DNA of 64,000 bases from Heptranchias perlo (taxonomy: Eukaryota), in assembly GCF_035084215.1 (NCBI RefSeq), contig NW_027139559.1, positions 7,440,001 through 7,504,000 on the forward strand, given 5' to 3'. The position numbers were made by a program, and so were the translations under genes. Shown here piece by piece: positions 1-64,000 of the stretch (positions are counted from its first letter, which is position 1; every line of letters starts with the position of its first letter). Under the pieces are notes generated by a model that was not told the origin of the DNA, searched no databases, and saw only the letters and a list, made by a program, of their open reading frames with translations.

Positions 1-241
1 GGAGATTTTTTTAAGCAGCTAATTGTAATGATCTGGAATTCACTGCTTGAACGGGTGGTCGAAGCAGATTCAATAATAAATTTCAAAAGGGAATTCGATC
101 ATTAATTGCAGTGAAAGCATTTGCCGCGCTATGGGGAAAGAGTAGGGGAGTGGGACTAATTGTCCAGCTTTAAAGATCCGGCACAGGCCCGATGGGCCGA
201 ATGGCCTCCTTTTGTGCTGTATCATTCTATGATTCTATGAT
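1..241 (+). mobile_element. CR1-like LINE 3' end with (TTCTATGA)n tail
   Basis: Typical CR1-type 3' UTR (GGGCCGAATGGCCTCCT...) ending in tandem ATTCTATG repeats; the same 3' end recurs many times in the window. Confidence 0.85.
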
Positions 242-340
242 AGGCAGGGTTGGGCTGGATTCGGACAAAAGCCTTCAAAATAATGCTGCTGAAACAATGA
301 ATTAGTCAGAGAGAAAGAGATAAATCTCAAAGGACAACTT

Positions 341-849
341 CAGATGCTTTACAAAAGTGAAAAAAATGATGCAAATCTTTGAAAAAAGGAAAGATGAATT
401 AACGAAACTACGAGGTGGAAGTGAACAAGTTATTTATCGGGACAACGACGACAGAATGCAAGTACGAAATTCGCCATCCTTGTGCAAATTGGGAGATTAT
501 ATATAAAGATCTCCCTATGATAGTGGGAAACTGAATACCATTGACAGTGATATTAATACCATTGCTTTATTCCTTTTTTTTCACTCAGAGGAGGCAAGGA
601 AGGATATTAACCTTAAACATCACTGTGGGCCGTCTCAGGGCACCACGATTAACGCTTGAGTTTCCTCAGTTCACTCTCCTACTACAGGGCCCGTTTTTTA
701 ATAAACCAGTTAACATCTGGTTTAGTGCAACGGACAGACTAAGTGGATGGTCCTATGATTTCGGAAGAGAAAGGTATAAGATTTAGGATTATTTAAACTG
801 GGGAGTAGCAGTTGTTTTGGGAGCGAATTCATGGGAGAACAATTTGCAT
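341..849. promoter_or_regulatory. Candidate J-C intronic enhancer (two perfect octamers, E-boxes, ETS/IRF-like site)
   Basis: ATGCAAAT 369-376, ATTTGCAT 842-849, CAGATG 341-346, CATCTG 714-719, CAGTTG 809-814, GGAAGTGAAC 417-426; lies 2.4-2.9 kb downstream of J. Confidence 0.35.
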
Positions 850-1144
850 GGATTTGTGTAAAGGAACCAATCGGAGTTTCTACCCGCGCACATTCTTCTG
901 TTCTTAGAAGGTTTTTCCTTTCGATAAGTGCGGTGTTCTATGTCTGCGATGAAACCCTTCTATTCACCACTGTTTCTAGTACAATCTGCATCGCATTGCT
1001 CCCGTTCATAAAGAGTATTCGCTAATGTTACTGACTTCCACATTTTGGGAGCTTTATGCTGGATATTTTCGAAGATTCAATGCAGGGGCCATTATGGTAA
1101 ACTGCTCTGGTATCCGGTAAGGATGGTAATCTACCTTCTCCTAC

Positions 1145-1700
1145 GGATAGAGTGTAGATCAGCTTTACCCTCTATCTAACCGAATCTGTACCTGCCCTGG
1201 GAGTATTTAGTGGGAGAGTGCAGAGGGAGTGCAACTCCGTATCTAACCCGTGCTGTAACTGCCATGGAAGTGTTTGATATGACAGTGTAGCAGGAGCCTT
1301 GCTCTGTATCTAACTCTGTACCAGCGGTGGGAGTGTTTGATGGGACAATGGAGAGGGAGGTTTACGCTGTATCTAAACCTGTGCGGTACCTGCCCTCGGA
1401 CCATTTGTTTTAACAGCGTAGAGGGAGCTTTACTGTTTATCTATCCTGTGCTGTACTTGCACTGGGAGTGTTTGGTGGGACAGTATCGAGGGAGCTGTAC
1501 CCTTTATCTGACCCCCACTGCTCCTGAACTGGGAGTGTTACATGACACAGTGGAGAGGGGGATTTACTCGATAAATTCATCGGCAATAAAGCGCTTTTCA
1601 ATAAAGATGCGTTTATAAACGCAAGTTCATTCCTCTTTTGTACCTATATTCGACCTGACCAGGGAATATTTGGTGGGATTGTGTCGATCGAGTTTAACGT
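1145..1700. repeat. Degenerate ~65-bp minisatellite (TTTGATGGGACAGTGTAGAGGGAGCTTTACTCTGTATCTAACC...GTACCTGCCCTGGGAGTG)
   Basis: About 7-8 diverged tandem copies visible. Confidence 0.8.
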
Positions 1701-3259
1701 TTTAGGATTTTTAAGGTAAATATTTTCTCGGATTCAGTGTCGCTTGGTATCCATGTATGCGGACCCGCCCCTCCCATCATCTGCACCGAGGCTTAACCTG
1801 TCCAATCTCCAGGCAAGCGATATCCAGAACATGGGATGGCAAAAACATCACCCTTACTCTGCACATCAGCTCTGGGATTCTCCTCTCTTCGAAATGCTGA
1901 CTGAATATCCAGTCTATCAGACCAACACTCAGGTTCCAAACAAACACATTGTTTCTTGAATTAAAATAAGTAAACTGACAGTAAAATGTATAAACAGTGA
2001 GTCAAAGACTTCACGATTCTCCCCGAGGCATAAAATAAGGAAGTTACCGTTTACTTTATTTCTATACATGGATATTAAAAGAGAATTTCAATTATCACAC
2101 TCAAACCTACCGCAGTTTCAATGTTCTCTGCTACTCGGCACAATCTTAAACACAGAGCGTTTCTGTTGTCTGAAATACGAGTGTCCAGGAGACTGGCTTC
2201 CATGGAAACAGGCCTCGCACAGACCTACAGTATAGGGGGTGAAATTGGTCTGCGCCAGTAACGCGACACAGGCTGCGAGCGAATCGGCGGCCTGTTTTAC
2301 ACCGCGCCAGACCTTCTCTCCACTGAATTTCACAGAACGATAGTTCGAGCTCTTTTTTGAGATTCGGGTAGTTTCACTGTCCGTTTTGCTTGGTTTGATC
2401 TTAAGAACATTCGCAATATTTTCCAAGTCCGTGTGAAGGACAATCTGATGCCATGTTTACAGGCGGCCGATTCGCGATCGCCCGTTACGCGCTCCTCGAT
2501 CAGATCAATTTCACCCCCAATCATTTTCTTTTCTTTCTGGGTCACTGTGACGCATGCGCCGTTAATCCAGAGTCACAAATTTCAAGATTCGAACAGACAA
2601 TATATAAAAAGGTTCGGTACCGGTATTAATTTATCATTTTTTTATTTAATAAGGGATGATTTTAGAGGGGGGAAAGAATTCGTACTCAATATTTTCTTAA
2701 ATTACGCGTTGAATTAATCCCTTGTTTGCAGCAAACTTTCCTCGCCCCAGAATTGTATAAATTCTTTGAATCAGAAATACTGTATAACAGGAATATACTG
2801 GGCCGCCTCAGTGAGGAGAATAACGGCACTCGGCTGGGTGTGTTCTAACTGTTTAAACTATCACACCGGTGAGATTCATAACTATTCAAATCAGCATCTT
2901 AAATGATCCATAGGTGCTTAGTTATAGATTTTAAAACAGGCTTGTTTATAGGTTCGTTATATATTTAAATATACGTTCGTTATATATTAAAATATATGTT
3001 CATTTTGACATTCGTTATGTATATAAGCGTAGGTTCGTTATACATTTAAGCATAGGCTCGTTTTATTCTCGAGCAAAATCTCTTTTGGAAAAGATTATTA
3101 AGTTTAAAACAAATAAACTGACAGCGAACCGAACAGAACCTCCAAAAACAGCTTCAGCTATTGCCCTGTGCGTTTAAGGCCATTTTAACGAGAACACTAA
3201 TTCTTCATATGTTCTATGAAAAAAATCTTAGTGATAATGTAGCAAGAGAGGTCACTTAC

Positions 3260-3310
3260 CAGAGTTCACAGTCAGCACGGTGCCAGCTCCATCATAGTAT
3301 TGGTAATAAC
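3260..3310 (-). CDS. IgNAR-J: IgNAR J gene segment (YYQYYDGAGTVLTVNS-G) with phase-1 GTAAGT donor
   Basis: G-x-G-T-x-L-T-V J motif; donor GT at 3259-3258; 23-RSS immediately 5'. Confidence 0.95.
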
Positions 3311-3349
3311 CACAGTCATTCAGATCCCAGTAAGCCTCGTTCAAAAAGG
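3311..3349 (+). other. J 23-RSS: CACAGTC + 23 bp + TCAAAAAGG
   Basis: Heptamer 3311-3317, spacer 3318-3340, nonamer 3341-3349. Confidence 0.9.
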
Positions 3350-3661
3350 GTCATTGAATCTAAGGTCCGTTAATAAATACACCAAAACACACGGCTCCAA
3401 GGACCTTTCCAATACACTGGAGTCATTAATCCAGCTTCATTTTCCGTCAGTTTCTGTCCATCCAGATATTTACTATGTGCAATGCGAACTCCTGTCGCAC
3501 TGAAAAAGACAAGGCATTGATTTAAGATCAGGGAATTCAGCTCGATTATAACCAAAGGTCGGATTGGAATTGATTTCAAACTCAATGCAGTAACAACCAT
3601 AAGGTAGAAAGCACATTATGCAGACACCTTCACGAGTAGTAAAACAAATAACTGTTGGAGA

Positions 3662-3729
3662 GGTTTGTGCCGTGACCCGAGTCACTGTGTCACACCAGCA
3701 ACACATCGCTTCAGATCAGCACAAGAAAT
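3662..3729 (-). other. IgNAR-D3: IgNAR D3 segment (TTGCTGGTGTGA, 3690-3701) flanked by 12/12 RSS
   Basis: 3' RSS CACAGTG (3689-3683) + 12 + GCACAAACC (3670-3662); 5' RSS CACATCG (3702-3708) + 12 + ACAAGAAAT (3721-3729). Confidence 0.88.
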
Positions 3730-4043
3730 CCATTGGTACAAACATCACAGAAATCCCTTCAGATAGTCCGAGATATTGATTGAAAGTAATTCAAATCATT
3801 GCCTTTATTTTGGGATCCCAGTAGACGTTTAGAATTCTCAGTCGCTTATGCCAATCCTGGAGAAATATCAATGTTCCATTATGGATATGATTATAACATT
3901 TCCACAACAATCAACTAAATTAATAGACAAAAGGTCTTAACATATCGGCCAGTGTCTGACAGAGACAGTGAGCATTTGACGGTGAAGTTTTTAGCCATCT
4001 GGAGAATAACCTGTATTAACTTTGTATTAAGAGGTTTGGGTAC

Positions 4044-4122
4044 AGTTTATGTGTTACGGGAATCCAAGATTCATTACTGTGGTATACCCAGCCACACAGT
4101 CACAGAGACCAGTGCAAAAAAG
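4044..4122 (-). other. IgNAR-D2: IgNAR D2 segment (TGGCTGGGTATAC, 4082-4094) flanked by 12/22 RSS
   Basis: 5' RSS CACAGTC (4095-4101) + 12 + GCAAAAAAG (4114-4122); 3' RSS CACAGTA (4081-4075) + 22 + ACATAAACT (4052-4044). Confidence 0.92.
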
Positions 4123-4310
4123 GTGCCATATGAATTAATACAAGAGCCTCAGGTCGAGACCCATACTGTAAACCACATTCCTGCCATAATACCTCTGATC
4201 AGCGATTTTTACATCCAGGAGTATTATCCATCCAAAATACTGAGTATCGACACTTCCTAATTAAGCAACAGATAAATACTGCTCCTTTTCCCATAACAAA
4301 GTATGCTGAT

Positions 4311-4389
4311 AGTTTGTGCATTACAGGAACCGTCTCCTCGATTGCTGTGGCTCCCATAGTACACAGTGGTACAGCCCAGTGCAAAAAAA
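4311..4389 (-). other. IgNAR-D1: IgNAR D1 segment (TACTATGGGAGC, 4350-4361) flanked by 12/23 RSS
   Basis: 5' RSS CACAGTG (4362-4368) + 12 + GCAAAAAAA (4381-4389); 3' RSS CACAGCA (4349-4343) + 23 + GCACAAACT (4319-4311). Confidence 0.92.
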
Positions 4390-4587
4390 AGGTTCACCTG
4401 CGTAACTGTAAGGAGAACAGCCGCGCTGCATATCCAACTGTCCCGTGCCGGGGTCTTTGCTGCGGACATTGTCACCAGTTATTTACAAACCTCCCCCAGT
4501 CTCAGACAGGAATCAGCGGCTGCACAGTGAAAGATTCGGTGAAAAAAGCGAAACGACCCGTATTTTCTTCTACGGGAGGTTAGAAGG

Positions 4588-4625
4588 TGTTTTTGTATTG
4601 GTGAAAGCTCAGACTCATTGCTGTG
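4588..4625 (-). other. V 3' RSS (two-turn, 22-bp spacer): CACAGCA + 22 + ACAAAAACA
   Basis: Heptamer 4625-4619 directly after the YYCKAQS codons; nonamer 4596-4588. Confidence 0.93.
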
Positions 4626-4897
4626 GCTCTGAGCTTTGCAGTAATAAGTCGCGCTGTCTTCAGCTGTCAGGTCGTTGATTCTCAGAGAAAAAGACTTTGC
4701 TCCCTTGTTGACTGATTCGACAAATCGTCCGCTAATGGATATGCGAACCCAATCTTTTGTACCCGGATATTGCCGGAACCATCCTGTGGTGTGCAACCCA
4801 CAGTTAGTATCGGTAAAGACGCAGTTGATTGTCAGGGATTCGCCTGCCTCTTTTGTGGCCGTTCTTGGTGTTTGGTCGACTCTTGCACCGAAGGCAT
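4626..4897 (-). CDS. IgNAR-V: IgNAR variable (VNAR) exon, germline, type II-like (extra CDR1 Cys29)
   Basis: [22 protein letters not shown](22)VFTDTNC(29)GLHTTGW(36)FRQ...[31 protein letters not shown](83)KAQS; 87-aa mature domain lacking CDR2; acceptor TTTTTCTCCATTCAG ending at 4898. Confidence 0.97.
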
Positions 4898-5038
4898 CTG
4901 AATGGAGAAAAATATATTTAATACATCGCGTCTCTGAAACAATACAAGAGTTAAAATCAAGGCAATTTCCACAATTTAGACGCAGCCGCTCAGTTTTATC
5001 CAATGAACATTTAATCTCTTTTAAAAAACTGCACTTAC

Positions 5039-5081
5039 TCGGTAACCAGGCTAAAAGGACCGAAACCCAGAAAATATTCAT
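5039..5081 (-). CDS. IgNAR-L: IgNAR leader exon ([15 protein letters not shown]; spliced leader [18 protein letters not shown])
   Basis: ATG at 5081; hydrophobic signal peptide; phase-1 GTAAGT donor at 5038-5033; 141-nt intron. Confidence 0.95.
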
Positions 5082-5175
5082 TGTTTCTTCACCAGCAGTG
5101 AACACTTTAAACAGGGCCAACTCCAGACCTCAACACCGACTGTGCTGTGTGACCGTGTGGATCTGAGCACCGTCC

Positions 5176-5208
5176 TTATAAATCGCGAGAGCGTGAGCTT
5201 ATTTGCAT
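5176..5208 (-). promoter_or_regulatory. V-gene promoter: octamer ATGCAAAT (5208-5201) followed by TATA-like ATTTATAA (5183-5176)
   Basis: Perfect octamer about 17 bp upstream of a TATA-like box, ~100-125 bp upstream of the leader ATG. Confidence 0.85.
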
Positions 5209-5784
5209 AGGGCAGAGTGAGAGACCATTTGCAGTGAGTATAGCTCGCGGTTTGTGATGGGTTGCATCATCTCCCCTATATCCATAGTCACACTAGTGAA
5301 ATCTTCATCCAATTAACATGAGCAGATCAGTGGAGATATGGAGCACAGGCTTTATGGGAAATATTTTGGGATGTTTGCATCCATATGGATCTTGCTTCCA
5401 TACTTCTCGCAGTGTAATAATTTGGTGACACTTTAATGATATATTAATAATGATATCCGCGCTTATATGTCAGTTTAACACAGGAAAAGAAGCAAAATGC
5501 ACACACTCAAATAATTACTACTATATTTTTTTACGGTGACAAAAGGAGCGGCCGCCATGCGGTAACCACGAACCCCAAACTTCGCAGCGTCCACATTAAT
5601 AGAACCGGACCTGCAGTTTGGTTTGTGATGTGGTCTCTTGACCTTTAATAATCCAGTTTGCAATGTACACGAACTTTATGAAAGCCTTTAACAAGTTAAT
5701 ACAGTGGAAAATATGTAAAGATTAAGGATAGAAATAAGTAGAGCAGAGCAAACTGGATTAAAAGAGATTCGAAGAGAGGAAAAA

Positions 5785-6960
5785 GAGAGCTCGCGATATT
5801 CAGAGTGGTTAGAAGTGGTTGGTGATATTCCACAGGATTCGGTTCAGAGAGCTCACTATATTCAGAGTGGTTGGAAGTGGGTAGTGATATCCCACAGAGA
5901 GCTCACTATATTCAGAGTGGTTGGAAGTGGGTAGTGATATCCCACAGAGAGCTCACTATATTCAGAGTGGGTGGAAGTTGGTAGTGATATCCCACAGAGA
6001 GCTCACTATATTCAGAGTGCTTGGAAGTGGTTGGTGATATTCCACAGGATTCGGTTCAGAGAGCTCACTATATTCAGACTGCTTGGAAGTGGGTAGTGAT
6101 ATCCCACAGAGAGCTCACTCTATTCAGAGTGGATGGAAGTGGGTAGTGATATCCCACAGGATTCGGTTCAGAGAGCATACTATATTCAGATTGGGTGAAA
6201 GTGGGTAGTAATATCCTACAGGATTCAGTTAAGAGAGCTCACTATATTCATAGTGGTTGCAAGTGGGTTGTGATATCCCACAGGATTCGATTCAGAGAGC
6301 TCGCTATATTCAGAGTGGTTGGAAGTGGGTAGTGATATCCCGCATAATTCGGTTCAGAAATCTCACGATATTCAGAGTGGTTGGAAGTGGTTGGTGATAT
6401 CCCACAAAATTCGGTTCAGAAAGCTCACGATATTCAGAGTGGTATGAAGTGGGTAGTGATATCCCACAGAGAGCTCACTATATCATTAGCTACATCATTA
6501 AATAAATTTAAAACAGAAATAGACAGTTTTTCTAGAAGTAAAGGGAATTAGGGGTTACGGGGAGCGGGCAGGAAATTGGACATGAATTTAGATTTGAGTT
6601 TAGGATCAGATCAGCCATGATATTATTGAATGGCGGAGCAGGCTCGAGGGGCCGATTGGCCTACTCCTGCTCTTATTTCTTATGTCCTTATGTTCTTATA
6701 CTATTCAGAGTGGTTGGAAGTGGGTAGTAATATCCCACAGAGAGTTGACTATATGCAGAGTGGGTGGAAGTGGGTAGTGATATCCCAAAGGATTCGGTTC
6801 AGAGAGCTAGCTATATTCAGAGTGGTAGGAAGTGGGTAGTGATATCGCACAGAGAGCTCGCTATATTCAGAGTGGTAGGAAGTGGGTAGTGATATCGCAC
6901 AGAGAGCTCGCTATATTTAGAGTGGTAGGAAGTGGGTAGTGATATCGCACAGAATTCGGT
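5785..6960 (+). repeat. 46/58-bp minisatellite derived from the LINE RT 'PQGSVL' motif, interrupted by a CR1 3'-end insertion (6484-6700)
   Basis: Unit AGAGAGCTCACTATATTCAGAGTGGTTGGAAGTGGGTAGTGATATCCCAC(AGGATTCGGTTC), roughly 18 copies. Confidence 0.9.
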
Positions 6961-7475
6961 TCTGGAGACACTTCCATTCATCACGTACACCGATGATCGG
7001 GATCTAGGCCTGGGGAAAGTGGTATCGAAATTTGAACGTGATACCAAAATAGGAATATAGTTAATTATTTAGAGGACCAAAGGAACCTTCTCGAAGACAA
7101 TTAGGGATGGGCAATGAATGCTGGCCTCGCCAGCGACGCCCACATCCCGTGAACGAATAAAAAAATAAATAAAAAATAAAATGGGAGAATGGGCTGAAAA
7201 GTGGCAGATAGAATTCAATATCAGGAAGTGTGAGGTGATGCATTTTTAGAAAGAAAAGAGTAGCAATTATACTCTGAATGGAAGTAGACTCAGTGCTGTG
7301 TAAGAGCAGAGGGATTTCGGATACGGGGTTCACAGGTCATTAAAGGCAGCACCTCAGGTTGATCAGGCTACAGAAAAGCTCATGGATTTCCAGGTTTATT
7401 ATAAGAGGTACAGAATATAAATGCCAATAGGTGATGATGAGCCTATATCAAACCTGAATAAGACCTCAGTTAGAG

Positions 7476-7765
7476 TACTGTGTGCAGTATTGGGCTCCAT
7501 ACTATAGGACGAATATTACAACACAGACTGACTAGGATGCTGCTTCAATACTGTGTGCAGTATTGGGCTCCATACGATAGGACGAATATTACAACACAGA
7601 CTGACTAGGATGCTGCTTCAATACTGTGTGCAGTATTGGGCTCCATACTATAGGACGAATATTACAACACAGACTGACTAGGATGCTGCTTCAATCCTGT
7701 GCGCAGTATTGGGCTCCACACTATATGAAGAATATTACAACACAGACTGACTGGGATGCTGCTTC
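7476..7765 (+). repeat. 73-bp tandem repeat x4 inside the LINE
   Basis: Units start at 7476, 7549, 7622, 7695. Confidence 0.9.
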
Positions 7766-9059
7766 GTATGAGAAACATAAATATGAAGAATGATTGGAAA
7801 ATTAGGTCTTTTTTCGCTCGAACATCTTTGATTATGGGTCGATATAATAGAAGTGTTTAAAATGATGGAAGAATGGGACAGGGTAGATAGAAACATAATG
7901 TTTCCAGTGTTTGAGGGATCAAGACGAGAACCCACAGATAAACTATTAAATGTAAGAGATTTAGAACAGAGTGAAGGAGAAACTTCTTCACACAGCGGGC
8001 TGTGAGGCTGTGGAATTCACTTCCAACGTTAGTGGTTGAGGCAGAAACTATGTCAACATTCCTTTGGTCCTCTAAATAATTAACTATATTCCTATTTTGG
8101 TATCACGATTAAATTGGACAGGTGGAGGCGGGAAAGTGGCTGTACGGATGTGGAAACCGGGTGGGTAAATGTGATAAGAACTAGTTGCTTGCTTGGACAG
8201 CAAACGGCGACACAGACTGTTTGGGTCTAATGGTCTGTTTCCATGTTGTAACTTTCATTTGGTTCCAGGTATTGCGTGCATACCGCGGAGTGTATTCTAT
8301 GTAATATTCTGGCTGCATAAGCGAATTCCATAACTCTCCGAGCTTGCTGTCATCTGTGAATCTAATTACTTCGCATTGAGACTTTAGCGGCCTAATATTA
8401 AATCAATACAACCTTTGTGTACCAGCGACACGACCGATCCGAACATGGACCCCTGCTGGTTGAAATGGGATTGTTCAATCTGACGGAGTGCCTTTCAAGA
8501 AATGTTGCGGGTACGATTGGTGTTTGGAAGTTCCAACAGCAGCTCCAATCTGGTTGAACCCTTATCTGGTCTAGAGCTGTTCAATGGTCTGTTAGAGTTG
8601 ACACCGCTGGTCTCTATCCATGGACAGAACACTTGCTCCCAGCTGCAATAACTCTGACTGAAACAACATGCACTACATCCTGAAAAGCACCAAACAAAAT
8701 TCCGTTGGAATTGTGTAATTTTCCCATGAGACCACAGACGGGTTCTCTCTCAACCCTCAATGATAGTCGAGTCTACCGGCACTCACGGGGCCTACTTGGG
8801 GAGTTATTCGACAGATACTGGTCTCTTTACAAGAGTCAAATGATGCATTTTCCGCTGGTGCCCGGCGCACATATTCCTGTTTTGCGACCACTAATTTCTA
8901 TGGGCGGTAAATCACTGGCTGGCAATGTTTCGATACGCGCTCCCGGAGCGGAAAAATTCCCCGATGATCTCCCCAAACTTCACCATCCAAATTGTTTGTG
9001 ATCGATATTCGCTGGAACGAGGGTCCAGTTATTCGATTCACTCGACAGTCATGAACCAT

Positions 9060-9391
9060 GTCATCAAAATATGGATCATCGACTGGAGGTTGTCACTGAT
9101 AACCTTAGTCATCAAAATATGGGTCATCGACTGGAGGTTGTCACTCATAACCTTGGTCATCAAAATATGGGTCATCGACTGGAGGTTGTCACTCATAACC
9201 TTGGTCATCAAAATATGGGTCATCGACTGGAGGTTGTCACTCATAACCTTGGTCATCAAAATATGGGTCATCGACTGGAGGTTATCACTCACAACCTTGG
9301 TCATCAAAATATGGGTCATCGACTGGAGGTTGTCACTCATAAACTTCGTCATCAAAATATGGGTCATCGACTGGAGGTTATCACTCATAAC
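9060..9391. repeat. 48-bp minisatellite x7
   Basis: GTCATCAAAATATGGGTCATCGACTGGAGGTTGTCACTCATAACCTTG repeated at 48-bp period. Confidence 0.95.
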
Positions 9392-9534
9392 GTCTTGATT
9401 TGTTTTAAAGATATTTTTTCACCCCCCCCCTCTCCCCCCACCTACTGTGTTGGAATTTCATTGGCCTGGCAACATGAAGGTATTAATGGACCAAAGCAGA
9501 GTTCACAGCATGACATTTATTAAGGATCTAATTA

Positions 9535-10815
9535 GGAAAATAGGAACCGAGGAACAGGAGTAGGCCATTTAGGCCCTCCAGCCTGTTCAGTCATTCAATG
9601 AAATCATGGCTGATCTGTGACCGAACCCCATACACTCGCCTTAGTCCCCAATCACTTAATCACTTTGGTTAACAAAAATCTATCAATCTTAGATTCAAAA
9701 TTAACAATTGGGCAATCATCAACTGCCGTTTGTGGAAGAGTGTTCCAATCTCCCACCACCCTTTGCATGTAGAAGAATTTCCTTTCTTCATTCCTGAAAG
9801 TCTAGTTTTTTATGTTATGTCCCCTAATCCTAGGCTCCCCAACCAGCGGACATAATTCCTCTTTATCTATCCTATCAAATCCCCTTAATATCTTGAAATC
9901 TTCGATCAAATCACCCCTTAATATTCTAAATTTCAGCTAATACATCCCTAGTTTGTGTAATCGCTCATCGAAATTTAACCCTTGGAGTCCAGGTATCATT
10001 CTAGTAATTCTACGCTGCACTCCCCCCTAGGCCAATATATCCTGCCTAAGGTGCGCTGCCCAGAACCGAACACATTACTTCAGGCGTGGTCTCACCAGAA
10101 CTATGTACAGCTGCATCATAACTTCTACCGCCTTGTATTCAATCCTCTAGATATGAGGGCCAGAATTCCATTAAACCTTTTGATTATTTCCTGTATTTTA
10201 ATGATCTCTGCACATGGACCCCTAAGTCTCTTTGGAGCTCCACTATTTCGAGCTTTTAACTATTTAGAAAGTACTCAGATCCATCCTTTTTCGTTCCAAC
10301 GTGGATGACCTCACAATTGTTTACAATGAAATCCATTTGCCACAGTTTTGCCCATTCACTTAATATATTAATATCTCTCTGTAATTTTGTGCTTCCATCT
10401 ATACTGCTATCTAGCCTATCTTTTGTTTCGTCGACAAATTTGGATATGTGGCTCTCTATCCCGACATCTGAGCCGTTAATAATTAAAGTGAATAGTTGAG
10501 GCCCCAACACAAATCCCTGTGGGACACCACGAGTTACATCCTGCCAATTTGAGTAGCTGCCCATCATCCCTACTGTCTGTCTCCTGCCCCTCAGAAAATT
10601 TCCGAACCAGGTCAACAATATTCCCTCAATTCCATGAGCTTCAACTTCAGCTAAGAGTCTCATATGAGGGATTTTATCGAATGCCTTCCGGAAGTCCATA
10701 TCAATAACTGTCATAGAGATATTCCCCTGTCCACTATTTTAGACAGCTCTTCAAAAAAATCAATCAGATTCCTCAGGCGTGAACTACACTTTACAACTCC
10801 ATGCTGGCTCTCTGA
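9535..10815 (-). mobile_element. CR1-like LINE, RT to 3' end, degenerate
   Basis: ORF 10256-10714: DFRKAFDKIPH...GVPQGFVLGPQLF...SKFVDETK. Confidence 0.9.
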
Positions 10816-11604
10816 TTATTACTGAGATCAACTCAGTCGGATATCTGATTGCTGATATCATGAGCATTAATTCCACCTGACATCAGAGCCTTGATTTTAG
10901 TATTGATGTCGTTGGGGAATCAGCATTTTGAGCACTGGGAAGCGTTTCTTCTGTTCGCTATTTTAGCACAAATTTTGATTAGTTTATTTTAAACGTGTGA
11001 CTCCCCAGTTACGAAGTAGAAAGAGGAATGTTACAGGAAGGCGTTTGCTCCGCTCATTTTCTTCAGTTCTAGTCTCAATCATTAACCACCTGTTGTGCTT
11101 GAGGGAGCCGCAACATCAAAGATCGGGTCTGCCCCGTGCTACATATAGACTGAGGTTTTCATATAACTTTGAAGAAGTAAAACTAGGAGGAGTCACTGAG
11201 TACAATGATACGACAGGCAGCAGTGTCAGATCACCATGTGTGGGGTGATTTACAGCTCGCTGAGTGAGAGACACAGCCGCTTGGATCTTGCTCAATAATC
11301 AGGGACAAAAGGATACTGCGTGAGCTCCTGGCCTCTGGTAGATACTTTGTAATTTTAGAATAAAGCGGGCAGGAGTTCCACAATTGGGCATCTTTAAACC
11401 GTGCTCCTCATTGAGCTGTCGTTATACTGTGACTGGTGCTGCCATTTGGAGCTGGTTTTGCCACTCTAATTTAATGTATTGACAATCTCACCCGCTGCAT
11501 TCATACATCCCAGAGGGCACTCTTCACATTAACCCCCAACATTGCACTGGCACTTTCACAACTAATGCAAAGCCCGAAACACTTCACACCACTGCGCATC
11601 TGAA

Positions 11605-12330
11605 TGTAATGAAGTATTCTGTTCCCTGGTTGGTTCCATGATGTATTGTTCTAACAAACTGTCTCGAATACATTCCATGAACTCATCCTCCAGACAACCT
11701 TTGCCAATTTGATTTGTCCAGTCTATATGAAGATTAAAGTCCCCCACGATTATTGCATTCCCTTTGTTTCAAGTTCCTCTTATTTCTTGATTAATCCTCT
11801 GTCAAACGTATAGCGACTATTAGTGGGCCTATAAACTATTCCCAACAATGTTTTCTGCCCCTTGTTATTTCATATTTCCACCCATACTGATTCAAATTCC
11901 CGATCTCCTCAGCCAAGATCCTTTCTCACCACTCTCCTTATGTCATTCTTTATTATCAGGGCTACACCCACCCCTCCGTTTCCATTCTGCCTGTCTTTTC
12001 GAAACGTCAAGTACACTGGAAAATTTTGTTCCCAACCCTGGACACCTTGCAACCACGTCTCTGTACTAGCTATTAGATCAAATCCATTTATCCCTTTTTG
12101 CGGCACTAATCCGTCTATCTTGTTACAAATGTTTCGTGTATTCAGATAAAGAGCCTTTAATTTTAAGATTTTACCATTTTCCCTGTTTTGACATTATTCG
12201 CTGTCGCGCTATTACCGTTAAACTCTCTATTCCTTCATGTCACACTCTGCTTATCTTTACCCAAATCACCACACTGCTCTATTGCCTTGACTTATCTAAT
12301 TAGATTTCTAAATTCCCCCTCACCTGACCC
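11605..12330 (-). mobile_element. CR1-like LINE endonuclease fragment
   Basis: TETWL...FRKDR..GGGVALII and MGDFNLHIDW APE motifs. Confidence 0.85.
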
Positions 12331-12439
12331 CTCCCCCCTTTTTCAACTCAATGTTTCCTTATTGTCTTGACTGAGCTGGTCTGTACAATTAATGAAGCAC
12401 GTTTCACTGCTAACACGTTTGTAGGATATTAACCTTACA

Positions 12440-15400
12440 TCAATGCCCAGAAAGGTTGTAATCCAGCAGACTGGGAGCAATACAGAAAAAAAAAACAAAA
12501 GGACACAAAGAAAATATTAAGATCTGGTTAAAAGTTATATGGAAAAACTTGCAAGTAATATAAAGGCTAATAGTAAATGATTTTATGAACATATTCAGAG
12601 TAAAAATGTGACTAAGGGAGATGTAAGCCATTAAAGATAGATGGAACTAATATTGTAATAGGTAACAAGTTAATGGCAGATTTATTAAACGAGCACTTTG
12701 TGTCCGTGTTCACAGTACAGGAAGAGAATAAAATATCAGTGATAGAAGGAAAACTAAAAAAAATCAAGAGGTGCATGTTATTATATTCAATATTGGTTTA
12801 AAAAAAAGGTATGCAGGAAATAATTGGATTTAGGACAGATAAATCACCTGGACCCGATAGTTCCAGCCCAGGGAATTATAATAAGTAGGTGAGGAAAATG
12901 CAGAAGCGTTAGTCATAATCTTTCAAAGCTCTCTTGGTTCGGTAATTGTGCAGATAGATTGGAAATTGCTGATGTCACTTCATTATTTCAGAGGGCTGAG
13001 AGAGAGAAACCAGGAAACTGCAAAGCTTGCAGTTTAACATCAGTTGTGAAGAAGTTACCAGAGTCTCTTATTAGGGATAGAATGAATGAGCACGTGAACA
13101 AATATCAGCCGTTCAGGGCGAACAAGCGTGGCTTTGTTGAGGGTAATTCCCATTTGGATAATCTGCATAATTTTTTTCATGCGGTCGCTAATCAAGTACA
13201 GTTGAGTTAAATGGACATTACAGCAAAGAAACAGGCCATTCGGCCCAACTGGTCTGTGCTGGTGCTTATTCTCCACATGAGCCTCCTCCCTCCCGAATTC
13301 ATCTAAGCTTTTCTGGATACCCTTCTATTCCATTACCGCTCATGTGCTTATCGAGCTTAACCTTAAATGCATCGATGCCTCAACTCCTCCTTGTGGTAGC
13401 GCGTTCCACATCCTTACCAGTCTTTAGGTAAATAAGTTTCTCCTGAATTCCCTATTGGATTTATTAACGACAATTTTACATTTATGTCTTCTCGTTTTGG
13501 ACTCCCCGACAAGAGTAAACATTTTCTACTGTTCAATTCTTTCAAACCCCATCATTATCTTAAAGACTTGTATCAGTTCACCCCTCAGCCTTTTTTCTGT
13601 CGAGATTCTGTTCAGCCTTTCCTGATAAGGATACCTGTTCAGTTCTTGTATAGTTCTTGCGAATCTTTTTTGCACCTTCTCCAATGCCTCTATATGCTTT
13701 TTATAATATGGAGACGAGAAATGTGCACAATGCTCCAAGTTCTAATCAAGGTTCGATACAAGTTTAACATAACGTCTCTGCTTTACAATTCTATCCCTCT
13801 CGAAATGAACCCTCGTGCTTTATTTGCCTTTTTATGGCCTTATTAAGTTGTGTCGCTACATTTAGCAATATGTGTATCTATACCCCGAGAACCCTTTGCT
13901 CCTCTACCCCATTTAAAACCTTACTGTCCAAGCAGTATGTGGCCTCCTTATTCTTCCTGCCAATATGCATCGCCTCACACTTATCAATATTGAAATTGAT
14001 TTGCCAATTACACACCATTTCGCGAGTTTATTAATGTCCTTTTGAATTTTGACGCATTCTTCATTTGTGTTATCCACAACCCCCCAATTTGATGTCGGCG
14101 GCAAATTTTGAAATTGTACTCCCGATTCCTGGATTCGAAGCATTAATTCAAATTGTGAACAACAGTCGTCCCAGTACTGATACCTGTGGAACACCACTTC
14201 CCACCGTTTGCCAGCCTGAGGGGTAAACATTAAACCCCTCTTCTATGTTTCCCGTTTTGTAGCCAACTTGCAATCCGTTCTGCTACCTGCCCCCTGACTC
14301 CACATGCTCTGACCTTAGCCATGAGTTTACAATGCGGTACCTCACCAGGGCATGTAATCAGATTGACAGGATCTGATAAGTGATGTGGCTCATGGATCTT
14401 TTCTGGGTCCTCAACGTTTCACCACCTTTATTAATGACTTGGATGAAGGAATAGGAGTTGTATATCCAAATCTGCAGATGACATTAATGATGAGGGACAG
14501 TAAGTTGTGTGGGTGAGAACAGAAAGTTACATGGCGACGACGACAGATTAATAAGTGGGCAAAACTATGGCAGGTGGATTTCAATGTTGGCGAGTGGGAG
14601 TTTACCAAGAAAGATAAATCGGAACATTTTCTAAATATTGAGAGATTAGGAACTGTAGAGGATCAAAGAGATTTGGGAATCCAAGTATACCAATCATTTA
14701 AACCTAGTAAACGGGTACAAAAATCAAGCAAAAGGCGAATGGAATATTGAACTTTATTACATAGAATTACATAGAATGTTCAGTTCAGAAACAAGCCATT
14801 CGACCCAATTGGTCTCGGCCGGTATTTATGCTCCACAAGAGCTTCCTTGCACCTTTCTTGATCTCACCCAATCAATATATTCCTGACTCCCTCATATCCT
14901 TATCGAGGTTCCCCTTAAATGCATCTATGCTGTTCACCTCAACCATTCCCGGTGGTAGCGAGTTCCACATTCTCACCACTGCTTGAGTAAGAACTTTCTC
15001 CCGAATTCCTTGTTGGATTTACTATTATATTTACGACCCCTAGTTTTAGACTCCACCACAAGTCGAGATGTTTTAGAGGACTAAGAAACACTGAAACGTC
15101 TGGTTAATAACTGTTATTAAATCAACTCATTCAGATAATAAATCACGAGCCATTAAACGCAGTGCATGTGAGATACCGGTGCCAATACTCACAGACCAAG
15201 GACTCCTTCAGGGTTGAAGGACCCCATGAGCTCCAGTTTGTTTTATCTACTGTATACTTTCTGCAGTATATTTCTTACCTTTTCTCATGGACGGTTCATG
15301 AGGCATTGTCTGGAATACTCCAGTCCTGACCTTATATAGCCATTGCAGAATGTGTACTAATATGTGGGCATATATTATAAAATCTTACTATGGTTATTCT

Positions 15401-17400
15401 ACCTGGTACACCTATACTTACATCACGGGTCTGTACAACTGAGGCGTAACTTGCTCCCCTCTGTATTCCAGCCTCCTTGAGAAATAGCCAAAACTCATCA
15501 ACCGTTTCGATTATTTCTTGTAACTCTCCCCCAGCATTTAATGATTGGTGTACTTGAACTCCCAAATCTCTATGCGCTTCTACAGTTCCCAGTTTCCCAC
15601 GATTTAGACAATTCTCCGATTTATCTTTCTTGTGTCCACTTGCTCACATTGAACTCCATCTGTCACAGTTTTTCCCACTCACTTATTCTACCTATGTCGC
15701 TTTTCAACGCCCTGCTCCCATCTGCACTACTTACTGTTCCTCCTAATTAGTGTCATCTGCAAACATGGATTTACACCTTTCTATTCCGTCACCCAAGGCA
15801 TTAATAACAATGGTGAAAAGTTGAAGCCAGAAACAGATAGATCATTGGAGAAGACCACATCTCAGATCCTGTCAATTCAAATACGTACCCTTTAGCCCCA
15901 CTCTCTGTCTCCGATCTCCCATCCAATTTCCAACCTGTGTCAAAGAGCTCCCTTCAATTCCGTACGCTCCCATTTTTTCTAATAATCTCCTGTGTGGAAC
16001 CTTATCGAACGCCTTCTGGAAGTCCAAACAGAAAATATCGATAGAAACTCCCACGTCTACCTTATTAGTGACCTCCTCATAAAATTCAACTTGATTAGGC
16101 CGACATGACTTACATTAACAAAGTCGTGCTGGCGCTCTCTGAACAGGTGATATTTGTTCACGTGCTCAGTCACCCTATCCCTAATGACAATCTGTAGTAA
16201 CTTCACTGGAGGCGAGCAATATTTACTCACTGCCGGGCGAAAGACGGGTTATAACGAATCGACAATCTGTTTTACACATGGCTCGGTTTTCTTCTCCATT
16301 TTTATCATCGATAAAACCTGGAGATGGGTAAGCCATTTTCTTGATGAGGGTAAGCAGCAGGTAGTAGTTTGGGGACTGATTTCGGGGTTAGAAGATTAGC
16401 GCAGTGCCCCAGGGATGGTCGTCAAGATTTCTACATTTCCTGAGTTTTATATGTGGCACCAATTCAAAATGTGATGTAAATTGGTCCAAATCACAGAAAA
16501 AAGAAGGGGTGTAGAGACTAATAGAAAAATCCGGTGAGTTACAGGAAAACCTCAATAATATTTTAATGTGGGCGGGACTACGACAGATGAAATATAATTC
16601 AGCTAATTAACATTGGAAGGAAAATGCAGAACATGCTTACTTGATGGTGCACAACTCAGTGAGGGAGAAGCTGAGAGAGATGGGGGTGGTCGGGGGCAGG
16701 TTTGTGTCTTCAGGGTCTGGGCCTACGGTATCACTAGTGGAATGAGGAAAATCAGGCGGAAAGAATCGTCCCTTGGTAAAGGAACCCGTCCGACATTCCT
16801 CCGACTAGAATAACAGTGTGTGATTCTCCCTACCTGATTTTCCTTTCTGCTCTGTACCCAGCCGATTGTTTCCAGCCATGTGCTAAAGCTGAACAATGGC
16901 CCATTGAAATATAGTAGAGAACAGAACCATATTGATGAAGGAAACCGAATGCTGGGCTACATTACCATCTCAGGAAGGCACAGTTCAAAGACTGTCACGT
17001 TGACTCTATATAGTGACCCGGTCAAGTCACGCCTTGGATACAGATTTCAGTTCGGGTTATTGGGGCGCAGCAGAATGGTCCAAGCCCTGGGAACGGTGCA
17101 AAGAAGGGCCACTGAGGTCATCTCTACTGTCAAGGGCCGGGTTATGAGCAAAGTCCAGTAAAGGGTGGATTATTTCGTCTTTAAAGGAGGCAGGTGCATT
17201 AGTGGACGCGGAAAGGTTAAACTGGAGCTCTACTTCAAGTTAAACCACGACTGCAGGTCAATGAGAAACAGGTGGAAACGGGTAAAAGGCAAGTTCAGGA
17301 CTGATGCAAGAAAGCACTTCTATCCACAAAGAATGACCACTCACGGGAATGGTCTTCCGGTGGGGCAGTGGAAGAAAAATCTTGAAATCATAAAACCGTC
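12440..17400. mobile_element. Cluster of degenerate CR1-like LINE fragments in both orientations
   Basis: RT/3' remnants: 12440-13200 (+), 13215-14350 (-), 14350-14760 (+), 14760-15065 (-), 15410-16205 (-), 16300-17400 (+); short unique islands between. Confidence 0.75.
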
Positions 17401-17578
17401 AGTTTGTATTTCTAAGGAAGGGTGGGTTAGGAGAGTCAAATTCCTGTCTCACTTATGTCTGAACTCTCTCTCACTGACATCAGCAATGTCATCACCAGCC
17501 CCAGTGGCAGCAACACTGACACACTCCGCAGGTGCCTGCTCAGTATTCTGTTCATATTGGCACTAATGCTAAACTTAC

Positions 17579-17821
17579 CGATGTTTACCACTATAATGAG
17601 GACAATCCCGTGCAACGATTACCCCTAAAAAACAGTGTTAATAACCATATCAATCCAAAGCAATATTGATGCAGAATGTTCCCCTCTTTTCTGCTTTCCG
17701 AACTCACCTTTCCTTAGAAATCCCAACTGCCTCTTGTATGATTTAAAGATTTTGCTAACTCTGGCTGCCCGCTCTGTGGAATTCCTAGTTCTTGGATGCC
17801 GAATCCAAATAATAATTTCTA
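17579..17821 (-). other. Two candidate small exons (17708-17821 and 17579-17624) of an unidentified transcript
   Basis: Four consensus splice sites, 83-nt intron, phase-compatible open frame; no recognised homology. Confidence 0.3.
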
Positions 17822-17904
17822 CTGTGTGAAGCAAGCAGAGAAACACGTGCAAGGAAATTCGGTCCCAATGGCTGAAGATAATTAGGAATAATGATTCACT
17901 GCCC

Positions 17905-20240
17905 AGTTGTACAATTCTAAAGGTGGTGCAGGAACAGAAAGACCTGGAGTTATGAGTTCTCAAATATTTGAAGGTGGCAGGACAGGTTGAGAAAGCAGTT
18001 AAAAAGCATAGGGAATCCTGTTTTTAATAAAAATACACGCATAGAGTACAAAATCAAACAGGTTATGCTGAGCCTTTACAAACTGGATTATTGTGCCCAA
18101 TTCTGGGCATCGCACTTTAGGATGGATGTGACGGCCTCAGAAAGCGTTCAGAAAAGATTTACTAGAATGTTCCCAGGGAGGAGGGACTTCAGTTACGTGG
18201 ATAGACTGGAGAAGCTGGAGTTGTTTTCATTAGACAAGAGAAGGTTGACACGAGATTTGATAGAAGTGTTTAAATTTAAGACCGGTTTAGATAAAGTAAA
18301 TACAGAGAAACTGTTCCCATTGGCAGAAGGGTCGGGAAACAGAGGAAAGAGATTTAAGGTGATTGGCAAAAGAAGCAAAGATGAAGTGAGGAAAAACTTC
18401 TTTACACAGCGAGTGGTTATGATATGGAATGAACTGCCTGAAAGAATGGTCGAGGCAGATTCAATCGCGACTTTCAAAAAGGAACTGGATAAATATTTGA
18501 AGAGAAAAAAATTGCAGGGCTCCAGGAAAAGAGCTGGCGATACTAACTGGATTGCTCTTACAAGGAGTCAGCACACGCTCGAAGGGCCGAATGGCCTCCT
18601 TCTGTGCTGTAACGATTCTATGATTTAGTTGTCTATGCAGTCTTCTTCTTTCTTTGCCCAACTGTAGACGTTAATATTTTGGTGAGATTTGCTGTATAAT
18701 TTGGTTTACATAGACTGTATTTGCCTCTGCTAGTTTGCTTATTTTTTCTGCCTCAGCAGCCAATTTGGCAACCTGCCAGCAGGTCAGTGTGGCCTGTCCA
18801 TGATAATCTCCATCCGCCATTATCAATGTTCCCGCTCAGTTTCTGTTTCCTGGTCACATGGCTTCCTTGTTTCCACAATATGCGTAATATTTTGGGTATC
18901 TAGCTCTGTCTCTGTTTACCCCGGTGTTATCCTATCCACAGCTACGGGAATCTCTAAACTTCAAGGAAGTTATGATGAACCTTTAATAAACACTAGTTCG
19001 GCCACAACAGGAGTATTGTGTCCAATTCTGGGGACCACACTTTAGGAAGGATGTCAAGGCCTAGGAGGAGGTGCAGAAAAGAATTACAAGAATGATTCCA
19101 TGGATGAGGGACTTCAGTTACTTGTATACACTGGAGAAGCTGGGTTGTTCACCTCAGAGCAGAGAAGGTTGATTGGATATTTCATTGCGGTGTTCAAAAT
19201 CATGTGAGGTCTCGACAGAGTCGATAAAGAGAAACTGATCCCATTGGTGGAAGGTTCGAAAACCAGCGGACACAGAATTAAGGTGATTTACAAAAGAAAC
19301 AAAGGCGACAGGAGGAAAAACTTCTTTACACAGCGAGTGGTTGTGATCTGGAACGCACTGCCTGAGTGGGTGGTGGAGGCAGATTCAATCGTGGTTTTCA
19401 AAAGGGAATTTGATAAGTACTTGAAGGGAAAACATTTGCAGGACTACGGGGAAAGGGCGGGGGATTGGGGCTCGCTGGATTGCTCTTGCAGAGAACAGGC
19501 GCGGGCACGACGAGCCGAACGGCCACCTTCTGTGCTCGAACCTTTCTATGATTTTATGAATCTAAGTTGCACTGAACACTTTTGATATCTGAATGTTCCT
19601 GCTTCAATTTAAATTAAGGAATGCAATTCCAACTGAATTACCACGTAGTCTCTTAACCGGAATGTTGAGATTTGAGCAATATAAACATCCACATGTTTCT
19701 TATGCAACAATGACGACATTTCAGGAAGTACTTCATTGGCTGTGAAGCACTTTGGGACATCATGAGGCCGTGAAAGGCGCTACAGAAATGCATGTTCCTT
19801 AGAATCATAGAAGTTTACAACATGGAAACAGGCCCTTCGGCCCAACATGTCCATGTCGCCCAGTTTATACCACTAAGCTAGTCCCAATTGCCTGCACTTG
19901 GCCCATATCCCTCTATACCCATCTTACCCATGTAACTGTCCAAATGCTTTTTAAAAGACAAAATTGTACCCGCCTCTACTACTGCCTCTGGCAGCTCGTT
20001 TCAGACACTCACCACCCATTGAGTGAAAAAATTGCCCCTCTGGACCCTTTTATATCTCCCCCCTCTCACCTTAAATCTATGTCCCCTCGTTATAGACTCC
20101 CCTACCTTTGGGAAAAGATTTTGACTATCTACCTTATCTATGCCCCTCATTATTTTATAGACTTCTATAAGATCACCTCCTACTCTCCAGGGACAAAAGT
20201 CCCAGTCTATCTAACCTCTCCCTATAAGTCAAACCATTCC
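17905..20240. mobile_element. Three CR1-like LINE 3' fragments (17905-18625 +, 18965-19560 +, 19800-20240 -) and a SINE tail (19700-19800)
   Basis: LDYCAQFW...VQKRFTRM...KNFFTQRVV..WN motifs; CR1 microsatellite tails. Confidence 0.85.
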
Positions 20241-20402
20241 TTCTTCTCCGGACAGTGAGGTTTATTTCTCCATTCACACATGTGCTAATACATTTATATT
20301 TTTATAATATAACACAATAAAACACATCAATCCATTAATAGTATCGATGTACGTTCAATCCTAATGGTTTTAATAAGTAAATACTGGCCAGTTCAGCCAA
20401 TT

Positions 20403-21544
20403 AATTTTGACGGCTTTCACCGCAACACACAGGCGGGGTTCGCCCCGATGCCACTTATAGCCTGAAGTTTTCGTATCGTAAGGGAACTAAAACAAGGAAC
20501 TGACTCGTTTGCTGTGTGTTATCGCCATTACCTCCCCACTTCCACATCATCAACTAATAATAATCTGTTCCGCGCATCAATCACCGTCCAGAACAACCTC
20601 CTCAACTTATTAAAATACAATCGGCTTGCGATGCACACGGAATAAGATTATGTCATTTATCTAAAGCTATTCTTGTCTCTCTCCTTATCACGAGGCTTAA
20701 AGTAAGTGGGCTTTAAGCTGTTTGGAAGATATACATTCCAAGTTATGGCTGAGACGGAGAGATCCGGGCCCAAATCCTACTGTTTCAGTTCTCTTACAAC
20801 TTTTCAACCAGAATTTGTTCTTAAAGCGAGTAGATGCTTAAGATCAAATAATTTCAGCGATAAGTTCGAATAGCCGTCTGTTCAACAGCTCGGTTATGCA
20901 ATTGCTTCGTGGAAAATGATTGATAAAACTGCATCATATATTTCGGAGCTAAATCGATTCGATGTTATTCAGCAAGTGTCGATAAGTGGATCGGTCAGTT
21001 TTATTGATGGGAAGCACAGACTGATCATTATTAAAATATTTATCACCTTGGAAAATAGGTCAAAGCATTGCAAACAAATCGCGCAGCAGAGTCACGACCC
21101 AACATTTGAAATGTTTCTCGGCACCAGTTCTTGTTTTATTCGGCTGTAGATCACAAGATACCGAGACGCTACAGATGAATGGTATGGGACCTGTGCTCAG
21201 TTATGGGCCATTGACCTGCATTCTGCGAGCTGCGTGCTGTTTTGCGGCAAAATAACAAGGATTTCGGCCTAAAGCTTAGATCCTAAATAAGGCTTTGTAC
21301 TTAACGACACATAGGTAAGGCCACATGAGGCCACAACTCCTGCTGTCTGTCCATTAACTGACCTCACTTCAGCTTAATCGATTAGTTTACAAATTGAATT
21401 AATAAATGGCGTTTTTAGGTGAGGCAACAATTGTGACAGACTTCTTAGTTCTGATTTCCTGCAGACATGAAAACATAAGTCATTATGTAAATTCGGGGCG
21501 AACCCGCCCGTGTTGAGCGGTTCAAACAGCTGCAACCAAAATTG
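20403..21544. mobile_element. Putative non-autonomous DNA transposon bounded by ~50-bp imperfect inverted repeats
   Basis: ...CACAGGCGGGGTTCGCCCCGA (ending 20448) vs TCGGGGCGAACCCGCCCGTG... (from 21493). Confidence 0.45.
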
Positions 21545-22014
21545 ATAGATTTAGTCATATTTCTTCTAAACCATGTAAACTTGGAGGGGGTGGATTGAGA
21601 TGATCAGGAAACAGCGAAAGGTGCAATATAATGATATCAAGGCTGAAATCTGCAGGAAGGTCCATATGGTTAATAATGGCAAAATCGACAAATGGACCAA
21701 ACAATATTGTGAGAGACTGAGGAGATAGTTCAGCGAATGTTGGTATGAATATCGGCAATGCTAGGAGCAGGGATGAATGGGATGCGCCAGGAAAAGTATG
21801 AATGGGATTAATCCTGATTCATATGGATTAAAGTCCTTGCTTTTATTGCATTGATCTCAGGGATAGATTAATGCTCTTTGATAGGGTTAAATTCTAAAGG
21901 GTATGAAAAACAATGCTTATTTCAGTGGTGATTGGTTTTGAGAATAATGCAAATGCCACTGGTTATGATATCAATGCTGTCAGGCATGTGCTAAACGTTA
22001 TTGAAAAGCGTCTA

Positions 22015-22470
22015 AGGAAAGATTTGCATTTATGTAGCGCTGTTCACGACTTCAGGGCGACCCAAAGCGCTTTCCAGTCAATTAAATACTTTTTTTCAAG
22101 TGTAGCCACTGTTGTAATGTAGGAAATGCGGCAGCTAATTGCGCAGAGCAAGATCCCACAAACAGCAATGTGATAATGACCAGGTCATCTGTTTTAGTGA
22201 TGCTGGTTGAGGGAAATATATTTGTCAGGAAACCGGAGGGAACTCCACTGCTCTTCTTCGAAATAATGCTTTGGGATCTTTGACGTCCAACTTAGAGGGC
22301 AGATGTTGCCTCGATTTAACATCATATTCGAAAGACGGCACCTCTGGCAGTGCAGCACTCCCTCAGTACTGCATGGTAGGGTGAGCCTGGGGATTTAGCT
22401 CAAGTCTGTGGAGTAGGAAGTAAACCCATGACCTTCTGCCCCAGGGGTGAGAGAGTCACGGCTGACACTT
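22015..22470 (-). mobile_element. Deu-domain SINE (SacSINE1/AmnSINE1-like)
   Basis: GACGGCACCTC..GTGCAGCACTCCCTCAGTACTGCA core, L2-like tail; further copies at ~58770-59090 and a fragment at ~23860-23930. Confidence 0.75.
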
Positions 22471-22924
22471 TGCTGCCAGTACTTGGTGTCGAGTGTTAAC
22501 AGTCAGTAATATCCACCATGGAGTCGCTGTTTGAAGAAATTGGCTTGCTTCCTTTGTGTACCGAGCTGTACTATGCAGGACTTTCACAAATGATCGATGC
22601 TTTAAAGGCTCATTGCCCGTTTCAAGTGTGGAAACATTATTAATGAACTGAGATATTTGTTTTCGACAACCAAATCATTGCAGGTGGCAGCGTACAGTGT
22701 TGTTTGAAAAGGACAAAATGTCCACTGGTACAGGGTCAGGAGAACTGAAATGACTACCTGGTAATAAACAGGTGAGAGTCACCGGGGAAGAGACACCTGA
22801 TTCAATAAATCGGCTGCTTATATTTCACAGCATGTCAGTGGAGTTGAGAATGAAGGAAATGTCATTCGGAGTGTTGGTGCTATTTTTGGCAGCGATATCA
22901 TTGTAATTCCTCTGCGCCCTGCGA

Positions 22925-23372
22925 GACATTGATCAGTTCCTGCCGCCGACCCAATCTGTCCCAATCACTCACATCCCACTTCACAGCATCAATTTACACA
23001 TCAGTACACTTCCGGCCCATCACCGAGCACCCTGCAGGACATTGACCAGGTCCTGCCGCTGACTAATCTGTTCCAGCCCCTCACATTCCCCCTTCCCACC
23101 AACCCTTAACACATCAGTACACTCCCGGCCCATCACCGAGCGCCCCGCAGGACATTGATCAGGTCCTGCCGCTGACTAATCTGTCCCAATCACTCACATT
23201 CCCCCTTCCCACCAACCCTTAACACATCAGTAGACTCCCGGCCCATCACCGAGCGCCCCGCAGGACATTGATCAGGTCCTGCCGCTGACTAATCTGTCCC
23301 AATCACTCACATCCCCCTTCCCAGCGACATCTAACACATCAGTGCACTCCCGGCCCATCACCGAGCGCCTCC
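22925..23372. repeat. 113-bp tandem repeat x4
   Basis: GACATTGATCAGGTCCTGCCGCTGACTAATCTG... recurs at 22925, 23038, 23151, 23264. Confidence 0.9.
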
Positions 23373-24996
23373 CACTCGAATATTTGGAACTCTATAACTA
23401 TATACCAGCTCAATCCCGCTGCATCTACCTGCAAGTATTATGAGCCATATAGGATTGCATATTCTCTGTATGAAACGATGTCCTTTAATTGAAAACTTTT
23501 GAATGATATATTATATATAAATATATAGCTAACTGTAATCTCCAGGCTATAGATCAGCACGGACAGTGATACTGCGAGTGAGAATGTATTCAGTGCAGGA
23601 TTAGGATAGAATTGTTGCAGATGTTGTAAGCTCCTCAGAAAATCATGTCAGTGCTTTGTTCCCTTGGGGAGCTGGCGCCCGTATCACTGAGTGCGACACA
23701 CGGACACTTCCATGTGACCACTTTATACATTTCTATATTATCTATTGCTTTAACGATGTAGACATTAACATGAATGACCAGATATCATGTTTCGGTAGTT
23801 GGGGGTGGGGAGGGAATCTCTGATCTTCTCCCATAGGAACTTTTCTCTCCACCTTTTACTGGGCCTCGGTTTAACGTCTGATCACAAAGTCCTGTGGCAA
23901 TGCAGCACTCTCTCAGTACTGCGCCAGTGTGTCCAGTTCGATTGAGTGCCCAATTTCAGAAAGGGCCGTGAGCCTCCGTAGTTTCTCACTTTAACGCTGG
24001 AGTTCGACTGACTGGTCACAACCAGTCTTCATTGTAAGATAAAAGTACTTTTCGGAAACACTAAGACCTTCTCATGAAAGGGGACATTTCCCAACTGCTC
24101 ATAAAATGTAACGGAACAATACCATACCGGACTGGATTAATGAGGTGGCGTTGGTGCCGTTGCAAGGCCTCAGAATATAATTAGTGTCATGCGTCATACA
24201 TGCGAGGGTTCCTGACATGTGACTCAATGCAATTGGCAAAGGAGGGAGGTGCAAAACCAATGAATTTGGACTCCTGAGTCCCAATGCATAACTCAATTAC
24301 ACCGAGAACAGACAGAATACATGTAGCCATAGGAACCGTGCGGACCAGGCGCGCTTTCAGAACTGGTGGAGCCAACGTTCGGAAAAAAACACAGAATTTC
24401 GTATGTGGGAAAAAAAGAAACATAGAAACATAGAAAATAGCAGCAGGATTAGGTCAATCGGCCCTTCTAGCTTGCTTAATATGATCATGGCTGATCGTCG
24501 ATCTCAATACCATATTGCCGCTCTCTCCACATACCCTTTGATGACTTTTGTGTCAAGAAATCTATCGAGCTCCTTCTTAATTATTGACTTGGCCTCCACA
24601 GCCTTCTGTGGTAGAGAATTCACAGGTTCACCACCCTCTGAGTGAAGAAATTTCTCCTCATCTCAGTCCTAAATGTCCTACCTCATATCCTGAGATTGTG
24701 ACCCCTTCATTCTAAACCGCACAGACAGGGAAACATCCTCCCTGCATTCAGTCTGTCGAGCCCTCTCAGAATTTTATTTGTTTCAATGAGATCCCCTCTC
24801 ATTTTTCTAAACTTGAGTGAATACAAGCCGAGTCGACTCAATCTCTCCTCATACGACAGTCCTGCCATCCCAGGAATCAGTCTGGTGAACCTTCGCTGCA
24901 CTCCCTCTATGTCAAGTGTATCATTTCTTAGGTCAGGAGGCCAAAACTGCACACAATACGCCAGGTGCGGTTTCACCAAGGTCCTGTATAACTACA

Positions 24997-26360
24997 AATG
25001 TAAGCAATCTTACAACACCAGGTGATAGTCCAACAGTTTTATTTAATTATTCCTTCGTCAGGTGAGTGAGGTTCTAAAATCGCGTAGCATATATTAGGCT
25101 GGGAGACGGTCACAGCAATCAAAGGTGTCGTTGTTGTTCAGACAGGTTAGCCACGGAAAGCATTACATCCCAGTACACTGAATACACAATGGGTCACTTT
25201 ACACAGACAAAGAGAGAAAGAGACCCGAAAGGCAGAGAGAGAGAGAATGTCCAGTTGTATTAAAAACAAATAACTTTTTTTCCCGCTGGTGGGGTGATGT
25301 GCAGCATGACATGAACCCAAGATCCCGGTTGAGGCCGTCCTCATGGGTGCAGAACTTGGCTATCAATTTCTGCTCGACGATTTTGCGTTGTCGTGTGTCT
25401 CGAAGGCCGCCTTGGAGAACGCTTACCCGAAGATCGGTGGCTGAATGTCCTTGACTGCTGAAGTGTTCCCCGACTGGGAGCGAACCCTCCTGTCTGGCGA
25501 TTGTTGCGCGGTGTCCGTTCATCCGTTGTCGCAGCGTCTGCATGGTCTCGCCAATGTACCATGCTCCGGGGCATCCTTTCCTGCAACGTATGAGGTAGAC
25601 AACGTTGGCCGAGTCACAGGAGGATGAACCATGCACCTGGTGGGTGGTGTCCTCTCGTGTGATGGTGGTATCTGTGTCGATGATCTGACATGTTTTGCAG
25701 AGGTTACCGTGACAGGGTTGTGTGGTGTCGTGGACGCTGTTCTCCAGAAAATCGTTCGCAGCAAATTACCCAGCTTTCAGGAGAACAGCGACCACGACAC
25801 CAGACAGGAGGGTTCCCTCCCAGTCGGGGAACACTTCAGCAGTCAAGGACATTCAGCCACCGATCTTCGGGTAAACATTCTCCAAGCGGCCTTGGAGACA
25901 CACGACAACGCAAAATCGTCGAGCAGAAATTGATAGCCAAGTTCCGCACCCATGAGGACGGCCTCAACCGGGATCTTGGGTTCATGTCACGCTACACGTA
26001 ACCCCACCAGCGGTTAAAAAAAGTTATCTGTTTTATTACAACTGTAAATTCTCTCTTTCTCTCTTTCTGCCTTTCGGGTCTCTTTCTCTCTTTGTCTGTG
26101 TAATCTGACCTATTGTGTATTCATTATGCTGGGATGTACTGTTTTCCGTGGCTAACCTGTCTGAACACCAACGACACATTTGATTTCTGTGACCGTCTCC
26201 CAGCCTAATATATGCTATGCGATTTTAGAACCTCACTCACCTGACGAAGGAGGTAAGCTCCGAAAGCTTATGATTAATTAAATAAAACTGTTGGACTAGA
26301 ACCTGGTGTTGTAAGATTGCTGAAATTTGTCCACCCCAGTCCATCACCGGCATCTCCACA
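24997..26360. mobile_element. Penelope-like retroelement (GIY-YIG) with inverted partial copies and 15-bp TSD
   Basis: ORF 25199-25636 (-): NVVYLIRC..C...YIGET...LRQRMNGH...EHF...GLNRD; inverted copy 25800-26360 (+); TCCTGTATAACTACA duplicated at 24982-24996 and 26361-26375. Confidence 0.93.
26237..26273 (+). ncRNA. Minimal type I hammerhead ribozyme motif in the Penelope terminal repeat
   Basis: TCAC-CTGACGA-A-GGAG(GTAAG)CTCC-GAAA-GC-TT-ATGA; one stem I mismatch. Confidence 0.75.
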
Positions 26361-29089
26361 TCCTGTATAACTACAGTAAGACATCCTTACTCCTGTACTC
26401 AAATCCTCTTGCAATTAAGGCCAACATACCATTTGCCTTCCTAACTGCTTGCCGCATCTGCATGTTTGCTTTCAGAGACTGGTGTACAAGGACAACCAGG
26501 TCCCTTTGCACATCAACATTTCTCAATCTATCACCATTTAAATAATACTCTGCCTTTCTGTTTTTCCTTCTGAAGTGGATAACTTTACATTTATCCATAT
26601 TATTCTGCATCTGCCATGTATTTGGCCATCCTCCTCACAACTCACGATCCCACATAGTTTCGTGTCGTCACAAATTTGGAAATATTACATTTGGTTCCCT
26701 CATGCAGATCATTGATATATATATATATTGTGAATATATTGTGAATAGCTGAGGCCCAAGAACTGATCCCTGCTGTGCCCCACTAGTCACTGCCTGTCAC
26801 CAAGAAAAAGACCCATTTTTTCCTACTCTCTGTTCCCTGAATGTTGACCAATTTTCAATCCATGCCAGTATATTACCACCAATCCCATGTGCTTTGAATT
26901 TTCCACATGGGACTTTGTCAAAGGCCTTCTGAAAATCCAAATAACCCACGTCCACTGGTTCTCCCTTATCTATTATACCAGTTACATTCTCAAAAAACTC
27001 CAGGAGCTTTGTCAAACATGATTTCCCTTTCATTAATCCATGTTGACTTTGCCTAATTCCGTTGATAGTATCGAAGTGTCCTGTTATCGCAACCTTTATA
27101 TCAGACTCCCGCATTTTCCCTACTATTGATGCTAGGCTAACCGGTCTGTAGTTCCCTATTTTCTCTCTCCCTCCATTTTTAAATAATGGGATTAGATTTG
27201 CCACCCTCCATTCTGCAGGAGCTGTTCCATACTGTATAGAGTGTTGGAAGGTGACAACTAATGCATCCACTCTTACCATGGCTACCTCTTTTAGTACTCT
27301 GGGATATAGATTATCAGGACCTGGGGATTTATCGGATTTAAGTACCATTAATTTCTCCAGCACTATTTTTTTCACTAATACTAATTTCATTTAATTCCTC
27401 CTTCTCACTCGTCTCTTGGTTCACTAGCATTTCTGGGAAGTTATTTGTGTCCTCTTCAGTCAAGACAGAACTAAAGTATTTGTTTAATTGCTCTCCCATT
27501 CCCTTGTTCCCAATCATAAATTCTCCCGTTTCTGACTGTAAGGGACCTACATTTGTCTTCACTAATCTTTTCCTTTTTACATACTTGTAGAAGCTTTTAC
27601 AGTCCACTTTTATGTTCCTTGCAAGTTTACTCTCATACTCTATTTCTCCCCTCAATCAATCTTTTGGTCCTTTTTTGCTGAATGCTAAACTGCTCCCAAT
27701 CCTCAGTCTTGCTACTTTTTCTGGCAACTTTATATCCTCTTTGGCTACAATACTATCCTTCATTTCTTTTGTTATCCATGATTGGGCCGCATTTCCTTTT
27801 GTGTTTTTGTGCCAGAACGGAATGTATAATTATTGCAATGCATGCATTTGTTCCTTAAATGTTAGCCATTGTCTATCAACTGTCATGCCTTTTAATGAAG
27901 CTTCCCAATCTATCATAGCCAACTCACTCCTCATACCTTCGTTGTTTCCTTTGTTTAGATTTAGGACCCTAATTTCGGATTGGACTACTTCACTTTCCGT
28001 CTTAATGAAGAATCCTATCAAGTTATGTCACTCTTGCCTGAAGGACCCTGCACAACAAGATTATTAATTAACCCCTTCTTATTGCACAATACTCAATCTA
28101 GGATGGCCTGTTCCCTTGTTGGCTCCTTAGTGACCTTGTCTAAAAAAAAATCTCGTATATACTCCAGGAATTCATCCTCCACAATATTATTGCTAATTTG
28201 GTTTGGCCAGTCTGTATGCAGCTTAATGTCATCCATGATTACTGTAGTAGCTTTGTTACACGCATCTCTAATTTCCTGTTTGTTCCCATCCTTTATATTA
28301 CCACTATTGTTTGAAGGCCTATAGACAACCCGACCAGTGTTTTCTGCCTCTTGGTGCTTCTTAACTTCACCCAAACTGAATCTACATCTTGATTTTCTGA
28401 GCCAATATCCTTTCTCACTCTTGTTCTGTTTTCATCCTTTACTAACAACGCCACCCCACCTCCTTTTCCTTTTTGCCTGTCCTGCCTAAATATCGAATAC
28501 CCTTGCATAGGGGATAGGAAATGCAGCAGAGTGTTAACTGAAAGTTAAAAATGCCCACGTTAACAATATACTATTATAGTGATATCACGACCTCATATTA
28601 CGAAGTCAGACTAGCTTTGAAATAAGTTAATTCATGTTTTAAATTGAGGATATTCAGGCCTGTCCTACTACTGTATTGTAACTAAATCCGTGTTGTGTAC
28701 TTTATTAATATCGTGAACTAGAAATCAGAGGCAGTGAGGTCCAATAATATCATTGCGAGTTGTAAAGCTAAAGATAATAATCTTGGAAAAGAATATGCAA
28801 AAAAAAATTGCTGGATTGTCACAAAGATCCAATTGGTTCATCATTTCCCTTCAGAGATCGGAACCTGCTTCCGGGTCGACGTCGGGTTATCAAAACGCAG
28901 CTCTCAGGTGTCTCGCCAGGAGTGTGCACTTCGACACACGATTCATTGAAGAACTAAACATACTAACGCAACTGGAAGACGTTTATGTCTTTAATAATAT
29001 GAGTTAAGAATGTTTCGAAGAATCTAGGGCCACATACTTATGTGACTGCTTTACATTAGGGAGCAGGAATGGGAATATGGCAGGTGTGG

Positions 29090-29417
29090 AGACCCTTTGA
29101 CTGCGCATCCTTCTCAACTTGCCCTGTCACCTTCAAAGATTTGTGTACGTGCACCCCAGGTCTCTCTGTTCCTGCACCACCTTTAAAAGTGAACCATTTG
29201 TATCAAGTCATACACCATCCGGACTTGGAAATATATCGCAGTTCCTTTATCGTCGCTGTGTCAAAATCCTTGAACTCCCTTCCTAACAGCACTGTGGGAG
29301 AACCTTCACCACACGGACTGCAGCGGTTCAAGAAGGCGGCTCACAAACACCTTCTCAAGGTCAATTAGGGATGGGCAATAATGCTGGCCTTGTCAGCGAT
29401 GCCCACATCCCATGAGC

Positions 29418-29452
<35 letters not shown>

Positions 29453-32300
29453 CTATTCTCATTCTTCCTACCAAACTACACCCCCTCATATTTCTCCGCC
29501 TTAGATTTCATCTGCCATATGTCTGCCCATTTGACCCGTTTATCAATGTCCTCCTGAAGTCTGTTACTATCCTCCTCACTGTTTATTACATTTCCGAGTT
29601 TTGTGTCATCTGCAAACTTTGAAATTGTACCCTCTATACCCAAGTGCAGGTCATCAATATATATCAAAAACTGCAGTGGTCATATTACCGACCCCTGGGG
29701 AACACCACTATATATTTCGATGCAGTCTGAAAAACAATATTTCACCACGACTCTTTGCTTTCTGTCCCTTAGCCAATTTCTTATTCAAGCTGCCACTGCC
29801 CGTTTAATCCAATGGATTAAATTTTGCAAAAGGTCTATGACGTGGCACTTTATCAAATGCCTTTTGAACGTTCATATACACAACATTAACTGTACTAACT
29901 TCCTCAACCCTCTCCATTACTTCAGCAAAGAACTTCATCAATTTAGTAAAACACAATTTTCTATTAACTAATCCATGCTGGCTGTCATTTATTCGCCCAT
30001 GCTTTTTCCAAATGAAAATTAAATTTGTCTCCAATTATTCTCTCTGAATCTTTCCCCACTACCGAAGTTATACTGACTGGTCTGTAGTTGCCAGGTTTAT
30101 CCCTCTTCCATTTTTTGAACAGGGGTGTAACATTTGTAATCCCCCAGTCCTCCGGCACCGCCTCCATATCTAAGGAAGATTGGAAGATTGTTGCCAGAGC
30201 CTCCGCAATTTCCACCCGTACTTCCCTCAACAAATTAGGATGCATCCCCTCTGGACCGGATAACTTTTCTACTTTGAGCGCTGCCAACCTGTTAAGTACC
30301 TCCTTATTATCTATTTTTATCCTTTCAAATTGCTCTGCTACCTCCGCCTGTACTGTGACATTGGCAGCATCCTCTTCTTTGGTGAGGACAGATGCAAATT
30401 CCTCATTTAGTACTTCAGCCATGCCTTCGGATTCCACAAGAAGATCTCGTTTTCCCAAATCAGCCCCACCCTTACTTTGACTATACTTTTATTTTACATG
30501 TTTAGAATAGACTTTTGGGTTCCACTTTATGTTACCCGGTAATCTATTCTCATACATAATCTTTGCCCGTCTTATTTCCTTTTTCAATTCTTCTCTGCAC
30601 TTCCTGTATTCAGCTTGATTCTCCACTGTATTATGAGCCTAACATTTATGATCAGCCTCCTATTTATGTTTCTTTTTAGTCGCTATATCCTTAATCATCT
30701 ATTTCTAGCTTTTGATGCTTCCCCATTCCCCCCAGTGGGAACGTGTCGAGTCCCCTTTCAACTCGCTGAAATGAGCCCTCCTCCAGTTGAGTATTTTCAC
30801 ATTTGATGTTCGTTGTCATTTTTCATAAGTACCTCTTGATATTATGAACACTGTTTCCCAAATCCTCCCCCACTGAAACATGGTCCATTTGCGCCAATTC
30901 CTTCCCCAGTACTAGATCCATCACTGCTTCCTTCATCATTGGATTGGAAACATACTGGTCAAACAGTTCTCTTGTACACATTTCAGAAATTCATCCCCCT
31001 CTTTTCCCTTTACACTGTTACTTTCGCAGACGAAACTTGGATAATTGAAGTCCCCCATTGTCACTACTCTATATTTCTTGCACCTTTCTGCAACTTGCCT
31101 GCAGATTTGTTCCTCTATCTCCTTCCCACTATTTTTTGGCTGACAGTATACACCCAGGATCGTAATATCTTCTCTATTTTTCCTCAATACTAACCAAATA
31201 GTTTCTGTCTTTGAACCCCCTGCTGTATCACCCTTTCCAGTTCAGTAACAATATCACTGATCAACACTGCCCCCTCACCCTCTCTCCTAGTCTTCCTTCC
31301 CTACCTGTCCTGAATAAATTGTAGCCAGAAATATTAAGTTGATATGTATGAGCCAGGCCTCCAAATTGCAACTATTTCATAATCCCACGTGGTAATTTGC
31401 GTCTGCAGCTTACGAACTGAATTTACCACGCTCCGTGCTTTTACGCACATGCACTCAAAACTCATCTTACTCTGCCTCACGTTGCCCCCTGTATGCTACC
31501 TCCTATTTCTGAACTACTCTTTATGCTAATGCTGTTTGCCTTTCCCAGTCCTCTCTGCACCTTGTTTCTCCTCTCTAATTCTTTATCCTTGTGCCCCTCC
31601 TCCTGCCAATTTAGTTTAAATCCTCATCCACAGCACCAGTTAAACACTTCACGAGGACATTGGTCCGATACCCATTAGCACGTGGCATTGGGAGTAATCC
31701 AGGGATTATCACATTTGAGGTCCCGCTCTTTAACTTCCTCCCTCGCTCCTGAAACTCTGTGTGCAGGAACTTAAAACCCTTTGCTTCCCATATCATTGAT
31801 TGCAACATGGACCACGACTTCTGGCTGTTCCCCTTCCCAGACGCATAATCTTCTGCAACCTCTCCATGACGTCCTTTACCCTGGGAACGGGGAGACAGCA
31901 CTCTGCAGGACTCATGTCGGCGGTTGCAGAAACGCCTGACTATCCCACTGACTATCAATCACCTATCATTTGTGTGCATTTCTATACATGGCTGTGCCCC
32001 CCCACCCCCCCACCACTGTGTAGCCCTTTGCCCCACGGTGCCGTGGATGTGCTCTAGATTGGATTCCCCTAGTTCGCGTCACCATCACTGGTATTCAGCA
32101 CTGAAACCGGTCCGTGAGCGCCACACTCCAGGAGGATTCCTGAACTGCCTGCCTCTTCCTACCCTGTCGGATGGCCACCCACTTACTATCCTCCTGAACT
32201 CTCTTTAGCTGTGGGGTGACCACCTCGGGAAACGTGCCATCGAGGAAATTCAAAGCCTCCCGCATGCCCTGCAGTGACACCAGCAACACAAAGCTCGAAC
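29090..32300 (-). mobile_element. CR1-like LINE with ORF1 (esterase-like) and ORF2 remnants; second-family LINE 3' end nested at ~29200-29420 (+)
   Basis: ORFs 31611-31958 (ORF1-like), 30936-31187 (GDFNYP), 29985-30458 (NYRPVSITS), 29476-29667 (SKFADDTK). Confidence 0.88.
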
Positions 32301-32899
32301 TTGAGCACTCGAGAGAAAAGTGCCATGATATTACGCAGAGGCATGAGGAGAAAAGACGCAGGTAGAATCATAGAATCATAGAAAGAATCAAAGAAATGTT
32401 ACAGCATCGAAGGAGGACATTCAGCCCATCGTGTCTGTGCTGGCTCATTGAAAGAGCGATCCAATTAGCCCCACTCTCCTCCACTTAGCCCATAACCCTG
32501 CAAATTCATCTTATCCAATTCCATATTGAAAGTAACTATTGAATCTGCTTCCACCACCTTTCAGGCAGTGAATTCCAGATCATAACAACATGGATAGGAA
32601 GTTGGGTAAAGGCCAGTAAACAGAGAGTGGTGTTGGAACTATTGCACTTCTCAATATCAGGAAATGAGTAACAGGACATCAAATATTCTCCTCTTATCCC
32701 GGAGAGATTAAGGACTCCACACACTGTGTGTTTGACGCAAAGCTGATTTATTTGACCGATATCATAATATTAAACTCTAGCCCAGTTATTGGGATTCTTA
32801 ACATCCGCAGATCCATAGCCCAACTGCCAGAATGCACATGATTCAATCTTGAATGTGATTGACAGCAACAATAAAAGCAGAATCCAACACCTGCAGTCA

Positions 32900-33430
32900 C
32901 ATGTCAACTGGCTGTGCAGAGACGTGGGATGAATGAGTGAATTTCTTCCCACACACGGAGCAGTTGAACGTCCTCTCCCCAGTTCTAGCTCTCTTGTGTT
33001 TCACTAGGTGGGATGACTGAGTGAATCCCTTCTTATACATGGAGCAGGAAAACAGCCTCTCCCTAGTGTGACTGCGTTGATGATGAGTTTCCAGCTCACA
33101 TGGTTAATTGAATCCATTCCCACAGACCCCACATTTCCACGGCTTCTCCGTGGTCCGGCTGTCCCTGTAATTCTACAGGTCGGACAATCGGTTGAAGCCT
33201 CGTCCACACACAGAACACGTGTACGGCTTCTCCCCGCTGTGAATGGTATGATGACTTTTCCGGCTCTGTAACTGGTTGAAGCTCTTCCCACAGTCAGTGC
33301 ACTGGAACACTCTCACTCGGGTTTTTGTCTCTGTGCTTTTCTAGTCACACTGATGTTTGAAACATTTTCCCACAGACAGAACAGAGAAACATTTGTTCTT
33401 CCACATTCAAAGGCCGATGATATTCAGGTC
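32900..33430 (-). pseudogene. C2H2 zinc-finger pseudogene 1
   Basis: [42 protein letters not shown] repeats with in-frame stops and frameshifts. Confidence 0.85.
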
Positions 33431-33779
33431 CTGATGAATCGAGTGCCTCTGTCAGAGCTTGATGTGATGTTTGGTTTAATTTTCCGGTCTGCAAAGCCTC
33501 CGCTTCTAATACCCTGTCATCACTGTAAATACAGGATAGGAATTCAGAACACAGAATTCTAGTTTCTGTGGAACATGTTTCCTCACTTGTTCCCCCAAAG
33601 CTGCAAATCCCCGTCCCACACACTCTCCCTCCTCCCTGTGCTGAAATCCAAACCTATCGCACCATCTCCAACATTCCTCTCCTCCACTCCCAGTTCTGTC
33701 CCTCGCTCTACTCTGGTTGGGTTCAGTTCTACACCCACTGTGTGCAGAGTGAGAATACAATAAATGTGTGACTAATTTT

Positions 33780-36700
33780 CTCTCCAGGTTACTGGGAAGC
33801 AGAAGCCCCGCCCACTCTTTGTTCCTGGTTACTGGGACCCTTATGCCCTGCCTAATATTTGTTCCTGGTCACTGGAACTCTGAAACCCTGCTTACTATTT
33901 GTTCCTGGTCACTGGGACGCTGAAGCCCTGCCTACTATTTGTTCCTGGTTCCTGGGACTCTGAAACCCTGCCCACTATTTGTTCCTCGTCACTGGGACCC
34001 TGAAACCCTGCCTACTATTTGTTCTTGGTCACTGGGGCCCTGAAACCCTGCCTAATATTTGTTCCTGGTCACTTGGACTCTGAAACCCTGTCCACTATTT
34101 GTCCCTGGTCACTGGGACTCCGAAACCCTGCCCACTATTTGTTCCTAGTCACTGGGACCCTGAAACCCTGCCTACTATTTGTTCCTGGTCACTGGGACAG
34201 TGAAACCCTGCCCACTATTTGTTCCTAGTCACTGGAACCCTGAAACCCTGCCACTATTTGTCCCTGGTCACTGGGACATTGAAACCCTGCCTAATATGTG
34301 TTCCTGGTCACTGGGACCCTAAAACCCTGCCTACTATTTGTTCCTGGTCACTGGGGCATTGAAACCCTGCCCACTATTTGTTCCCAGTCACTGGAACCCT
34401 GAAACCCTGCCACTATTTGTTCCTCGTCACTGGGACACGGAAACCCTGCCCACTATTTGCGCCAGATCATTGGGACCCTGAAACCCTGCCTACTATTTGT
34501 TCCTGCTCACTGGGACACTGAAACTCTGCCCACAATTTGTTCCCGGTCACTGGGACCCTGAAGCCCTGCCAAATATGTGTTCCTGGTCACTGGGACTCTG
34601 AAACCCTGCCCACTATTTGCTCCTGGTCACTGGGACCCTGAAACCCTGCCTACTATTTGTTCCTGGTCACTGGGACTCCGAAACCCTGCCCACTATTTGT
34701 TCCTGGTTACTGGAACCCTGAAACCCTGTCACTATTTGTTCCTGGTCACTGGAACCCTGAAACACTGCCACTATTTGTTCCTGGTCACTGGGACACTGAA
34801 ACCCTGCCCACTATTTGCTGCTGGTCATTGGGACACTGAAAAACTGGCCACTATTTGATCCTTGCCACTGGAACCCTGATGCCCCGCACACTATTTGTTC
34901 CTGGTCACTGGGACACTGAAACCCCGCCCATACTTTGTTCATGGTCACTGGGACACTGAAGGCCCTACTACTCTTTGTTCCTGGTCACTGGGGCCATGAA
35001 ACACCGCCCGTACTTTGTTTCTGGTCGCTGGGGACCTGAAGCCTCGCCCACTATTTGTTGCGGTTCACTGGGAGCCGAAATCCCCGCCCACTATTTGTTC
35101 CTGGTCACTGGGGCGCTGAAGCCTCGCATACTCTTTGTTTTATTTTTATTCGTTCATGGGATGTGGGCGTCACTGGCAAGACCAGCATTTATTTCCCATC
35201 CCTAATTGCCCTTGAGAAGGTGGTGGTGAGCCGCCTTGTTGAACTGCTGCAGTCCGTGTGGTGACGGTTCTCCCACTGTGCTGTTAGGAAGGGAGTTCCA
35301 GGATTTTGACCCCGCGACGTTGAAGGAACGGCGATATATTTCCAAGTCGGGAGGGTGTGTGACTTGGAGAGGAACGTGCAGGTGGTGTTGTTCCCATGTG
35401 CCTTATGCCCTCGTCCTTCTAGGTGGTAGAGGTCGTGGGTTTGGGAGGTGCTGTCGAAAAAAGCCTTTTCGAGTTGCTGCAGTGCATCCTGTGGATGGTG
35501 CACACTGCAGCCACGGTGCGCTGATTGTGGAGGGAGTGAATGTTTCGGGTGGTGGATGGGTGCCAATCAAGCGGGCCGCTTTGTCCTGGATGGTGTCGAG
35601 CTTCTTGAGTGTTGTTGGAGTTGCACTCATCCAGGCAAGTGGATAGTATTCCATCACACTCCTGACTTGACCTTGCAGATAGTGGAAAGGCTTTGGAGAC
35701 TCAGGAGGTGAGTCACTTGCCGCAGAATAGCCGGACTCTAACCTGCTCTTGTAGCCACAGTATTTATATGGCTGGTCCAGTTAAGTTTCTGGTCAATGAT
35801 GACCCTAGTATGCTGATGGTAGGGGATTCGGTGATGGTAATGCTCTTGAATGTCAAGGGGAGGTGGTTAGACTCTCTCTTGTTGGAGATGGTCATTGCTG
35901 GCACTTGTCTGGCGCGAATGTTTCTTGCCACTTATGAGCCCAAGCCTGGATGTTGTCCAGTTCTTGCTGCATGCGGACACGGTCTGCTTCATTATGTCAG
36001 TGGCTGCAAAAGGAACTGAATATTGTGCAATCATCAGCGAACATCCCCATTTCTGACCTTATGATGCAGTGAAGGTCATTGATGAAGCAACTGTGGGAGA
36101 ACCTTCAGCACATGGACTGCAGAAGTTGACGAAGGCGGATCACCACCCCCTTCTCAAGGCAATTGGGGATGGGCAATAAATGCTGGCCTTGCCAGTGACG
36201 CCCACATCTCATGAACGAATAAAAAAATGCTAAAGATGGTTGGGCCTAGGATATTGCTTTGAGGAACTCCTGCAGCCATGTCCTGGGGCTGAGATGATTG
36301 GCCTCCAACAACCAGTACCATCTCCATTTGTGCTTGGTATGACTCCAGCCACTCGAGAGTTCTCCCCCGATTCCTATTGATTTCAATTTTACTCGGGTTG
36401 CTTTGTGCCACATTCAGTCAAATGCTGCCTTGATGTCAAGGGCAGTCACTCTCACTTCACCTTCCCGGTCACTGGAACCATGAAGCCCCGACCAGGCTTT
36501 GTTGCTGCCCACTGGGACCCGGAACCCTAGCCCATAATTTGTTCCTGGCCACTGGGACCCTAAAGCCACGACCCGGCTTTGTTCCTGCTCACAGTGACCC
36601 GGCCCCCACCGCCGCCCCCCGCCCCCCCGCATCCCATAACTTGTTCCTGGTTAGTGGGACACTGAAACCTCCCAAGTCTTCGTTCCTGTTTTCTAGGACC

Positions 36701-36810
36701 CTTAAGCCCCGACCACGCTTTGCTTCTGATCACTGAAATCCGGAAGCCTCGCCCAAACTTTACTCCTGGTCACTGAGACCCTGAATCCGCGCCCACTCCT
36801 TGTTCCTGTA
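33780..36810. repeat. 40-bp minisatellite (TTTGTTCCTGGTCACTGGGACCCTGAAACCCTGCCCACTA) split by a LINE insertion
   Basis: About 33 copies 33780-35135 and ~9 more diverged copies 36462-36810. Confidence 0.95.
35140..36462 (-). mobile_element. Non-LTR retrotransposon family B (RT 3' part, poly-A tail), clade uncertain
   Basis: ALDIKAAFD, GVPQSNILGP, KLDTIQDKAARLIG; 3' end GGGATGGGCAATAAATGCTGGCC...CCCACATCCCATGAACGAATAAAA shared with 7086-7165, 29200-29420, 41145-41485, 59345-60462. Confidence 0.85.
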
Positions 36811-36814
36811 GCAA

Positions 36815-36945
36815 GTGGGCCGCACATGCGCCGTGCTGATCACTGAACTGTTCCCAACTTCCTCTTCCAAGATGGCGGCTGGTTATCTGGTATACCGGTG
36901 CCATCACTGGGGAGAGATCATCGCAGATGCCGCCCTCTGGACACG
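36815..36945. promoter_or_regulatory. CpG-rich promoter-like patch (NRF1-like, YY1, CTCF-like motifs)
   Basis: GCACATGCGC, CAAGATGGCGGC, GCCGCCCTCTGG within 130 bp. Confidence 0.45.
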
Positions 36946-37009
36946 CACGGGTTCCGTGTGCTCTGGGTCCTCAGACCCACAGTCGTGTTTCCGAAGAGTG
37001 TGTCTCCAC

Positions 37010-37550
37010 CCCTCGGGGTTTGCACTGATCGCCGACCCTCGCTCACTATCTCCACCCCTCGGGGTTTGCATTGATCCCCGACCCTCGCTCACTATCTCCA
37101 CCTCTCGGGGTTTGCATTGATCCCCGACCCTCGCTCACTATCTCCACCTCTCGGGGTTTGCATTGATCCCCGACGCTCGCTCTCTATCTCCACCTCTCGG
37201 GGTTTGCATTGATCCCCGACCCTCGCTCACTATCTCCACCTCTCGGGGTTTGAAATGATCCTCGGCCCTCGCTCGCTGTCTCCACCCCCGTGGTTTGTAT
37301 CAATCCCCGGCCCTCGCTCTCTATCTCCCCGCGCCCGCCCCACCCCATCGTGGTTTGTATCGATCCCCGGCCCTCGCTCGCTGTCTCCACCCCCGTAGTT
37401 TGTATCAATCCCCTGCCCTCGCTCTCTATCTCCACACCCCGCCCCACCCCGCCATGGTTTGTATCAATCCCCGGCCCTCGCTATCTATCTCCCCGCGCCC
37501 GCCCCACCCCATCGTGGTTGGTATCGATCCCCGGTCCTCGATCTCTGTCT
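37010..37550. repeat. 46-bp GC-rich minisatellite and diverged variants
   Basis: CTCGGGGTTTGCATTGATCCCCGACCCTCGCTCACTATCTCCACCT repeated. Confidence 0.9.
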
Positions 37551-37810
37551 GCACCCCCTCACATCATTGCAACTGGCAACAAACATATACTGAGCCTGCG
37601 CGCTGGGTTCCGTTGGTATGAATAGGCCGTTTTCCAGCTCCCGGGTATTCTGGGTACGAGCACCTGCCATTGAGATCCCGAATTCCTGATTGAAATTTAC
37701 CGTGGCGAGAAGCGAGTTTTCAGCGCCGAGTGAAGAGGCGACACTAAACATTCCTGCTGAGTGTTTGCAGAGTTTTCTATTTTTATTTAACACTAAACAG
37801 TAAACGGAGG

Positions 37811-38173
37811 CCCGGAGCCGACCCGCCGCTCGGTTCCCTTTCAGAAACCTGAGACCCGGAGCGACCCGCCGCTCTGTCCCCTATCAGTAACCTGACACCC
37901 GGAGCGACCCGCCGCCCTGTCCCCTATCAGAAACCTGATACCCAGAGCGACCCGCCGCTCTGTCCCCTTTCAGAAACCTGACACCCAGAGCGACCCGCCG
38001 CCCTGTCCCCTATCAGAAACCTGACACCCAGAGCGACCCGCCGCTCTGTCCCCTTTCAGAAACCTGAGACCCGGAGCGACCCGCCGCTCTGTCCCCTTTC
38101 AGAAACCTGAGACCCGGAGCGACCCGCCGCACTGTCCCCTATCAGAAACCTGAGACCCGGAGTGACCCGCCGC
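37811..38173. repeat. 43-bp GC-rich minisatellite, ~8 copies
   Basis: CCCGGAGCGACCCGCCGCTCTGTCCCCTTTCAGAAACCTGAGA repeated. Confidence 0.93.
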
Positions 38174-39510
38174 CTGAGCCCTTTATTTCTATTGGCAAAT
38201 TGAAAATTCGATTGTTCCCGATTCTGTTGCTTGGCCGGAGTTCTGTTCTGGGGCCTCAGTTCCACCCCCCGACGCGCCCTCCCAGCCAAATCAAACTTGG
38301 CGGGTGTAGATGATTGACATTAGTTCATTACCAATAGTAAGCGCGGAGATGGACTGGAGTCCGATAGTCTGTTCATCGTCCACTCACAGTAGGGAGGGGG
38401 CGGGATTCTGCTGACCAGTGCGATGGATCCAAACCCAGTGTCTCTTTGTCTTAAACACTAAAGGAGACGGGCCGGGGATGTTTATTTATTTATCTTTTAA
38501 ATAAAGGATTATTTTTCAAAATATTAATTATTGAAAAAGAATGACGTTTTTAAAAACAAATGAAAAAGGCAACAGTGTGGTGAGCCAGAATATTATAGTA
38601 TTTATAAATAAATGTGTTGGATTTTCTGGAGTTTTATTATTAATTTTAGACAAAAGAAAATGTTGTAGCGAGGAAGGGTCGGCTCTAAAAGGGATAGTGC
38701 GCCCTCTGTTACTGTGCGGTCGCCAGTTAAAGGAACAGACACTGTTACCTTTCCCGCTCACCTCCAGCTGTACGCCCACTGATACTCTGCACGTCGAACA
38801 CCTCCTGGGATCACTTCCTATCCCATACTGTCCCGAAGGCGGACATTGAATGTCGATGCTTCAAGCTGTCTCCACCTGGTCTACAACTCAATTTCTTCCC
38901 ACCACAGGACTCAGACATCCACCTTGGACTCTCTCAGACTGTCTCCTTCCTTTTCTTAAATTTCCGACCAGTCTATAAGTTCGGTAGGAAATTGAAATCA
39001 ATGAACTTGCCCTCTCTCCTCGGAAATCACTGGCCTCCTGTCCTCCATTAACCTCTCGCTCCATATAAAATCCATATTCACGGCAACATGCTTGACCTTG
39101 TCATCTTATGTGGCATCTCTATTCCCATTGTCTCGATCACAGATAAGCCATCTCCACTACTTCCTTGTATCCCTCATGACCCATCGTCACAACTCAATTC
39201 TTCCCATATTCTGTCCAATCCTCCGAGAATGCACTCTGTGTTCTCTGATACACTTGATAAATCAGGGCTTTATTAAACTGTGTTGACGATATTCGCTAAA
39301 GTGTAAACTTCATCCAAGCACAGTTGGTAAAATGACCAAAAACTACAGGTTGTAGTCAATCTTTTACAAGAAACAAGAAATGATAGTACAAAAAAAAAAC
39401 TGATAGCATATATCCCAGTGACAATAATTCCACAGGTTGCTCTTTAATTGGTTCTTTTACCTTGAAAGGTCGAAGTGACTCACTGCTGCGAGGATTACAA
39501 TTGGAGACAC

Positions 39511-39658
39511 ATGTCGCCCTCCGCTGGTGGACACTGCACGGTGCAGTGGTTCCAGTAAGGTGGAAATGTCGCCGTCCGCTGGTGGACACTGCACGGTGCA
39601 GTGGTTCCAGTAAGGTGGAAATGTCGCCGTCCGCTGGTGGACACTGCACGGTGCAGTG
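39511..39658. repeat. 55-bp tandem repeat x2.7 with CTCF-like motif and perfect 17-bp palindrome per unit
   Basis: Units at 39511, 39566, 39621; CACTGCAC-G-GTGCAGTG; minus strand CCAGCGGA(G/C)GGCG. Confidence 0.85.
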
Positions 39659-40289
39659 ATTCTATTTTAAGCGGAAATAATTGTTACAATTAAAGAACAA
39701 TTACCAGTCATCTTTAAACTCGAATCTTAATCCTGCCGTTTCAGTGAAACAGACCACGGTTTTGCTCCAATCTCTGATTTGAGAACACGTTCGCAGCATT
39801 CACCGTTGTTCTTCCCGGCTTTGAACACAGGTGTAAAGGAATCTTCTTTTCCGTGTCCAGGAGCTCTGAACCACGGAAGAGAGCAGCTCGGACACATTTC
39901 TTAGACGCATCAAGATTGACCCCCACGGCGACTTTGCTGTCAGTAAAGAGAGACAAGAAAGACGAAAATCCCGTTTGCCCCTCTCAGTGTGGCCCTAAAG
40001 GACTGTGTCCAGGGTAAAGTTCTGTTCCCACCGTAAAATCCTGCCCCCGGATCGTCCTTTCTGAGCTCCAGTTAGGTGATGCTGAACACTCAGGTGGGAA
40101 ATACCAAAATCTACAACAACGTTTTTAAAACAATGCTGATTTACTTTACATTTATCCAGAATATTAAACCCCAGCCCAGTTACATGGGTTAGTAACATAA
40201 CCAGAAACAAGCTTCATCTATCAGAATGAACATGGTTCAGCCCTCGAGGTGATTTCAGCAATAACAGCAGAATCCAACCCCTGCAGTCA

Positions 40290-40920
40290 TAAGTGAACTC
40301 GCTGGTGCTTCAGTAGTTTGGATGAATTAGTGATTCCTTCCCACACATGGAGCAGACCAACGGTCTATACTCAGTGCGAACTCGCTGGTGTTTCAGCAGT
40401 TTGGATGAATTGGTGAATTCCTTCCCACACATGGAGCGGACTAACGGTCTATCCTCAGTTTGAACTCGCTGGTGAGTAAGCAGATGGGATGACAGAGTGA
40501 ATCCTTTTCAACACATGGAACATGTGAACGATCTCCCCCAGTGTGACTGCGTCGATGAGTTTCCAGCTGGGACTGGTCATTGAATCCCTTCCCACAGGCC
40601 CACAGTTCCACGGTTTCTACATGGTCCGGGTGTCCTTGTGTCTCTCCAGGTTGGACGATCAGCTGAAGTCTCGCCCACGCACAGAACACGTGCACGGTTT
40701 CACCCCGCTGTGAATGGTGCGATGTTTTTTCAGGCTCTGTGACTGGTTCAATCTCTTCCCCCAGTCAGTGCACTGGAACACTCTCACTCGGGTGTGTGTG
40801 TCTCGGTGCTTTTCCAGTCACACTGATGTTTGAAATCTCTTCCCACAGACAGACCAGACAAACAATTCTCCTTCCACATTCAAAGGCCGCTAATATTCAG
40901 GTCCTGGTGAATGGAGAGAC
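40290..40920 (-). pseudogene. C2H2 zinc-finger pseudogene 2
   Basis: [67 protein letters not shown] with stops and frameshifts. Confidence 0.85.
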
Positions 40921-42109
40921 TCTGTCAGAGCTTGAGATGATGTTTCGTTTGAGTTTCCCGTCTTCAAATCCTCCCCTTCTAATACCCTGCAAATGGAGTT
41001 TACAAACGTCATCACTGTAAATAGAGGATAAAAATTCAGAACAGAAAATTCTAGTATCTATGGAACATTCTTTCCTCTCCTTTTCCCCCAAAGCTGTAAA
41101 TCCCCGTCTCACACACTCCTCCTCCTCACTGTGCTCATTGTTTGAATTTTTTTTTTACTCGTTCACGGGATGTGGGCGTCGCTGGCGAGGCCAGCATTTA
41201 TTGCCCATCCCTAATTGCCCTCCAGATGGTGGTGCTGAGCCGCCTTCTTGAACCGCTGCAGTCCGTGTGGTGACGGTTCTCCCACAGTGCTGCTAGGAAG
41301 GGAGTTCCAGGATTTTGACCCAGCGACAATGAAGGAACGGCGATATATTTCCAAGTCAGGATGGTGTGTGACTTGGAGGGGAACGTGCAGGTGGTGTTGT
41401 CCCCATGTGCCTGCTGCTCTTGTCCTTCTAGCTGGTAGAGGTCGCGGGTTTTGGAGGTGCTGTCGAAGAAGCCTTGGCGAGTTCATCACTTGGTCACTTA
41501 TTTTTTCTTTCCACCTCTCCAAATATTTTTTCGTCCTCCCCTTAAAGTGCAAACTCAGACTATGGTTCAGTTCCACAGTCACTGGTTGCCACCAGTTTGC
41601 TGCCCAGGTGTCTGAGCTTTGAGTTTGAGTTTGTGTCGTTCACTGATGGTGTTCTAACCCGGTACCGGGGTCACTGGATCGCCATCGAGAGCAGGAGCCC
41701 TGGTGGATTTTACACCTGACATACCCCAGCGGCACTCAGTCTAGTTGTATTGTTCCATCTGGTATCAAATAACTAAGCACAGAATATGGATTAAACCCGG
41801 GTCATTCCTGGTCTGTACATGAGACTTGTGAAAACCTTTAAACAAATCTGTCTTCTGTCACTGCAAAAATTCTGAAATGTTTCCAAATGAAAGAAGGGAG
41901 TTAAACGGATCTTTAAGAAAAATCAGAGTTTTTTGAGGCACTGAGATCTCAAAATTCTAGCTCTCTCCCCATAAACCTGCATCCATCAAACCCCATCCCA
42001 TTCGCTTCCCATATCCCAAAATGAAGAAGTTTGAAGCCATTTCACCGAATACAGAAGGCGCCGACTGCTGACACGAAACATGTTACCACACATCACAGGC
42101 CGGTCGGTA

Positions 42110-43700
42110 ACAGAGCACGCCCATCAACCGCCCCGCCCACAACAGAGCCCATCAACGACCCCCCCCACAACAGAGCCCGCCCAGCAATACCACCTCCCAC
42201 CACAACAGAGTCCGCCTATGAACAACACCCCCACCACAACATAGCCCACTCCCCCCCCCGACAATAAAACCCGCCCATCAATATCCCCTCCCCCACAACA
42301 GAGCCCACACCCCGTCCCCACGACAGAGGCTGCCCTTCCCCCCATAACAGAGCTCGGCTGTATTCCCCCTCAGAAATGAGCCCGCAAATGCTCCCCACAC
42401 ACACAGAACCCGCCCTTCCTCCCACCTCACAATAAAGCTCGGCAATAATCCCAATCACAACAGAGCAAACCGATCCTCCCTGCACATCACGGAGCCAACC
42501 TGATCCTCCCCGCCCATCACAGAGACCACCTGATCCTCCCGGCCCATCACAGAGCCCACCTGATCCTCCCCGGCCATCACAGAGCCCACCTGATCCACCC
42601 CGCACATCACGGAGCCCACCTGATCCTCCCCGCCTATTACAGAGCCCACCTGATCCTCCCTGTACATTACAGAGCCCACCTGATCCTCCCTGCCCATCAC
42701 AGAGCCCACCTGATCCTCCCCGCACATCACGGAGCCCACCTGATCCTCCCCGCCTATTACAGAGCCCACCTGATCCACCCCGCACATCACGGAGCCCACC
42801 TGATCCTCCCCGCCTATTACATTGCCCACCTGATCCTCCCCGCACATCACGGAGCCCACCTGATCCTCCCTGTACATTACAGAGCCCACCTGATCCTCCC
42901 TGCCCATCACAGAGCCCACCTGATCCTCCCCGCCTATTACAGAACCCACCTGATGCCCCCGCCCATCACAGAGACCACCTGATCCTCCCCGCCTATTACA
43001 GAGCCCGCCTGATCCTCCCCGCCCATCACAGAGACCACCTGATTCTCGCCGCCTATTACAGAGCCCACCTGATCCTCCCCGCCTATTACAGAGCCCACCT
43101 GATCCTCCGCGCCCATCACAGAGCCCACCTGATCCTCAGCGCCCATCACAGAGCCCACCTGATCCTCCCTGCCTATTACAGAGCCCACATGATCCTCGCC
43201 GCCTATTACAGAGCCCACCTGATCCTCCCTGCCTATTACAGAACCCACCTGATCCCCCCGCCCATCAGAGAGCCCACCTGATCCTCCCCGCCCATTACAG
43301 AGCCCACACGATCCTCCATGCCCATCACAGAGCCCACCAGACCCTCCCCGCCCATTACAGAGACCATCTGATCCTCCCCGCCTATTACAGAACCCATCTG
43401 ATCCTCCCAACCCATTACAGTGCCCGCCAAATCCCCCTTGTCATTTAGTGAGCCTACCTGATCCTTGCTGTCCATTACCGAGCCCATCTGATCCTCCCGC
43501 CCATTACAGAGGCTATCTGATCCTCCCTGTCCATTACAGAGCCCATGTAATCCTACCCCTCCCACATTGCAGACGACAGCACATCCTCTCTGCACATTAA
43601 AGCGCACCAGACACAATTATCCACCCCACGACCCACAGCAGATCCTATTTGATACTCCCTGTCCATTACAGAGCCCTCCTGATGTCTCTCTCCATTACAA
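42110..43700. repeat. 30-bp minisatellite (GCCCATCACAGAGCCCACCTGATCCTCCCC), homogeneous core 42460-43550
   Basis: More than 35 copies; generates spurious Gly-rich ORFs. Confidence 0.95.
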
Positions 43701-45534
43701 AGCCCACCCAACCTCTCTGACCATTACAAAGCCCGTCTCAGGCTGGATTACCCAATCGACACTGACTGTATCTATACTGACGTTGACCCAAACTCCTCAT
43801 GGTTTCACGAAATAGCCCTTCGCCAGCGTCCTGTCCGACTAATTGTATCTGTACTGACGTTTACCCAAACTCCTCATGGTGTCATTCAATAGCCCTTCGC
43901 CAGCGTCCTGGCCCACTAATATTATCTGTACTGACCTTCATTCGGAAATGCGAAGTTATACAAAGACTTACCGAGAATCCGTCTCGAATGGCCGCTAAAA
44001 TAACCACAATCCCTTGTGTTTCAGGAACCCCCTTTTTAATTCATTCATTGGACGTGGGCGTCGCTGGCACGGCCAGCATTTATTGCAGGGGGAGTGGAGG
44101 GGAAGATGAATTTGTTCGTGACATCACGCTGGGGATTGTGGAAATGGCGGACGATGATACCTTGAATGTGGTGGCTGGTGAGGTGAAAGGTGAGGACAAG
44201 GGGGACCTTATAGTGCTTCTGGGAGGGAGGGGAAGAGGTGAGGACAGAATGCAGGAAATGGGACAGACACGGTCGAGGGACCTGTCAACAACAATGGAGG
44301 GGAATCCTCAGTTGACAAAAAATAGTAATATCGGAAACATTGGAAGCTCCCAGTGATCCCACAGTGTCCCACCGACCCCATGTTGTCCCAGTGATCCCAC
44401 AGTGTCCCTGTGGTGCGACAATGCCCACAGTGATGCCACGATGATCAAAAAATGACCCCACAGTGACCCAGTGATCCCAAAGTGCTCCCAGTGATCGCAC
44501 AGTTAACCAGATACAGCTCACGTGAGCCCCATTGAGAGCCACCTCCGGTGAATGCCTCGGTCATTCCCCTCTGGAGAGAAAGCCTCTTGTCTAAAGATTC
44601 GTCCTCCCAAATTTTAGCTTTCCACGTCTTCATGTTACAGCATTTACACAAAAAAATCCTCTGCAGAGAGTTAGAATGAGATAAAGGAATTGATTAAAAT
44701 CAAAGCAAGGGATTAAAAAGGCACAGCAAGAGCCCAGATCGAACTCACACTCACTCACTCACGCACTCATTCCGTTACACAGGCAATCTCTCAGCAAACA
44801 CCATTGACAAACGAAATCCCCATTTACAAAGCAGAGAATCTAAAGAGGAGAGAGAAAAGTTGGGAATGGGGAGAAAGAGAAAGACACTCAGTACAGCCTG
44901 AAGAGCACATGTTGCTTCTCTCCACAATTGAAGTTTGCAGGTTTTTTTTTTCTCCTGCTTTGCCACGCACTCACAAACTCCCCCTTAAACGTGCCGGTCT
45001 GTCTGTCTGTCCTTGTTAGCGTTTGCTGCAGAATCCAAACGGTCCCTGTGTTCGTTTTCCCTTCTGTTCCTGGAGCAGGGAATAAAACGCCTGTAGTTTG
45101 TGGTCAACTTCCAATTTGTGGCTTTTTCCAATTAGCCAACGTGTTAAAACAAATTCTAGACATTCAGAGGTGCCAAAACAATAAATCGTTTTTAAAAATC
45201 TAATCCACAGCAAGATCCCTCACTTAGTTTCAGGCTCAACCTCTCACTAACATTCATTTACACAGAAACAAAGCCCAGTTTATATGGCAGATGGATCTAA
45301 AGTGTGAAAGATTGGGAAATGACCTTGATAGACAAAAACAACCTGTATTTATATATTATAACAACTATTACAAAAAGCCCCCATTCGGACCGTGGGGAAA
45401 GAGCAGAGGAGGAAACAGGACTAATTGGATTGTCCTTTAAAGGAGCCAGCACAGGCATAATGGACCGAATGACCTCCTCCTGTGCCGTACCTATGATGAT
45501 ATTGTGAACAACAGATTCACTGCCCTGAACTGGA

Positions 45535-45710
45535 AACAAAATGGCCCGCTGCACGGAGGTAATTTATTGAGGGACAAGTGGCCATGTTAAAAAAAGTGTT
45601 ATCATGAAGTTTAAACAAAATAGCCGCCCTGAATATGAAACAAAATGGCCGCCAGTGAGGCAGCCGTCTTACTGATGGGTAAAGCGGCCACCTAACTGAG
45701 GGACAAGGCG
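45535..45710. promoter_or_regulatory. Cluster of YY1-like motifs
   Basis: AAAATGGCCCGC, AAAATAGCCGCC, AAAATGGCCGCC within ~120 bp. Confidence 0.3.
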
Positions 45711-47399
45711 GATGCTTGTTGTATTGAGAGACACGGAGAAGGTTCATTTGCTGCTCCTGTTAAATCACAGTTCCACTCTAGTTAAAGATACAAACTGAGT
45801 GAGACTGGAACTAGTTGCTGTTAAACATAAGTGCAGTCGTGCAGTGAGGGAATTAAACAAGAAAGGGTGAATTTCTGCAAAGAAAATGAACATTTAACAT
45901 TTGGTTATTTGAACATAATGCTTACGGAGAAGGAGAGACCAGACATTCAGAGGAAAGGTCAAATTACTCATTTTATGTAAAGAATGTCGTTGTAGCTTTT
46001 ATTGAATAAATCAGATTAAAGTTGGACTCAATCTAAATATAGCTCTGATCTGGGATTTAATTTATTTCTCCAAAGTTCATATTTTTCTTTAAGCTGAAAC
46101 AATAACAATATTTGTAAAGTAACAGAGCAGGAGAGTGCTGCGGGGTCCTGTCTAGTTTAGCAAAACTGTAGAAGGGTTAAGAGTACATTGTGATTTATTA
46201 CAGAATCCAATAACTTATTGGGGGAGTTTCACATGGTACAAATGTAGGAATAAAAAAAGGTGCAAAATGATTTTAGACTTCAATTTGCAAAAGGTTTAAT
46301 TTTACATTTAACTTAATGAGCTATGTTGCCGAAAGAAACTTCAGGCATAAACCTTGGCTTGATGAAGAAAACAATCATTTATTATTGTTAGTAATACACC
46401 AGTAAAAATGACATTAGAATTTATCAACATCTTGGGTTTAAGACCGATTTAGAATTGCTTTAGCAACAATAAAAAAACACATCCTGAATCCCCCAAATCC
46501 ATAACCGTTTGGAAATCAAATGTGCACCTTAAACTAACCCCATAACGAAAGTGATATGCTCATGGTTGGCTCAAGCTTGCTGGGAAGGTTGCAGATATTT
46601 TTTGATTGATACGGTAGTTGTGTAGCGTGCATTTCTCATGTAGTCAGGTCACCTGCTTCACAGGCAATCTGTAAACCTGCATGGAGGCACCAAGCTGTGT
46701 GTTAGTGAGTATAATGAACAGTTCAGCTGAGGTGGTGCTGCCAGGAAGCGAAATGTGAGGATGGGACAGTCGTGGTGGATCTGTGCCTCTCCCCACTCAA
46801 CTTCTGTGCAGCTTATAAAATCCGTTTGAATACAGAACCACGCCTCTGGGACGATGACTTGTCAACAATACGTTCTTACAAATGCAACCCACGATTGATT
46901 GACACCAAATTTGTTTTCTCTCAGTGTCCACAACTTAACGAAATTAAGTCCGCAGGTGTTCTAACTACCTCTAGCCCCCCCTGGAATCGTTCTTGTTGAC
47001 ATGGTGATCTATCCTCCGCTGTGTGATCTTCTTTTACAATGTGTCATTAACAATCCGATTAACAGTCCTTCCACCTTTTAAAAGTCATTTACCTTCAGAC
47101 GTGCTGAAGCCGATTTAATATCAGGCTTTCGTTTATCGGAAGAATGTTTGCCTCACAGAGCAGCTGCGAATCTCCCACAGAAAATAATGGTCAGGGTCAG
47201 GTAAATAAGACTGAGTGATTTTATTGTGCAGCCTCCAGGTATCACCTTTCGAACTGTCAAAATTAAATCCACAAAAATGTAACCCCAGAACAGACATGAA
47301 CTGTCTGGCCTGCTTCATCTGTTGCTGTTCTGCTAGTCAGCACCCTCACACTCCAGGCTGATCATACAGTTTATTTGGCTATTTAATGGTTTCTGCCTC

Positions 47400-48914
47400 T
47401 ACCTTGCTGTCACGTTTTATCTTTGTTCATGTTTCTACGTGTCTGTCCTCTGTGTATATCGTTTATCTCTGTTTATCTCCTGTGTGTTTTTCAATCTTGT
47501 TTTTTACATTTCTACTTTAATTTCTGTCTCTCTGGTGCTGTTTGTATCTCTATCTTTTTCTTCCTGTTATTCTTGGCTTTTTTCTATGCGCCTCTCTCTC
47601 TGTCTGCATGACGCTGCCTATCTTCTCTCTTTGCCTTCTCTGTCTGTTTTTCACATCAGCTTCCCTGCCCCTTTCCCTCGTTGTCTCTCCCTCTCTCTGA
47701 CTTCATCCGTCTTTTTATCTTTCCACCTCTCTCTCCGTATCCTTCTCTCTCTTTTTATTCCCTCTGTCGATCTCGCTCTTTGTTTCTCTCTGTGTATCTA
47801 CTTTTCCGTTTTCCTTTTCTCTACCTCGTTCTTCCTTCTCCCTTTTTTCATCCGTCTTTATTTCATTCTGTTTATGTCCCACTCTCTCCAGCTCTGTTTC
47901 TGTCTACTTCTTTCTTTCTGTTGCGAGTTGACTTCCCGATCTCTTCTTTTCATCTGGTTCTGTACTTCATTCCATTTCTTTCAATCTCGGTTTGAATTGT
48001 CGTATTTCTCCTCCTCTTTTCTGTTTTCTATTTTCTCCTTGCTTTCTAGTCCTCTTTCTTTCTCTATCTTATTGTCTTACTTCATGTCTGACCCTCTCCT
48101 CCTCTGCCTCTCTATCAGTCTCTGGTTATTTTGAATTGATTTCTTCTGTCTATTTATCTCTCCGATTCTAGCACGTTGTAATTCCTCGTCAGTGTATCTT
48201 TCTCTGGTTCCATTCATGAGTGCGTTCTCTCTCTCTCTGACACATATATATATATATATATAATATATCTCCGCTTTTTTTCTTCCTTTATTTTTCTCTC
48301 TTGTCTTAATAAATCTCCTTATTTTTCTCCATCTCTGCCCCTCTTTGATTCGATCTCACTCACACAGATTGCCACACCCCTCCGCCTTTTATGTGAATCT
48401 GTCTTACTTTTCTTTGTATTTTGATCATTATATTTCTTTTGTCGTTGTGTTCTCTCTCCGTGTCTTTCTATTTTAATTTTTGTCTCTCTCCATATCACTT
48501 CTTTTCTCTGGCCCACGTGCTGCCTTCCCTCTGTTTCTTCACTTCATGCTTTTTCCTTTCTGTGTTTATTTCTGACTATCGTTGTTTGTTTCTCCGGCAA
48601 TATCTCTCTCTGTCTTTATGTCTTTCTAGTGGTCTCTCATGTTTTTTTTTCTGTCTTTACCTTTCTCCTCCTTAGTCACTGATTATTATGATGCATTTTC
48701 ATTCTATTCCTTTCTGTCTCTCTCTTCCCTATTATCTCTCCCTCTATCTCTATATCTGTTTCTGACTTTGACTCTCCCATTCTCTCACTTTCACTTTCTG
48801 CCTGCCTGTTTTATTATGTCCCCTTGTGTAACTGTGTCTCCTCCTTTCCATGCCTCCCTCTCTTCCTTTCTTTCTCTTCCACTCTCTCTCTCTCATACAC
48901 ACACACAAACACAG

Positions 48915-48950
<36 letters not shown>
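47400..48950. repeat. Pyrimidine-rich low-complexity tract ending in (CA)n
   Basis: CT-rich sequence; (CA)n at ~48897-48948; second CT tract at 50060-50650. Confidence 0.9.
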
Positions 48951-49009
48951 CAGAAGCAGCAGTGAATATCCTACACGGTAGTTCGACACAATTCAATTAC
49001 TTGATAATT

Positions 49010-49855
49010 GAAACAGAATTCAGGAGAACATGGACAGACTGGTGAAATGGGCAGACATGTGGCCGATTAAATTTAATGCAGAGAAGTGTGAAGTGACGCA
49101 TTTTGGTAGGAAGAATGGGGAGAGGCAATATAAAACAAATGGTACAATTTTAAAAGTTTTGTAGGTACAGAATACTAAGGGTTTAGGTACACACAACTTT
49201 GAAGGCGGCAGGACAGATTGATAAGTCTCATTAAAAAGCATTGGCTTTATAAATAGAGACATAGAGTTTAAAAACAAGGAATTTATGCTAAACCTTCATC
49301 AATCACCCGATATGCCTCATTCTGGGCACCACACTTTAGGAAAGACGTCAGGTTCTTCAAGGGGCTGCAGGAGATACATACAAGAATGGTACTAGGCATG
49401 ATGAACTGCTTTTATGTGGAGAAAGTGGAGACGCTGGGATTGTTCTCCGCAGAGCAGGGAACGTTAGGGAGAGATTTAATGGAGCTGTTCAATATTCTGA
49501 GGGATTTTGATGGAATAAATAGGGAGAAACTGTTTCCATTGGTCCGAGAGGCGGTTATCAATTTTCACAGATTTAAGATAATAGGCAAAAAAACCAAGGG
49601 GAGATGAGGAGGCTTTATTCTACGCAGCGAGTTGTTAGGATCTGGAAAGAACTACTTGAAAGGGTGGTGGAAGCAGGTTCAATAGTAAATTTAAAAAGGG
49701 AATTGGATACATACTCGAATGGGAGAAAATTGCAGGGATATGGGAATAGAGTAGGGGTGTGGGACTAATTGGATATGTCTTTCAAAGAGCCGGCACCGGC
49801 ACGATGGGCCAAATGGCCTCCTTCTGCGCTGTAAGATTCTATGATTCCATTTATG
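49010..49855 (+). mobile_element. CR1-like LINE 3' fragment
   Basis: WADMWPIKFNAEKCEV remnant through ATTCTATG tail. Confidence 0.85.
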
Positions 49856-50950
49856 TGATCACTACGGGAGGAATGTTCGACGGCCGGAGATCAAGAAAGT
49901 TCATTCCCATAAGTCAGGTGAGAAATGTTGGTCGGGATAAATTTAAACCCATAATTATAGAGAGGGAATTACATATAGGGGGATTATAAAATGATTATAT
50001 TTTGAAGCATTATACGGCACCTGCAACTGACCATTTCACTAGTGGTCTCCATACCCAACGCTCTGGTTCTCTCTCTCTCCTTCTCATGCTCTGTTTTACT
50101 CTCTCGGCTTACCTCTTTCTCTGCCACCGCTCCCACTATCTCTCTGTTTCTTGGTCTTTCTCTCTCTCCCTCTCAGTCTGGCTCTCTTTTTCCCTGTTTT
50201 CTCTTTTTTTTTGGTTATGGTGTGTTCATGTGCAGTAAACCAAAAAAAAAATAAGCGTCAAATTATAATTTTATAATATCGGTCCTGTTTTCTCTTCTTG
50301 TTTCACTCTGTCTTTCTTTCTCTCTGTATGTGTGTCTCTCTCTTTTTTCACTCTCTGTCCCTCTGTCTCTCTGCCTCTCCCTCTCTCTCTATCTCCGTCT
50401 CTCCCTCTACCCCCGTCTCTCTCTCTATCTATCACTCTCTTTCTCTCTATGCCTCTGCAACTGTCTCTCTTTCTGTCTCGCGATCCCTCAGTCTCTCGAG
50501 TCTCTCTCGCTTTCTCCCTGTCACTCCCTGTCTCTCTCTCCCCCTGTCTCTCTGTGTCTCGATTCGTCTCTCTCTCTCTCTGTTTCTCTCTTTCCCTCTG
50601 TTTATCTGTCTCTCTCACTTTCTCCCTCTCCCTCTCTCTGTCTCTCTATATCACCACTTACGTGGAGTGCACCGATTCCGATCAGGCCCACCGCAGCTAC
50701 TTTGATTGCCAGATTTGCCCATTTTGCAGGGCGGTCATTTAGGATAAGTACATTTGAGCTGTTTAATGCTGCCATTTTGATCAACAATTCAAATGTTGTC
50801 TGCAAAGCAAATCCTACCTCAATATATCAGATAATCAATAAAATATAACATCAGAATCCGATTAAAGATCATTTCATGGCTCTGTGCTGCTAATTTAAAA
50901 TGTACTTTCCGTCCCCTGGGAAGTGTGGAGGATGGAGTATGAAATGGGAT

Positions 50951-51888
50951 TCAGTTCTCCTGCTTGAAACCCTTCAGCTCTTTCTGTGATCTCACTAATT
51001 TAACAATTAGATTGAGTGGGTATTTTACCGCGTTCTTCAGCTCCTCTCTGAATTTAGTCTGGGTCAGGACATAAATACACGTGTTTGTGCAGGAACTGAG
51101 AAGCTGCAGCATAACTGATGTGTGTTCTGTGATATAAACAGGGTCAGTGTAGGAGTAATAATACCGAATGTCTGTTACTCGCAGATGAATGTAAAATGCA
51201 ACCCGTGGCAACCATAACACAATAAAACTGCCCGATATACTGAAGAGCAAAATGATGGATTTCTTTCGGTTCTCCATCTCTGGATCCTTGTGATTCTCTC
51301 CATTGCTCCGGCTGCGGAATCCCCCGCGGACTCGACTGGAGATTAAAATACGTCTGACTGTCAGAGCATTGAGCAGCAAAATCAGACAGAACGGAAGGAA
51401 AGGAGTTAAAGTGAGGTGAAACATGTCAAATGCGGCCCATGCAGGGGAAGTAAGGTAGCTCAGTTTAAGCATGCAACCCAGGGGAACATTATGCATTATA
51501 ACTCCAGGTTCATATGTAAAGTACCAGGGGAGACTCTCTAAACAGCCCAGAACACTCACTGTTCCCAGAACCACAGCCGCCGTTTTCTCAGTGCAATATT
51601 TAATTTTCAGCTTCTCATAACAAATGGCCACAAATCGATCAAAGGTGAAAGCGACTGTTAACCAAACAGAAACAACCCCGGTTGCATAACTCAAGAAAAT
51701 AATAAAACTACACACGGGAGTAATGAACAGGAATGAACCTCGGAAATAAATCGCACCAATCCACCTCAATATCACACCAGCTGTAACGACCAGGAGATCG
51801 GCCACTGCCATTGCCAACAGATAGCGACCAATACATTTGGAGAGACCGCACTTTCCTCGGGACAGAATCACAATCGCCACCAAGTTAA
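50951..51888 (-). CDS. GPR139/GPR142-like class A GPCR, exon 2 (TM1 second half to C-terminus)
   Basis: Open 938-nt exon: VNLVAIVIL, MAVADLL, FTFDRFVAIC, LWLP, SSCTNTCIY; acceptor TCTCTCTTACAG ending at 51889; stop TGA 50953-50951. Confidence 0.9.
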
Positions 51889-54163
51889 CTGTAAGAGAGA
51901 GAGAAAAGAAAGCGGGGAAATTACTGATCAGACTTGGAGCCAAAGCAGCAGTTTGGGAGGATCTGGGGTGAAATTTCCCGCTTTCTTGCTGCATCGAACG
52001 GTGGAAACTAGTTCATTGAATTGGGCAGCGTTTCCGGGCAGAGAAATGAATTGGGAAATCGATACAGAAAGTGAACAAAGTGAGCACCGTGTCCACTGGA
52101 AGGGCCGAGTGAGGGCGCAGTGTCGGTGGTGAAGGAAGAAGGGGTTTTACCGAGTAGGAATAGAGCGCATTAAAGCCGGATTTGGCCTCCAGACGGACGG
52201 GAAATGGAGCGAATGTCGGGAAGATGAGGGGACAGGAAGATATGCGGCTGGTTTGTTGCTCTGGGTTAAGACAGCCGATAGAGGCTGGCAGTAAACGGGA
52301 AAGGCAGCTGGAGACCGAGCCAGTGAGTGAGATTGGGAAGCAGATAAGGAAAATAACATGTCGGAGCTGGAGGGGAGTCAGGAGCAGATGGTTTGGGAAT
52401 GTTGATCAACTGAAGCAACTGATGAGGAGACAGATGATTCAATTGCAGTGGGAGGAGAGGCTGGGATTCACATGGAGAGACTGCAGCAGAGCGTTAGAGG
52501 AAATCTAATCTTTAAGTCCCAATAACACAATCCAACTCGGAGAGTTAACAGTTCATTTCTGTGGTTATTGGTGTCAGGGAACATGTGTTGGGTAAAAAAA
52601 TGTGTTAATTAACATTACTTTGTACATTCAATTAAAATTAATATTAAAAGTATTAATTAAATCGACCTTGTTTTTTATTGAATCCTTCCGAGCTTCAAAA
52701 CTGCAGTATCCGAATAATCCAATGCGATGACGAAATTACAGATTCTATTCTTTAAGTAAATTTTAATTATGTTCAGAGATTTGTTGGGAAACAAGGAACA
52801 TTCACGAAAACGGAGTGAGGACCTGACAGTGATATAAACATGAGGAGCGAGTCCTAGAATCAAAACTCGCCCAAACTGACAACATCATAATAACACCTTC
52901 AAGTTACACTCTCTATGTTTAAATGTACTAGAAGTTTCAACAGTTCATTCTGATAAATTATTCACACCACAGCCACTCGCTTTCCCTCTCAGTCGCCCTC
53001 TCTATCACTCACTCTACTCTCCTTCTCAACTTCATTTTCATATCCGATTAAATCCTATCATCCTGCCCTTGCATTCTGCTCACCATCCACTTGTTGCACC
53101 GATCCTATTCTCAGTGTCAGTTTGTTAAATAGTGATGCCTCTGTTGAACAGTTTAATGTTCCGACAGATCATTCAAGTCTCCACCTGTTCACCTACACTG
53201 TTCACTTCATCTACAAATCATGGAAAAGACAGAATCAAATGCCTCTTCCAGACAGATTTCACAATAATTGAGATTCCTTCTCCTGTAATTATAAAGTAAA
53301 GTGTTAGATGGTGGGATTGTTCAATTAACAAAATGCCAACATCATACTTATAATCTACAGATAAAAAGAAGGGCTCTTGATTCCAACTGATACAGTGCAA
53401 ACTGATACAACATAACCTCAAAACTTTTCATTTTACAGTGAAGTCCAGTGACAGTCCGTGAATTTATCCACAGTGAAGCGGAGGAGGAGATGTGAAAGTG
53501 TCAGCAGCAAACTCAGTTCAGTAACCAGACATCTGAAGCGGCGTCAGATACACACATAATGAAATAATATTTCACAACAGTGATAACCAATAAATACAAT
53601 GTAATCCCAGTTTAACTGAAGCATATTATTGGGGAGGGAGGATATTGCACTGCCTCCATGTAACACTGAGACGCTGAGCTGTCTCATAATCAATCACTGA
53701 AAACATAGTAATGAAAAAATATTCCAGGACAGGATAGTTCTACAGCATTAAACTGTTAACAACTTCTGATGGTCTGATACCAGCTCTTTGCCCAGACACC
53801 TGATTCCAATACATTCAGTGGAGAATAACCCAGTCACAATGGTAGAGTTGGATACACAAAGGTCACTAAGGATATGATGTAACTATTACAAGACCGAACG
53901 TTTAGAATCTATGGACATACCATTACACAACATTCAGTACAGACAATTATCCAGTAACAACGCCACGGCTGGACATACAAAGGTCAATACAGATATAATG
54001 ACACTCCTACACTACTGAAAGTGCAGAGAATTAACACATTCCTTCATTCAGTAGATAGAACAGAACAGGCGACTGTGTAAAACATGCAGGGAGAAAATAA
54101 ATTGCTAAGTACAACAGCAGAGTCATCAATTTACACCATTAACAGCTGAGGTAAACGGCTTAC

Positions 54164-54233
54164 CCGGAACTCCGAAGGCTGCAAGAACAGGATAATAAAT
54201 GCGTTCTATCTGTTGGATTACTGGATATCCCAT
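54164..54233 (-). CDS. GPR139/GPR142-like GPCR, exon 1 (MGYPVIQQIERIYYPVLAAFGVP)
   Basis: ATG at 54233; phase-1 GTAAG donor at 54163; splices in frame to exon 2 giving 335 aa (1008 nt with stop); YYxxLxxxGxPxN TM1 signature. Confidence 0.88.
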
Positions 54234-54726
54234 TTCTGTGAGAAGCACTGACTTCTGTTGGTCTGGACACCACAACTCGGGCGGGCAATCTGAGCTGATC
54301 CATTCCAACAAGCCCTGATATAAACAGGGATTAATTCTCCAATGACAACGTTATACTCTGATGACTGCCATCATTTACAGTCTATTGAACAAACACATTA
54401 CAGAGGCAGCTATGACTCCGATGTAAATAATGTGGTCGAAATATCATAAGCATCTCAAAGTCCAAGACATTAAATTAATCAGACCTCTCTCAGGAATAAA
54501 GTTAAAAGCTGTAATCACACAGGACTGATCCAACAATTATGAGAGGCTTCATTTACAGTTTTCCTCTAATTGTATTGACTATGTTCACTCCTGGCGATTC
54601 ATTTATAATTTGTAGAGATTTCTCCGCAGTGTACACTGAATCCAGGGACATAAACAGACCCGTTTCACTCTGTTCCTGAAGTTTCCCAGTTAAAATATGA
54701 ATTTGAGTCTCTGATACGAGGACAGT

Positions 54727-54865
54727 TAAAGGGCAGGTTGAGGATTGCAGCGTAGAAATGACCGTGGGTGATATCAGGGGACGGACACTGAGCGTTTTAA
54801 AGGGCAGGTTGAGGATTGCAGTCTAGTAATGACTGTGGGTGATATTAGGGGACGGACACTGAACG
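54727..54865. repeat. ~70-bp direct duplication upstream of the GPCR
   Basis: TTAAAGGGCAGGTTGAGGATTGCAG...GGGGACGGACACTGA x2. Confidence 0.85.
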
Positions 54866-55292
54866 GTCCCCATTGACACTCCTCTCTCCGCTATTTCACT
54901 GCAAATGTTAACCTTTTTATTCTACATTGGTTAACGGCTCCAGTAAAATTGTCGCCATGGAACGCGGAGCTGAGCTCAGGACCCGATTTAACCTCCATCA
55001 CAAAGACCCTGTGATTCCCTCAGCCGCCTCCATTCCTTCCTCGGCCCATTGCCACTAATCCCTCATCAATGTCTCTCTCCCTCCAGGCTCCATTCATCCA
55101 ATGCACTCCTGGCCGGCCACACAATCTCCACCTTCCAACCACCACCAAGTCCAGCTTGACCTCACTAACACTCACTGGTTCACAGTTCCATACCACTCAA
55201 ATTTAAAATTCGCTTACATCTCTCCATTGCCCAACCTGTCCCATCTCCACATCGACAGCAAACCGACCCGTGACCTCCTCATTCAAATTAAG

Positions 55293-57330
55293 GATACGGT
55301 TGCATGGAGGTAATATTACTGGACAACTAATCCGGAATCATTAGTTCAAATCCCGCCGTAACAGCTGGGGAATTTAAATTCAATTAGTTAAATAAAATCT
55401 AGAATTAAAAAAAAACTAGTATCAGTAATGGCTCTGAAACTACCATGAAACTACTCTTAATCACATTCTGAAATGGCCTAGCAAGACACTCAGTTGTACA
55501 ATCTCGCTACACAAAGTCATCATAAGCAAAAAACCGGACAGACCACACGGCATGGAGCCACGAGGCACCGGACACGAAAAAGGCAAACCAAACCCAGTCG
55601 CCCCTCCAAAGTCCTCCTCACTAATATCTGGGGATTTGTGCGAAAATTGGGAAGAGTTATCACACAGACTAGTCAAGCAACAGCATGACATAGCCATACT
55701 CACAGAATCATACCTTTCAGCCAACGTCCCAGACCCTTCCATCACTATCCCTGGGTATGTCCTGTCCCACCGGCAAGACAGACCGACCAGGGGTGGTGGT
55801 TCAGTGATATACAGTCAGGAGGGAGTGGCCCTAGGAGTCCGTAACATTGACTCCGGACCCCATGAAATCTTATGACATCAGGTCAAAAATGGGCAAGGAA
55901 ACCTCCTGTTGATGACCACCGATCGCACTCCCTCAGCTCATGAATCAGCCCCCCTCCATGTTGAGCACCACCTGAAGGCAGCAGTGAGTATGGCAAGGTC
56001 ACAAAATTTACGCTGGGTGGGGGTCTTGAATGTCCAGGAGTGGCTCGGCAGCACCACGACTGACCGAGCTGGCCGAGCCCTGAAGGACTTAGCTGCCAGA
56101 CTGAGCCTGCGGCAGGTGGTGAGTGAACCAACACGAGGGTGAAACCGACTTGACCTCGTCCTCACCAATCTACCGGACGTGGATGCATCTGTCTATGACA
56201 GTATTGGTAGGCATGACCACCGCACAGTCCTTGTGGAGACCAAGTCCCGACTTCACACTGAGGACACCTTCCGAAGTGTTGTGTGGCACTACCACCGTGC
56301 TAAATGGGATAGATTCAGGACAGATCTAGCAGCTCAAAACTGGGCATCCATAAGGCGCTGTGGGCCATCAGCAGCAGCAGAAGTGTATTCCAGCACAATC
56401 TGTAACCTCATGGCACGGCATATCCCTCACTGAACCATTACCAACAAGCCAGGTGATCAATCCTGGTTCAATGAGGAGTGTCAAAGAGCATGCCAGGAGC
56501 AGCACCAGGCGGACCTAAAAGCGAGCTGCCAACCTGGTAAAACTACAACACATGACTACATGCAGGCGAAGCAGCGTAAGCAACATGCTATAGACAAATC
56601 GAAGCTATTCCACAACCAACGGATCAGATCAAAGCTCAGCAGTCCTGCCACATCCAGTCTTGAATGGTGGTGGACAATTAAACAACTAACGGGAGGAGGA
56701 GACGTTGTAAACGAGCCGCGCCTCTGATCAAACTCTTCCAGTACAGCTACAATACTGTCATCTAGCCGACAATGTGGAATATTGCCCAGGTGTGTCCTGC
56801 AGACAAAAATCAGGACAAATCCAATCGACCCAATTACCGTCCCATCAGACTGCACTCAATCATCAGCACAGTGATGGAAGGTGTCGTCGACCGTGCTGTC
56901 AAGCGACACTTATTCACCCATAACCTGCTCACCGATGCTCAGTTTGGGTTCCGCCAACCATTCGGCTCCAGACCTTAGCATTGGTCCAAACATGGACAAA
57001 AAAGCTGAATTCCAGAGGTGAGGTGAGAGTGACTGCCCTTGACCTCAAGGTAGCATTTTACCGAATGTAGCACCAAGGAGCCCGAGTAAAATTGAAGTCA
57101 ATGGGAATCAGGGGGGAAACTCTCTATTGGCTGGAGTCATACCTTGCACAAAGGAAGATGGTAGTCGTTGTTGGAGGCCGGTCGGCTCAGCACCAGGACA
57201 TTGCTGCAGGTGTTCCTCAGGGCAGTGCCCGAGGCCCAACCATCTTCAGCTGCTTCATCAATGACCTTCCCTCCATCATAAGGTCAGAAATTGCAAACGA
57301 CGCCCACATCCCATGAATGAATTTAAAAAA
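55293..57330 (+). mobile_element. Family B non-LTR retrotransposon, internally deleted, with tRNA-like 5' head, APE endonuclease, RT remnant and poly-A tail
   Basis: B-box GTTCAAATCC 55344-55353; ILTESYL...HRQDRPTRGGG; WHYHRAKWDRF; NYRPIRL; GVPQGS; family B 3' end at 57290-57330. Confidence 0.8.
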
Positions 57331-58429
57331 ATATGGAGTTTCAGAATGCGTTTGTTAAGGTACCACATGATAGACTTGTCAGCAAAATTAAAGCCCATGG
57401 CATTACAGGGACAGTGGCAGTGTGGATACAAAATTTCCTGAGGGAGAGAAAGCAGAGAACAGTGGTGGACGGTTGATTAACAGACTCGAGGGAAGTATAC
57501 AGTGGTGCTCCCCGGGGGTCAGTACTGAGGCCACTGCTCTTTTTGATATATATTAACGACTTGGACTCGGGTATAGAGGGTATAATTTCAAAGATTGCAC
57601 GTAAAACGAAACTCAGAATTGGAGTAAGCAATATGGAGAGTAGTAACAGACTTCAGGAGGACATAGACAGACTGCTGAAATAAGCAGACCCATGTCAGAT
57701 GAAATTTAACGCAGAGAAGTGTGAAGTGATGCATTTTGTTGGGAAGAATGAGGAGAGCCAATATAAACTAACTGGTACAATTTTAAAAGTAGTGAAAGAA
57801 CAGAGAGACCTGCGGGTGTGCATTCACATCTGTTTGAAGTTGGCAGGATAAGTTCAGCAGCCTGTTAAAAACGCATATGGGATCCCGGGCTTTATTAATA
57901 GAGGGAAGGAAGTTATGCCAAACCAAAGAAAAATACTGGTTAGGCCTCAGCTGGAGTATTGTGTCCAATTCTTGGGCACCAAACTTTAGGAAGGATGTCA
58001 AGATCTTGGAGACGGTGCAGAAGAGATTTACTACAATGGTTCCAGGGATGAAGGATTTCAGTTATGTGGAGAGACTGGAGAAGCTGGAGTTGTTCTCCTT
58101 GGAACAAAGAACATTAAGAGGAAATTTTATAGAGGTGTGAAAAATCATGAACGGTTTTGACATAGTAAAAATGGATAAACGATTGTCAGCGGTCGACGGG
58201 TCGGTTACCAGAGGGCACAAACTTAAGGAGATCGGCAACAATGCCAGAGGCAACATGAGGAAACATTCTGTTACGCAGCGAGCTGTAATGTTCTGTAAAG
58301 CACTGCCTGAAATGGCGGTCATGATGTGGAGATGCCGGTGGAGATGTGGAGATGCCAGTGATGGACTGGGGTTGACAATTGTCAACAATTTTATAACACC
58401 AAGTTATAGTCCAGCAATTTTATTTTAAA

Positions 58430-58468
58430 TTCACAAGCTTTCGGAGGCTTCCTCCTTCATCAGGTGAA
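58430..58468 (-). ncRNA. Minimal type I hammerhead ribozyme (CUGAUGA core)
   Basis: TTCAC-CTGATGA-A-GGAGG(AAG)CCTCC-GAAA-GC-TT-GTGAA on the minus strand. Confidence 0.82.
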
Positions 58469-58482
58469 CGATGTCGACATCG

Positions 58483-58521
58483 TTCACCTGAGGAAGGAGG
58501 AAGCCTCCGAAAGCTTGTGAA
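58483..58521 (+). ncRNA. Minimal type I hammerhead ribozyme (CUGAGGA core)
   Basis: TTCAC-CTGAGGA-A-GGAGG(AAG)CCTCC-GAAA-GC-TT-GTGAA. Confidence 0.8.
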
Positions 58522-59344
58522 TTTAAAATAAAATTGCTGGACTATAACTTGGTGTTGTAAAATTGTTTACAATTGAAATGGTGGTGGAAGCTGATTCAAA
58601 GGTAATTTCCAAAAAGCGAATTGGATAAATACTTGAAGGGAAAAAATTACGCGGCTATCGGGAAAGAGCCGGGCAATGCAACTAAATTGGATAGCTCTTT
58701 CAAAGAGCTGGCACATTCACGATGGGGCGAATAGCCTCATCCTGTGCTGTATCTGCTATAATACTATGGTACCTCAGGACGTCGCAATACACTTTACTGT
58801 CAATGAAGTACAATTTGTAGCCTAGTCACTGTGGCAATGTAGGAAACACGGCAGCCAATGTTGACACAGCAATCTCCCACAAACAGCAATGAGATAACTT
58901 ACCAGAAAATCGGTTTTAATAATGTTGTTTGATGGATAAATATTGACAATTCACCGGGGACCCTTGCTCTTTTTCGAATAGTGCCGTGGGATCTTTCACA
59001 TCTACCTGAGAGAGCAGATGGAGCCGCGGATTAACACATCGTATGAAAGTCGGCACCTCCAACAGTAAAGCGCTGCCTCATTACTGACCCTCTGACAGAG
59101 TTAGGGAGGGGCGAGGCCCTGGTGGATTAATTTGAAAGAAAACAATAAAATTGAACAGCATGCTCAGGAGACTGGAATCCAATGCAGGTCAGTAAAGGCT
59201 TGCATAATTGGTGATCGACTCACCAATCAAAAAGCCAGGGGTGGTGATGGAATCCGTGGCAAGAATGTGGAGATTGTGGGGCCAAAGGTCATGACGTCCC
59301 AATTTTCAACTGGAGGAAGTTGTGGCTCGTCTAAAACAGAACGC

Positions 59345-61690
59345 CGGTGTGGGCATCGCTGGCAAGGCAAGCATTTATTACCCATCCCTAATTGCCCTTT
59401 CAAGGTGGTGGTGAGCCGCCTTTTTGAACTGCGGCAGTCCGTGTGGTGATGGTTCTAACACAGTGCTGTTCGGAAGGGAGTTCCAGGATTTGGACCCAGC
59501 GACGATGAAGGAACGGCGATATATTTCCAAGTCGGGATAGTGTGTGACATAGAGGGGAACGTGCAGTGGTGTTGTTCCCATGAGCCTGCTGCTCTTGACC
59601 TTCGAAGTGGTGGTGGTCGCGGTTTTGGGAGTTACTGTTGAAGAAGCCTTGGCGAGTTGCTGCAGGGCATCCTGTAGATGGTAAAGACTGCAGCAACGGT
59701 GTACTGGTAGTGAAGGGATTGAATGTTTAGGCTGGTGGATGGGGTTCCAATCAAGCGGGCTGCTTTGTCCTGGATGGTGTCGAGCTTCTTAAGTGTTGTT
59801 GGAGCTAAACTCATCCAGGCAAGTGGACAATAATCCATCACACACCTGACTTGTGCCTTGTCGATGGTGGAAAGGCTTTGGGCAGCCAGGAGGTGAGTAC
59901 TCGCCGCAGAATACCCAGCCTCTGACCTGCTCTTGCCGCCACCCTGTTTATGTGGCTGGTCCAGTTTTGTTTCTGCTCAGTGGTGACCACCAGGATGTTG
60001 ATGGCGGGGAATTCGGTGATGGTAATGCCGCTGAATGTCAAGGGGAGGTGGTTAAACTCTTTATTTTTGGAGATGGCCATTGCCTTGCACTTGTCTGGCG
60101 TGAATGTTACTTGCCACATATCAGCCCAAGCCTGGATTCAGGGCATGGATTGCTTCATTATCTGAGGGGTTGCGAATGGAACTGAACACTGTGCAATCAT
60201 CAGTGAACATCACCACTTCTGAAATTATGAAGGAGGGAAGGTCATTGATGAAGCAGCTGAAGATGGTTGGGCCTAGGACACTGCCCTGAGGAACTCCTGC
60301 AGCAATGTCCTGGGGCTGAGATGAGTGGCCTCCAACAACCACTACCATCTTCCTTTGTGCCAGGTATGACTCCAACCACTGGAGAGTTTTCCCCCTGATT
60401 CCCATTGACTACAATTTCACTCGGGCTCCTTGGTGCCACACTCGGTCAAATGCTGCCTTGATAAACACAACTGCAACCGCATGACCCTCATCAAACCTTT
60501 CCGTTACTTTATCAAAGAACTCAATCAAGTTCGTAAACACAATTTTCCTTTAACAAATCCGCGCTGACTTTCATTTATTGGCCCAGTCTTTTCCAAGTCC
60601 CAATTAGTTTTCTCCCGGATTATTTCCTCTTAAATTTCCCCACCACCGACGTTCGGCTGACTGGCCTGTAATTTTGGATTCATCCCTCTCCTATTTTTTT
60701 GAACAAGGTTGCAACATTTGCAATCCTCCCGTACTCTGGCACCATCCCCATAATCTAAGGAGGATTTGGGAAATTGCAGCCAGAGCCTCCGCAATTTTCA
60801 TTCCAACTTCCCTCAGTCACCAAGGATGCATCCCATCCGGAGCGGATGACATTTCTACTTTGAGTCCTGCCAATCTTTTAAGTACATCCTCTTTATCTAT
60901 TTTCATCCTTTCCAAAATCGCTATTACCGTCTCCTTTAAAGCTCGAATGGCAGCATCCTCTTCTGAAGTGAAGACGGATGTGAAGTATTTATTCAGTACC
61001 TGAGCCATGCCCTCTGCCTTCATAATAGGATCTCCTTTTATGTCCCTAATCGGACCAACGCTTCCTTTGACTACCCTTTTACTATTTATATGTACAAAAA
61101 GACTTTGGATTCCCCTTTATTTTAGCGTTAATGGATTCTCATACGCACTCTTATGCCCCTTTTTTAGGTCTCCTCTGTATTTTTTCTTTTCAGCCTGGTT
61201 CTGTACAGTATTATGAAGTTAAATTCGTCATGAGCCTCCGCTTTCATTTTCATTTTAATCTCTAAATATTTAATCATCCAGGGAGTTCTAGCTTTGGATG
61301 TTCTTCCATTCCCCCTCGTAGGGATGTGTCTATTCTATACCCGAACCAACTCCTCCTTGAAAGCTTTCCATTGTTCAATTACAGTTTTGCCTACAACTTT
61401 CGTTTCTAATCCACCTGGGCAAGATTTCCATTACACTAACTGAAATTGACCCTCCTCCAGTTAATCATTTTCACATTTGATTGTACCTTGTCCTGTCCCT
61501 TAATTATTCTAAACTTAATATTATGATCACTGTTCCCCAAATGATCCCCGACTGAAACATACTCTACCTATCCCACCTCATTCCCCAGAATTAGATCTAG
61601 GACTGTTTCCATCCTCTTTGGGCTTGTAACACACTGTTCCAGAAAGTTCTCTTGAACACATTTCAGGAATTCCTCCCCCTCTTTGCCCTT
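59345..61690 (-). mobile_element. Family B LINE 3' part (59345-60462) adjoining a CR1-like ORF2 fragment (60462-61690)
   Basis: GVPQGSVLGPTIFSCFINDLP...FTDDCT; LNKYFTSVFT...SAPDGMHP. Confidence 0.85.
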
Positions 61691-62489
61691 GTCTGGAAAG
61701 ACAATCTATAAATGCAAATCCTTACCTTCTTTCAGACCTTCCAGAAAACTCATCTCTTGCTTCAAGCTTTTCCCATCCCTCCTAATATCTCCTTCTTTAG
61801 CCGGGGATCCATTTTGTATCTAATGATATCTCACTGAGTCGTCTTAGGTTAATTATCTATGTTAAAGGCGCTATATAAATGCAAGTTATTAGCAAGTATG
61901 TTTTGTCATCCTCCACTCACTTTATCCCTCCATTGGTGGCCATTCTTTCATACATCTAAATTCTACTCTTGATAACCAACCGTATCATCTCCTTCTCTCC
62001 ATTTATATCTCCTCCTTTTACACCCTCCTTAAACCCGATCGTTTTCCCTCACTCCTCTGTGAATCCCCTTGGGAATGTTTATTATACAAAAGGCGGTCTA
62101 TGAATGCAAGTTGTTGCTGATTTTCATTGGAATGTGTTCATTTATTGTCCATTTTAGGAGCAGAACTAATTTCTACGCTGATATTCTTGTACCAGAAATT
62201 GATTTTATATGATTGACGGATTTGTTGAGATAAATTAACACTGGAAACTACTCGTGGGCAACGTTTCGTTCGAACAGCATAACTTTTTAATCTACAGACA
62301 TCCCACTGAATTAGGTTTGCACAGCAATGAATCAGCCTTCAGGGAGTCCTTTATCTAAGAGGAGAGCAGCAACATTGACTAAGATGAAACTTTATTCGAT
62401 ATTTGTCTTTTTTTCTCTGGCAAGAGTCCGTTTTACTGCTCTCTGGGGATGATGACCAGGATGAAGCTGTTATTAATTATTCTCTATGG

Positions 62490-63790
62490 TTAAAGCCCGT
62501 AGTTCCAGAGTATTGTGTGCAGTTTTGGTGCCCAATTACAGAAACAAAATGAAAGCCATCGTGGACACAATGCAGAATGACTCGAATGAGGCCAGGGAAG
62601 GGAAATCGACTATGAAAGATTTGAAATGCTGGGATTATTTCCACGGGAACTGAGAAGAGGAGACACCCATTATGAAGGTGTCTGATAGAGTCATTGAGAA
62701 TGACTGTATCCTCTGATTTATAGGATCAGTGAGAATTTCAGCTCATCGTTAAAGTGTTAAATGTAAATTCTTCACGCAGCGGTTTTTTGGAGCATGGAAT
62801 GTTTTACTACGGGGAATGGAACAAACAGAAAAGATGCAATTGCATCTTTAACCACTACATCGTTTAAGAGCAAATGGAATAAATATTTTAAATTGACAAC
62901 AATTAAGGGCATTTGGAAGAAAGTGGACCGTGGCATAAGTTTTGAATTGCTGTAACCCAGTGATGTCGACATGGTCCCCGTGATAATCTGCACTGGATAG
63001 TCGTGTTTCTGCATTGTACACTATTTCACACTACACCAGTATATCCCAGGGATGTAACAATATGCTGATAATCTGAACTTGATATTCGTGTTTCTAAATT
63101 GTCCAATATCGGACGCTATGATGGCATAAACCAGGGATGTAACAATACAAAGATTTTACATAGATTCTGCATAGAATTTACAACACAGAAACCCCACCTC
63201 ATCTAACCCAATCAGCATGTGGCAGTTACTCCCAGCGAGTAGTTCTGATATGGAATGCTGCCTGAACGGATGGTGGAAGCAGATTCAAGCGTGGCTTCCA
63301 AAAAGGAATTGGATAAGGGAATAAAATGGAAGAGCATGACAATCAGACCAACTGGTTTGCTCTTACAAAGAGCCGGCACCGGCTCGGTGGGGGCATGGCT
63401 TCCTTCCGTGTTCTAACCATTCTATGATTCTATGATTCTGTATATTTATCTAGCTTCTCCTGAAATGCATCTATTCTATTCGCCTCAACCACCCCATGTG
63501 GTGGCAGGTTCCACATTCTATCCACTCTCTGTGTAAAAAAGTTTCTCTTGAATTCCTTATTCGATTGATTAGTGGCAATTTTATATTGATGAACCCAAGG
63601 TTTGGATTCACCACAAGTGGAAGCATCTGCTCTGCATTCACCGTATCAAAACTCTTCATAATTGTAATGACCTCTATTGGGTCACCTCTTTTCTCGGGAA
63701 AAAAAGTCCCAGTCTGTTGAGTCTTTCCTGATAGTTATAAACCCTCCGTTCTGGTCTCATTCTTATGAATCTTTTTTGGACCTTCTCCAT
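62490..63790. mobile_element. Degenerate CR1-like 3' fragments
   Basis: YCVQFWCP remnant; ATTCTATG tail at ~63420-63440; opposite-strand fragment 63440-63790. Confidence 0.7.
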
Positions 63791-64000
63791 TACTAAATTG
63801 TGCTGTGTGGCGCCCATTGTTTACATGATTCCAGCGTCATTATCTGCGCCTGCGCTAACTGCTATACCAAGATGGTGCCTGGTGCACGTCAGGCAGGAAA
63901 CGTGCGTGTACATCCAAGACGCTACCTTGGATGAAACAGAGGCTGTGTAGCGCCGAAACAACGGGCTGGTTGACATTGCCACTTGCTGCCTCTTGATATG

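What the first reader, a model, noticed from the sequence alone, without database searches (positions are those of the whole stretch)
3662..3729. 12/23 logic makes the Cys-Trp-Cys D3 obligatory: a hard-wired disulfide partner for CDR1 Cys29
Seen: V, D1 and D2 end in two-turn RSSs and J has a 23-RSS, so only D3 (12/12) can bridge to J while keeping V; D1 and D2 are skippable. D3 reads LLV-stop, C-W-C or A-G-V. D1 (YYGS/TMG/LWE) and D2 (WLGI/GWVY/AGY) contain no Cys and no stops. Established: type II VNARs form a CDR1-CDR3 disulfide. Inference: the locus routes every rearrangement through the only Cys-donating segment. One of its frames is stop-poisoned, and two Cys are offered so that one survives trimming at alternative registers.
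Basis: partly seen in the sequence, partly recalled or inferred. Interest (0 to 1): 0.7.

Follow-up and report, generated by a model that had tools for sequence, protein, structure and literature searches.

The report
Shark antibody D3 supplies loop cysteine
This is an ordinary shark single-domain antibody (IgNAR) gene whose last D segment cannot be skipped under the 12/23 joining rule and is likely the usual source of the loop cysteine that would bond to Cys29, but selection of B cells, not the gene layout, likely ensures that exactly one such cysteine ends up in the antibody.

Summary
Observation confirmed: a type II IgNAR cluster on the minus strand, V(Cys29)-22|12-D1-23|12-D2-22|12-D3-12|23-J. 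D frames read as stated, and all 21 rule-abiding V-J products contain D3. 'Hard-wired' is overclaimed. The 12/12 last D is generic: two conventional VH clusters and a NAR-like cassette in this genome have one with no Cys. A D-encoded CDR3 Cys in type II VNARs is in print (PMC6312525). Three of five unjoined clusters also offer a Cys in D2. In a no-selection simulation only 20-35% of productive joins carry a D3 Cys, and the stop barely shifts frame use. Yet 14 of 15 distinct expressed junctions shown (one sample) have exactly one Cys, so selection likely does the rest. In 8 of the other 11 the Cys comes from D2 or non-D3 bases. The scan noted this cluster family before. Ordinary; low interest.

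The parts
5039..5081 (-). Leader exon
   Evidence: ATG at 5081; spliced joint 4897/5039
4626..4897 (-). VNAR V exon; Cys22, Cys29 (codon 4800-4802), Cys83
   Evidence: translation; joined paralog matches solved VNARs
4588..4625 (-). V 3' RSS, 22-bp spacer
4311..4389 (-). D1 (4350-4361) with 12-bp 5' RSS and 23-bp 3' RSS; no Cys
4044..4122 (-). D2 (4082-4094) with 12-bp 5' RSS and 22-bp 3' RSS; no Cys here, one Cys frame in paralogs L003-L005
3702..3729 (-). D3 5' RSS, 12-bp spacer, off-consensus heptamer shared by all 10 copies
3690..3701 (-). D3 coding: LLV-stop / CWC / AGV; no Cys when inverted
3662..3689 (-). D3 3' RSS, 12-bp spacer, consensus heptamer
3311..3349 (-). J 5' RSS, 23-bp spacer
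3260..3310 (-). J segment (no Cys in its coding frame), spliced to C1; five C exons lie beyond the window start at G000:C1392 about 7,425,100-7,433,950

Best explanation
This is a type II IgNAR gene cluster in which D3, the segment that the 12/23 rule makes unskippable, is likely the usual but not guaranteed donor of the CDR3 cysteine predicted to pair with CDR1 Cys29, and selection after rearrangement likely fixes the count at one. Shown: the layout, D3 obligacy by parity, the D frames, and one Cys in nearly all expressed junctions displayed. Inferred: RAG joins V(-D1)(-D2)-D3-J; trimming and N bases randomise frame and often erase D3; B cells whose VNAR has an unpaired Cys (none or two in CDR3) are lost or corrected by hypermutation, so survivors carry one Cys from D3, from D2 (paralogs) or from N/mutated bases. 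The 12/12 last D is likely ancestral layout; a Cys codon is plausibly kept there because every product passes through it.
For: All 21 enumerated V-J products contain D3. 10 of 10 germline D3 keep at least one Cys in the same frame while its position differs. 4 of 4 window-type junctions with letters are in frame with one Cys inside a D3 match of 5 nt or more in the CWC frame (read by hand; random expectation 0.126 each). The joined gene on C572 reads D3 in the CWC frame with the first Cys gone. 14 of 15 distinct junctions have exactly one Cys against 26-28% expected without selection (P about 1e-7). In 8 of the 11 other junctions the Cys is from D2 (2) or has no D3 match of 5 nt in the Cys frame (6). 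Cys-free 12/12 last D in L079, L081 and L048. PMC6312525 (passages): type II pairs one D-encoded CDR3 Cys with CDR1. PMC11641339 (passages): 55 of 66 type II VNARs have one CDR3 Cys (the same passage also gives an inconsistent 49 of 66 with one or more).
Against: Small, biased sample: one sample, contigs only, 12 of 36 rows shown and the best-supported kept, so likely expanded clones. Junction contigs are too short to show whether Cys29 is present in the same molecule. Three of the four window-type D3 traces are only 5 nt, and one lies 5' of a possible D2 trace. Trimming and N parameters in the simulation are assumed. The 11 other junctions cannot be assigned to a cluster, so within this cluster D3 could be nearly the sole donor. 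L004 has Tyr29 with an unchanged CWC D3, but is 99.3% like L003, so it tests little. The disulfide itself was not tested.
Confidence: 0.78

Rival explanations
1. One reading: the layout itself hard-wires a partner for Cys29 (obligatory D3, poisoned frame, two Cys as insurance).
For: D3 is obligatory and the sole germline Cys donor in this cluster. 4 of 4 window-type junctions fit D3 as donor; the first Cys is kept in 1 and the second in 3.
Against: Without selection 47-58% of productive joins lack Cys, 14-27% have two or more, and AGV is at least as common as CWC. Inverted D3 has no Cys. The 12/12 last D is generic and Cys-free elsewhere. Two Cys in only 4 of 10 D3.
Confidence: 0.1
2. D3's Cys is incidental: selection takes a Cys from any source, and G/T-rich D and N bases make Cys codons often enough.
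For: 6 of 15 junctions have a Cys with no D3 or D2 Cys-frame match of 5 nt or more, and 3 of these show a D3-like trace in a non-Cys frame. In simulation 34-53% of Cys-bearing joins have no D3 Cys.
Against: 10 of 10 D3 keep a Cys in one frame despite sequence change; 4 of 4 window-type junctions fit D3; the last D of non-IgNAR clusters has none.
Confidence: 0.12

Closest known systems
Nurse shark type II IgNAR cluster (PMC4622739, PMC6312525, PMC11641339; passages seen)
   Same: One V, three D, one J, five C; CDR1 Cys; a single CDR3 Cys described as D-encoded
   Different: Different species-level sequence; here the Cys source is mapped to D3 in one cluster type and to D2 or D3 in paralogs. The passages seen do not say which D gives the Cys.
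White-spotted bamboo shark IgNAR clusters (PMC8692893; passages and figure legend seen, figure not seen)
   Same: V-3D-J-5C clusters with 12-, 22- and 23-bp RSS; some clusters with pre-joined D; type II dominant (79%)
   Different: The RSS order per segment is in the figure, which I could not see; this genome has 11 VNAR loci found.
Shark IgM miniloci, V-D1-D2-J (PMC2435157; passages seen) and clusters L079/L081 in this genome
   Same: Parity layout with a 12/12 last D that cannot be skipped (shown for L079/L081; their J nonamer is weak, 4 mismatches at 23 bp)
   Different: Two D; last D has no Cys and no stop; V pairs with a light chain
Solved VNARs 7SPO (3B4), 7SPP (2C02), 9BN7
   Same: Best PDB matches to the joined paralog (E 8e-42, 7e-40, 2e-36); CDR1 Cys aligned at the Cys29 position and one CDR3 Cys
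   Different: Sequence comparison only; the bond in this protein was not modelled

Membership tests
IgNAR cluster | One V, three D, one J with RSS | tested here: met
IgNAR cluster | Five constant exons downstream, J spliced to C1 | tested here: met
   five Ig C-like exons; loose ends at 3260 match the start of C1 (read by hand)
IgNAR cluster | Short VNAR-type V lacking CDR2 | tested here: met
   87-aa V; joined paralog aligns without gaps over V to solved VNARs
IgNAR cluster | Light-chain-free homodimer in serum | not testable with these tools
   protein-level property
Type II VNAR | Non-canonical Cys in CDR1 | tested here: met
   Cys29
Type II VNAR | One Cys in CDR3 of expressed products | tested here: met
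   4 of 4 window-type junctions with letters
Type II VNAR | CDR1-CDR3 disulfide bond | not tested
   inferred from solved relatives and PMC4622739
Type I VNAR | Extra Cys in FR2 and FR4 | tested here: not met
   none in V FR2 or J
Type III VNAR | Conserved Trp in CDR1 beside the Cys | tested here: not met
   no Trp in CDR1
'Hard-wired partner' claim | D3 present in every 12/23-compliant V-J product | tested here: met
   21 of 21 enumerated products
'Hard-wired partner' claim | Layout alone delivers a D3 Cys to most productive joins | tested here: not met
   20-35% in five parameter sets (assumed parameters)
'Hard-wired partner' claim | D3 is the only germline Cys donor | tested here: inconclusive
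   true in 2 of 5 unjoined clusters (window, L002); D2 has a Cys frame in L003-L005

The most novel reading that the evidence does not exclude
Sharks split the job in two: evolution parks a Cys codon in the one D that parity makes unskippable (kept in one frame in all 10 D3 here, and re-used with a J Cys in clusters that lost Cys29), and a B-cell 'cysteine-parity' checkpoint then admits only VNARs with exactly one CDR3 Cys, using hypermutation to add or remove one. This locus, with a two-Cys D3, would be a clean test bed.
Probability: 0.35. Interest if true: 0.4.

Novelty: new member of a known kind. Interest (0 to 1): 0.2.

Why it matters
If the layered reading holds, it quantifies how much of the type II VNAR disulfide comes from germline layout and how much from selection. 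That bears on how single-domain antibodies stay stable and on where Cys is placed in synthetic VNAR libraries. The basic facts (three-D cluster, D-encoded CDR3 Cys pairing with CDR1) are already in print, so a specialist would not be surprised.

Tried and rejected
The look-up of sequencing runs listed no holder on record as RNA: no evidence either way; the four runs are 'RNA?' of one sample, though they show spliced joints. Three classic papers were not held (PMC24375, PMC21721, PMC4874517), so the statement that nurse shark D segments give Cys in preferred reading frames is recalled, not read; a search for 'preferred reading frame' with shark, NAR and cysteine found 0 papers. Searches showed no paper, at the level of listings and the passages read, that states the exact link 'obligatory 12/12 D3 = Cys donor'; older subscription papers are outside the library and supplements and figures (e.g. 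PMC8692893 Fig. 1B) were not seen. L004 (Tyr29, same D3) as a decoupling test: rejected as weak, 32 differences in 4750 from L003. A D3 variant reading S-C-S or G-C-S in transcripts with a window-like J was not found as an unjoined 12-nt D3 in the assembly (10 matches). Of 9 V-set stretches fetched for comparison, 2 were VH clusters with D segments; 7 showed no D within 3.6 kb and were not used. No structure prediction was run, because the tool does not report bond geometry. Junctions were classified by hand, not by script.

Full report
Observation. The window carries, on the minus strand, a leader (5039-5081), a V exon (4626-4897), three D segments and a J (3260-3310). The RSS order is V-22 | 12-D1-23 | 12-D2-22 | 12-D3-12 | 23-J (the consensus motifs used for the scan are recalled). 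The finding's coordinates 3662-3729 are exactly D3 with both RSS. V has Cys22, Cys29 and Cys83 and no FR2 Cys or CDR1 Trp; J has no Cys in frame. Five constant exons follow beyond the window start. A joined paralog's best PDB matches are VNARs, and three of the four alignments printed have the CDR1 Cys plus one CDR3 Cys. This is a type II IgNAR cluster of a cartilaginous fish.

Is D3 obligatory? Yes. An enumeration of deletional and inversional 12/23 joins gave 21 V-to-J products, all with D3, 11 with D3 inverted. Inverted D3 has no Cys in any frame; whether inversion happens here was not shown. The layout is not special to Cys delivery. Two conventional VH clusters (L079, L081) read V-23 | 12-D-23 | 12-D-12 | J, and a NAR-like cassette (L048) reads V-22 | 12-D-12 | 23-J; in all three the 12/12 D has no Cys in any forward frame. 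The J nonamer of L081 is weak (4 mismatches at 23 bp).

Paralogs. The genome holds 11 VNAR loci found by two searches (lower bound): 5 unjoined, 5 with V-D1-D2 pre-joined, 1 fully joined. All 10 D3 segments keep at least one Cys in the same frame: two Cys in 4, one in 6. D2 has a Cys frame in 3 of 5 unjoined clusters (L003-L005; L005 has a stop in V), so 'only Cys-donating segment' holds for the window and its copy L002 only. The five pre-joined clusters lack Cys29 yet have a Cys in D3 and one in J (also noted in e1-8593823). L004 has Tyr29 with the same D3 but differs from L003 at only 32 of 4750 sites. The fully joined gene on C572 has Cys29 and reads D3 in the CWC frame with only the second Cys.

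What the layout alone delivers. I simulated joins from the window's own segments with random trimming and N bases, in five assumed parameter sets. Among in-frame, stop-free joins, 20-35% carried a D3-derived Cys, 47-58% had no Cys, 26-28% exactly one and 14-27% two or more. D3 frame use was LLV 21-28%, CWC 35-39%, AGV 37-40%. The stop lies at the 3' end, is easily trimmed, and favours AGV as much as CWC. Two Cys raise the chance that one survives but also give joins that keep both (6-20%).

Expressed junctions. Four runs of one sample (guessed RNA, contigs only) show the leader-V splice, J-to-C1 loose ends and V-J joints. At 88% likeness 12 of 36 junction rows were displayed; at 100% likeness 5 V-J joints were listed, 4 with letters, one shared with the first set. 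I read these 15 distinct junctions by hand. All 15 are in frame; 14 have exactly one CDR3 Cys, 1 has none, none has two. Against 26-28% expected, 14 of 15 has P of about 1e-7. One match is 7 nt exact with the first Cys kept (row 3306/4626; depth 3.75, so possibly an error-prone contig); three are 5 nt with the second Cys, and one of these precedes a possible D2 trace. A random model gives 0.126 per junction, but it ignores the G/T bias of real junctions. Against the strong reading: of the other 11, the Cys comes from a different D3 variant in 2, from the D2 Cys frame in 2, from bases with no D3 or D2 Cys-frame match of 5 nt in 6, and is absent in 1. Three of the 6 show a D3-like trace of 6 nt or more in a non-Cys frame, one of them readable as the stop-bearing frame with the stop trimmed. 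These 11 cannot be assigned to a cluster. Limits: one sample, best-supported rows only, and Cys29 cannot be seen on the same contig.

Mechanism. Shown: layout, obligacy, frames, one Cys in 14 of 15 displayed junctions. Inferred: D3 is the usual donor in this cluster; selection against an unpaired Cys, with hypermutation and N bases as other sources, fixes the count at one; the Cys codon is likely kept in D3 because every product passes through it. The disulfide is assumed from solved relatives and reviews.

Known versus new. PMC6312525 (passages) states that type II VNARs bond one D-encoded CDR3 Cys to a CDR1 Cys. PMC4622739 (passages) describes the V-3D-J cluster and the types. PMC11641339 (passages) counts one CDR3 Cys in most type II sequences. 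PMC8692893 (passages and legend) maps 12-, 22- and 23-bp RSS in bamboo shark clusters; I did not see the figure. I did not find the exact phrase-level link between parity and Cys donation in the searches listed under Tried and rejected, but three classic papers were not held. The finding is a fair restatement of known features with an overclaimed design argument. Earlier scan notes cover the same cluster family.

Verdict. Observation confirmed, interpretation partly supported, new member of a known kind, interest 0.2.

Noticed in passing
L011/L024 (G000:C572, joint near 16,570; 36-kb contig): Fully joined in-frame VDJ with non-templated bases. DNA 5' of the joint is 99.2-99.6% like the L003 cluster and DNA 3' of it 98.5-98.9% like the window/L002 cluster, against 86-93% for L003. 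Could be an inter-cluster V-to-DJ join (rare by PMC2435157, passages), a join in an unassembled hybrid cluster, or an assembly chimera.
   Followed up: partly
window 3500-4397: A GT-AG spliced form that skips all three D segments (joint 3499/4398) stands in 3 of 4 runs: likely a spliced sterile germline transcript.
   Followed up: no
window 3702-3729 and paralogs: The D3 5' heptamer is off consensus at 2 places in all 10 copies while its 3' heptamer is consensus in 9 of 10; this might favour D3-to-J joining first.
   Followed up: no
L006-L010: Five clusters with V-D1-D2 pre-joined, no Cys29, a 20-nt D3 with one Cys and a J with one Cys; already noted by the scan.
   Followed up: partly
expressed junction rows 3306/4629, 3306/4625, 3303/4628: They carry a D3 variant with a window-like J that matches no unjoined cluster in the assembly: probably a cluster or allele missing from G000.
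   Followed up: partly
expressed junction row 3303/4635: An 11-nt stretch with the D2 trace occurs twice in one CDR3: a duplication by hypermutation or a contig artefact.
   Followed up: no
L048 (G000:C240:1293319-1296576): Divergent NAR-like V with a stop, one 12/12 D and a Cys-bearing J among many V genes; possibly a NAR-TCR cassette.
   Followed up: partly
window about 5800-6950: Tandem repeat of roughly 50-60-base units upstream of the leader, seen by eye.
   Followed up: no
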